Below are positions 1 through 64,000 of a stretch of 64,000 nucleotides of DNA, piece after piece. Each line of letters opens with the position of its first letter. Within the stretch, counting starts at the first letter, position 1. A program made the translations under genes and the position numbers. The stretch comes from Glaucostegus cemiculus. Taxonomy: Eukaryota. Below the pieces are notes generated by a model. That model made no database searches. It was not told where the DNA came from and saw nothing but the letters and a program-made list of their open reading frames with translations. Location of the stretch: positions 5,270,001 through 5,334,000 of the forward strand of contig CDPCPM010000011.1 of NCBI GenBank assembly GCA_976551045.1, read 5' to 3'.

Positions 1-1440
1 AATAGAAATTGTTTTCTCACATTCACCCTATCATTCCTCCCTTTGAACCATGTAATCTTCTAAATTCTAGGACTACAATCCTGGTTTGTGCACTCTCCAT
101 TCTGAACTCATTTGGACTCCAGATACATTTCTAGTAAATTTATATTATACTCTCCCAAAAGCTGATGTATCCTTCCTTAGCTATGGTGCCCAGAACTGAT
201 TGTACTCCTCTGATCTAACCAGGTCCTAGTGCTGCTGCAGCATGGCTTCTAACCATGTGCATCCTAGGCCTCCTTATGTAAAGGCCAGCATTCCTTTGGT
301 TTTTTTTTTAAATTATTTTTTGTACCTGTCTGCAACATTTTAATGATTTACAAATATGAACCACCACTGCTACCCCAGAGTCTTTTTGGAAGTCCACTGT
401 TTCTGTTCTTTCAACTTTTAGGTAGCACTCTATTCTTTTAGATGCAAAGTGGATGATCCTATACATGTACTGAAAGCTACTCATCACATACAATTAAATT
501 ATTAATATCTCTTTATAATTTCATGCATTGACTGCCACATTTACATTGCCACCTAACTTGCCCAACTGGGTTATGTGGCCTTGTGCACCATCACTTCTGT
601 TAAAAAATACAGTGAATTGTTGAGGCTACAGCAAAGACCCCTATGGGTTGTAGTTGCATCCTTCCAAGGCTCACCCCTACCATCCCCACACTGCCTCCTG
701 TCATGAATTTGACTTCTTAAATAGATTAACAAATTGCCTTTAATTCTGGATGTTTAAATAAATCTTTAGGCATTACCCCAGAATAATACTTAATCATCTC
801 TTCATAAATTTCACTCGTGTTCCTCAGACATGATCTGACTTAGACACTAGCTAGTCAACCTGAACCCAACATGTTTGGGTAAGGTCAGCTTTATATCCCG
901 ATAGAACATTTGGATCAGGTCGGGACATGCCAGCATGACTTTGCAATTTATTCAGTCTTGCGTGGTTTGCTTAGCATTACTGCATGTGTCCGTTTTTCTT
1001 GATCAATTGATAGATGTGCAGCAGTAGGAAGTCTGTTTTGATGCTTTTGATCAAAACATGTTGGATTGGATATGAAAATAAAATGAAGTATTCAGCCTTG
1101 GGTTGGGTTTGGATTGGCCAAGGTTGGCACAAGTTTATATTTAAGCAGAGCTCTATTCAGCATCTCTTTCTGAAAAGCTGAACATTTTCAAAAAGTTCAG
1201 TCACTCTATCCTTAATTATGGACTCTATTAATTTCTTGACAACAGATGTTAGGCTAACTGGTTTAATTCCCTGGTTTCCTTTATCAGCTTTGTTAAATAG
1301 TAGAATCACATGAGCAAGTCTTCAGTCTAAAGCATTGATTTTAGAAATGGGATAATTTTGATCACCATATGGGGATCTCCAATCTTTTCACATCCTTTGT
1401 TTAGACATTGATTTAGTTTGGTTCTGGAGATCTGTTTCCC
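1..1440 (-). mobile_element. Old degraded CR1 LINE ORF2 fragment, interrupted at about 841-1156
   Basis: atccttccttagctatggtgcccagaactg...tactcc is the antisense of the CR1 EYCVQFWAP region; further CR1-like antisense blocks follow; many stops and indels. Confidence 0.6.
841..1156. mobile_element. Possible degenerate non-autonomous DNA transposon (hAT-like MITE) inside the CR1
   Basis: Ends TAGA...TCTA; subterminal aacctgaacccaac at left and gggttgggtttgg/ggtcggg further right; no clean TSD. Confidence 0.3.
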
Positions 1441-4279
1441 TTTCATGTCTGGTATATTTAAGTACCTAATGTACACAGGCCTACTATGTACACATCCCAC
1501 CATGTGAGGTACATTAGGAAAAAGATAATGGCAGTCCTGTGATGTTATTGATTAGAAAGAGGACAATATTGCAGTGAAACATTCATTTTGAGAATAGGCT
1601 ATAACTCATTCTCCATGTACTAACGTTCATGACCATCTCTCCAGCAGGCTTTACATAGGAGATTATATATTGTATTTAGTTTTTTGTAATTTTGTGCTTT
1701 CATCTGCACTGCAAGCCGTACCATCTTTCAACAGTGTGATACACAGTGCTGTTCATTACATCCTCTAATGGTATAGTTCCCTTTACCAGTGAAGGCTATA
1801 GGAGTTTAACAAGGTTATTTGTAACCATTCTAAAAATATTTTTCTTCCTGCTCACAAAAAAGTAAAGAACTTGATGGCCATTAATGAATATTGAGCACAA
1901 TGATGTGGTTTTATATCCTATTTAAGGTGATCTTATATTTTGTGCATTTGCAAAATCTCTTGCTTGTGTCTTCACCCTAAAATAAAAATTGCACTTTTAC
2001 CCTTTTACACTAGTCTAGCTTCCATCTCTGTTAATATTCAACTGAATTTTGACAGCCCCTTTTAATGCTTTCATTCTGTTTCCAAGTTGATCGACTTTTC
2101 TGACTTCAATCTGCTTATGGGCTGCCTGAGTGCTGAGCTGTCATGGCATAAATCAGGGATATGGCCTTGTGCCTGACGCAGACATTCATTAGCATTGTTG
2201 GTAAATTCAGTTCTATCAGTATTCATTGATTTTACTGCTGTCACAATTCAGATGCAGTGTTAGGAAACTCCTACACTGGAGTTATTCCCCAAGGGGTAAT
2301 CTGTCTGGCTAACAAACATTTGAAACTGCACATTTTCTTTCTGCTGGTGTATACAGACCAGATTTCAGAATAATCAGTCAATCGTCAGCCAGATTTGCTG
2401 CTACCTATAGCAAATTTGCAATAACAACTTGCAAACTATTTTCTTTTTGAGTCAAGGCATCTTCATTCGTGATATCAAATAGTGAATAAAGAGCAAAAGT
2501 GCATCAGAGGTGATGAAAAGTTAATGAAGTGATAGGGAAGGAGAAGTCAATCAAGCTGGTTTTCAGATTTTGCAAAGGCTGTGATTTATTCATTCCGTTA
2601 ACACTACAGCCTATATTCTGGGAGGGACTGGTGTGGATCCATTCAATACAAACTCCCAATGTAAATGTCACTGACGTTAGTATACTACAAATGACTGTGC
2701 AAGGCTTTTAGCTTTTTCCTTTGGTCTCAGCAGCATGGAATGTCATACCATATTATGCCCTGGACAACCAACAGGAAAAGCCTTAAATCTCTAAGAGAGT
2801 CTTGCCCATGTCCAGAGTGAATCAAACAGGAGACACCCTAATCTATGCCAAAATGTAACTAAATGAATGGTTCTGGATAGAACTCATGGGGATTACTATT
2901 CCCATTGGAAAGAAAAATGGAAGTTATGGCAGCTATCCATCTCCCAGCCTACTTGTAACATTGGGATCCAGTTTCCCATTCACACATTCCAGGCTTCACA
3001 TTCCCTTCAAACTGGGAATTGTAGTGCTTTGAAATTACAATTTGGTGGGATTCTGACTAAGAGGCATTCAGTCATAATCCTGCGGATGGCAGCTTTGCAT
3101 CATTGGCTCCAAGTTTTTACACCAAATGTCCAAACCTGCATCAAATGGAGCCTGAAGGAAAGAGCACGTTGATTTTATTTAGCAATATTAGAGTCACCAC
3201 TTTGAAGAATAAGAAGTTTATCTTCCATCCTCAAACAAATGCCCTAATGCTGTACTATTCCCGATATTTATTTAAACATTCTTTTGCTGAAGAATTCTTT
3301 CTGTTCATTGAAGGAAAGAATGCAATGTGGGAAATGCAGGAACATTTATGTTTTTGATTTTTGGTTTGAGTTGGCTGCTGCTCAGCCTCAGAACATTGCC
3401 CTCTACAGGACCGATGTTAATTTTCACTTCCACACAAGTCAGCTTTATGGTTGATCTGAGTGAAATTGCTGATTGGTGTTAAATTATGAACTGGGTTGAA
3501 ACTGCTTAAACTCATTTTTTATAGAATTCTTACTCTTCAAAAAAAAAGGGAAACTTAGCAGAAGCTTTTAATGTGCTGGCCCACTATATCACCCAATTAT
3601 CTCAGCAATAGACATCTGGTGTGTGCTGCTTTCATCTCGGACAACATAGGGCTTAACATAAAGCTATTAAACTTGTGGATTTTTGTAGGTATAAAAATAT
3701 TCTCGTAACTCTTCCAGAATATATTTAATTCTTTACAGTTTGCACCTTGTCACCCCGCTGGTCCTATTGCCTTGTTTTGGGTAACTTATAGTGTAGCTCC
3801 AAATAGGACATTAAAATCCAATTCAGTACAAATACAATCAATCTGTATTGGCCTAATGTAATGCTTTATGTAAAGTGCATGGTGGCAAAACTGTGAATGC
3901 TTTCAAGGCACTGTGCATGAGAAAGCCAGGAAGACAGCAGACAAGGTATGGGCGGTGAAAGCTCAAGGCCTACATATTTCGAGCAGGGTGATGCTTTTCT
4001 CTGCTGTTTTGACTGCGCTTGCTTCCTTTTATGGAGACCTTTGGGTTATCCCTTGAAAGAATCATGTAAATTAGGCTTTCACGATCTGGTATTTCCAGTT
4101 CTATTTTCAGATTATATATAACCTTTCTGGACAGATATTCATTTGGGCTTTACTCAAGTATTTGTAGAAAATCTTATCGGTTCCCTGCACAATGTGGAGG
4201 CACAGCTTCTTTATGTGAATAGTGGGAGCTGAGCAACTGAAAAGGCTGTGAGTGTCAGGTAACTGGTGTTGTTTAGGGC

Positions 4280-4350
4280 CAAAAATCAAGGACCTCCACA
4301 AATGCTGCCTGACTTGCTGAGTTCCTCCAGCATTTTTTGTGTGTTGGTCC
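4280..4350 (+). mobile_element. Penelope-type terminal repeat fragment
   Basis: atgctgcctgacttgctgagttcctccagcattttttgtgtgttg, a motif that recurs across the window. Confidence 0.55.
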
Positions 4351-7300
4351 ATAACCTTTCTACCTTCCTGTATTGGGACCCAAAGTAATTGATAGTTGGA
4401 TAGCCTATATTCCCACAATGCATTTCTACTTCTGACTGTGGAATTTGTACTTTGTCAAATCATGGCACTTAGCTATACAAATGGATAGTGAGTTTGCCTC
4501 TATTTTGCATCCAGCATTATTTGTCTAAATTTTGTACATAGAACTTTTTAAAGCTTTCCAGCATAGCACTGTATATAAATATAACATGAAATATTGAGTG
4601 CATAAACTATTGTGCACTTAATAGAGTAACAAAGATAAATTTAAGATAAACATATATGGTTATTAATTGTAGAAAACATGAGAAACAAATGAGAATCAAA
4701 GCTTGAAACTAGTGGGTTTCCTGAGGTTTACATAATTTAGTGGAGATGTTTGTGCAAAGCAGTATGTCAATAGTATCTGATTCCTGGTTAATAAACTGGC
4801 AGACATAAGTTATTTAAATAGTTATTAGTGAAAGATAGCAACATGGTATAATCAGTCAATTTACAGCAAGTCCTGTTGCTACATGAAATATGGGCCTCCT
4901 CAACAGTTTCGACAGACATTTTTTGTAAATGTAAATTAAGTAACAGCAGCTACAAGGAGAATAACATCACCTATAGCTGCAACAGAAAACCCATCAACCA
5001 TCCACAGTCTCATTTAAATCAATCACACCGTTCATTTCTGTTAAAGTCCAAAGCAAGTCATAATGTATTTCACTTCATGCTGAATTCAAATGAGTCTTAA
5101 AAAAAAAACACAGCAAGAATTATTGAAAGGAGGGTTGTGTGCAAGTTGCAGACATCTCCTGTAGCCCTGAGCTGCATCCCTGTGCAGATCAAACCCATGT
5201 TATTCCTTCCTGTTCCTCTGATGTTCCTGGTGCTGAATATATTAAAAGATAATGGAAACAACTCAGCTTGAATAAATCCATACATTCTAACTTTTTACCT
5301 ACTAGATTCCAATTGGCTTCAGCTGGTAACTTGATGACAGGACAATTAACACCAACCTTTCTCCACATGGGAAATCACTGGTGTAGAACAGTCCATTACG
5401 AGGAGTACACTGGGCACTTGCTGGAGGGGAAATTACTCTAGGCTAGTCTCCCACCTTCTAATAGCTGGCTTAAGATTGGCACTGCAGAGATATGGAAGCA
5501 AGTGACTTGCCATCCTCTCGGCTACTGATAATTTACTGTCTGGGGAGATGTAATGAGAGATATATAAATAGCAGCAAAAGCATTTGTTAATACACCAATA
5601 AATAGGTGTCAAAATGCTTTATTTTGGTCATTTGTAATACATCAAATATTTAACTGGGGCCCTTAATCTCTTATTTATTATTATTAACCACTTTGAGCTT
5701 CTTATTCATTTAAATTGGCCTTTTGGAAGATTTCTTTACTGAAGAGGATTTTCACATTCTTCACAGTTGCTATTAGTAGAAGGCTGAAAATTCAAAAACT
5801 TGTTTTGTTCTATATGTTGGATAGAGCCATAATCTAGGTCACGTGAATAAAATATTCCATTGTATTTTTCCAAACAGCAGATGGCTCTCCCAGGTTCTCG
5901 GCCAGCACTCATCCCTCAAATGAACACCACTGGAGTGCATCAATTATCCCACTGTTGTTTGTGGAATAATGCTTATTGGACTACTACACCTGCTTATAAA
6001 ACAAACGTGGCTGAACTTTGACTGTCTTTGAAGGTACCCTGAAAAATTGGAAAGCTCAACCCCAATGCAATTTCCAAATTGAAACAAAAGAAAAACAGGC
6101 AAATGTCCACTCCCACCTCAAGAAAAAGAACACGGGGGCAAATTTCCCTGGATTTTGCAGCGCATTGTACTGGGGAAGTGACTATGTTGAAATTACTCAC
6201 CATCCTTCAACAGTGTAATGGCAGTAATGTTGAGCTTATGCACACATTTCATAATTAATGAATAACAGAAAATTGGAGGTATTTTGTACTTAGAATCTTG
6301 AGAGTGGATAAAGCAATGCAGAGATATTTAGGCAAGTTGGATCCTACAAAGGAACTGGAAAAGCCATTCAAACTTAAGTTTGTTTGGCTTTTCAATATAC
6401 TTGTTTTTGGCCTTTTTCCCTATTAACTTTGGTTGCTAAAAATACATCAGTCACAGTTGACCCAACATCAATACTGGTTTGCTGAAGAGATTTCAAAACT
6501 CCAACCATGGATGTATAGAGCTGTTTGCTAACTTCATTTCTGAAAGGCCTATATCTAACTTCAGACAATTGCTCTCTGGGCCTAGGCTTCTGAAACAGTA
6601 AAACCACCTTGGCGATGAACCACCATGTCCTATTTGATGAGCGGCCAGCACCAAGATGAACACACCAATACCGAAGCCAACCTGAACCTCCTCATTAAAG
6701 CCTCCTTGTGGCTATAGCTGGTGGTGATGGAAGTCATTAGGAGGGGCGCTTGCTGGAATGCATACCAGACAAGGGCAAGAGTGGCCAGTCAGATTATCTG
6801 ACACACCACTGGAGGGATTGCAGGATAGTGTGGCAAGGTAGAGAGGATGACAGAGGACCTGCATTCACAGACAGTCAGGAAAAGCACACAATTCTAGTCA
6901 ATCAACCATGGCAGGAATGATACTTAATCACTGTGAACAGAACGCACTTTTAGTTGTCCATTGCCACTTACCTCTATAAGTCATTTTTGGCTGAATTTGT
7001 TTTGAAAGTGTTCCATCTGCTTAGTAGCAGATTGTTATATTAAGTAATTATAATTATATTATATTAATATAACTATAATTAATTAATTGTTAGATTAAAA
7101 TATATTTTTTATATTTCTAAATCTTCCACCAATTTTCAGTCATTTTACCCGTTAACAGATTTCTCATTTTTCTGGGACAGTTTCTACCTCACCACATTGA
7201 AGTCAGCCTTCCTTAAATCTGGAACCTTAGTCAGAAATGTGAAACTGCTTCTATCAAACACTATGCCAAATTGAATTATACAATGATGGTTATTTAATAA

Positions 7301-8174
7301 ATATTCATGCACCATTAGACTAAATCTAAATCTAATATGGCTGTAGCTTGTTGATTCCAGTGCATACAAGTGCAGTTACGTACCTTGAAAACATTCAAGG
7401 AATTCACCTATCTGACATGAACTAGTCTGCATATTCCAGTCTAGATGAATGTTTAAAAACCCCATTCAATCCTCTTGGTGTTTCTGGAAGACTGCAAATG
7501 AGTTTTGGCTGCTCTTACCACTTTTAAACTGCTCAAAATAAAATCATCCTGAAAATTTTGAAGCAAACTTTTGAAAATATTCTTAGCCCAAGTTTTCCCT
7601 GGAATATAAATGGTCTCTGCTGATTTTAAAATTCTGTCTTTTGATCATGTTTTTCTGTTTCTCTGGCAGGAGATGATAGCAACAAAAAGACAAAAGGCAC
7701 AAGACTCGGCATTTTAATGATCTGAGTGCGGGCAGTGTATCTCAATAGGCTGTGGAGAGGCAGAGGACAGTGCTATGCCCTATATTAGCTTAAGAAATCT
7801 CATAAACAACCAGATGTACACCACAGGATCAGATAGCAGAATTTAACTTTAACTGCACTGCCCAACAAGCATGAATGCAGTGCTGGAAGAAACTCAGTTC
7901 GCCCCTTATGACAAAATCACTAAGATATCGACTGACTTTGATTTTCACCAAGCCAAATGTGATTCCTGAATGCAATCAGCCTTTCTCCCCCATGATTTCT
8001 TTAGCAGATTCCTCCTGCCAACAATCTTCTAACCTTTAAGTTCTATTTATTCTCAAATACTGAGCATATACAATGTTGCACACTCCCTTGCTACTTTGGC
8101 TCCTTAATCTTAGGAAGTCCTTTAATGTTTTATCAGGGCCCCTATCTGACTTGAGTTTCTTTATTATTACTGTG

Positions 8175-8746
8175 CACATTTAGCACCACAGTCTCAAAGC
8201 ACTAGTGACCTTGATTTGATCCTGACACCCAGTGCTGTCTGTGTGGAGGTGGAGTGTACATTGTCTTCCTGTAACTGTGTGTGTTCCCCCCCCAACCCTC
8301 CTCCAGGTGCTTTGGTTTCCTCCCACATCCCAAAGTCTTGCTGGTTGGTAGATTGACTCGCTGCTGTAAATTACTCCGGATGTACGTGGGTGCCAGGGGA
8401 ATTGGGTATGTGGCAATAGTGGGAGAGTGCAGCGCCAGCAACCCAAGTTCAGTTCTGCCGCTGTCTGTAAGGAGTTTGTACGTTCTCCCAGGGTCTGTGT
8501 GGGTTTCCTCTGGGTGCTCTGGTTTCCTCCTACATTCCAAAGACGTACAGGTTAGGAGCTGTGGGCATGCTATGTTGATGCCGGAAGAGTGGCAACACTT
8601 GCGGACTGCCCCCAGTACATTCTCAGTAATGCAAAAAGGCGCATTTCACTGTGTATTTTGATGTACATGTGACTAATAAATAAAATATATTATCTTATTG
8701 CTCTGATAGCTGGCTTAGACTCAATGGGCAGAATGGCCTCCTTCAT
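8175..8746 (+). mobile_element. Older V-domain tRNA-SINE with CR1-type tail (HE1-like), host of a nested younger SINE
   Basis: V-domain ggtttcctcccacatcccaaag at about 8314-8335; CR1-like tail gactcaatgggcagaatggcctcc after 8700. Confidence 0.65.
8430..8698 (+). mobile_element. Young V-domain SINE, 5'-truncated, nested in the older SINE
   Basis: Closely similar to 27483-27780 and 37176-37474; tail gtgactaataaa...atcttat. Confidence 0.85.
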
Positions 8747-9782
8747 AGGAAAAAAATGAAAACAAAATATGGAAAATTATAGCTCTGAATTTATGACCTC
8801 TAACCACAATTCACTTTGTACCATAGAAAACAGCCTGCAGCATGAAGTCATGCTTGACCATGAGATGAGAGAAGCCCCCATAATATACCCCACCCTTGAT
8901 GAAGATCAGCCATCCCTACCTATAAGAAACAAGCTTATCTCATTGTGGAACACTTCAGCAACATGGTTTAAACACTATAGTGTGTTGTTACAAAGTAGAA
9001 TTGAATTAGGAAATTTAAATAAAAGTTTGGATTTTAACATTTCTAAAGGAAACTCGTGGCAAGGTTAAAACAATGGATTAATTTGCGGTTGAAACTCTTG
9101 ATGTTATCTGGCAACTTTCCTTGCTCTCAACCAAAGAAGTCAATATTTATTAAGGGGTTATAAATGCCATTACTCCTGGGAAGCTTGGAGATGAAAACAA
9201 AGTTTCAATGCAAGCCTGCGTCTTCGTGAAACTTGAGAACAATTAGTTTTAATAAAAGTTGCCATATGACACCTAAAAGGGCAATGTATACATTGAGGAA
9301 AAATTCATCATTCTAAAGTATTGAGTGAAGAAATGGGATAGCTTGAGAACGCACTATTAACTTAATAATGGAAAACAAGACCACTGAGTGTTTCCCAGCA
9401 CTGTATCCATCCTTTCTGAGCAGCACAACTAAAGTTTAGTTCCTCTTATATCTGATATGTAATAGATAAGAATTAAATAGTGAGACAGTGATGAAGAAGT
9501 GAATCTCAAAATATATCTGTATTTGAAAATGCCATCAATGGTCCAACAGTTGTGAAATCATTTAGTAATTTGACCTGGATCAGCACATAGTTAGAGTGTT
9601 TATACTTAAGTGTTCCAAACCACAGCATTTCTCTTCTGTGAGGAAGATTCTCTGTGTAGCCTTCATACTAACGTCACAACATTTACACTTAACAGATTTT
9701 ACTGCATATAATTCATTTTATTTGAGCACTTTTAATCTATTTATCTTAACAGATGTTAATTTGCAAAAAAAAATTAAAACAG

Positions 9783-10066
9783 AGTGGTAGAGGTGGAAGA
9801 GCTGCTGCCTCACAGTACTAGAGACCTGGGTTCAATTCTGTGTGGGGTTTGCACATCCTCCCTATGGCTGGATTTGATTCCCAGGGTATAGGTTGGCTGG
9901 ATATTTGGCCCCAGTGTGTAGGTGAGTGGTAGAATCTGGGAGCAATTTATAAGAATGTGGGAGACTAAACTTGGTTTAATGTAGGATTAGTGTAAATGGG
10001 TGGTTGATGGTCAGTGCAGACTTTGTGGCCTGTTTCTGCACTGTATCTCTCTACGACTCACTCTAT
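9783..10066 (+). mobile_element. tRNA-derived V-SINE with CR1-type 3' tail (HE1-like)
   Basis: Box B-like gggttcaattc, partial V domain gtggggtttgcacatcctccc, tail ggcctgtttctgcactgtatctctct. Confidence 0.7.
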
Positions 10067-11299
10067 GGGAATATGGTGACCAATGAATGCCTACTGAAGT
10101 AACAGTTAATCAAACTTTTATTTAAAAGAGCTAAGCTTCTCCAGAATGATTCCGGTCCACAACTATATTTTATCCGACTATGTAAATGGTGGAACAATCT
10201 GGAGATGCTTTGGAAAGAACAATAGTTCATTTCCTTTTCACGCAGGTTTAAGGTCTATGCCCTATTTACACAATGGGTAATGTTCCAGAAGGTTTCAAGG
10301 GGAAAGGCTTTGTGACTAGTGCAGCATGCCCCAGAGCTTCAGCTTTGACTTCAACATATGCCGGGGGTGGAGAGGTGAGCGGAAAGAAAATACGTGACTA
10401 ATCAAAAATCCTCCCAGAGGTATACATTTCTCTATTACAGGGCAGAAGATTGTTGGCAAAATACCTTCTGAGCAGAATAAATTTTCCTTACAGCCAGCTT
10501 TACTTTTTAGCACATTGGGCATTTGTGAATTACTGATATTTCACTCTTTGCTGAGTTGCACTATTTGGCTCTGAAAATCTCTACTGGACAAAAAAAATCA
10601 TAGATTAATTTACATTTAAAACTCAAAAGATATTACTCCCTGGTGATTTGCTGCTAAATGATCTCACACGAAACACAGCAGTTCAAATTTATACTTGTTA
10701 ATGATATATTTTAGTGCTGAGAATCCTACCAATAACACCAACACTGCATCCCTTGATCTAATTTGTAATAATATACTGAGCACACTAATTTTGTCGGATT
10801 CAATGGGTTATGGAACAAATGACAATAACCTTATTTTTTTGTCCTGGGAAGAAAACAGTGATCAAATGTTCGTTGCTAGGCTTGATAATTAGGTAATGTA
10901 CCAGATTTTCAGAAGTAAGTTTAAGCCTCGATTGGAACCAAAATGTTCCTAGTGTTGAAGTTACATAACACATTTAACTGAGCTTGTAGCTGCCATGAAG
11001 CAGAATTGTGACCAGTAGATTTGTCTCTTATTTTATAATGAGTATCTAAAAATATCCTGACTGATAACATTTGAAGAACAGGTAACACAAAGTGAAATAA
11101 CAAGTTTGCAGATTTTGGTGAATATGTGTGCAAGTAATGTGAAACTTAGAGCAAGTGCTCCAGAAAAACAGCAATTATAGTTATAGTGGTCAATCCAGTT
11201 GTTGTTTATCTCTTTGTTATCATTCCCAACAATTAATATAATAACAGGTAATATATTGGATATACTTTTTGGATAAAGGACAGTGACTTTAAATAGCCT

Positions 11300-11410
11300 C
11301 AGCATAGTCTAAATGTTGACTAGTTCATTCTCTGCACAGTCTGATCTGTTGAGTCTTTTCAGCATCTACAGTTCTTCATTCAGATTTCCAGTGCCTGCAG
11401 CACTTTCCTT
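11300..11410 (+). mobile_element. Penelope-type terminal repeat fragment
   Basis: ctgatctgttgagtcttttcagcatc...cagatttccagtgcctgcag. Confidence 0.45.
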
Positions 11411-11754
11411 ATTGTTAAAGAATATTTTGGTCTTCTGACTTCAAAAAGAACATAAAAAGAGCTTAGAACAGTGTGACCGGGATGACTTATGGCTTTACTT
11501 TAAGAAGTTGAAGGCTTTCTTTTATTTTCAGGGATCAGTTTAGTTCTCCTTCCCACTCCCATTCTGAATTCCCTGCCTTTGGTTCTGTCACTGTTCCGAT
11601 AAAGCAGAACACAAGTTTGAGGAACACAGCTCATCTTCCAACTTGGCACATTATTGCTCTCAGGATACAACACTGAATTCAGCAATTTCAGATAATCATC
11701 CTTTTCAGTTCACATCATGAATAGCCTGTAATAGCAACCTTTGTTTTTTAACTC

Positions 11755-12135
11755 CACAAATGCTGTCCAGCATTCTTTTCGTTTTAACTTCAGATTTCCA
11801 ACATCTGCAGAGTTTTTGTTGCACCATTTCAACATTTTATTTCCTCTTGCTTTCTCAATGTTAATTCGTATTTCCATTCATAATTCTCCAGACAAATCAG
11901 CTGTGATTAATAAAAGCTTCACCAACATCTCTCAGCCAGCACCACCATTGTTTACGTCATTAGGTTCCACCCTATCACAAATGCTCCCCTCCCCCTTCTC
12001 TGCATTAAAACACATTTGATTTGTAACCTTTGTTTTTACTCAGTTCTGAATGAAAGATCATCAACTTGAAGTGCCAAATCTATTTCCCTCTGCCTGGCCT
12101 GCTGAATATTTCTGGGAATATTTGCTTTTAATCCA
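11755..12135 (+). mobile_element. Penelope-type fragments with decayed hammerhead-like core
   Basis: cagatttccaacatctgcag at about 11791; cagttctgaatgaaag...ctgcctggcctgctgaatattt at about 12041-12110. Confidence 0.45.
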
Positions 12136-14213
12136 ACAAAGCCTGAAATTAAAATTAAATTATAGAGATTGGCTCAAATGCTTAATGTTTATTCTAAAAA
12201 TAGAAGATTGGGGCTGTGATTTTATAGTCCTATTCTCTAATATTACCTAAACTAAAACTGAAGTATGAACTGTACATACCTTGACTAAAGTTAGAGATTA
12301 AAAAAAATCTTATTCCCAGAAGAGAATAGATACTTAGAAGATAATTATTATTAAACAATATTTTTAAAGAGAGCTGGATTATAATTTGGCAAGAAGTGCT
12401 ATTAAATATCACAGTGAGGGTAATGAAAGTAGAAGAAACATTGGGAAATATTTTCAGTGTATACAAGACCACAGAGCCTGTATATGCTACTGGAAAACCC
12501 AGTCCAGTTTTCAAAAATTGCAATCCAATGGCTCACTAAAAATGCTTTAAATTCACTGGAACAATAATGAATCATTTATAATTCTCAGACAAGGTCAGAC
12601 ATATGGTAGCTTCCACTAAAGGGAACAATTGCATTTTTCACTATTATATTATCAAGTGCACCCTCTAACTTTGGACATTTAAGTGCTAAATTAGAGATTC
12701 ATTTTTAATTTTAATCTAGTGGGCTTAATTTGCTTTTGGGGATTTTAAACATAGCAAATATATTGATTACTACAAAAATAACTATTATTGGATATTAAAA
12801 TTCTTTTTGTTGGAGAGAGTGGAGAGGAATGGAGGCACATCTACCTGGGAAAGTGTAGAGAAGTTTGTCTTCATTTTACCGGATAAAACAGGGATATCAC
12901 CTGTTGGTATCCTTTACCTCAGGAACTATGGCAGCACATTGGGTCTCCATATTCAAACTTGAAGTATTTGAAGTGATATAACATTTTTTCCTGTTGTAGG
13001 ATTCCTCTGTCTTTCCTGTTAAACCTCTTGTATCAGAACTGAATGAATATAAATTTCTGTTCTCAGCATCTGTTATTAACATTATTCAATTCTTAGACAT
13101 TCAGTAGTCACGCTATTTTTCAAATTAATTTCCCTTTGCTGTGTACAATCCTTCTTCTATTTATATGTTGTTCTGTGCAAAGTTGCCTAAGAAGACTTTC
13201 AACTTAAAAAAAAATCAGCCATCATTTGATAGAATTCTTTTCCCAAGTTATAGGTATAGTTTTCCAATAGCTACACTTTTAGCTTAAGTAGAAGAATCAG
13301 TATTATCAAGTAATTCATTCCTGGTCATTGTATGAAATGTGCTATACAGTAGCATCAGCAGGTTGTACTGACTGCAAAATATATTCCAATGACTTCACTA
13401 CACAACCATCACTGCACAGCATATTAGTGTGACTTCTGGCCACATATTCCTTTAGGAATACTGTCTAGGAAAAGCTTTCGTGAGAATCTATTTCTCAATT
13501 ATTTATAAAGACAATGGAAATTACCAGAAAAAGCATGGTCACATGATACATCACGTTGTCAAAAGAAGTGAACTTCTGATTCTTGCCACCTCATTCCTTC
13601 CATAGACAATTTAAACATGATTTTGCACATTAAAAAAATCTTATTTGCTTAATATATAGTCTGAGAGATTGTTCTGGACTGGTCAATGTTTACAGTTCAA
13701 ATGATTGTTTATTGATGGTATTGAACTTCTCTCAAGTTTTCAGCAAGGCCCATATGGTTTGATGAGGAAGTTGGAGGTGAGATTATCAAGGTCCCTGTTG
13801 CAGGAGGCATGTAATGTGTTAGAAATGTAAAAATCCACTGTGATGATTAAAACTGAAATTGTATGGATAAGTTACGAGATTATAATACCCTGTGTGAGGA
13901 TGCTAGACCTAAAAAAACCCAATAACAACTTCTATTTAAGTATCTCATTTAATGTAGCAAAATGTTGTCATCCCTAATTTCCACTCTGCATTGCCACTTA
14001 CATTCAGGTTTCCCCAGGGGATGTGTGCCAATTTGAGAAAGAACTGTCTTCTCACATCCAGGTGGGCCAAATGAGGAGTAGCTTTGATGCAATCAATGAA
14101 GATCTGGGTTAGAAGAATTATCATGATTCAGAACTGATGTGGTTGTGTCACCCGGGACAGAAAATGTATGTGGGAGGGGGAAGAAGAGGACACCAATTTA
14201 TGTTTTATTTTTT

Positions 14214-14269
14214 CAAAATACTTCTACAAATAGCTATTTCTACAAAATACTTCTACAAATATCTATTTC
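14214..14269. repeat. 29-bp tandem duplication (about 2 copies)
   Basis: caaaatacttctacaaatagctatttcta followed by caaaatacttctacaaatatctatttc. Confidence 0.8.
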
Positions 14270-15559
14270 GAACAGATTCCATCCTTCGATTGGTAATCTT
14301 TGGAGTACTACAAGATCTTATCTTTGGGCCTTTCCTCTTTAAAAAATATGCATATTAATAAGCTGTTTGTACCTACAGACATACAGTAATATGCAGATGT
14401 TACCATTTTTAATATATAAATCATCTTTGTTAAGGAGGTATCAGCTGCATTTTCCAAAAAGTGGCGTGAAGCAGGATCAGTAAAAATGATTTACTGATGC
14501 AAAATACTGACTTAAAAAAAATCCTTGCAAACTGTTGACAACATAGAATTATATTGTCTTATATTAATATTGTAGTAACATAACTGGCAGAATTTTTCCT
14601 CTATGAACCTTGTATAATGAAATTGTAAAACTGCTTGTAAAGGATGTGTTCACAATTTTACTGCATGCCAAGGAAATCTTGCCCTATTCTTTTATATTTG
14701 TTTTCAATTTACTAACAGAGCCTAGTGATAGAGTGAAATTGAATATAAATTGCCCACCCTGGATAAAAATGCCATATTAATAAAGTAAAATTGAGTTATC
14801 GTTTTCTAGTTTCTGTTTTACTATCGTACAAACAGAAATGATTGAACAGCTTTATTCTTATCATTGAATATCATCAAGACCACTTGTACCTTGCCTCTAT
14901 GAGTTGTTACATTGCTGTCCCTAAGGAAAAGAGAATGTTCCTCAGGAAACTGAATTACCAAATGGTAATGAAGTTTGTAACCCACAAGTTTCCAATTTCC
15001 TTCAAAACAGATTTTTTGTTTGTACTTGATTTGGGAGTAAGGTGTAGTTTTGCTCATATTTTTCAATCCTTCTAATCTGCTTATCACAGTGCCTTTGAGA
15101 AGGGGTTTAATCAGGTAATGCTCTCACAATCATTAGCAAATTTTCCTACCATTATTTGTGCTTTCTGGGAGTTTATCAATTTGGTTGACAATCTCGGTAA
15201 ATATTAGATGCAGATAGTACAATAGTGCTCAAAAGATCACTGAAAGCTTCTTAGCAACAGTGACTCTTTTGTCTTGAAAGGTTTCAGGATAGGTATTTAA
15301 ATTGTGGAAATAAGATACACACAATATACAGCAATCAAAGGATAATTTAGGTTACTTTTTTCCTCAAATGTATCAAACACATTTTATTGAAATCTAATAC
15401 AATAGCAATCACTTCTATTCCAACTGTCCTCAGCAATAACTGTCCTCATAGTTTAATTAAATGTCTTGGCCTATGCCCACAGCATTTAAATCAGCATTGA
15501 AGCCATTTACTGCCTTTTCCATTTCAGAAAAAAATGTAAGTTACTGCTTAATTGTTTAT

Positions 15560-16160
15560 AGCTTCCTCATAAATAGGAAAGGTACGAATGGAACTCCCTG
15601 TCTTTGCCTTACCCCTGGCTTTAGCATGAATTTAATATGACTCTTCAAAACGGCAATGTAGACAGAGTCTACTGTAATGCATGGCGGTTTGACATTCATG
15701 AGGGCTTGACCTTTTAACCACACCCAGTCTAGCGTGAATATTGTACTGCTTCTGACAGTCATGCTTTTCTGAATAAAATCAATGAATCTTATTTTAATAT
15801 TTGCATTTAGCCCCTCTCTTTTCCTGTAAATGGCTCTGCTGAATTTTTATGCAGAGAAGCGCAGAAAATTTATGGCCACAATTAGACCATTGCAGTCTGG
15901 TGAGCAAGCAATTACGAGCCTGCTGTTCAGCAATCCATAGAGTCTGACCAAGTCTCAACTCCCAGGCGCCACTCAGCTCAGTCCCCTAGCACACAACACT
16001 AAACTCTCATTTTCAGCAAAATTAATATTTTCCCATTTATTTTCTCTGTATTCACAATTGCAGAGTTATTAATTATGAGGAAAGGGAATGTCATAAATAT
16101 CATAGGTTGAAGTATGCACAATAATGCCTGTATAATTTCTGTTAATTGCCTAGAAGCAAT
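15560..16160. promoter_or_regulatory. Candidate conserved non-coding element / enhancer
   Basis: Unique sequence with octamer ATTTGCAT, TTTATGG (Hox/Cdx-like), multiple TAAT cores and retained CpGs; conservation not tested. Confidence 0.3.
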
Positions 16161-16879
16161 TCTTTAAGATAAAAATCTCTTCAATATAAAGGGAATGTTT
16201 ATTTCCAAGTTTTATACTATAATATACAAGTTAATATCACTGGGTTATTCCAATTGAATAAACAGTTCTAAGTCAACGGAAATTACCACGCACTGTTAAT
16301 CATTCTGACATTCTAATAGAAAGCTCTTAGGTGAACGTACAATAGAAGTAATAGTGGAATTTTTAATGAAGTACAGAATTTCTGTCACATAGTCTTCCAA
16401 ATAAGAATCCTTTCATTATTTCACAGGCACAGAAATAATATTCTGTGCATTATTAAACAGCAGTTTAAGAAAACCCATAGATACTCTTTGTTAACCTGAT
16501 TTTTCTTCTGAGAAAATTCAAAGTGGAGACATTTTTTTTGCACAAAATGCCACTTCAAGCAAAACTACATTCCAAGTAGAACAGCTTTTAAGACAACATT
16601 ACTGGTTTTCTGTAATATGAAATTGTGTTCAATTAATATTTGCAATAGATTGTAAGACAACAATTTCAATATTAAATTTTGATAAATGTTATATTATATC
16701 ATCTACTTAATTCATCTCTTCCTCTGCCAGCCTGGTTAATCAGTTATTTACTGTCTGAAGGTACACTTAGTAAGATTAATTTATTATTACTGAAAATTCA
16801 TAAAAAGCACAATTGCAGCATAAGGTTAACTGAGTTACTAAAGTGTGGATATCTTATTGTCCATTAGTTATTAGCCATT

Positions 16880-17080
16880 TCTTGATTGGTGGTGCTCCTT
16901 CCTATGAGCCAGAAAATTGTGGGTTTCCATCACACTTCAGAGACTTGACCATGTTATTCAGGCGGACACTGAGGAAGTGTTGCATTGATGAAGTGGATGA
17001 GATGCAGAGCTAAATGTCCCCCTCTCAAGAGGATTAAAAAGATTAAGTAGAAGCTCAACAATGCTTCAACAGTATCACAG
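16880..17080 (+). mobile_element. Deu-domain SINE (SacSINE1-like), 5' part
   Basis: Similar to the 42160-42590 copy (gagccagaaaattgtgggttt, ttcaggcggacactgaggaagtg). Confidence 0.5.
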
Positions 17081-17690
17081 CACAGTTAATGGAAGAAGTT
17101 CATTTGGCCTGTCGAATCTGTACTGGCTTTATGCAAGAGCAATCCAGTCCATCTCTTTTGCCATTGCCCTGCAAATTCTTTCCTTTCCTTATCCAGCTGC
17201 AAATGAATCTTCCTTCACTATTATCCTGGCAGTGAAATCCAGTCACAAACCTACAGTTGCATAAAATAATCTCCTTCTTCATGTCACTCCTTGCCAATCA
17301 GCTTCATTTTGTCCCCACATTTTGACCCTTCTAACAACCAGAACAGTTTCTTTCTATATATTCAGTCTACATCTTTCATAGTTTTACATGCCTTAATCAC
17401 ATTGCCTAACAAGCCTCTGTTCCACTGAGAACAACCCTGGCTTTTTCAGTCAATCCACAAAACCAAAGCCTTCCTCCCAGTACTCACTTTAGTCAAGCCC
17501 CCCAGACTTTGTTTAAAGCCTTTACATCTGTTCTAAAGAATGGTACCCTGAACTTGACACAATTATCCAGTTGAAGTTGACAAAGTCTCATTGTGACTGC
17601 CTGCTCTGAAGTTCCCTGTCTATATTAAAAAAAAATACACCTCGTATGCTTTTATAATCACTTTTTCAACCTGCCCTTTCACTTTCAGAC
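17080..17690 (-). mobile_element. Old CR1 LINE 3' fragment
   Basis: Antisense CR1 ORF2 end and 3' UTR (ttcatttggcctgtcgaatctgtactggc; tggtaccctgaacttgacacaa). Confidence 0.6.
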
Positions 17691-17694
17691 TGCC

Positions 17695-17950
17695 TGGAAA
17701 GACAAGGCAGCCAGTGCAAACCTCTTGTCTAAGTCACAGCAATTCCTGAAATGGATTATCAGTTTTGTTCCCTCCCCCAAATCACTGTTTGATCAAAATC
17801 ATGAAAATTAGTACATTACAGAACTGTTAGTGTACCTTCATTTCTAAGGATTGCAGTTGTTAAAGAAGACAGCTCACCATATCTTTTCAAGGGTTCTGGG
17901 TAGGAAAAAAACCCAGCCTTACCTGTGATTCTCAGTCCCAAGCATGAATA
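17695..17950 (+). mobile_element. 3' end of a second CR1-clade family
   Basis: aagaagacagctcaccatatcttttcaaggg matches 19720-19880 and the antisense of about 30830-31050. Confidence 0.5.
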
Positions 17951-17969
17951 AATCTGTGGGTACCACATA

Positions 17970-19160
17970 TAACAAACTGCAGCAGGAATAGGTTAATTGG
18001 TCCCTTGACCCTACTTTGCAATGAAATGAGTTTGTGCCTGATCCAATCTTGGCCACAACAGTACTTTACTACTATCTCTCCCAATATCCCTTGACTGCCT
18101 TGAGGTTCAAATGTCTGACAATCCCTGCCTTGAATATATTCCACAGCTCTCTTGAGCAGAGAATTGCAAAGAGTCACTATCCAATGAGAGAAGAGATTTT
18201 TCATAATAGAATGGTATAATAATAGGATTCTTCCAATGGTCCATCGTAAACAACCAATCCTTTCTTTTGAAACCATGCCTCCAATAGGGGAAACATCTTC
18301 TGAGCATCCACTGTGTCAATCACCTTCAGAGTATTATGTTTCAATAAGATTGTCTGTCTTTCTAAACTTTAATGAATATAAGTCCAACTGTTTAATTTCT
18401 CTTCATACATCAAATTCCATCATTCCAGGAATCGATCCAGTAAATCACTGCTGCACTCCCTCTCATACAAGTATACTCTACCTTAAAGATGAAGACCAAT
18501 ATTGTACGCAGCACTCCAGGTACAGTTTCACTTATAAAACTGAATCAAAGGTTGCTTAATTTTATATTCCACATCTATTGCAATAATGGCCTACACTCCA
18601 TTAGCCTTCCTAATTATTTGCTGTACTTCATTCAATAGGAGCCCAGTTTCCATTGCACCACAACATTTTATAGATTCACTCCATTGAAATAATAATTTAC
18701 TTTTCCATTCTTCCTTTCAAAGTGCATAGCCTCTCATTTTTCAACATTATATTCCTACAGCCAAATTCTTTTGCAGGCTTTTCATGTCATCCTCACAACT
18801 TGTTAACTTTTGTATTGTCAGAAAAGTTGGCTTCAGTACTCTTCATTCCCTCATTGAAATCACTAGTATATATTTTAAATAGTGCAGGCCCCAGCACTGA
18901 TGCTTGTGGCAGCCAGTACCTACTGATTGTCTTCCTGAAAGTGACCAACTCCATGCTTTCTGTTAGTTGGTCAAAATATTATTTCCATCCCCCTGCACTC
19001 CGACCTTGTCTAGTAACCGTCTATGTGGCATCTTACTGAATGCCTTTGGGAAAACCAAATATACTACACTACTAGCTTCCATACAGTTTGTGACATCCTC
19101 AGAGAACACTAGCAAATTTGTGAAATACTATTTCCCTTTCATAAAGTTACATTGACTCTG
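17970..19160 (-). mobile_element. Old CR1 LINE ORF2 fragment
   Basis: Antisense of CR1 motifs (gaccaatattgtacgcagcactccagg; gcaggccccagcactgat = VLGP region; KNLFSHWIVTLCNSL in the 17932-18276 ORF). Confidence 0.75.
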
Positions 19161-19719
19161 CTGGAGACTATACAAGGACAAAATGGTAAAGGAGTAGAGA
19201 GTTATGTTACTGGAGTTAGTTGGGAAAGAACACAAGGAGGCTTGGTTTGAACATAAACAGTGGCACAAACTGATCTGCTACTGCACTGTATGTAATTTAT
19301 GTAAATACAATAGCTAGCATCTAATGATAATAATCTTTGATGAAGGTTGCATATAAATTTTGTCAGGATAATCAGTGGTAGTGAGTAAATGTTCCATCCC
19401 AAGTTATCCACTGTTGGAGAGCCTCATCAGGCTAATATATGTATTAAGGACTAGACCATACACTAATCATTACATTTTCTTAGAATTTTAGCTCTGGTGC
19501 ATTATGAACTTCAGTATATTCAATTGTTGAAGCTGGGAAAAGTCTTGACTTTTAATGTTTTATGTTGAATGAGGCACATTCCTCTTGAAATCACATTTGA
19601 AATTTAATCAATCTGAAATCACTGCTCTTTCTTAAAAAAAAGGTTTCTTTGCAAATAGGCTGTAATTGTAGTAGGTTATCAGGGGGATAAAAACAGGTAA
19701 TATGTAAATACAAGAATTC

Positions 19720-19880
19720 ATTCATTCATTGCCATTGAAACTCCCAGTACTACTTCACTCTGGGTTTACCTTCACTGTAAGAACTACAGTGATTCACCAC
19801 TACTTTCTCAAGGGCAATTAGGAATGAACAATAAATGCTGGATTTTCTAGCAACATCCATATCCCATCAATGAGATAAAG
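19720..19880 (+). mobile_element. CR1-clade 3' end fragment
   Basis: caccactactttctcaagggcaattaggaatgaacaataaatgctgg. Confidence 0.6.
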
Positions 19881-20444
19881 AAAATCCTGGTCCCTCAACA
19901 CCATTGTCACATCAACACCACTTGAGAATTTTTCTGCGAAAAGCAGAACAAGTAACAATTAAAGGATTTACAGAGCAAATAGTTAATAATATGATCAATT
20001 CAAAAACACTTAATTCAGTGTCCAAATGCAAGCTGTTCATAACAGAAGCACATATCTCAGTTGTTCATTGAATAAGCATTTAGGTTTAAGAAAATCATAA
20101 CCTGCTCTCCCGGCAATTTAGTAAGTAGAGCTCAATCTGTATTGGGAACATCCAGATTTGTGTTGAATTAACCCATCTCAGTCAGCTCAATATGAGCACT
20201 AAAAGCAGAAAATGAAAAAAAATCAGAAATAAGAGATTCTATTTCTGGTTACAAGTTAGCAACAGTTAACAAGTGTACATAGATAATTAGCAAGGGAGTA
20301 TTGGGATTGGCTGAGATGAAACTTGTGACTAATTAACATATCAATACAGGGGCTAGGAATTCAGCTCAATCAGTGGCAGAAAATGGACAGTATTGGATCA
20401 GCCAACTGTTATATATTTCTTTTATGTTCTCACATTTAAGGAGG

Positions 20445-20760
20445 AATTCACTACCAATGCCAGCATCTATTGTCCATCCTTACTTGTCCACTAAATTAAA
20501 TTAAATTAAATTAAATTAAATTGTCCACTAAGTTAAGAGTCACAGAGGTCAGACAGGGCAAGGGTGGCAGATTTCCTTCCCTGAAGGACATTAGTGAACC
20601 ACCTGGGTTTTAGTGATAAACCAGCAGTTTCATGTCTAATGTTAACAATGCTTACATTTTAGGTACTTGAATTAAAACAAGCCAGCCATTAATGGTAGTA
20701 TTTGAACTGACATTCAAAGGCCCTGGATGCTATAATCCAGCAAGTTTACTATTATGCTCC
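20445..20760 (-). mobile_element. tRNA-derived SINE sharing its 3' end with the CR1-clade family above
   Basis: gccagcatctattgtccatcctta is antisense of the CR1-clade tail; body ggcagatttccttccctgaaggacattagtgaacc; box B-like tttgaact. Confidence 0.55.
20484..20531. repeat. (TTAAA)n microsatellite flanked by an 11-bp direct repeat
   Basis: ttgtccactaa at 20484-20494 and 20521-20531 around 26 bp of (attaa)n. Confidence 0.9.
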
Positions 20761-21622
20761 AGCAAAGAATCTGTGGCTTGAACAGTTAGATGGAAAAACA
20801 AGATATTTTTTGACAATACAACACCAACCTGTTATATCTGAACACACAAAACAAGGTTGAGACTGCATCCTTGAAGAAGTTCATTTACTTTCTTCAAGAC
20901 TGCTGGTGTTAACGTCTGCAAACACACTGGTTCCAGAGATCAATCATTGACTCAAAATAACCCCAAAAAAGCACCATGACCCCTGCTGGCTTGGAGTAGA
21001 ACAGATTTAATTATGTGTATAGTATAACAATGAATTATATATATTGCTAATGTTCCACCCCACCCCTCCCTCAAATTTAACATATTTAACTTTTTTTTCA
21101 AATATGATGGAGATTTATTTTCTCTGGTAGAGTGTCTGACCTCCACTTGAGGCAGTACAGGGTTATTTTGCTGTTGTCAGTTTGATTTACACTGTACTCA
21201 CAGGTAAAGTGTCCAGGTGATCCATTATCAGCACACCCTGAATCCATTATCAGTTGTCTCTGGCACTGGAAAATGACTGAGAGCAACTGCATTTCCATGG
21301 TTCTTCCTAGTACATTCATATGTTTTCAAGGTCAAAGCCCACCTTTGAACTCACGGAGAAATTGTTTGAGGCAGTGGGTTTCATGGATCACGGAAATCAG
21401 ATATTTTGACCTGTGTAAAAAGTGAAGTGACATCCATAAACATATGTATGGAACTACTGTACTCCAAAGATGACTGTAATGTCTCCTTTACCCTGCCAAG
21501 TGTACATTTTCTCTGCTGCGTTCAGTATTCTGGAAGTAAACCTTATTGGTTTTTTAAAAACAAATTCATTGGTTGAATTCATCCTTTCAGAAGTTTATTT
21601 GCTTCAAGCTTGCTGAGTGCTC

Positions 21623-21786
21623 ATGTCTGCAGATACAGCCCTTGTATAAATGTCTGCAGATACAGCCCTTGTATAAATGTCTGCAGATACAGCCCTTGTA
21701 TAAATGTCTGCAGATACAGCCCTTGTATAAATGTCTGCAGATACAGCCCTTGTATAAATGTCTGCAGATACAGCCCTTGTATAAAT
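21623..21786. repeat. Perfect minisatellite, 27-bp unit x6
   Basis: atgtctgcagatacagcccttgtataa repeated six times without mismatch. Confidence 0.97.
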
Positions 21787-22964
21787 CAAGCAAAATGGCA
21801 TCTGCCAAAGATCAGAAGAGTGGCACAAGACAAACTCTGAAAATCACCACGATCCCTGCTGGTTTGGAGGTAAACAACCATAACCTATACATATTTAATG
21901 ATATATTTCTTACTACAAAATAAATATATTACTACACAACCAGTAATATGGTGGAGCAGAGTGCATGAGAACAAACAAACAATTGTAAGCCAGTAAATAT
22001 CAATATAGTCAGGAAACAGATATTTTTAAAGTGCACAGGAAACAGAAACCACCTCCCAATAAACGCAGGGTAATTTCTATAGGAATGTGCAGTGAACAGA
22101 GGATAATACATAGAAAATAATTCTCAGTCATTTATAGCAGTAAGCCAAGCTTGGCAGACAGGGAATCATCTGATCATTTCCACACTGGCTGGCTTTGTTT
22201 CTCAGAAATTTATTCATGCTTCACTGGATATTTTGTCTCAATTTTCAACATTTTGTGGGAAAAAAATATCCATTCTATGACCTTTTCTTTCCATTTTATT
22301 TTAGATTCCTTCCTTTTATAGAATGCACAGAAAGAACAACAATATGCTATACTACCTCAAAAAGTTAGATTACACAAGCACATGAATTATTGATAATGTT
22401 CAATAAAGCCAATCTAGGTATGCAGTCAGTGAGGTAACCATGAATGTTCCGAATACTGGTGTATTATCTGAGCCAACAAAATCTCTGAAAGATTAGCACA
22501 ATTCATGGATTTTTAAAAAAATATATTCTATCATACATATAATATAAAACTAGAATTATTTTACACAGACATGTATTCTTAAAATACATTACTTTTGCTT
22601 TTTTGATAGAGATACACTTTCTTTCCTTCTGTATGTTTTCAGAATTTATAGTTTTATTAATATCATCAGAAATCTCCCAATTGGGTATTCATTTGGTTTG
22701 GAGCTGTTCTTTTCACTAGGTAGAACTAGAAAGTCAAACAGCTTTGGACCCACGCTTGCAATCTGGCTTCTGCTATCCTCAATGCCCCTGAGATTAGTTA
22801 CAAATTGTTTCAGTTCCATTTTAATGGAACGAACATTCTGAGAATATCAAATTCCAAGTCATTTCATCTATTTGGTAAAGAGTATTGCCTTAGTTCAAAA
22901 CAGCCTTAACAGAGGTGTAGCCAACTTTGCCATAAGAATATTTTAACATTCTATTTTTCAAGAG

Positions 22965-23270
22965 GCAAAGACTTACATTTTTATAACTTTTTTCATGTCC
23001 ATTTCAGGACATCCCAAAGTGCTTTACAAGCAATGAAATATCATTGGTGTATCTTAGTATGGTAGCCCATTTGTGCACAACAAGCTCCTGCAAACTGCAA
23101 TTTGTTAATAAGCAGATAATCTGCTTCTACGAACATTAATTTTGTACTGGGCAGGACACTGAAGTAACTCACCTGCTCTTCTCCGAAATAGTACTATTTT
23201 ACATCCTCCTGGGAGAGCAGAAGGGGTCTATTTTGTCCAAAAGACAATAAATCCATCACCGGAGTCTGAC
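22965..23270 (-). mobile_element. Deu-domain SINE (SacSINE1-like)
   Basis: Antisense of the 42160-42590 copy: ggacatcccaaagtgctttacaagcaatgaa...ctcacctgctcttctccgaaatagt. Confidence 0.65.
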
Positions 23271-23799
23271 TTGGGATATTACTGGAAATACAGAGTTGCC
23301 ATTCATATGTGTACTATCCCATAGAATTGGCAAGAATTTCATATGAAGGAATTGTACATTAACATTCAATGGCATAGACTAGCCTTTCCTTTCAGTTTGT
23401 GCAGTTAGTTTTATAATGTACTGAGACCCATTTCCTCCCAAGGTATAGAGTTAATGTACTAAAACCATCTTATTCATTATATATTTAATCTTATAATATC
23501 AAATCCCAATCACATCTATAGTATAAAATTAAAGGTTATGGTTCCTACTAACTCTCATTTAAACAGAATTTGAATGTACCAAGTCAAATTTGCTTCCATT
23601 GTGCATAATTCCAGTGTTATTAAATTCCATTTAGTCCCAGAGCATAGAATTCAAATGTACAAATTGTATTATACAGAATTCTAATGTGTCAAATCCCAAG
23701 TTTGCTGAATATAACTCATTATTACTAAATCCTATTCAATATTATTCCAGGATATCAAGTTGCTCCTTATTCATTCCCATTATGTAAATTCTAATTCAC

Positions 23800-24060
23800 C
23801 AAATCACTTCCAGCTGACGAACTGAATGAATGTTTTATTGGCGCTCTATTAATAAAGCTATAAACAGAGCATGTTGACAGTTTGAGCGTGTCACAGAATG
23901 CAGAAGAGAGGGCTACATCTATCTGATATTAATGTTGTTTTGTTTGAAACTGACATCTTTGCCATTATTTTCAACAACAAAACCATTTTGAAGGCCACGT
24001 CCTACTCCTAATACAGCTGTTTATGGCTGCAAAACTTGCACCTGCAGATGCTGTTCTTTA
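23800..24060. promoter_or_regulatory. Candidate conserved non-coding element
   Basis: Unique, CpG-retaining block with TTTTATTGG, TGACAG (Meis-like) and TTTATGG motifs. Confidence 0.3.
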
Positions 24061-24539
24061 GGGCCATGGGTTCCTCACTGATTTCAAGTTGGTGACAACT
24101 GCTCAATGCAAGTGTATTCTGCTACCATATTGGTGAGGGTGTTGTATGTGATTCCATTGGGCATATCAAGTGAACAAAGTGGGCAGTTTATGATACCAGC
24201 TGGCTTACAATAATCCCAGCACTGCCAAACTGGTCCCCAATGATTTAAATTAATTCCATCCCTTAACTCAATACTATGGAATATCTATTCAGCCACAGGA
24301 AAATTCCCTATCACTGATTAATTATTTACAGGTTACTTGTTGATTGATTTCCACTGGCTGTTGCAAAGGCTCTATAGAGCTTTGGTGCTTTCTAAGTTGA
24401 CTATAGTCTGCAGGAAATGTAAAGTTGAGTGCTGAAAGACTTTGCCTTGACATCAAGCTTCTCTACAAGTTAATGACTTGTTGACAATGGAGTGTGGCAA
24501 GACCAGGCAAACAGGAGAACCTTTTACATGAAGGATAGG

Positions 24540-24705
24540 TGGGTCAGGAGAATTCAAAAGATTCACTGTCCTTTGGGTGAAGAAATTTCTTCTCATCTTT
24601 GTCCTGAATGACTGATCCTAATTTTGAGACTGAGATCCCCTGAATTCAAACAAACCAGTTGGGAAATATCAACCCCTGAACACCATCAACCCTGTGAAGC
24701 CCCTT
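24540..24705 (-). mobile_element. CR1 fragment
   Basis: gagaattcaaaagattcactgtcctttgggtgaagaaatttcttctcatc is the antisense of the FFTQRVV region. Confidence 0.6.
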
Positions 24706-26674
24706 AAAACAGAAAGGTTGTAGATATGTACTCTTCCAAGAGAACTGGATACTTTTCATTCTTTTCTATGAAAGCGCAGCAGGCAGAGTGCAGATGTGGC
24801 TCGGTGAGGACTGTAGTTTCCATAATGCAGAACATCATCCACTGTATGCACTTTGCTTTGTGAGTACTACATGTCAACTTGGGGTTGGACCAAACTAGGA
24901 AGGATTCTACTTCCCCAATACCCAGCTGGCACATGACCAGATTGGTCAATGCACAGTTTATTGTCAATAATCATTATGCCTTCCGTTTTTTACTAGTTTG
25001 CTTCCAGTTGCATTTGAGCCACCACAACAAACCAAAGCATGACTCTTGTCTCTGATGTGCAAATGCAAATCACACCCATATACATAATAAGTATTTGACA
25101 ATAGCCATGTTGCCACGCACAAAATGGTAGAAGAAACCATTACCGTGCCTAACTGTAACTGCAGCATTTGTGATAGTCTCCTCTAAGTTGCCAACTGAGA
25201 GACTGCATTATCTCAAACCCAAAACCTCCTCTCGGGCGTTTGGACCAAGAAGAGAGCCATAGGTTAAATAGACATGTGCCCTTATTATTCTTTCATGGAA
25301 GATGTGGGCCCTCTCAACAGTTCATTAGCTCTACCATCACTCCGGTCACCTATGAAGGTTGAATGCAGCATTGTTCCTTTTTGCAACATAGTTTTGTTTG
25401 ACAAAAGCAGTAAGATGGTGTCACATTGTTGATATATTCCAATAGTTCAGAGCACAAAGCTCAGAGAGTTCATCTGGGAAAGAGGTGCACCTGGAAACCC
25501 TGTATGTGTCTAGTGGGAGTAGCTGAGTCAGTGATAAGAACACTTAAGGTATGTTTTGTCTACCCTGCCACATCTTAACATTTTCACATGCATCATCTCT
25601 AAACTGGCTGAGACTGCCCACAGGCATTGAGAATTAACCAAAACTAGATGTCGGTCAAGAATAGTGAAACAAATGAGATATATGGAATGGTTTCTGGGGA
25701 TTTGAATCTGTCAATGGAATTGATTAGCTTTGGAGCAGAAGTGCAGCAATCCAGCAACTTTCCTTCATTTGCTCTGTTACTGCACATTGAGAAGCCAATT
25801 TAAAATCTTGGCAGAAGGCCTTGCATTTGCTAATCTATAAATGATGTTCCAAAGTCGTACAATATTAACATCTTGAAAGCCAATACTTGCATGTCATGTT
25901 GTAAGATATTGTTAAAAAATGAAAGAGCTGGATGCAGTGGAAGGTTAGGCAGGAACAGGGTTGACGGCTGAATCTTCTTGACCTGGGCTTGGACCTGTGG
26001 CCTTCAGTTGCTGGCCTGAAGTGTTCTGGACTCCAGTGGCACGGTCTGAACAGCTGCAAGTGTCGCCGTCGAGCACTGTGGAAGATCCTTACGTGAAGTG
26101 TCCAGAAAGTTTCAAAACTGGCTAAGCCCTGATTCTAGCTTTGCTGACAATACAAATTATCAGGGGGTTTTAATAATTTTTAAATGTCTCTGAATGCTGG
26201 TGACATTTAAAAACCAAAGGCCCGATTTTGCCAAACTTTATTATAATGTTGATCAGAATTCTGAGGTAGCCATTAAGGTAAACTTGGGTTTACTTTATCA
26301 TTCTATGAATTCATTGGGAAATATTTTATTGCAGTCGTTTGAAAATAAAGAAAAAGTAATGTTATGTGAAAACATCTGAAATACATAAATAATTAAAAAC
26401 ATAAAACAGATAAAATTAAAAAAGTGAACAAAGCTTCTCCTTTACTTGAAATTAGCTGGGTCTCAGTCCTGCGGCAGGTCTAACCTAGTGCAAGATCTGA
26501 AAGAAGATATCCCCACATACTGTAACTGCTGGGGATTTCAGCAGGGTGGACCTCTATCAGTTGACTCTAGCAAGGAAATGTTTTGAGAAATTTGGCACCA
26601 TCGGTCACTTCTTAAATTTGAGACTTCATGTTTGGAACATGCGAAAGTCTCAGACTAGCTGCTATTGGAACAAC

Positions 26675-26962
26675 TGTAGCGATTCACCTGTATCGGCGAC
26701 TGAACCGGCTCCCGTGGTAGCACACAGTGACAGAACTCCCCGGCCCAAGATGGCGCGGGGCTCTCCGTCTTTATCGACAGCGAACGAAAGCCCACGTGCG
26801 GGAAGGGTCAGCTGACCCACGATGGCGTCAGCAAGGTGACCAGAGCGTGGGAACTGCAGGCTGTATATGAGTGCCATGTAGTAAGTCAATAAACTCACTC
26901 TCTTGTTCAATGACCTCTCGTCTAAGAACTTTAATTTCATTTACTAGTAGCTAGCTGCTACA
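26675..26962 (+). mobile_element. Young solo LTR (288 bp; Gypsy/ERV-type)
   Basis: TGTAGC...GCTACA 6-bp inverted termini, perfect 4-bp TSD CAAC (26671-26674 and 26963-26966), TATA-like tgtatatga at about 26862, AATAAA 26888-26893, CpG-rich. Confidence 0.85.
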
Positions 26963-26969
26963 CAACCAT

Positions 26970-27440
26970 CATTTGCCAATGAAGTCCAGTCCAACATTTA
27001 AGATCGACGGCCTTTTATATGCAGAAGGACAACTGTGTGACATAATTTAACTTCTGACTTCCAGTATCTGAACTATTTTTCTTTCATGTCGGTGTAAAAT
27101 TTAATCTCTTTTTTGACCAGCAGATCTTTTTAAAGGTGTGGTCATTGGGTATAGCAGCTTGGGACCAAAGGTGTTAATATGTGTTTCATTTGGCAAGCTT
27201 GAAATGCCCATCGCAGCAGCAAGCAGCTTCAGTGAATAAGTCTGAGAGATGGGACCTGCCTGATGGGAGAAATAAAAATGAGAAGCAACAAATGGTCGTG
27301 GAAGGTGAGGATGCTCGTCTGTAACAACAACAAATGGTCATTTTGCTTGAACTGCCGTCAGATCCTTGTTATTGCGGTATTGCAGAGGCAGGGAGACACC
27401 ATTAACCTCCTTCAGTTCCTCAATGAACAGCCTACAGTGT
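26970..27440. promoter_or_regulatory. Candidate conserved non-coding element
   Basis: Unique non-repetitive block with retained CpGs, TTTTAT/TAAT cores and a repeated aacaaatggtc motif. Confidence 0.3.
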
Positions 27441-27482
27441 GAAAATGGACAGCAGTGCACCTCTGCATTGTTATGGAGGGAT

Positions 27483-27780
27483 GGGCAGGCATGGTAGTGC
27501 AGTGGTTAGTGTAACACTATTGTAGCACCAGTGACCCAGGTTCAATTCTGGCCGCTGTCTGTAAGGAGTTTGTATGTTCTCCCTGCGTCTGCGTGGGTTT
27601 CCTCCGAGGGCCCTGGTTTCCTCCCACATTCTGAAGACGTAAGGGTTAGTAAGTTGTGGGCACGCTGTGTTGGCACCGGAGGCACGGCGACACTTGCAGG
27701 CTGACCCCAGAGCACTCTACGCAAAAAGATGCATTTCACTGTGTGTTTTGACATACGTGTGTCTAATAAAGATATCTTAT
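27483..27780 (+). mobile_element. Full-length young V-domain tRNA-SINE
   Basis: Box A-like tggtagtgcagtgg, box B ggttcaattc, V-domain tttgtatgttctccctgcgtctgcgtgggtttcctcc, tail aataaagatatcttat. Confidence 0.9.
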
Positions 27781-28194
27781 GTATTAACATGCAAAGGAAT
27801 GTAGAAGAAGTGGAATTTCTGAACTGATTTTAAGCACAGTTCTAAAGTAAGCCAGGAGTGTCTCTGTTAAACGATGTTCTGAAGGATCATTTTGAGGGAT
27901 CACTGTGAGCTGGGCTAAGCCACAATGTGTCTTATTGGATGGTGTTCAGCTGACAAGCCCAACAGTGGGGAATAAGCACAGGTTCACACTCCAGCTATTG
28001 TGGAATCACCCTGCATATAGAGACCATGACCACCCCAATGAAGTAAGCAGAATAATACTGATGCTTATAACAAAATACGATCAACGTAATAACACTGACA
28101 TTTTCTCTATCTCCATTACAAAGCCAAACAGATAATTAACTGGGTTATTTATAAGCTTCTAATCAAAAGTTAAATTTTTATGTAGTTTAAGTGA

Positions 28195-28785
28195 TATCAG
28201 GCTGAACTTTCTGGCAGTTAGCCATCTGCACTGAATTAAATCTTGGACTTACAAAAACCTGCTGGAAGCCTGCATCATATTGGGAAGTTTGCCTTTCAGA
28301 TCAGACATCAATCAGAACTGGCGTAGGATCAGAGACCCCATTCATTCGATGGGGATTCTGGCCCAGGGAATTGCAAACACATATGAAGTTTTGAAAATTA
28401 TTTAAAGGTAGTTTTATTGATTTATTAGTGATCTGATGTAATTCTAATGAACTTTCTTCTTTTAATTCAATGCCTGTGTTTAATTTTATTTAGATCAATA
28501 TTAGTGTTTTTATAGGTCTCTGAGTGTTAAGACCTTTAAGAATTGTTAAGTGTTTTGTTAGCTTTGTTAGAAGATCAAAGTTTCCTCTCCTGTCAAAGGC
28601 TGTCAGGACGTTCCAGAGACAAGGCTCAAGACTATGCCGCTTGAGGCTTTATTATATCTCCCAGGCTGCCACTGAGGTCAGGAGGCTCAGAGACTTTGCA
28701 CCTGTCATCCATACTGGGTAAGTGCAGGTAAGTGGTGAAGAGAATGGTGTGGGAGAGCGCAGATCCAGTGCAATTTGGCCCCATT
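28195..28785. mobile_element. Possible degenerate Harbinger-type MITE containing a Penelope-type fragment (about 28250-28320)
   Basis: Ends aggctgaacttt ... aatttggcccc resemble GGGGCCGAAATT-type termini; weak match. Confidence 0.25.
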
Positions 28786-29199
28786 TTGTTCAACTTTATT
28801 CAAGCATCAACCAACATTCTCAGCTATTAAGATAAACTTGGATTTGTCTCATCATTCTATACATTTATCAGGAAACGCTTTGTTCCTATTCCAGGAATCA
28901 TTCTATTTGTTATTGGTAACCAATGAGCTCAAGGAAGACCTGATGATGAATCTCCTGAGCTAAGGTGACATGCTGGTGTTTCTCTGCTCTCCAGCTAGAG
29001 ATTCAATTGGTAAATTCATTCTGTCTGCAAGGGGCAAAATAGATGAAAAATAAATGAGGAAGGAGTGAAGTAATAAGATAATCAATCAACCAGCAGCCTT
29101 GAGCCACTTTGGAGAAAAGAATACACATCCTCCAATTCTATCAGGTACAGACTAAAGATACTGCAGACAAAAATAGCACCACTGGCTTCTAAATCATGT

Positions 29200-29500
29200 T
29201 TACACTGATTACCTCCAAAGAACAATGGCAATAACAGGCCCACTGGAATTCTCTTAAATATATGTAAATAATTGTTGTAGGCTATTGATTAAATGCCATC
29301 ATTGTTATTATTTACCCGTGTACGAGCTGTTATAATCGACCTTCGACATTACTGCAGATGTTTGGGTTTCAGTGCAGACCTTTCAAGATTCAAACCGACA
29401 ATGTCAATCTCTCACTTAAATCAAAGGAAAAGTGCACAAGAAGGCTTGATAATTTAGGGGCTTAATCAGTTGAGCGGAACCAATTATTTATGTTAAAGTT
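29200..29500. promoter_or_regulatory. Candidate conserved non-coding element
   Basis: TGATTAAAT (Pbx-Hox-like), CATTGT/ACAATG (Sox), ATCAAAG (TCF/LEF) and several CpGs in unique DNA. Confidence 0.35.
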
Positions 29501-29695
29501 TTATATTTTTTTATCTTGGGAATACAGGGATAATTTCTGGCACTTGGACTTCAGATGAAAAGTCAGGAGGGCATGTTGATCTGCTGTTCACGAGATATGG
29601 GGACAGTTTCTATCCAATTTAAGAACCAAGTCTCATTAGCATCAGGGAGTCAAGATGAGATGGCATTACATTCTGGAGAAATACCTGCCATGACC

Positions 29696-29992
29696 CACAG
29701 AGTCACAGAGTAATACAGGGCCTTCCGCCCCACTTGTTCATGCTGACCAAGGTGCCCACATAAACTAGTCCCATTTGTCCACATTTGGCCCTCTAAGTCT
29801 TTCCTATCCGTATACTTATCCAAATTTCTCTTCAATGTTTTTATTGTACTTGCTTCAACTACTTTCTCTGGCAGCTCATTCCATATATGCACCACTCTCT
29901 GCGTGAGGAAGTTGCCCCTCAGGTCCATTTTAAACCTTTCCCCTCTCATCTTCAGCTTATGCCGTCCAGTTTTGAGAAAAAACCTTCTGCCC
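29696..29992 (-). mobile_element. CR1 LINE 3' fragment
   Basis: Minus-strand ORF GHKLKMRGERFKMDLRGNFLTQRVVHIWNELPEKVVEASTI is the CR1 ORF2 C-terminus; tail cacagagtcacagagt. Confidence 0.85.
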
Positions 29993-29995
29993 CAC

Positions 29996-30769
29996 CACTT
30001 CGGGAGGACAAACTCCAGGACAGAGTATAAGGTAAATGGCAAGGCTCTTGGCAGTGTAGAGGAGCAGAGGGATCTGGGGGTTCATATCCACAGTTCACTC
30101 AAAGTTGCCTCGCAGGTGGATAGGGCTGTTAAGAAGGCTTATGGGATGTTGGCTTTTATAAATAAAGGGATTGAGTTCAAGAGCAGAGAGGTGATGATGC
30201 TGCTTTACAAAACTCTAGTTAGGCCGCACTTGGAATATTGTGTTCAGTTCTGGTCGCTGCATTATAGGAAGGATGTGGAGGCGTTGGAGAGGGTGCAGAG
30301 GCGATTTACCAGGATGATGCCTGGATTGGAGGGTATGGAATATAGAGGGAGGCTGAAGGTGCTAGGGCTCTACTCATTAGAGAGGAGGAGGATGAGAGGG
30401 GACTTGATAGAGGTGTTTAAGATATTGAGAGGAATAGATAGAGTTAATAGTCAGCGCCTCTTTCCCAGAGCACAGATGCTCAAGACGAGAGGGCATGCCT
30501 TTAAGATAATTGGTGGAAAGTATAGGGGAGATGTCAGAGGGAAGTTTTTCACCCAGAGAGTGGTTGGTGCATGGAATGCACTGCCTGGGGTGGTAGTGGA
30601 GGCAGATACGTTGGACAGGTTTAAGAGATTGTTAGATAAGCACATGGAAGAATGTGGAATAGTAGGTTATGAGGGTGGAAAGAGTTAGTTTGGGAGTTGT
30701 TTGTAGGATGGCACAGCTTGATGGGCCGAAGGGCCTGTTCTGTGCTGAATTGTTCTATGTTCTATGTTC
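29996..30769 (+). mobile_element. Young 5'-truncated CR1 LINE with uninterrupted ORF2 C-terminus (stop at 30686-30688)
   Basis: HFGR...RDLGV...LVRPHLEYCVQFWS...LERVQRRFTRM...RRRMRGDLIEVFK...FFTQRVVGAWNALP; 3' UTR gatgggccgaagggcctgttc; (ttctatg)n tail. Confidence 0.95.
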
Positions 30770-30814
30770 ACTAGCTGATCCAGTTCAATCCTAAAATCTG
30801 TTTTTTTAAATCCA

Positions 30815-32190
30815 TTTTCGCTTTGAGATGCAGACATCACTGTCAAGGTTAATGTTTTTTGCTCATCCTCACTGCCCTGAGAAGGTGCAGGTAATCAAAC
30901 TTGTTGAATTGCTTCAGTCCTTTTGGTGAAGGTTCTTCCACAATGCTGTTGGGTAGGGAGTTTCAGGATTCAGAACCAGCCACAATGAAGGAGCAACATA
31001 TAATTCCAAGTCAGGATGGTGTATAGCTTGGAGGAGAACCTGTAGCTGGTGGTATTCTCATATCTGTGATGACCACGTACTTCTTGGTGGTAGAGTCAAG
31101 AGGTTGGGAAATGCTATCAGAGTGCTTTAGCTCAGTAACAGCAAGGCATTTTGTACGTGACCTACACATCATCCACAGTGCGACACTAGTGAGAGAATGG
31201 ACACTTTAATGGTGAATGCATCGTCCTGGATGGTCTTGAGTTTCTTGATGGAGGTCTCGCTTCACATTCCTGACTTGCTTTGTAGATGGTGAAAAGGCTT
31301 TGGGGTGTTAGGAGGTGAATCATCCTTGAACTGCTCTTGTAACAAATGTGTATATATGGCTGGCCGAGCCAAGTTTTTGTTCAGTGGTGACACCTCCCCA
31401 GTTGTTGATGGCAGGGAATTTGGTGATGGTAGTGTCATTGAATGTCAAAGGCCAGTGGTTAAATTCTTTCTTCATGGAGATGCTCAGTGCCTGGCGTTTG
31501 TGTGACGGAAATGTTACTTGTCACTTATCAGCCCATGCCTGAATGTTATCGAGGTCTTGTTTCAGGCACATAAGTTAAGCTCACATGCTGAGGAGTGCTG
31601 AGTAGAACTGAATATTGTGCAATTATTAGAGATTAACCCCACTTCCGTTGTAATAATGGAAGGAAAATCACTGATGGAACAGCTGAAATGGTTAGGCCAA
31701 GGACATGACCCCTAAGAGCTCCTGCAGTGATGTTCTGGGGGTGGGATGTTTGATTTCCAAAAACAATATCCATTTTCCTCCGTGAAAGGCATGACTCCTG
31801 CCATTCAAGTGTTTCTCCCTTGATGCCCATCAACTTCATTTTTATCAGGGTGCTTTGATACCACAGTTGTCAAATGCTGCCTTGATATCAAGGACACCTC
31901 TGACATTCAGATCTTTGATGCATGTTTCAATAAATGCTGGAATGAGGTCTGGAGCAAATTGGTCCCGGAAACTCAATCTGGGCATTGGTGAGAAGGATAT
32001 TGATACTGTACTGTCAACAACAATTTCCATCCACTCTGTTGATGATTGAAAGTTATTAATGGGATTGAATTTGTCCTGGGCAATTCTCCATATTGTTGGG
32101 TAGATGCCAATATTGAAACTGTACTGGGACAGCTTGACTAGAACAGTGACTCATTCTGGTGTACAAATCTCCAGTATGGAGCCCGGTTGT
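30815..32190 (-). mobile_element. Degraded CR1-clade LINE, RT domain to 3' end
   Basis: Minus-strand ORFs show APDLI, LDIKAAFD, GIKGETLEWQES and ITAGALRGHVLG (degenerate GVPQGSVLGP). Confidence 0.85.
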
Positions 32191-32674
32191 TATCTCTTTC
32201 CATAGTTTTTGGATCTAGTTCTCTCAGCCTGTGACTCATTTTTGGACACTGGCCTCTTCAAAGAAGCTTGGCATAATGGCAATGACCAGAGTGACAGTGG
32301 CAAGGGGCAGTAAATTTGTCCGCACCATCTGCATTGTTTAATTGTCCTATTTCTGAGCACCACAACCTCAAATAATTCAGTAAGAACACTAACGAAGTGA
32401 TCACTTAAGAGAGTAATTTTTTGCACTATTTATACTTGCACAATTTTTTGTCTGCATTTATTGTATATCCTCTGTTCTATGTATGTCCTCTGCTGTTTGA
32501 GTCTGGGGGAATTGACATTTTGTTCCTCCATGTGCTTTTATAGCAAGTTGGTGAATGACTTGAACTTGAATACGCTAATAAGTTCATTAATCTTTTGAGA
32601 TTTTTGCATGCTATGTTTTCCAGAGGACCCTACATTTCAGGTGATTATGAATATTAACATCAACAGTTAATGTA

Positions 32675-33000
32675 CATAGAATGAAATCATAGAACTGTTG
32701 TAGCACAGAAGGAGACTGCTGGGGCCACTGGGTCCATGCCAGCTCCTAATAGAGTGTCTTTTCACCACTCCTTCCTCACAGTTCTGAAAATTACTTACTC
32801 TCTAGTGTCTATCCACTTCCCTTCTTCAAGCACTCATTGATTGCCTCCACAGCTCGTAAACACTGTGAATTCTCTGTAAAAATGCCTTCCTTACATCTCT
32901 TGCCCAAAAATGTTAAATCTCTATCCCCGGCTACTTGAATCATTTATGAATAGAATGAGTATCCCTCAACTTACTCTGTTCTAACCAGTCAGCTCTTAAT
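32675..33000 (-). mobile_element. Old CR1 3' fragment
   Basis: catagaatgaaatcatagaac...agcacagaaggag...gggtccatgccagctc is antisense of a CR1 3' UTR. Confidence 0.55.
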
Positions 33001-33887
33001 AGTGTGGAGGCTTGGAAAGGGGCTGTTTCACTGTTGAATTTCAGTGAGCTGTTGCTGAATAGTTTCAACGCAGGCAGATGTTTCAACACGCCTGCTTCTT
33101 CACCATCCTCTATTTCCCTAGCGTCACCTGCCTCACCTTGCTGAAGGCCCTTGTCCTTGTCAACGATGAGGGTTTCATTTTAGAGCAAAGTCACGCGGCA
33201 AAGCACAAATCACAATTATAAGACACCCTCTGGGCCACATTGCAGAAAGTCACTGGACCTTTTCAGGGAGCAGAGTCATTGCTTAAGGACTTGGTTTCCC
33301 TGCTTCCTGAGCACTTTGGGTGACCCTGGATTTGATTTTAGGACACTTTGACTGTGAAATACTTTAGGACTTAGAAATGAATTAGGATCCAAGAGCAGCA
33401 GGAGTAGTTTCTGTTTAGAACAACCAGCCTCTTGTTTGCTGTGCAGATGCAAAATGTGTATGTGTTGGCAGGGGCATGTGGGGGAGGGATGGTTGATGGA
33501 AGATTGATGCTGTATCAAAGTATCATGACAGCTGCTCAGATAATGGGCACAGCACAGTTCATCACACCCTAGTTTCACGTTAATAGGATGAAAGCATTTG
33601 AGATTCATGAAACAAATCTGGAAGTCAGAATATTCAAAGCATCTTGCTGGTTGGTACTGAGCAGACTCCCAGTAACCTGCAGTTGCCTGCACTAGCATCG
33701 AATCCTGCTGCTTCTAGTTGTCAAAGGGAAAGTGATGGAAACATTTGTCAGTGTGCTTACTGCAAACATGAACTGCAGAATCATGGCCCTTTCTCACATT
33801 TCCTTTTACACCCTGGAGGGAAAGACTGCAATACTCTTGTCTGAAACTGACAAAAGTATTGTTGTTTTGAGAGTAAACTTCAGGTCT

Positions 33888-34000
33888 CAGTCTCCAGTCC
33901 AGATGAAGCGTCTTGACCCAAAACATCGACTGTCTATTTCCCTCTACAGAGGCAGCCTGACCCACTGTGTTACCCCAGCAGGTCCCAGTTTGCTCAGTTG
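33888..34000 (+). mobile_element. Penelope-type terminal repeat with decayed minimal hammerhead ribozyme
   Basis: cagtc-CAGATGA-agcgtcttgaccc-AAAAC-atcgactg, then ggcagcctgacccactg...ccagcag. Confidence 0.6.
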
Positions 34001-37000
34001 TCTCCATAATGGCTCCTCTTGGTCTCTACTACTTGTATATTTCAATTATTAGCAGCAGACTTGGAGATTGCTTTATTGTCTCTTTCTTCAAGTCATTATC
34101 ATTCATTAGTAACAACACTGTTCATATCAGTCCTTGTGGTTTCCCTCTCTGTGCCAGCCTCAGTGGGGAAGTGCAATCTCCTTAGGCACTGTTCCTCATA
34201 TGAATACAGACCAGGAACTCTGGTGGGACGTGAGATTTCCTGGAACTAATCCTATTCTACTTTATCTGCCTACAGTGAAAGCACTTCTGGCTCCTTCGTT
34301 CTTTCACTGCTGCTTTTCCTTCTCCTTGTCCTCTAGCCAGAATGGAACTGGCGGAAAAGTCCCAGTGCAGAATAAAGTGAGTTGCCCGAGGCCACTGTAG
34401 TTTTCAGAAGGTAGAAGAAACAATGGAACCAACTAAAATGCCTGCAACCACATCAGGAAACAGGAACCAGCACAATGTTGCCCAAACCTTTTCAAATGAG
34501 AGCAGGTGACTACCTCTTAAACCAGCCTTGCAATGGCTAGGTTTTACTGCCCCTGGCTTATTTGCATATTCATTACCATCTGGATAAAAAGGTTTCTGTA
34601 AGGCCCTTAGTTTTTAACTGTATTAAAAAATCTGTGTAATTACAAATTGTCACTGTATTTTAACCATGCATTCACCTTTGGAATCTAAACTTGAATCTAT
34701 GGTCCTTGTTCAACACCCTGAAATGGTCTCTTGGTCCCACATATATTATTTTGAAGATCTGAAAAAGCTCTAGGCTCTTGGTTTCTTCCCCCTCAGTGTA
34801 ACTTTCTCCAATTATTCTTCACGCTCAACCCATTTATTATTTTCTTTATCCTTCATACTGACTTACAGGCCAGGATGCCTTACTATACAACTGCAAAATC
34901 ACATATGCCTCAAAATACAGGGGTTTTGCCCAAAACATTTATTATTCATTGAGGTTTATTTCTCAAGCTTTATATCCAAAGATTTAATGAGCCTTTCTCC
35001 CCACTACCACACATATGGTTAATGGACTCAAAGCACTGGGGATATACCACCAACACTGGTGCCACAAGATCCTCCAAATCCACTAACGGGATAAGGGACC
35101 AACAATGGCCAGCATCCCTGGAATTAAGGCTCTAATTACAATCAGCCAGTTGCAATGGAACAATACTATTCTGTTATGTTCGGTGATGGCAAGAGATTAC
35201 CAGGCGGGGAGTAGAAAGATTCAAAGATGAAAAAGTATAACATCTTTTACAACATAACAATTTTTGGTCCATGACTGGTCAAAAAGAGGTAAAAACATTT
35301 ACTAATCTCTTTCAATTTTAAGATGGCTGTACATGGATCATCTGATTTAGCCAGTTCAAGCACACTTGAAAATCTTCTTTTCCACTGTCTCTTTTCCTCT
35401 TGTAATTTCCTGTGGGCTGTGTGCCAGTGGTTTTGCTTAAGTCTATATGTATTAAATTTACATAGTTCTCCTTGTCACTTAAGTCTGTTTTACCATCAAT
35501 TTCATCATTTCATTAGAAGGGTATGCCAGAAACATTTAAAGTAAAATTCAATTCTTTTGTGAAGTGAACATTTTCATGCATTTATTACTGTTAACCATCA
35601 GATTTATTCTTTAATAGACTTTATCCTTTACAAAAAAAAGATTATTTATTGTCTTTAGCATGGATACTTATGTATTATGTAGGAAATTATAAAATATTTT
35701 ATAACTTAACACAAATCTGTTAGCTTGTAAGATCTTTGTAATCAATGCTATAAAGTTCCATGCAAAATAGCTAAAATGTCTGAAAGACAATTTTACATCC
35801 AGGTTTAATTTTGGATACAAATGATAGGAATTGACTTCCTAAATGTTAACATTTCAGTTTAATTGTGACTTGCTGTTGTGATACTTCTTTGCTTCAATAT
35901 ATCTGTTTACCACTATACAATTCCTCTGTGAATATACAGATAAATTAGTTTTACCACAAAAATAGTTTGGTAAAAATTGGAAAAAAAAATCTTTTTATTC
36001 CACTCACTGTGGAAAAGTGAGGTTTGGATTTTCATCACAGTTCGATCATTTCTTCAAGAACTTTGGGCACAGATCTCAAATGTGTTAATCAGCAGTGTCA
36101 CAGAAAGTTTACAACATTGAAGGACACAATTTAGTCATTGGGTCCCTTTTGGCTCAATGCAAGAGCATTCCATTAAGTCCTATTTCTCTGACCTTTCCCC
36201 AGACATATTCTTTCTCCTTAGTAACAGAGTATTGCTTGTTTGTTTATTTTTTAAAATTTTAAACATCCATATTTTGCAATTATAATGATAGTATAACTAT
36301 TAGTGTTTCACATTATTACCCACAAAACTGACAGCTTTTGTAATTTGTGCGCATATTGTTTACACTAATATCCTAAATTTGTTGTGAGTGATTCTGCCTT
36401 TCTCTGAATCTATTTTGCAGCCTTCTCCACAGAAATCCAGGGAAATTGGTTGAATTGACAACAAACCCAGGTATTTATGAACTAATCTCACAGTAACATC
36501 TGTGAGATCCAAGTTTGTTTTGAGTGGCATTTTTAGTCATATTTACAGCTTTGTAAACTCTTTGTTCCAAAACAACTGATTTTAAGGGTGTGGACTCTAA
36601 TATTCTATAATATTTCTAAACAGAATAAATAGCTTTGTAAAAAAATGTTTTCAGCTGCCACCTTGATTATTTGTGTAAGTTCCAAGCTTACTTTGTCCTC
36701 AGTTAAGAATCAAATATATTTACTAAAAAATGTCTCCTCTTCTTCTTGTTTTGCTGTCTATGAGAATTCTTAACTACGATTGGCTAGTCAGTCAGTTGAA
36801 TGACATTATGGAGGCTGGGTGCAAAGACACTAATGAACTGATACCTAATAGCAACAGGCATTGGAAAAGAGAAAGCCCATACCAGCAGGATAGCTCGATA
36901 TTTTTTGACAGATTTATATGAGACTAGCAGTGAGTAACATCATTCTGTACTAACTGCAAAATTCAACCCATTGAGCTAAATTGGACCACATAAAATATTT

Positions 37001-37004
37001 ATGA

Positions 37005-38020
37005 AGTTCAGAGAGATCTAGGTGTTCTAGTGCATGAATCACAAAAAGTTAGCAGCCAGGTGAAACAAGTAGATAAGAAGGCAATGAGCATATTGGCGTT
37101 TATTGCAAAAGGGTAGGAGTTTAATAGGGAGGTTTTGTTACAGTTGTACAGGGTGTTGGTGAGACCACACCTGGAAATAAGATAAGATCTGTATTAGTCA
37201 CATTTACATCGAAACACACAGTGAAATACATCTTTTGCATAGTGGTTTTGGGCGGCAACCCACAAGTGTCACAACGCTTCCGACGCCAACATAGCATTCC
37301 CATAACTTCCTGACCTGTACATCCTTGGAATGTGGGAGGAAACCGGAGCACCCGGAGGAAACCCACACAGACACGGGGAGAACGTACAAACTCCCTACAG
37401 ACAGTGGCTGGATTTGAACCCGGGTTGCTAATGCTGTAAAGCATTGTGCTAACCATTATGCTAACGTGCTGTCCGTACACAACTCAAATCTGTACACAAC
37501 TTTGATCCCTTCACCTAAAAAGGGAGATAGCAGCATTGGAGGCAGTCCAAAGAAGATTTACCAGGCTAATTCCTTGGAAGAGAGGGTTGTCCTATCAAAA
37601 AGGCTAAACAGCTTGGATCTATACTCCTTGGAGTTTAGAAGAATGAGGAGTGATGTAATTCAAATGTATAAGATCCTAAGGGGGCTTGACATGGTAGATG
37701 TTGAGATGTTCTCACTGGTGGGGGAATTATGAACAAGGGGCCATTGCTATAAAATAAGGCACCGGTCATTTAAAACTGAGGTTTCTTCTCTCAGAGGGTA
37801 GTGAAACTCAGCAATTCTCTGGCCGAGAGGGGAGGAGGTCAGATCAATAGATAAATTTATGGTGAAGATAGATGGATATTTGAAAGACCAACGAATTGAG
37901 GATTATGGGGAAATGCCACAGAAGAGGCGCTGAGGCCAGTGCAGATCAGCCATGGTCATATTGAATGGTAAGGCAGGCTTGAGGAACCTGATAGCCTATC
38001 CCTGCTTCTATTTTCTTAAG
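37005..38020 (+). mobile_element. CR1 LINE 3' part interrupted by a SINE
   Basis: agagatctaggtgttctagtgcat (RDLGV), ttggtgagaccacacctgga (LVRPHL), LDLYSLEFRRMRSDVIQMYKILRGLD. Confidence 0.85.
37176..37474 (-). mobile_element. Young V-domain SINE inserted in the CR1
   Basis: Reverse complement of the 27483-27780 family; splits the CR1 at the PHL|EY junction. Confidence 0.9.
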
Positions 38021-38059
38021 TTCCTGTATTTATTTTCAGATTCATGATGATATCCACAG

Positions 38060-38250
38060 GAACTCACTGCCTGCAGGGATAATGGAAACAGAAGCAATCT
38101 GTGCCTTTGAGAGAGAATTGGGTAGGAACCTGAGGCAGAATAATTTGGCAAGACTATTGGGAAAGAATGGGGGAATAGGACTGACAGACTTGGTTTATAA
38201 GGAGCCACCACAGATTCTGCTGTGTCTTGTTTGTCTGTTAATTAGATTTC
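38060..38250 (+). mobile_element. Short old CR1 3' fragment
   Basis: ggaactcactgcctgcagggataatggaaacagaagc; METEAICAFERELGRNL resembles the CR1 ORF2 end. Confidence 0.55.
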
Positions 38251-38330
38251 CAGATTCATATCTGTTGCTCTCAATATATTTATTCAGCCAGACTTCATGC
38301 CATGCAGTGCTGAGTGATACAATATACACT

Positions 38331-39595
38331 CATAAGAACATAAGAAATAGGAGCAGGAGTAGGCCATCTGGCCCTTTGAGCCTGCTTTGCTTTTCAATAA
38401 GATCATGATTGATCTGCCTGTGGACTCAGCTCCTTTTCCCCATAACCCCTACTATGCAAAAATCTATCTAACACTGTCTTAATTATATTTAATGAGGTAG
38501 CCTCTCCTGGTTGCCTGGACAGAGAATTCCACAGACTCAAAAGCAGTTTCTCCTCATCTCTGTCCTAAATCTATTCCCCTGAACCTTGAGGCTATGTCCC
38601 AGATTCTAGTCTCACCTACCAGTGGAAACAACCTTCCTGCCTCTATTTTGTCTATCACTATCATAATTTTATATGTTTCTATAAGGTCCCCTCTCATTCT
38701 TCTGAATTCCAGTGAGTATATTCCCAGGCAACTCAATCTTTCCTCATAGGATAAGCCCCTCATCTCCAGAATCAACCTGGCAAATCTCCTCTGCACCGCC
38801 TCCAAAGCTAGTATATCTTTCCTCAAGTAAAACCAGAACTGCATGCAGTACTCCAGGTGCGGCCTCACCAGTACCCTGCAGCAGAACCTCCCTGCTCTTC
38901 AGTTCAGTCCCTCTAGCGATGAACGCCACATTCCATTTGCCTTCCTGATAACTTGTTGCACCTGCAAACCAACCTTTTGTGATATGTTGTCGTCAGTTAA
39001 CTGGACTCTGACAACTGGCACTTATTGCTCAATCACACTTTATTTACTTGGCACAAGGAGAACAATCCCACCCCTATCACCAAACTATTCCAAAATTTCA
39101 AGCAAGAGTTGTCTTTTTAAACAGATATTGACCAATTAAAATCTTTGGGTACCTGAGAATCCCTCATATGTATATATAAAGTACCAATCATGTTCCATAG
39201 ATATGGATGTTAATGACCAATAGAAACTACATGTTAATGGCCAGTAGTACCTTTGAGTTAGTAAAGTAATTGTTCAATAGTTAGTGTGTGCCTTGCAGTC
39301 CTTTGTTTGCTTCCTTATCTTGTGTCTTGGTATGTCTGGTGACCTCGGCTCCCAGGCTGTACAAAGAGGAGCTATGTCCTCAAGGACCTTGCTCAGTATG
39401 GGTGACTGTGCACTGTCTGCAAACCATCTCTGCCTGCACACTACCTTAACCCTTGCCTTGCCACAGCATCCACAGATTCATGCACAAGCACTCCCAAGTC
39501 CCCCTGCACAACAGCATGCTGTAATCTTTCACCATTTAAATAACAATCTGATCTTCTAATTTTCCTTCCAAAGTGGATGACCTCACATTTACTCA
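38331..39595 (-). mobile_element. CR1 LINE 3' part split by a solo LTR
   Basis: MRPHLEYCMQFW...LEAVQRRFARL...RRMRGDLIETYKI; tail cataagaacataagaa; homology stops at 38983 and resumes at 39475. Confidence 0.9.
38985..39474 (-). mobile_element. Solo LTR (490 bp) nested in the CR1
   Basis: TGTTG...CCACA termini, TSD GATA/GATT (3 of 4), minus-strand AATAAA at 39039-39044, TATA-like and three CCAAT motifs; cleanly interrupts the CR1. Confidence 0.7.
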
Positions 39596-39709
39596 AACAT
39601 AGAACATTGTGCATCAGTGAGTGATAAAGTATAATCCTTACAAAATGGTATACTTATGCTTAACAATGAAGTTCCTCACCCAATCTTGCAATGACATATT
39701 GGTATTGGT

Positions 39710-39855
39710 CTTCTCAGTGGATTGCCACCTTGTCGTGGTGGAGAAGCTTGTGTGGTCCTGAGATCCTGAGAGTGATGCTGTCTGGAGCTCTGCTCCTGGT
39801 AGGGTCACCCCTGGCGGTAAGGTCGATGGTGAGGTCCCTGACAAAGAACAATCCA
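39710..39855 (+). ncRNA. Predicted HDV-like self-cleaving ribozyme
   Basis: P1 CUUCUC 39710-15 / GAGAAG 39741-46; P2 UGGAUUG 39718-24 / CAAUCCA 39849-55; P3 ACC/GGU around 7-nt L3 UUGUCGU (39730-36); P1.1 G39732-C39747; long P4; J4/2 candidate catalytic C39842. Confidence 0.65.
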
Positions 39856-40187
39856 ACCAAGACCTCAATGGTGGAACAGGCAGACAAAGTTACTTCGAAC
39901 TCAATGGCTGTGAAGGCGGATGAAGGCTGCAACAAATCCATCGGTTCCAATCGTCATGGTTTCCATGCCATTGGAATCAGTTGGTTGATTTGTGAAGTAT
40001 TGTGTGCTTTTTGTAGTGCAACATCAAGTACACATTAAACAAATACACGCACAGGCATCTTCGCTCTGTGGGCAAGAATTTTCAGAGCCAAGATTGGACT
40101 CATAAGCCACTTGAGAGCCCATAAATAGATCAATGGAATGAGCACCATCATCCTCAACCTCAAGGGATAGCCACGACGATGACAACA
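39710..40187 (+). mobile_element. Full-length non-autonomous bipartite RTE-derived retroelement (478 bp)
   Basis: 14-bp TSD atattggtattggt (39696-39709 and 40188-40201); 5' part like BovB/Expander 5' UTRs (ccttgtcgtggtgg...ggtagggtcaccc); 3' part RIFRAKIGLISHLRAHK* (40075-40128), RTE-type 3' UTR atcatcctcaacctcaagggatagcc and a short trinucleotide tail. Confidence 0.85.
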
Positions 40188-40312
40188 ATATTGGTATTGG
40201 TTTATTACTGTCACTTGTACTGAGGCACATTGAAAAACTTGCTTGCATACCGATCGACAGGGTCAATTCATTACACAGTGCAGTTACATAGAGTTAGTAC
40301 AAAGTGCATATA
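40188..40312 (-). mobile_element. 3' tip of a Rex/Babar-like LINE with (ACCAAT)n tail
   Basis: Minus strand reads tttttcaatgtgcctcagtacaagtgacagtaataaaccaataccaat. Confidence 0.6.
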
Positions 40313-40639
40313 TACAGATTCAATGATTCGAATGGCTTTCTTCTATGTTGTAACCATTCTATAATTAATTTTTCATGCCTGAAATGGGGCACATGTGAGT
40401 CAGATGGAAAAGTGAAATTTCAAATTCCATCCGAATCTGGCCACTTCTCGATTTAACAGGGATGTGTTGAGGGACAACAACTCTGGATGCATCTTGGCTA
40501 GTTATATATTATACTGCTGCAGCCTTCACTTTAACATTGCCAAAGGAACCCAACAGTAGAAGTTGCAAAAAGGCTGAATCCATAATACAAAAGCTTTCTA
40601 CACACTACTTTGGGGCCTTCATTTGCAGTCCACTAAACT

Positions 40640-41300
40640 ATCCAATAACATTTCTCTGGCCCACAAATCTTTGCCCCCTCCTCCCCCTCTCCCCCTCAGT
40701 CATCCTCAGACCCACCAACTGCCTGGAAATAACTTCCAACCATTGGATCCTCAGGCTTCGCCATGACCACCATTGGGTTCCCTGGGTTTCCTTCCTTCTT
40801 CCACACCACTCACTCACCCTACCCCTTTCAGAGAAAGCCATCAGATCCTATGAAAACTGCTTCTCCAACCACACCTCTCCACAGTTTGAAGTACCCAGCC
40901 ACCATTTCCCCCTGGCTAGCAATAGACTCCAAGCATCATTTGCTGCATCCACAATTGGGTGTCTGGTGATTACAATTGGCTATTAGACGTGATTCTGCTA
41001 TCCATGGCCAATAGCCTCTTGCTCGACACCTTGTCCATCCAAAACCTCATTGACCTGCAACCTGCAACACATCCCCCATACTTCGGATTTCTTCCATAGC
41101 CTCTTACCCATTCTCCATAGTACACCCCACCAATCTACCACAAACAGTCCTTCTCCTTCCTTGATCTCTCTGGATCCTACCATCAATGTCCCTCCCTCAT
41201 ACCCCATCTGCCAGACCCTGAACTCTCCCTCCATCTTCTCTGTCTCACCTCGGGGTCCCAGATGTCCCAGATTTACCTGCCATAAGCTCGCTTGCCTTTC
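40640..41300 (+). mobile_element. Degraded L2-like LINE internal fragment
   Basis: C/T-rich L2-type composition; DFF...P segment and ctctggatccta (LDP) typical of the pre-RT region. Confidence 0.4.
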
Positions 41301-42159
41301 AGTCTAACTGGATGTGGTTAGGAAACCAGTTCCAAAATTGGTAATCTGCTCATGCTGTTGCATTTGCATGATTTGCTGAAAGCTTGTCATTTTATTTCCT
41401 GCTAAATTCTGCTTTCCCCTAGATTTCCCAGAAATATTCTGGCCATTTCATGCCAAGAACTTATCTGTTAGATTTACTCAAAGTGGAATTTGCCATAAAT
41501 GTCACCATCATACATTCAGGACATTTCTAAACTCTGACAACTTAATCCCACCTTGCTTTGTATAATGATGATCATATAATGTGCTCACCGTAACACTGGC
41601 TTGGATGTGACACGCCCATTGACCTATAGCAGGCTTGAATTTCTTTGCAGTCCCTGTGTACACAGGTGCATGTATATGTATATGGCTGCTATAACTTTCT
41701 TAATGAAATTGGATGTTTCTTGTCAAAGGTTAATCAGGATAAGTTGGAAGGGGTGACATACTTTGTTTCATTTTATCACTGTTGTCTTTACAGAACTAAT
41801 AATTTGTTGGCTGGAGGATCCAAATGGACTAAATTCAGCAAGGTGTTTTGAATAGGTAAACATTTAAATCTGTGTTCTATTATCCCTAGGAATCACTGTG
41901 TTTTAGTGTGTGCAGTGTTCAGCCAGCTGGCTCAATGTTATTGAAAGCCTGGACCATTTGCTTGCTCCAGGAATCCATGGCACTGCACTGCTCCAAATCC
42001 AACTGTGGTTGATTAATTGACATTCTAGATTCTGCTTTTTTTGAACTGAAGCACGTAAGAAATTGTTCTTTCTAAATGACAAATGTGGCAAGCACATGTG
42101 CATTAACCTCTTCTCAGTGAGTGTAAGACTTGTTGCCAGGTTCTCAGTTCCATTATTTG

Positions 42160-42595
42160 CCGGCCAAGGCTCAGTTGCTAACACACTTGCTTTTGAGTTA
42201 GAAGGTTGCTGTCCAAGCCCCAAAGGCTTGACCACAACATCCAGGCTGAGACTCCAATTCAGTAAAGATGCTGTTTCATTGAAGGTGCTGTTTTTGGATA
42301 AAAATTCAAAGTGAAGCCCTTCTGGAACTGCAGGTGGATGTAGAAGATGCCATGGTACTATTTTGAAGAGAAGTGGCAGAGTGACTCTGTTGTCTAAACT
42401 AATATTTATCTTTTGCATAATCAGTTTCAGTGTTTTGGTCCTTTGGTCCTTATCACACAGCTCTTTATTGAATATTGCTGTGTGAAGGTTAGCCATGCAC
42501 TTCCTACATTACTATGGTAACTACAATTTCAAAAGTAGTTAATTGGTTTTAAAGCATTTTGGGATAAAGTTGGCTATATAAAATTACATGCTAGT
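42160..42595 (+). mobile_element. Near full-length Deu-domain SINE (SacSINE1-like)
   Basis: tRNA-like head ggctcagttgctaacacac...gagttagaaggttg; Deu core ggtggatgtagaagatgccatggtactattttgaagag; L2-like tail aaagcattttgggat...ctatataaa. Confidence 0.7.
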
Positions 42596-42639
42596 CTTTT
42601 GATTTACTATCTGCATACCAGTCTTTGGTAACATAATCT

Positions 42640-43330
42640 AAAGATAAAGGTGCAATATTTTGTATTTTTCTGCCACATCTCTCAAACTCTACCATTGTCA
42701 CTGATTTCACACACCCCGACACTGTCTCAGGGTGAAGCAGCTAGTTTGCTACTTTGGTGGCTAAATTAACCCTAAACTGAACTTCTGTCTCAACATCCCT
42801 ATCACATACTGCACTTGTTTCTGTCCCAGTTAACAACACCTGCCTCCACCATCCTTGCTGAAACCCTCATCTTGTCTTAGTGATTAGCTGACATGAATAT
42901 TCAAAAATTCTTCTAACCAACCTTGCACCTTCCATACTTAGTAAACTAATTTACTGAAAATTCTGCTGCCCATACGTTATTCTGTACCATTTACCTACAG
43001 CTACAATTTTTTCTCAGGTCCTTGGGATTCTAGCTGTCTAAATCCTTGTTTTTTTTATAACTTCCGGCCTCTCCCACCTTGCATTTCCTTTTGCAAATTT
43101 CATAATTTTGATTCTGGCATTTTGTTCATCCTCTTAATGCCAACCATGAATGGTGGGCAAATTCAGCTGTCTCTATATCTGCATCTCTTTGCCTCTCAAC
43201 TTCTTTCTTCTTCTTCACTATAATCCACCTCCCTTTCCAAGCTTTTGAAGACCTTCCCTGCTATTTCTCCTCTTAGCTCAGTGTTAATTTTTGTCTGATT
43301 TCTCTCTTCTATATATATTAGGATTTAGAT
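42640..43330 (+). mobile_element. Old L2 LINE 3' fragment(s)
   Basis: gctgaaaccctcatc...aaaattctgctgccc correspond to the L2 ETLIHA...QNSAA region. Confidence 0.55.
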
Positions 43331-43769
43331 TTAAAAAGCTACCTCTCCATTCACAATCACTAGATCAGATTGGAACATTATCCTTTTATTCCTGGCACTT
43401 AGGTCAAAATCTACCTGGAACAAAAGAAGATGAAGCTTTATGTACTTTGCTTGAGTATATGGAGAAGCAGTGTGCTGTTCTCCAAGTTGTTGTAAGCTCC
43501 GATGCTGGTGGTTTCCTCTTCCTGAGGAATGATATGTGACGATATATTAAAATCATATTGTTTATTATTGAGGATCCAGATTCAAACTGTGGTTTAATAG
43601 TGGATAATAAGTGTCTCAGCTGTTAATAATCATACATGGAATGAATTGAGCACCAATGGCCACAGTGAAACACTGTTCTCAGCATCTGTAGTTAGAGACC
43701 AAAAACTGGGATAAACACACACACGCAAAGACAATGTTCTTCATACAAAAACAAAATAATGGTTCACAT

Positions 43770-44450
43770 TGATGCTGGTTATTTTAAGTTCACTTGGACA
43801 GTTTCTGATTACAGGGTCTTGCAATTGGCCATCAATAACTCCCAAATTAATGAACAACCTTTAATTACCATTTACTGGCGGTTTGTCAAATTTCATTTCA
43901 TAAATCGCTTGTACTGCACTTTTCCAAATTAACTCAGCTGAGAGTCATTCTCTGACTGCTATCAAAGCCAGCAATTACGCATTTTACAGATTAATTTCTT
44001 GTCAAACACATGCCGATGAGTTTTATTCTCTCCTAGGACACTTCAATCTATTAACTGCAGCTTTAGGCACACACAATTAAGTCCAGTTCCTATGCTGAGG
44101 GTCTCCAAAGCATGTCGCTGTGCACCAAAGCCACTCAGTCATAGAGTCACCATTTCCCAGGAGTTTTTCTTATGAACAGAAAAATCAATTAGAAAGTAAC
44201 CTGGCTAAGCTGATTCTTCACTTATTAATGGCTCCACATTTTTAACTGTTTACTGACCATTATTTGTCCTGCAGTGTGCTGTGCTAATGTTATTCGTGTA
44301 TATTAGAGCACACTACACATGTTGCATTCACCGACTGGTTATTGACATTAAAATTAGAGCACAGTAATAATAAAATGACAGATTGGTACTTGTAGTTGGA
44401 GTCCTCAGCTAGGTTAATAACATGCCATTAACATCAGTTTGAACTGATGA
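43770..44450. promoter_or_regulatory. Candidate conserved non-coding element cluster
   Basis: Unique block dense in TAATTA/TAATGG, CATAAATC, TTGTCAAA (twice), E-box CAGCTG and retained CpGs. Confidence 0.4.
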
Positions 44451-45374
44451 AGACATGTCTCAATTAATAATTTCTTGCTCTCCCTGGATCAGTTAGATGG
44501 GCTGGATTATGCTGGAGCAGATCCGCCGCATGCGCTGTTCCTGTGGCCGCACTTACCTTCTGTGGCTCTGCGATTCCAGTCAAGCCCAACACCTCAGTGC
44601 CAATGGCAACCAGGCCTCAGGCTGCAGGTACCAAGGTCCCGAATTGCTCAGATGGCCTACTGATATCTCATCATTGTCAAAGACTTCTGAGTTGTTTTAA
44701 ATGTTGCTAATAATCTGATACATTAAAAAAAACTTCAAATATTAAATCACAATTAAAAAAAATATTTGTAAGATAATTTTTATTTCTACTAGAAATTAAC
44801 CATAAACAAAGATAAAATAAAATAAATTAACTTCATAACTGCACTTGTCTAATAATCAAGGTTGGTAACCCCATCATTTGAACTTAAGTCAGCAATAGAC
44901 AAGTGTATCTGACTCCAGAGTTGAGGATCTTTGTGTTCCACCCTTGGAGTTGATGGAGAGTCCAGGTTAACACTGACTTCTGTGTGCAGTGCTCTATAAG
45001 TTCAAGTTGCAATGCTAGCTTTGATGTGAGTGAACACATTCAGACAATCTGTCTTTAATTAGAATACCCTATAACTAGATATCTAAGGATAGATTAAACT
45101 AGGCCCCAATTCAAAAGAATCCCTGCCATCCAGCAGGCAAATTGTCATCAAGCTGATTGGGAAGGCAATCTCAGCCAAGTAAAGAATTCTCTCAGCCAGG
45201 GAAAAAGTGTAAATTTTTTAGCTAATATTGTAAATAGACAACAAATAATTGAATATTATATAAAATTAAGATGAATACAGAAATTTCATTAACATTTAAA
45301 CAATAAAAACATTAAAACACATTATATTTTGAAATATTTATACATGGAAATTGTAGTCCACATCTATAACTCAA

Positions 45375-45946
45375 TGTATCACTGTTTGGTTTGGAAGCTG
45401 CTCAGCTGCTGGGCGGAAGTCCCTCCAGAAGATAGTTAAGGCTGCGGAGTGGATCATAGGTGTCTTGCTCCCATCCCTCGCAGACATATACAAAGACCGT
45501 TGTGTGAGGAAGACCAAAAGCATAATGGCCAACCCCTCTCACCCCTCCCACCACAATTTTGCCATCAGGGAGGAGGCTTAAATGTATCAGGGCAAGAACG
45601 TCCAGGCTGAACAATAGCTTCTTTCCGCAAGCCATCAGAACTGCAAACTCTCTCATCCCTCCATCTTCCTTTGTTAACACTAGGAGATGCTAGGTGTACA
45701 GAAATGCACCAGCACTTTAAATGCCCGACACCAGCCCGTTCACTTTAAGATCTATTTATTTAAGAACTAATGGGTAATGTTTTGTACTGTGTATTCTGCC
45801 AAGTGTGTATGTGTCTCTCTGTTGGTTGTTATGTTATTCTTTTTTTTATGAGACGTGCACCTGTGGAGGACGGTATCTCGCTCCTATTTTTTACCATGTA
45901 TGTATATGGTTGTGACAATAAAACTGATTCTGATTCTGATTCTGAT
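45375..45946 (+). mobile_element. 5'-truncated Rex1/Babar LINE
   Basis: CITVWFGSCSAAGRKSLQKIVKAAEWIIG...HPSHHNF, frameshift, LPSGRRLKCIRARTSRLNNSFFPQAIR; tail gtgacaataaaa(ctgatt)n. Confidence 0.9.
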
Positions 45947-47354
45947 ACTCTTTCAGACTGTAATTTGTGGAGGAGCACTGAATCATTTACAGCAACTCCA
46001 TGGTTTCCATGTTAAGCTACATATGTACAGAAGTCATCACGTTGCTGTCAGTTTCACAACTTAATGGCAACAATGCTAATAGATTTTCAAAATCCAACCC
46101 TGGCCTATCTTGTCCTTGGATGGGTTTCACTAATAATTTTCATTCAACTAACTACTGAATTCCTACTCTCAATGTGAGGGCTGAAAATCAGCTGGCTTTT
46201 CATTACTGAGCCTTCTGCCACTACTCGCTACCTCTTCCCAGCAACTCTTCTTTCAAGTGGAAGTAAAAGATCCGAAACCAATGTTGGATGAGGAATGGGG
46301 GATCTCTCCAACATCAGCTCTCAAATGTCACCAGCAAAACAAATGACCAGGTCAGAAACTTCACTGCTGATATGGCTCCTCCATCTGCCTGCTCTTCAAA
46401 TGGAATTCATTGACCGTGAAGTGGTCTGTACATCTTCAAAACATGAAAGACACACTGCTTTACTAGATTTAATTTTAAAAGATATTGGCATTTGGATCTT
46501 TAAAATATGTTGAAACCATCAGTAAGTAGCAGGTTAAATAAATTGATGTATTTTGCATTTAAGAACAAGTTACTTTATGCCTCAAATCCAGTTCTTTATA
46601 TGGCAAGTATTGCATTAGAAGCATGCATCATGCAGTTATCCAGCTAAAACAAAATGGCAGTGAAATTTAAAAGATGAAGTCACAAAGATTAGCTTCGGAA
46701 ATTAACCATACTCCAGTGTTTGGGACACGTATTATTTTTGGCAGAACTGGTAAAAGGAACATATCTGGTCAACTAAGCCCCATCCTCTGAGTCAAAGCGC
46801 CAAGTCAGCTATTTATATTTTGGTCTGCTTGCAGTGATAATAGATTACACCTGCACAAATTGATGTTAACTGAATGACCTTTTCTGTTTTGTTTTCAGAA
46901 CAATGGGAATGTCTATTAAAATCACAATCTTTTCAACTATGTGCCTCGCATAAATAGCAATATCCTGATTGCTTGTGCACAATAGAATCTGCATATGAGC
47001 AACAGCTTGCAGCACACTCCATGAAGCATATAGAAGGCTGACCACTCAGCTGCTGTCAGATTGGTCAACACATGTTGGTCTGACTTGGCTGCTTTATTGA
47101 CTTTGGCATTCCTGGCTGATAGTTCAAAACAGGAACTATGTATATCAATATTGGGCAGTGAAGGTTTAATCACGGATTTAAAACTACTTAACCTTAATAA
47201 TATTATAACTAGCAAGACAATTGTTCCAACTATTGAGAAACAGATGGTCTGAATTTCTTGTGTATTAATAAACATGAGTATTTGAATTCTAAAACGCTGT
47301 AATATGATGTGGAAGTTCTAAACAAGCCACAGCTTTGAGTCTGGCATCAAGCTC

Positions 47355-47745
47355 GACCAAACTTGTATTTATATAGCAATTTACATGATCTCTGAATGTG
47401 CTAAAGTGGTTTACAGTGGATTAATTGCAAACAGAGGCATTGATTCTGTTACAATGTGGTGAGGATGCACAAGCAATACTGCATTAATGACCAGATAACT
47501 TATTTTTCATCATTGGTTGTGAGGCAATTATTGGCCAGGACTTCTGGGAGACCCCAGTTATTTCTAGTGCTATGGGATATTCTATGTTCACTTCAGAGGG
47601 GGTTCTTGTCTTTGGTTTAACATTTCCTCTAAAAGTTAGCACCTCTGGCAATGCAACATTCCCCAGTCCTACACTGGAGTTTTCACCCTGGATTTAAAAT
47701 CCAAAAGGATTCCAGAGCATCCTGGCTCAGAGATGAGTGGGTGAA
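47355..47745 (-). mobile_element. Deu-domain SINE (SacSINE1-like)
   Basis: aacttgtatttatatagc...gtgctatgggatattctatgttcac...gcacctctggcaatgcaacattccccagt. Confidence 0.65.
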
Positions 47746-48029
47746 GATTTGAAATGTTGATGGCAGAGTAAGGGAAAAATTGTGCAGGAGCTGTGGGGAG
47801 GTGTGATGATACTGTGGTTAGATTACTTAAGTGAACCTCAAAGTCACTGGTACAAATTATCAGACTATCTGCATCCCATTTACGGTCTCAGGACAAAACC
47901 AGGGGCAGAAGAGTTCCTTGCTCACTGAAGACAAAATAGATCCTAAGACAGAGTTCACCTTATCAAAATACTTGGGTATTTTATACTCATTATTGGTCAT
48001 AAACAGCCATCTTATTATTTTATTTGTTT

Positions 48030-48570
48030 TTAAATTTTCCACTACCTTTCACTATATTTCCTGCCATCATCGAGATCCTCGCTTTTTACTTCCTGTGTGA
48101 CATTGTCCCTTGTCAATTCCACAGCTCCCAAAATGCATACACTTGTTGCCATTAAAGCTGGCAATTCCAGTGCAGTATTGGCTAGCCTTCCTTGTCTTCC
48201 TGAGGACATCTTAATCTCTGCTGTCCTTGTCCTAGTTCACTCCAAATCTTGTTCATTGATGAACTTGTGCTTGCTGACCTACTGTACTTCAATGTTCCAG
48301 TTTTAATATCTCATAGCTACTCACTTCTCTTCTAACCCCATAGCTCTCCAATATATCTGTGTTCCTCCAGTTCTGGCTTCTTGATCAGCCTTCAGACTTA
48401 ATAGCTTCACCATCATTGGCTGTACATTATCTGCCAGGGATTTAAGCTTTGAAAATCCTTCCCTCAATCTCTTTGTCTAACCTCTCATTTGACTTTCATT
48501 ATACTCCTTACATCTTTGTCCAAGATTTAGGTCAACTGCCAAGGTATCTCCTTATGTGGTTTTGGGATCT
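48030..48570 (+). mobile_element. Old L2 LINE 3' fragment
   Basis: tctgctgtccttgtcctagttcactccaaatc...tgcttgctgacctac...tcctccagttctggcttc. Confidence 0.6.
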
Positions 48571-49560
48571 TTCTCTCTCTGTAAACAAGGAACCTTTGTG
48601 AACTTAGTTTATTCTATGACCATTAATAGGTTATCATAATGTCTATATCCCATTTATACATTTGATAAATTGTAGCACTGACTAAGTGTTCTGCTTAATT
48701 AGATTTAGCCCACCACAACTCCTCCCTGTGGCCTCCATTTGTTCTGCAATCACATTTTTTGGATAACATTCTTGTGGTGTAACTTTGGACATTTTGCTAG
48801 ATTAACAATGCTGTAGGAAAAGATTTCTTGTTAAGTTGCCACCCTATTACCTGGAATTGAGAATTTGCCACAGGTCTGATATGTGTAAATGTAAAAGCCA
48901 AATTATTTGATAAAGAAACACAGAAAATTAAAAGTAAATAGTAGCAGCAGGACACGAGCATGATTCTGTTTCCATACCTCATCCATCCTGCTACCCTGGT
49001 GGGTGGACATGATGGGCTCTCATCTGTTGTAGCCATGGGAATTTAATTCTAAGGATGATAGATGGATGAAGGTTGATGAGGCAGGATATAGGAACAAATG
49101 TGCTTTCCAAACTTTTATTTTAATTGCCTTGGAGGGAAGAATTTTAAGGATCTTTTCTGCCTTCCATGATAGATTAGATATGTAAAAAGCATTTGTATTC
49201 CAAGGTTCATATTAGAAAAGTTTCCTGTGCAATATGACAAATGTGTGGTCTGTTTTCAAAGAAGTAAGCCAAACTCAAGTGTACTTGATTAAAATGAATG
49301 CAATTTTGTCATGTTACATGTCTGTTCAAACCAGACCTAGTCCAGAGTTTTCAACTGATGCCAGGCAAACAAGCAGCTTAACACATAGAAGGCTAAATAT
49401 TTTATCAAAGCATTTTGCAAGTATCCAGCATTGCCATGGCCTTTCAATTCAATGCTGGTCACTGATGTGCAAGAAGAGGCTTTGTCTCTCAGTCAGAGAC
49501 TGTGCTTATCTAAATGATGTGAATATCTGCCTCTTACATTACAGCACAACTGGAGTTAGG

Positions 49561-49592
49561 CCCTACTGACATCTCATGAGGTGTCAGTAGGG
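49561..49592. repeat. 32-bp near-perfect palindrome
   Basis: ccctactgacatctca|tgaggtgtcagtaggg; 15 of 16 Watson-Crick pairs plus one T-G. Confidence 0.9.
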
Positions 49593-50271
49593 AACAACAT
49601 CACCTATCAGGCAAGCACTTTTCAACAGAACTGGATTTACACAAATGTATGGAGATGTCCCTGAGGCAATGAACATTCAAAATGAATGCAGATGAAATAC
49701 CAATGTTTGATACTTTTTTTGAAGTAAATCACAAAGCTAATTTCTGTCCATTATACTTGGGTTGATTCAGTGTGTATTTTGGTAATCATAGAGTCCCACT
49801 GTATCAGTTTAAGAGCTGCATTTTGTTTTAAATTATAGCTTTGGACTCTTGATGAAGCAGAGGTTCTGACGTGTCAACAAGGAAGGATTATATAAAGAAA
49901 TAATAGTATACTGAATCTAAAACTATGTCACTTAGAACCAAAATAAGACAACCTATACTACAAATGTCAAAGTTATTAGAAAAATAGAATAGAATACATT
50001 AAAGAGGATTTAAAATGAACCTTAAATATTCAGTATGACTGGACATATTTTAAAAATCTCCACTATTTAGGTATTGACATAGTTACTGCATCAGCAGCTT
50101 ACACAGTTCAGTGATCAGATCATTTTGGATACAGAAGATCATCATAGAATATGTTTATTAAATAGATGTCAATCAATTTTACTTTTCAAAAGAAAGTTTG
50201 CTTTAAAATCTGCTGTTGGTATAATAGGCTGCAAGATATGATGGAAGTCATCAGTGCAGGAAAGAAATTTT

Positions 50272-50412
50272 GTGGAAAACAGTAGATGCTGGAACGGGAA
50301 ACAAAAACAGAAATGCTGCAAGAAATGCAACAACCTGACACATTGACAGGTTTCTCTTTCCACTGATGCTGCTTGACTGGCTGATTATTTTCCAGCTTTT
50401 TGTTTTTGTTTA
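50272..50412. mobile_element. Inverted pair of Penelope-type terminal fragments
   Basis: agatgctggaa...aaacagaaatgctg faces gatgctgcttgactggctga...ccagctttttgttttt. Confidence 0.5.
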
Positions 50413-51119
50413 AGAAACAGGCTGCAGCAATATTTAGTCAGAGTGGAGATTCAGAGTAATTTCCTCTTTTCCTAATCTAAGTCTCTGCAACCCCCAAATC
50501 CTTAAAGGCAATTAATTCTATGGATAGTCTCCCTACTCTGCTGAGAATTTCTAACAATGCTCAAAGATTGACATCAGTGCACCATGGGAATGGCTCTTGC
50601 TGGCATTACACTGCTGTTCAAATCTTAAGTCAGGGTCCAAGTCACAGAATAAATTTAGTGCAGTGTCAAGCCACTTTTGTAAAGCATCAGGGCATCTATT
50701 CAATCCAGGACACTTGTTCAAAGTAACTTAGTGGCAATTCTCCCCTGCCTCACATATACTGATACTTGTGTTACTCATTCCCAGTTCTAATTCCAGCTGG
50801 GCTTGGAAGAGCATGGTAAATACTCCCTAGAAGTATGTCAAAAGACAGAAGAAAAAGGATCAGAAATTGCCTTCTTTTATGTGTGTGTATTTTCCTGCCA
50901 TGTTTGATGTTATGGATGAAATAAAGCAAAATATGAAGTTACTGAATTCCATTATCAGCCTGGAGTGGATATCAGTAAAACAAACAGAACAAATCCTTGC
51001 TAAGGTTCTATCTAGTGCACTATATGAAAAGTCATTAAACACTGACTCCATTGTGAGTGATAATGATATTTCTGTTAGAACAATCATTAACAATTAATTG
51101 ATCAATAAAACAACACTTG

Positions 51120-51665
51120 CAATTATAGAGCTAGGAGCTTCAAAGGAGTGTTATCAAAAGATTGATGGTGGGACACATAAGATATAAGGGGAGGTAAACA
51201 TACTTCATGGTAGGGAAGTTTTAAGAGTGTCTTCAAGGGGGAAGGGGCAGCGTGGAGGTGTAAGGTGTTTAGGAAGGGAATTTGAGAACTTGGAGCCCAG
51301 GTAGCTGTTTGCTCAGTTGCCAGTGTTGAAGTGATTAATATCAGGAATGCACTGATAGCTCAGTACTGCCGTGCCGGAGGAAGTTGCAGCAATGGGAAGG
51401 GGAAACACTGTGAAAGGATTGAAACCCAGGGTGAAATTACAAAAGGTCAGAGGTCAAGGTAGGCCAACTAGCACAGAGATGCTGGGTAAATGGGTCTTGG
51501 TATGAGCTAGATGTTGCAGCTGAATTTTGGATGATTTTAATCTTATGTGAGATGGAAGATAGGAAACTGGGCAGGAGAGTTGAAATGGGCAGGTCTGGAG
51601 GTTGAAAATGACTTGATTGAGGTTTATCAGTAACAGATAAGCTGAGTCAGACAATGTTAGCGATG
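51120..51665 (-). mobile_element. Old L2 LINE fragment
   Basis: gttttaagagtgtcttcaaggggg...ggaagggaatttgagaacttggagcccagg is antisense of an L2 3' region. Confidence 0.6.
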
Positions 51666-51719
51666 TTAGGGATTGGAAAAATGTTCTTACTCTCTGGTAT
51701 TTTGCTGTTGAGTCATACA

Positions 51720-52140
51720 GCTGCATTTAAGTAACACTTTCATGCTCTCAAGACATCCCAAGATATTTAACAGCCAAGCATGTACTTATGAAATGTAGCC
51801 AGTTTTGTAATGTGAGAACATGTGATGCCCGATTTGTCCACAGCAAGACCAAACCAAGAGAAATATGACAAAAGTCTAATGTTTTTTAGACATTGATTGG
51901 ACAACTATTGATCAGGACAGTTACAGCAAAGTCACCTGCTCTTCTTCAAATACAAAGAAAGTATACTTAAAAGAGCTCCAACATTTAATGTCTCATTTGA
52001 AAGACACCACCTCCAGCAATGCAGCATTCCCTCATCACAGCACTGAAGTGTCTGCCTGGATTACATGCTCAACTTTCTGGAACGACAATAGACTCACAAG
52101 CTACTGACTCAGAGACTGGTGCCACTGAGTTAAGGACAAC
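51720..52140 (-). mobile_element. Deu-domain SINE (SacSINE1-like)
   Basis: acatcccaagatatttaacagcc...cacctgctcttcttcaaata...acctccagcaatgcagcattccctca. Confidence 0.65.
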
Positions 52141-52254
52141 TGTTAAGTGAAATCTAGCTAGTGTCAGGATGAATTTAAAAAATAATGCACCTGTCAGAAA
52201 ATAAATTTCCGGTACCTACTTTAGAAGCCACAGTAAGTTATATAAATGAAAGCA

Positions 52255-53030
52255 AAAGATTATAAAGGGAAAGACAGGCTGAGTGAGTGGGGCCAAATTT
52301 TGGCATGTGGAGTTCAATGTAGAGAAAGTTTCTTTCCTTTATAACCAGAGATGTGAAGTTGTGGAGGAACAAATAGTTTTGGTGCTCGTGTACTCATATC
52401 ACTAAAAGCTATTGCACAGGTACAAAAAGAAATCAAAAACTTTAATAGATTGTTGACTGTTATCTCAAAGTGGCTGGAATAGCAAAATGTCAAAATGATG
52501 TATCACAGTTGTAGAAAGCATTGGTCAGGCCCCATCTGGAGTATTGCTTGTGCTTTAGTGCACATTACAGCAAAGATATATTGGCTTTGGAGGGGTGTAG
52601 TGAAGACTTACCAGGACCCACTGGAATCAGATATGAAGTTAGGCTGCATAAACATGCTTTATGATTTCGTGTGTCTAGAAGGCTGAGAGGGAATCTTATC
52701 AGAAATGATCTCTTCTGGCAGAGACTTTGTTCTATAGTCTTAAATTTAGTAGTGGTTAGGTTCAGTTGTACATGATCTCAGCAAGCAATATTTTTCATAC
52801 AAATGGGTTGTGAAACATTTTGAAACCCTTTCTCCAAAATGGATAAAGATGCAAGGTCAGTTGAGTTTTTCCAAGATCACGATCAACAATTATTTGTTAG
52901 GTAAAGATGCTAAGGGACATTACAAACAAATGGGAATTAAATGCAAGAGAGCTATTTTCTAAAAGAATGGGTGAAGAGATTTGAGGAGATGAATGCCTTA
53001 TCCTTATCCCTGAATGTTATTGTTCCTATC
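52255..53030 (+). mobile_element. Old CR1 LINE fragment
   Basis: tggcatgtggagttcaatgtagagaa (W.M.FN..K) and ggtcaggccccatctggagtattg (VRPHLEYC). Confidence 0.65.
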
Positions 53031-54559
53031 TTCAGTACTAATATCAAATGGATATAAATTAACCACAAATTTGTCATAGTACCAGAGTTTTGAATAAAAT
53101 TAATTTTTGTCTGTGAATGCATGAGCAATCCAATTCCACATGACTCTTAGATTCTACTCTTGTATATATTTGTGTAAGCTGGTGGTTGTGGTGTGGCAAG
53201 CCAGCAAAGTGGCAAGGTACAAGGAAGAAAGTGAGAAAACTCACCATTAATGGGGCAAAGATGATATTAGATTCTTAAAGTCTGAAAATTCAGGGGAAAA
53301 AATGATACTGAGGAGGATACATAATTTCCAAGTCCTGGAGTCTTAGGAAGAAGTAGAAGTAATCAAGTTAACTCGAGTACGAGGTGAGGTATTGAAAGCC
53401 TTCACTGTAGAGAAAACTCAGAAGAAGGTAGAAAGGAAACAAATAAAAAAAGAATTAAAGCCAAGTATGCTGGAAATCTGAAATAAATTAGAAACACTGC
53501 AATGTTAGCTCAGTACTTTCAATGATTGCTGGTTTATTTACGGGTTTGTTAAAAGAAGGAAATTGATTTGTGGTATAAATATGAAAATAGAAAGGACAAC
53601 ATAAAAATAAAAACTAGAAAATAAAAGGAGAAAATGGATGAAAACACAAGATCCCTTGAGAAGAAAGCACTGTTTATATCAGCAAACCAGTACTCTCCAC
53701 TGTTATATACTTGATGTCCTTTCTCTGCCTTTACTTAAGTGCATGACACTATCTAGTATAGTGGTAAATTGCAATATATTTTCCATCAACTTTGAATTCA
53801 GACTGAATCAAGGGCTGACATTATTGCTGACAGCCAATGACATTTTAGTTAATTTCCAATTGTTTGCAAATAGTTGAAATTTTGACTGAATTTGAAAAAG
53901 TCTGTCTTTGGCAGTTTACATTTACTTAATTGTGTGTGATAGATTTGACTCCATGGTTCTGTTGTCAGATTTTCACTTGTAATTAATTAGGTGCACCCTG
54001 AACAATGACATTTTAATTAAAACTGAACTGGGGGGAAAGAAAAAGGCAAAAAAAAAAGCAAGCTGAGACCTTTACGAAAGGTTTCAGTAGAAGATATGTG
54101 ACACACTTTGTGTTCAAGAGCTAAGCATTTGCTTCCCTTAAAGTGAGTAGCAGATAAAATATTGAAGAATAACACAGGGGAGTGGGAAAAACTGGAACAA
54201 GTGTTATTAACCATCAGACAACTGAAACTGCCAAACAAGTCTTCACTTCTATTTTGCACTCAATAATCTCAATAAGTTAATGCAGGCAACTGAAGCACAT
54301 CCACTTTGACTAGGATCTCCGAATGTGACATGGTGTCAAATTTTGTTTGGTAACATTTCTTTGAAGTCCCTTAGGTTGTTTTACTATAAATATAATTTGT
54401 CAGATTCTGAATTCCTTTTTTTTAATATAACAAATTAAGAGTATAGTTATTTCTTGCCTGATGATGGATGCTCAGATTTGAATGACCTGTGACTTTCATG
54501 TAGCCTTCCCACAATAACGCAGTACATATTCCTACTTGTGACTAATCACATGGCCTCAT

Positions 54560-54910
54560 CTGAAAGTCCACAAAATCTCTGCAGCTGCAAAAGCTTGGCG
54601 TTTCTATTCATTGTACAGTATAACATCTCCTTGCAAATATGCTGAATATATTTTCATAATGCATTGACTTTCGAGAGTCAGATTAATTGAAAGTTTGCCA
54701 ACATTCTGCAGAAGCTTGCCAATCAGGTGAAATTCAAACAATAAAGGCAATGTTGCAAATTTGCTCACGGCAGTTTAAAATGAAATTTAGATGATGGCTG
54801 TTGCTTCAAAGTGCTAATGGCTGCCCTGGGGTAACCAATAGATTGTTCCTGAACAAGATAATGATTTATTTTTTGTGTTTGTCTGGTAACAGACAAATGA
54901 TGCAAAGCTT
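54560..54910. promoter_or_regulatory. Candidate conserved non-coding element
   Basis: GATTAATTG, AACAAT (Sox), TGCAAAT (POU-like), CTAATGG and TGATTTAT (Pbx-Hox) in unique DNA. Confidence 0.35.
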
Positions 54911-55114
54911 TGGAGTTCAAAATATGTTAATTAATGTATTATATATATGTATATAAATTAAAATTGTTGCTAGTTTTGAATTATGTAATTGTTAGGCACT
55001 TTCTGCTGCAAAGACCCATCAAAGTGTTCATCAAAAAGTACTAAGTAATTATTTGCTCTGTTTTTATTTGCTCACTGGTGATTTCCCAACACAACTGATG
55101 CTGATTGCCCATAG

Positions 55115-55870
55115 CTTAAGAACATAGAACATGGAAACAGAAACAGGAATAGGACATTTGGGTCCATTAAGCTCTTTTGCTATTATCATGGCTGAGCCCC
55201 AACCTCAGCACCTCTTTTCTACCTGACGCCTGCACCCTTTGGGTCTCTTGGAGTAAAATGGTTGACCTCAGCAGTGAATTACTTAATCAATGAACGTCCA
55301 AGGCCTTCAGAGAATGGAGATTTATGAAAGTTGCCAATATCCATCTCAGTTCCAAATGATATCCCCAACCCCTACCCCCTCTCTGCCACCTAACCCTAAA
55401 CTGGACAGCATAGGTGTGCCTCAGCATCTATGCAATTCCCCCATCTTAGAATCTTACATTTTGGTGAAATCACCTCACCATTTCCAAAATTTCAGTGAGT
55501 GTAAGCATGTCTTACTTAATCTGTTCTTATGAACGACATCCTCATCACAGGAATAGATTTAGTAAACCTTTGCTCTACCACCTCTGCAGCAAGTATGTCC
55601 TTCATTGGGTCTGGAGACAGAACCTGCACAATGTACTCCAGCTATGGCCTCATTGATGCTCTCACAGTTACAGCAGGTTCTTCTCACTTTGATATTCCAG
55701 CTTCCTGGCTATAAAGGTTTACGATATTTCCCTTCCCAGCTTAATATCTTGCTAATATATTAACATTTTGTGTGTTTCATGTACAACAACACTCAAATCT
55801 CTCTGAATCCCATTACTTAATAGTGGTTTGCCATGTATAAAAAGAACACTTTCCATTCTGCTTACAAAAA
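55115..55870 (-). mobile_element. Old CR1 LINE 3' fragment
   Basis: aagaacatagaacatgg tail; ggagacagaacctgcacaatgtactccagc is antisense of LEYxVQ. Confidence 0.7.
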
Positions 55871-55899
55871 CTTGGAGAGAGGAACAGTGTTCTCAAAAC

Positions 55900-56130
55900 A
55901 TACAAATGCAACACCCTCAAACAATAACCTTTGCTTAATAAGTCAGTCCCTCATGAATCGACACATAATTCTATATTTTTCTTTCATAAATTAATAATGA
56001 TCACAGGAACAAATTTTAGGCAATCTCTGAAGTAATTAAATGACGATTGTGCTAATCATTTTCTATGGGGGCTGTTTGAAAGTTTAACGTTAAGCTGTAG
56101 CTTGTAGCATAATCTTAAACACTTGAGTCA
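55900..56130. promoter_or_regulatory. Candidate conserved non-coding element
   Basis: CATAAAT, TAATTAAA, ATTGT and CTAATCA motifs plus CpGs in unique sequence. Confidence 0.3.
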
Positions 56131-56479
56131 CATAGAGTTACAACATTGGCAGTCTGTGGAAACTGCTTATAATGGAGGAAAGCTTGGTTAGTTCTTTCAA
56201 CGGGACTAACAAAAAGGTATTAGAACTTAGCTACCTGCTGCTCTGTTGAGTTGCTGACCTTCTGCTTAGTTAAGACTAGAACAACAGTTTAATTATTTTC
56301 CCTTTTTTGGCTTTCTGAACCACATGTGACTAAAGGAAACCTTGCAGATAAGCCAATGAAGACCTCTAAAGAAGTTGCCAAGGCTGGTACCAAGTTCATT
56401 TATTTCCTATTATGATCATTGCTCCATTTATTTGATATCAGTTCTTGTAATGATTCTGATTACATTCCTATCTAGACCC

Positions 56480-56775
56480 TTATTTCCTTTTTATGACTCA
56501 TTTAGCCTTGTGCAATTATGCTTTTCATTATATCTCTTCTGCCTCCTATCCCAGCACTGGCTTTTCCTTCAGTTCTCTCCTCTCCTTACCTTTACCTCTT
56601 TCCCTTTCTGCACTCTGACTTAAAACCTATTACTTCTATAATTTTTCCAGTTCTGACAAAAAGATCTTTGAAACATTACCTCTGTTTATCTTCCCACAAA
56701 CTCTGCTTGACCTGCTGAATGTTCCATGATCTTCTATATTTATTTCAGAGTTCCAGCATCTGCAGTGATTTTGCT
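56480..56775 (+). mobile_element. Penelope-type terminal repeat with decayed hammerhead core
   Basis: ccagttCTGACAAaaagatcttTGAAACatt...ctgcttgacctgctgaatg...ttccagcatctgcag. Confidence 0.55.
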
Positions 56776-57977
56776 TATGTGCCTCTATAGTCTGTCTGCT
56801 GATATTTAAACAGGTCACAATAGCTGGGGTTAGATGTGACAGCAGTGTTTTCCTGCGGTTATGTTATTTTAGTAATGTTAAAAATTCACTTCACAATTAT
56901 TGTCAAAAGAAAGTAATTTGCTTAGAAAACATTCCTTGGTATCACTTACTGCACCATGTAATAATGTCAGATCATTGTGCTGTGTCTTAATATTCATTAT
57001 TTGACTTCAATGGATTGAAGTTTGGAGTCAGAATACAGTATGCTGACTTCATCATGTAGTACATTTAGTGCTACCAACCAGGGATGAATTTCTAAGCCTT
57101 TGTCCTTTAACACAACCTCAAATCAACACCAAGAAGAGAGTGCTCAAAATCAAAAGAATGTTTATCAGAAGAAGGAAACCTTTCATCACTTTTGTTTGGC
57201 TGGATTGGGACATAGGCTTTAGTAATGCAAAGGTCATCCTTTGATAGAATGTTTCTTTATAATCAATTATTACAGGATCTAATGAGAGGTTTGTGAACTA
57301 TGCAATTTATGCTGTTATAACAAAATAAAATAAAGACCACTTGCTGGTTTTAAAAGTTATCAAGCTGCTTCAGAAAAGGCTTGGGCTAGTATTCAAGCAT
57401 TCAAGATGTAGATGTGTTTGAAGTGTAACAATCAACTGCTTTTGTAGTTTTTTTATCCCTTTAGGATCATATATTTACTTTGGGTTTGAACTAAAACTCT
57501 TTTGATTTTCATGTTTTAACCTAGTCCCTTCATTGCCTTTAATCTCAGAATTCCATTGAGTGTTTATAAATTACTAAAGAAGTAATTTTTTTTCTCTTTC
57601 AACTATTGGTTCTGTTTCAATGAGGTGCCTGCAGCACAGTTTATTTATTAAATAGATGTTTTAAAATGTGAAATGCTTATTTATGAACAATGCTCACACC
57701 AAAATTTTCAGTCTCACTTCAATGGTCATTTGAAATGTGCAGTATATTAAGGGAGACTTAAGACACGCCCCAGTATTGGAAGCAGCAAAAATGTGAAGTA
57801 AATGGAAGTGATCGAGCTACTGATGTTTTTAGTTATAAATCCCTTTAACTCTGAGTTTCAGTTTAAGATGTGCAGGAAGGATGAACAGACGTGTTCAATG
57901 AGTGACTAGGCCAAGTAAGGGGACATTTGTTTCTCAATCTGCCACAACCATCCAGCATGTAACAGCAGGATGACAAT

Positions 57978-58138
57978 GGAGACACACGAGACTGCAGATG
58001 TTGGAATATGGAGCAACAAAAAATCTGCTAGGGGAACTGAGTGGGTCAGTCCTGTGTTTTGATATGAAACATCAACTATTCATTTCCCTCCATAGATACT
58101 GCTCGGCCCACTGAGTTCCTCCAGCAGTTGTTTGGTTC
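57978..58138. mobile_element. Inverted pair of Penelope-type terminal fragments
   Basis: gactgcagatgttggaa...ctgctaggggaactgagtggg is inverted relative to cccactgagttcctccagcag. Confidence 0.6.
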
Positions 58139-58440
58139 AACAGGATGATAGTTATTGAACTCGATGGGGAAGCTTTAACTTTGTTTTTTTTTCCTCATAT
58201 CATCACAATTTTCTCCATTTTTGAATTAATTTTAACATTTGCAATACTATATGCTTCTAAATTTTGCTTTAGATAAAGGCAGATGGTAACTTATGCACAG
58301 CAAGATGTTTCTGGTAGAGGGAACTTATTCTGCATATATATATCTGTTCTGTATTTCCTTTTTTAATTTTCTTGGCTTTTGTTTTTGTTTTAAAACATCA
58401 AGAAAGCTAATTTGTGCCATCTAGATTGCACTCCAGTCCC

Positions 58441-59068
58441 TGTAGGACCCACTGATCCCAGAAACCTCCAGTGAACCTATGGACACCTGACCACTGAGTT
58501 TCTCCTGCATCTTGTGTGTTGCTCCAGATCCTAGCATCTGCAGTCTCTTGTGTCAGCAGTGGACACCTTATGCTCCCTCTTTAGAGACAGCGGGTACAAA
58601 TTTCTCCTCAGACGGACAGGCATTCAGGATGGATGAACCCTCCCAGTAGCCTGCTGCCTTAACCTGTGAATATCCACCTCGACTAGGTCCAGGAGTAGAT
58701 CAATGAGGTAGTCCCTTGACCGACAGATGAGCACTTACCCCAGTCTTCAAGTTTTGATCACACTTTATTCCATGCTGAAGTGCTTAAATAGGGTGAGAAT
58801 ATAATCAAAACTTAAGAACCAGCCTCTAAATACTCAGGGGTTGCAACCGTGCCACTTGTCCATGCCACAGAAATGATAGGTGGCCTGGGAGTCTGTGAAC
58901 TAAGCCTGTTGGATGGGAGCACACTGTGTGACAATCTGCACCACAGGTCGGCAGTGTTAATGGGGGGGTCTCCGACGTAGAGATGTCTCTTGGTACACAG
59001 AGCGAGGCTTTGGTCACGAGCCTTGGTGTGGTATGGTGCACTTCTCCACAATGTGATCTATCCCCACA
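58441..59068 (-). mobile_element. Candidate solo LTR containing a short nested insertion
   Basis: TGTAGG...CCCACA termini, flanks tccc/tcca (3 of 4), minus-strand AATAAA within atcacactttatt (58757-58769), which is shared with 39032-39044. Confidence 0.45.
58489..58559 (+). mobile_element. Short Penelope-type/SINE-like insertion with 9-bp TSD
   Basis: tggacacct at 58480-58488 and 58560-58568 flanks gaccactgagtttctcctgcatc...agcatctgcagtctcttgtgtc. Confidence 0.7.
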
Positions 59069-59324
59069 TCCAGCCATCATGCCAGACTCCCCTCCTCTGC
59101 CAGAAATCTAACTGGAGGCGATCATATTCCCAGACTCTTAAAAAAAAAGCTCTGATAAGTGACAAGCTACTCGCTCAGAAAGATGTAGTTAATGAGAATT
59201 GAAAAGCCTGTGCCTTGGTGGGAAAAGCAGATGACCAGTGCACACCGTCTTGGAGGATGCTCTCTGTACAGGGTCTGAAGGCACAGGGTTGTGATTGGAT
59301 TTGATCGACCATTCTCTTTCTTTA

Positions 59325-59432
59325 TTGGAAAACTCAGAACTACAGTAGAAGTCTTGGAACCCAGCAGGTCAGGCAGCATCTGTGGAGGGAAATAAACAGT
59401 TGATAATTCGGGTCGAGACCCTTCAGCTGTCA
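59325..59432 (-). mobile_element. Penelope-type terminal repeat with decayed hammerhead core
   Basis: Minus strand reads tgaagggtctcgacccgaattatcaactg...agatgctgcctgacctgctg. Confidence 0.6.
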
Positions 59433-59559
59433 AACACACTGCAACCTGCATAGAGATAAAACAGTTAATCATTTCCAGCAAACAGAAATCAGGAAAATCT
59501 TTTGATACTTTCTTAAGATTGTTGGCAGACAGTTGGTGTTGTAGGTTGGAAGGAACCTC

Positions 59560-60300
59560 TCAGCAGAGAACAGGTGGTTAGTGATATCGGAGAAACCAAC
59601 CTGAAGAGTTAACTCCAGAAAAGTGCATGAAGACTTGCCAAGCTGCAGAGCTATGCCAAAGCCAGGCTAGACATGTTAGAGGACCAACAGAAGGTTGAAT
59701 GGGGAACATATAGCCAAAGTTGCTCAGATCTGGTAGGTATTGAAGATGGCAACATGGGTTGAAAAAGAAAGGCACTTCATATGGGAAAAAGTGCACTCTA
59801 CATGGATTAGAGAATCATTACTACATACAGTCCACAATGAAGAGGATTTGAAAGTCCCTGGAGTGCACAGGATGAACCATGTAGCGACAGAGACAGCATC
59901 ACATTCGGATACCAATTGAAACCAATATACCTGGTTCCAAATGAAGTTAATTCTGTTGAAGGAAGAGCCATTAGATGTGTCCAAAATGTGGAACAAGGGT
60001 GACCAATAGCATTTCAACCTTACTCCGGAGTAGCAAATAATGTCTCCCTGAAGCAAGCCATCAATCTTAAGGCAGTGCAATTAAAACTCTATCATGTTCC
60101 CTTGTTGTAGAACAAGGCTATGCAGAAGCCAGAAAGGAGATGCTCACTGAAGGCAATGAAGCCAAAGAATCAAGATGATGTGATTATGTAATGAACTAGA
60201 TAGATGTCACACTTGTACTTGGAAGATGTACAGTACTGCAGATGGAACTAGTAAAGGGACATTATGACAGGAACATGAAGATTGCTTTAATGCAATCAAT
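59560..60300 (+). pseudogene. Highly decayed Gypsy gag-pol relic
   Basis: ELTPEKCMKTCQAAELCQSQ (from 59606) resembles Gypsy gag LTLEKA..IC.A.E; GTSYGKKCTLHGLENHY (from 59771) resembles the CPAYGK.C..CG..NHF zinc knuckle; the right boundary is approximate. Confidence 0.55.
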
Positions 60301-63300
60301 TACTTCAGCTGCACAACTCAGATGATTATGCAAATGTTGTTTATCAAACTGTCAAAACCAGAAGTGCAGGAAGACAAGCTGAAGTGGCTAAAATAGCAGC
60401 TGTAGTAGTAGTCTATCTAAGATCTATCAGTGCTCAGGGTCAGAGTCAGTGAAGGTGAAAACCATGTCAGACTGACAGAAGGCAGTGGTGATGGAGGAGG
60501 GTTTCCCATAAGAGAGGAACAGAGGAAGATGATCAGGAATGACAGTCCATTGATATAAGTGTCTGGAAGGCATTATGCCAAAGAAAAGCAGACAGAGACT
60601 GGACAATATTTTGGGTCCTGTTGTTGGGTTATTGTTGGGATGTAACACGTTGCTTATAATATTTGATCTCTGGCCCTTCAGGAATTGAAACTTGCTCTCT
60701 GATTATTGATACAAATATTTCAGTGCAGAGGGTTATTGTCTTTGAAGAAGCTTCCATAAGCTGTCCTGATCTGTAACACATGCTACTTTGTACAATGCAA
60801 ATTCTTTTGCTTCATTACTATGAATTACCAACAATCTTTCAGTATCTTGAAGAGAAATACTGAGAGAGTATCCATAATGACAATCCGCAGAATAACAGTT
60901 ACATTAAATTCAGTGTCATAACTTGCCTGTAGGGGCATTTGAACTGATAATTTACCCATTGCTGATGCAAATCACCAGTGAACCAATTTATTTAAATAGC
61001 TCTATCATTGATAAAACTTTTTTGTTAATTAATTAAAACTTAAAAGAACTCATAAAACAATAAATAGCAATGTGAACACATACATATTTACTGAGGTATT
61101 TGTCAAGGTTGCAACTATGAAAATGACCTTTGATAATGAAAAAAAGAACATTTCAATAATTTAATATCAAACATTGTCAGATAACCTATTGCCAAGGTTA
61201 GCAATTATGCCCATGAAGTTGCTTGGTAGCATCTTTCACTAATGTGTCATTTCCAAAACAATTGATACTTACGAATTTTGTTAAATAATTCAGGCCAAAA
61301 ACATCAGGTATTGTACAGAGATTTTTTTTGCTGGAATTTTCTGTCCAATACATACTGAGATGAGCCTCCCCAATTTAATTTAACCAGTCTTAATAGCTAA
61401 CAGGCATTAAAACATTCATCCAAGTTGCTCAGGATCCATTTTATACCATCAGCCCAGTTCTCAGAAGAGAAACTGTGGATAATTTATTTCACACTGGTAA
61501 TATGTTTTTAATATACTGTACCACACTCCCTTTTCTTCCAAGGATGTTGTGTTTTTAATCAGATTGCAAACATACTTTGAAGGCAAAGTAATCTTTTATT
61601 GAAGGAATAAGAGACAAGCTTAACGAAATGGACTACCAAGTAGCACAGGCTAAATCAAAAGCATTAGTAATAGTGTTGTGGCACCAAGAGGTGGGTCGTG
61701 GTCTTGTCACTTGTGGTCCCTCCCTATGATGAATCCTTGATCTACCTTTCAAGAAGCACTTATCAGAGAACAAATGGTTCCACAGAAAGGGATCTGTTGT
61801 AGGTTGGTTAACATAAACATCTTCTAGCAGCAGGATCCACAGATGTGGATAATTAGTTCCTAAATACTAAAAATCTCAAGTCACCTTTGTCCATCATCTT
61901 TTACAACAGCATTTAAAGCAAATGTATGTACATGAACAATAACCACTTTATTAATGCGTAAAGTTTTAAAAACTTATGTAAGCCTAGGAATTGATTTAGT
62001 TGGTGTTCATTTTTCAGTCACAGAATGGGGAAAACCAAGTTAACCCGGAATACATCAGCTCAGCAATCATTTTTAGGTGAAATAGAGTACATTGGAAAAT
62101 TGGTCTGAACATTTGTGTGTGCTGTTCCCATTGGCACATAAGCACATCTACTTCTGTCTCCTACAATGTAATCATTGTATATGTTGCTTGTGTCTGGCTG
62201 CTCAAGGGGTTTTTCCAGTAAGAGCAACAACCTTCTATGATTACTGCTTAGCAAGTTATTGGCAGCTGTGTTTGAATGAGCCTAGACTTTTCAGGAACAA
62301 TACAGGTCCCATTTTAGTACCTGTTTCTGGGTGTACATCTCCCTAAAATCACTGCAATCGTCTTTTTGGACAATTTCACAACTATTTGCAAGGGACACAG
62401 TTGGGCAAAGCACACAGTAAAAAATGGTGAAATCTATTGTTTGAGATCTTTTTTATTTTAGTGATCCAATATATGGGAGAAGTTCTTTCAGCAAGAAAAA
62501 TAATCCAACAAAAAACTGATTTGTTTCTTCACACTGTCTGAGACTGCAGATCTTGAGATTACAATGGATTACTTTGGCTACAAACTATCATGGAGCATTA
62601 CCTGTTAGTTGCTCACCAAAATTCATGAATGGTCTTCGCTCAGTACCTTTTGAGAGTCTAGAAACAGTGGAATCAAAGATCAAAGTCTAACAAATAAATG
62701 TTATTCCACAGGAGTTTTAAGGAAGCGGAGTTCTGGTCATGCCAACAGGGAAGAAAATGACAAGCAGTTTGTTTACAGGTCAAAACAGTATACCGTGTAT
62801 GAGTAGAAACTTCTGTGTCTCTTCACTAGTTATTGAGTACCTTTTGTTCACCAAGTGTTAAGCTGTTACTGTTGTGCTTCAAGGAGAGTAAATATATGAA
62901 AATCTTTGGCATTCCACTTCACCAGCAACTAACACAGAGGCGTTATAAACACTGACACGTGAGATTCCTCTGTTTGCTGGGACTCTTGAGAAGAAGGGCT
63001 AGCCTTAGCAGCCATCTTTTGTCTGTATAAGACAATAGTATGCTATGGCCAGGTACTCCATAATATGCAGTCATCAGAATGTCTTTGTCTCTGTTTTAGC
63101 TTCTTGGATTGTTTTCATTGTTCATGCATTGTTTTCAGAATAAGTCATTAATTTTCAACACATCTTGCCCATGTACTTCCTTACGATTCGCAGCACCTAG
63201 AATGTCTAATTAATAAACAATGATGTTGTGAATGGTAGTTTTGGTATCATTCATATTGTATATTGCTTTCGACAACAGATTATCAGGTGGTAGTCCGCAT

Positions 63301-64000
63301 CTGTGGAAGGATGTTGAGATACAGTTGATGCTTATGTGTTTACCTGTTCTGCTTTGAAACATATCTATAGATAAAGATGCAATTGCCATTTGCTCTGTGC
63401 AAGACTCAGATCTATCAGGACATTGAAGTCTTCCATACTGAAAGGAACCATACAGCACAGAATTGGGTATTTGGATGACTGGTTTATAAATGTAATTGAA
63501 CAATTGGATTGGCTAGAGGTCATAACTGTTGAATCCAAACTGTTGACAATTTCAGAAGAAAGAATTAATTGCTGGTGAGAACTATTGGCACACTGTCAAC
63601 ATGATGAAATATCTGTCTCCTTTGCCACTGTTACACAAACTTCTGCAATCAGTGCTTCTACCCCACAGAAATGTAGTTGTTGAAAAGCAGAAAACTGGGC
63701 AGAGACAGGAGCTGCCTGAAAGCTCAAGCTTAAGGGGCTTTACTGTATGTGAACTTTAATGAGATTGATGATTAGTGCTTCTGGTTCAGGATCTCAAAGG
63801 ACATGCAAATCTCATAAAAAATACAATAGTCTTTGAAATGCTCATAAAATAGATCCCGCTACTTTGTGTGTGTTTCAGTTCACCTCTGAACTGAAGAAAT
63901 AAACACAGGTCTCAAACTTACAGATGCTTCCTTGACATTGCTATTTATTATTTATTCAACTAAATACTTCATTTGTGCAACATGTTGAATAATTCTGTAG

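Follow-up and report, generated by a model that had tools for sequence, protein, structure and literature searches.

A bipartite non-autonomous RTE element headed by a predicted HDV-like ribozyme, and its full-length parent, in Glaucostegus cemiculus

RESULTS

An insert of 478 bases occupies positions 39710 to 40187 of the window (the whole stretch of 64,000 nucleotides of Glaucostegus cemiculus DNA that was analyzed) and is flanked by identical copies (100%) of the 14-bp target-site duplication (TSD) ATATTGGTATTGGT, the left one of which abuts the first base of helix P1 of a predicted HDV-like ribozyme (Table 1). It is composed of the first 364 nt and the last ~114 nt of a 3.86-kb RTE LINE that is present full length in the same genome, and its ORF remnant consists of the 17 codons RIFRAKIGLISHLRAHK followed by a stop. 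The sequence-only reading had described a perfect TSD ending just before P1, the last 17 codons of an RTE ORF and no tRNA-like head, and all three descriptions agree with our results. No tRNA gene was found at the insert, and searches with consensus motifs yielded neither an A-box-like match (at most one mismatch) inside the element nor a B-box-like match in the locus. With a head that is the LINE's own 5′ end, the element is not a SINE in the strict sense (Pol III transcription and a head from tRNA, 5S, or 7SL).

The left TSD copy duplicates the end of a neighboring high-copy repeat (about 40189 to 40311), and a high-copy repeat was also seen on the other side of the insert (39476 to 39592). 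Cutting of host pre-mRNA by sense copies had been raised as a possibility; as for a host gene, there was no credible Pfam match among the 63 ORFs scanned of 144, and no host exon joints in 30000 to 49900 among the matches listed (contigs of four runs presumed to be RNA). The hairpin at the end of the kept 5′ part had a folding z-score of -3.1 in the window copy and of -0.7 in the long copy L222.

Table 1. Features of the insert and its flanks (positions in the window)
Feature	Positions	Strand	Basis or remark
Left target-site duplication, 14 bp	39696..39709	+	sequence comparison
Predicted HDV-like ribozyme	39710..39855	+	descriptor match, cross-family covariation; predicted cut 5′ of C39710
Remainder of the kept RTE 5′ UTR	39856..40073	+	homology with Repbase RTE 5′ UTRs, by eye
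Hairpin on the conserved motif, end of the kept 5′ part	40048..40072	+	folding z-score
Helix H1, 5′ strand, outer half (predicted)	40067..40073	+	deletion joint next to it, 40073/40074
RTE ORF, last 17 codons and stop (end of a C2H2-like finger)	40075..40128	+	
Helix H1, 3′ strand (predicted)	40110..40123	+	40117-23 pairs with 40067-73; partner of 40110-16 deleted
RTE 3′ UTR, terminal hairpin and (GAC/GAT)n tail	40129..40187	+	
Right target-site duplication	40188..40201	+	

The autonomous RTE partner sharing both ends, which had been anticipated from the window alone, was reached with a pattern from the 3′ end: L051, a full-length element of 3.86 kb that has a 14-bp TSD of its own up to the same +1. 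Its identity to the insert is 90% over query positions 1 to 362 and 93% over 365 to 468, with about 3.4 kb absent from the insert. L051 contains a single broken ORF with a match to RVT_1 (E 3e-28) and weak endonuclease and terminal C2H2-like matches, and the parent's 5′ UTR shares motifs and their spacing, as judged by eye, with Repbase RTE families in the portion of the PMC5786205 supplement covered. On the combination of endonuclease, RT, and C2H2 matches in one ORF and of UTR motifs compared by eye, we assign the parent to the RTE clade. The sole named protein relative of L051:276-809 (minus strand) is an uncharacterized protein of Mobula hypostoma (79% identical), which fits a cartilaginous fish.

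The parent's inner 5′ region gave 49 candidates in the genome versus 1,207 for the short form, and the 30 long-form loci that we fetched correspond to 12 independent insertions, 7 of which begin at +1 (one after a small inner deletion). Fifteen of the 30 loci share an upstream flank (L223, L230, L231, L233 to L241, L244, L247, and L248, on contigs C530, C364, C201, and C293 of G000). We read loci with a common upstream flank as copies of a single RTE insertion that spread by segmental or tandem duplication; an inner deletion at parent positions 1655 to 1957 is common to several of them.

We then analyzed the head of the element. In the window copy, P1 (39710-16/39740-46, mismatch at 39716), P2 (39718-26/39846-55, mismatch at 39725), P3 (39727-29/39737-39) with its loop L3 (39730-36), a P1.1 reduced to the single pair G39732-C39747, and a branched P4 (about 39755 to 39840) form a nested double pseudoknot in the correct order, followed by a putative catalytic C39842 and then AAA. 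The helices P1, P2, and P3, the loop L3, P1.1, and C39842 can all be read in the sequence as they had been listed. The family P1 has 7 bp and the family P2 has 8 bp plus a C-G pair after a bulged A, and the two mismatches are private changes of the window copy (C>A at 39716 and T>C at 39725). A 6-bp P1 and mismatches at the top of P2 had been noted from the window; they hold for this copy and not for the family, and the suspicion that the copy is impaired probably stands, its ribozyme being predicted to be slow or dead with one mismatch in each helix. Since J1/2 is one nucleotide long when P2 is fully formed, fraying would be needed for activity; a J1/2 of one nucleotide gave little activity in drz-Agam-2-1 (PMC4908430, part covered).

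A descriptor combining P1, P2, P3, a 7-nt L3, a single-pair P1.1, and C-N-A-A matched the insert site alone on both strands of the 64-kb window, and in 40 Markov resamples it had a chance rate of 0.075 matches per 64-kb strand with one P1 mismatch and 0 with none. The comparison with Rfam, proposed earlier as a check against HDV-like models, gave no HDV-clan match for the insert, which we attribute to a limit of the library rather than to a defining property. In a model without pseudoknots, the fold of the 146-nt head was about as stable as those of shuffled sequences (z 0.04). Cofolding, also pseudoknot free, paired family positions 8 to 32 with the last ~25 nt (p about 0.75 for 8 to 21); this pairing of the extreme 5′ and 3′ ends competes with P2/P3 and is absent, by eye, from two other families.

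Covariation was evaluated across RTE families. A metagenome scan with a pattern for L3 and a P4 hairpin returned 84 loci, which together with L051 formed 35 clusters, 15 of them RTE-like by criteria blind to P1 and P2 and 20 unrelated; L152, with a P1 of 4/7, is an RTE-like cluster that was placed among the non-RTE ones. With the P1 register taken as the best fit within 8 to 13 nt, the own P1 pairing averaged 6.1/7 in the 15 RTE-like clusters versus 4.7 in the 20 unrelated ones and 5.3 in crossed combinations, and the own P2 duplex averaged -9.9 versus -6.0 kcal/mol when crossed (14 clusters). None of 20,000 permutations matched either the P1 or the P2 signal, counts that overstate independence, as the clusters have common ancestry and two of the 15 represent a single family. 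The covariation of P1 and P2 that had been expected thus holds across RTE families and not among the copies of this family, which show neutral decay. Several of the metagenome clusters run on into RTE-like ORFs. On metagenome contigs (L205/L209, L198, L164, and L171) we also saw RTE elements that have the same ribozyme type and frames of 1,058 to 1,097 uninterrupted codons, together with bipartite derivatives of the L205 family.

RNAalifold was applied to 13 representatives, with the best member taken for two clusters, duplicates of two families dropped, and L171, which is missing J4/2-P2, left out. It recovered P2, P3, and the branched P4, and 20 of 33 pairs show changes on both sides. In P1, 85 of 91 cells are paired and each of the seven positions shows double changes; the first pair is C-G in 9 of the 13 families. 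A C at +1 had been taken for a defect; it is normal here, because P1 and P2 covary across RTE families mostly with C+1. The J4/2 motif C-N-A-A was located in 14 of 15 clusters and is an invariant column in the 13 rows, a C directly follows P1 in 12 of 15 clusters, and P3 has one double change; the search pattern itself prescribes L3, most of P3, and one P4 hairpin, which makes them conserved by design.

The element had been proposed to belong to a multicopy family with a common 5′ end at P1 and an internal deletion not unique to the locus, and the genome supports each point. A genome search gave 1,207 candidates; the 40 scored were all near full length, with 89 to 92% identity to the window copy, and 30 fetched copies differed from their majority by 6.4% on average, mostly through CpG decay. 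Because top matches are biased toward full length, other samples were drawn. A sample anchored on the distal end of the 5′ part contained only bipartite loci (18/18), and in this sample, not picked by 5′ end, 12/18 copies started at +1 to +5 and 6/18 were truncated at scattered positions (78 to 237). For the ribozyme core, the first 30 of 102 exact matches were taken: all 30 start within a few bases of +1 in unrelated flanks, 29 join a 3′ end, one has no visible 3′ end, and none runs on into the ORF. Of 40 copies whose start is intact, 24 have a TSD of 8 nt or more directly before +1, versus 2.4 expected at control positions, and the base at -1 in 40 copies is T in 15, A in 12, C in 8, and G in 5. 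Among 22 scored copies, selected in part for having the core intact, 11 retain it. The family is multicopy with TSDs, a repeat tail, and recurring joints, all features of bipartite RTEs.

Some further observations concern its variants. Two copies (L081 and L083) are split by later insertions of 320 to 470 nt. Family-wide variants at window positions 39827, 40010, and 40014 were seen in organisms K and L (and A, C, and E) and are absent from I, J, and B, a pattern that we read as lineage-specific masters; in contigs of K and L the 5′ edge is likewise at 39710, with different joints near 40070. In a search for other ribozyme-headed RTE families in the genome, one pattern picked up the 3′ end of an unrelated repeat instead (30 of 213 matches viewed) and a second one only variants of this family (6).

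We next compared the deletion joints. The 30 core-anchored copies contain at least 23 junction types (counted by hand). In parent coordinates, their 5′ breaks fall at 357 to 376 in 21 copies, at 441 to 454 in 7, and at 385 and 299 in one each, and their 3′ breaks are spread over about 3704 to 3842. The joint of the window copy recurs in L026. Among 82 pooled copies, a set enriched for copies like the window's, the commonest joint was found in about 20 and carries a T where long copies have a C, and another joint was found in 9, 8 of which have a C in common at position 304. Several joints were found repeatedly and with private variants, so part of the derivatives were amplified; the same pattern suggests mobilization of short copies in trans. 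The single SINE-like family with one deletion that had been proposed gives way to what we read as a swarm of independent or nested deletions, several of them amplified. One copy (L040:1440-1500) has three parts, the 5′ UTR, a 53-nt piece resembling the RT region, and the 3′ end, which suggests two jumps.

The main cluster of 5′ breaks coincides with a predicted pairing of the parent's ends: 21 of the 30 breaks lie within 20 nt for which pairing with the parent's 3′ end is predicted. This helix, H1, joins parent positions 357 to 375 with 3792 to 3805 through 15 bp with a 4-nt bulge (-21.1 kcal/mol). A helix as good was obtained in 7/500 shuffles of the majority, in 6/300 for four real long copies, and in 1/300 for a fifth, and H1 was the best pairing of about 20 tiles of the 5′ UTR in four of these five long copies and third in the fifth; the five tests count as one observation because the strand is common to the copies. 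With a stricter rule of one bulge, which excludes the full helix, H1 was nonsignificant (39% of shuffles as good), its pair probability in cofolding was only about 0.4, and the neighboring tile 375 to 400 pairs about as strongly and holds only one break. In the unrelated L205/L209 family, the joint of the derivative L164 also lies inside a bulged 5′-3′ helix (26/500 shuffles, fourth-ranked region). A second helix, H2 (parent 441 to 452 with 3762 to 3772), was considered for the second break cluster (7/30 copies). Initial tests on a majority built from short copies gave 2/300 and 37/500 shuffles; H2 was rejected because the long copies differ by a base at this place, and for them 29 to 131 of 300 shuffles are as good. 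The copies of the second cluster share variants and are probably one lineage.

DISCUSSION

On every feature that could be tested here, the element corresponds to a bipartite non-autonomous RTE. The comparisons that follow refer to the covered parts of the sources cited. Kojima 2018 described bipartite ORF-less derivatives for RTE, Ingi, Vingi, and R2, which usually keep the LINE 5′ end, a trait linked to self-cleaving ribozymes, and left the cause of the RTE bias open (PMC5786205); Kojima 2020 called such derivatives common for RTE (PMC7245038). Described bipartite RTEs include RTESINE1/2, MAR4_MD, WALLSI3, the coelacanth RTE-N1_Lch and RTE-N2_Lch, and Bov-A (PMC5786205). Like them, the insert joins the 5′ and 3′ ends of an RTE LINE without an RNA-gene head, and a motif in its 5′ UTR is, as judged by eye, common to RTE-1_AC_1, RTE-3_Crp, RTE-15_CPB, and RTE-2_LCh (PMC5786205); unlike in the parts of that work covered, we describe a swarm of joints and a predicted 5′-3′ pairing.

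Autonomous RTEs also have HDV-like ribozymes at the 5′ end, for which release from a cotranscript was proposed (Ruminski 2011 and Webb 2009, via PMC6765202 and PMC5786205), and the insert carries its predicted ribozyme in the same place. Two kinds of non-autonomous elements have ribozymes that were assayed (PMC3185411 and PMC3414825). NARTc, with L1Tc, of Trypanosoma cruzi (Sanchez-Luque 2011, PMC3185411) has an HDV-like ribozyme head with a single-pair P1.1, a cut at +1 (predicted here), and an upstream G that can extend P1; it belongs to the Ingi clade and has a compact 77-nt ribozyme of shown activity, whereas the insert belongs to the RTE clade and has a 146-nt ribozyme with a branched P4 that is predicted only. 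The Drosophila R2 SIDEs (Eickbush and Eickbush 2012, PMC3414825) likewise combine a ribozyme with a 3′ end and are Pol III independent, with a template jump offered as one origin; they are site specific in rDNA and rare, with four origins, in contrast to the dispersed, abundant family with many joints studied here. Among the paper listings and passages covered, we found neither this family named nor a description of it in this lineage.

We consider it highly probable that the insert is a decayed, internally deleted RTE copy (the first 364 and last ~114 bases), likely placed by the parent's protein in trans, the 5′ end of its RNA likely coming from the predicted ribozyme. As such a copy would, the element agrees with a full-length RTE at both ends and has a TSD and a tail. 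A host or internal transcript would be cut 5′ of C+1 by the double pseudoknot, which would give full-length copies one 5′ end, and the RTE protein would bind the 3′ end and insert the RNA by target-primed reverse transcription; ribozyme release and insertion in trans are drawn from the established biology of RTE, R2, and L1Tc (PMC6765202, PMC3185411, and PMC3414825, parts covered). The deletions originated repeatedly or were re-trimmed, some junction types being amplified as subfamilies, and the window copy itself would have ended up slow or dead through its P1 and P2 mismatches. Against the promoter independence proposed earlier, an internal Pol II promoter starting at +1, with a ribozyme fold that is inactive or secondary here, could also produce a uniform 5′ end: Pr77 of L1Tc/NARTc is promoter and ribozyme within the same 77 nt (PMC3185411), and Kojima expects bipartite LINEs to be Pol II transcripts (PMC5786205). 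We find this unlikely, as P1 and P2 covary across families, +1 coincides with the first P1 base, and ribozyme-bearing RTEs are without promoters of their own in the part of a review covered (PMC6765202); the two roles can coexist. It is more improbable still that the short copies are all dead on arrival, each made anew from full-length RNA and never itself mobilized; at least 23 junction types in 30 copies would suit a fresh origin at each insertion, but the same joints with private variants occur at unrelated sites (about 20 and 9 of the 82 pooled copies), and the window's own joint recurs in L026. That ordinary UTR sequence was read as a pseudoknot by chance, as the missing Rfam match and the unremarkable folding z-score might suggest, is very improbable and largely refuted by the low descriptor rate, the exact position at the 5′ end, and the cross-family covariation.

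For the position of the 5′ breaks, two explanations are about in balance. An RTE RNA clamped end to end by the bulged helix, from the 5′ UTR to the last ORF codons, would bring its two ends together and favor template jumps there; RT jumping across the clamp would repeatedly make ribozyme-headed minis, born releasable and re-mobilizable. We hold this only tentatively, with some doubt. It is close to an even question whether, instead, the conserved motif and its hairpin (40048 to 40072) must be kept for mobilization while shorter elements are favored, H1 being incidental. In keeping with this, the alignment of several RTE families with the RTE-derived portion of IdioSINE2 breaks off at the same motif (PMC5786205 supplement, part covered), only 1 of 30 ribozyme-anchored copies breaks well upstream of the motif's end (at 299), the subfamily with joint 370/3811 (9 of 82 copies) is without the 3′ strand of H1 and was amplified nonetheless, and Eickbush 2012 argues for successive trimming to a minimum (PMC3414825, part covered). 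However, such a cis-element gives a lower bound only, with just 1 of 30 breaks in 377 to 440, and the rank of H1 among the UTR tiles (first in 4/5 long copies) and the placement of the L164 joint inside a bulged helix (26/500, fourth-ranked region) speak for pairing. Because the breaks cluster where the motif and hairpin end, and the RTE part of IdioSINE2 has the same boundary, we take the cis-element to be about as likely as H1. Among the paper listings and passages covered, nothing was found on 5′-3′ pairing at RTE deletion joints.

The insert is a further case of a kind already described (bipartite non-autonomous RTEs, NARTc, and R2 SIDEs), and its start exactly at a predicted self-cutting site is a known arrangement; the new detail is the many joints, with 5′ breaks clustered where the parent's ends are predicted to pair. 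The ribozyme type, with C+1, a single-pair P1.1, and a branched P4, covaries and is missed by Rfam. RTE-1 UTRs serve in gene-writing platforms (PMC13708176, part covered), so cis-features of RTE ends are of practical interest, and an end clamp, if true, would bear on full-length insertion by RTE-based gene writers. The family offers roughly a thousand short copies and dozens of joints, and its parent can be recovered; this makes testable the question left by Kojima 2018 of why bipartite derivatives come from RTE, Ingi/Vingi, and R2, and the clamp, if true, would explain why RTEs so often spawn bipartite derivatives and RTE-bodied SINEs.
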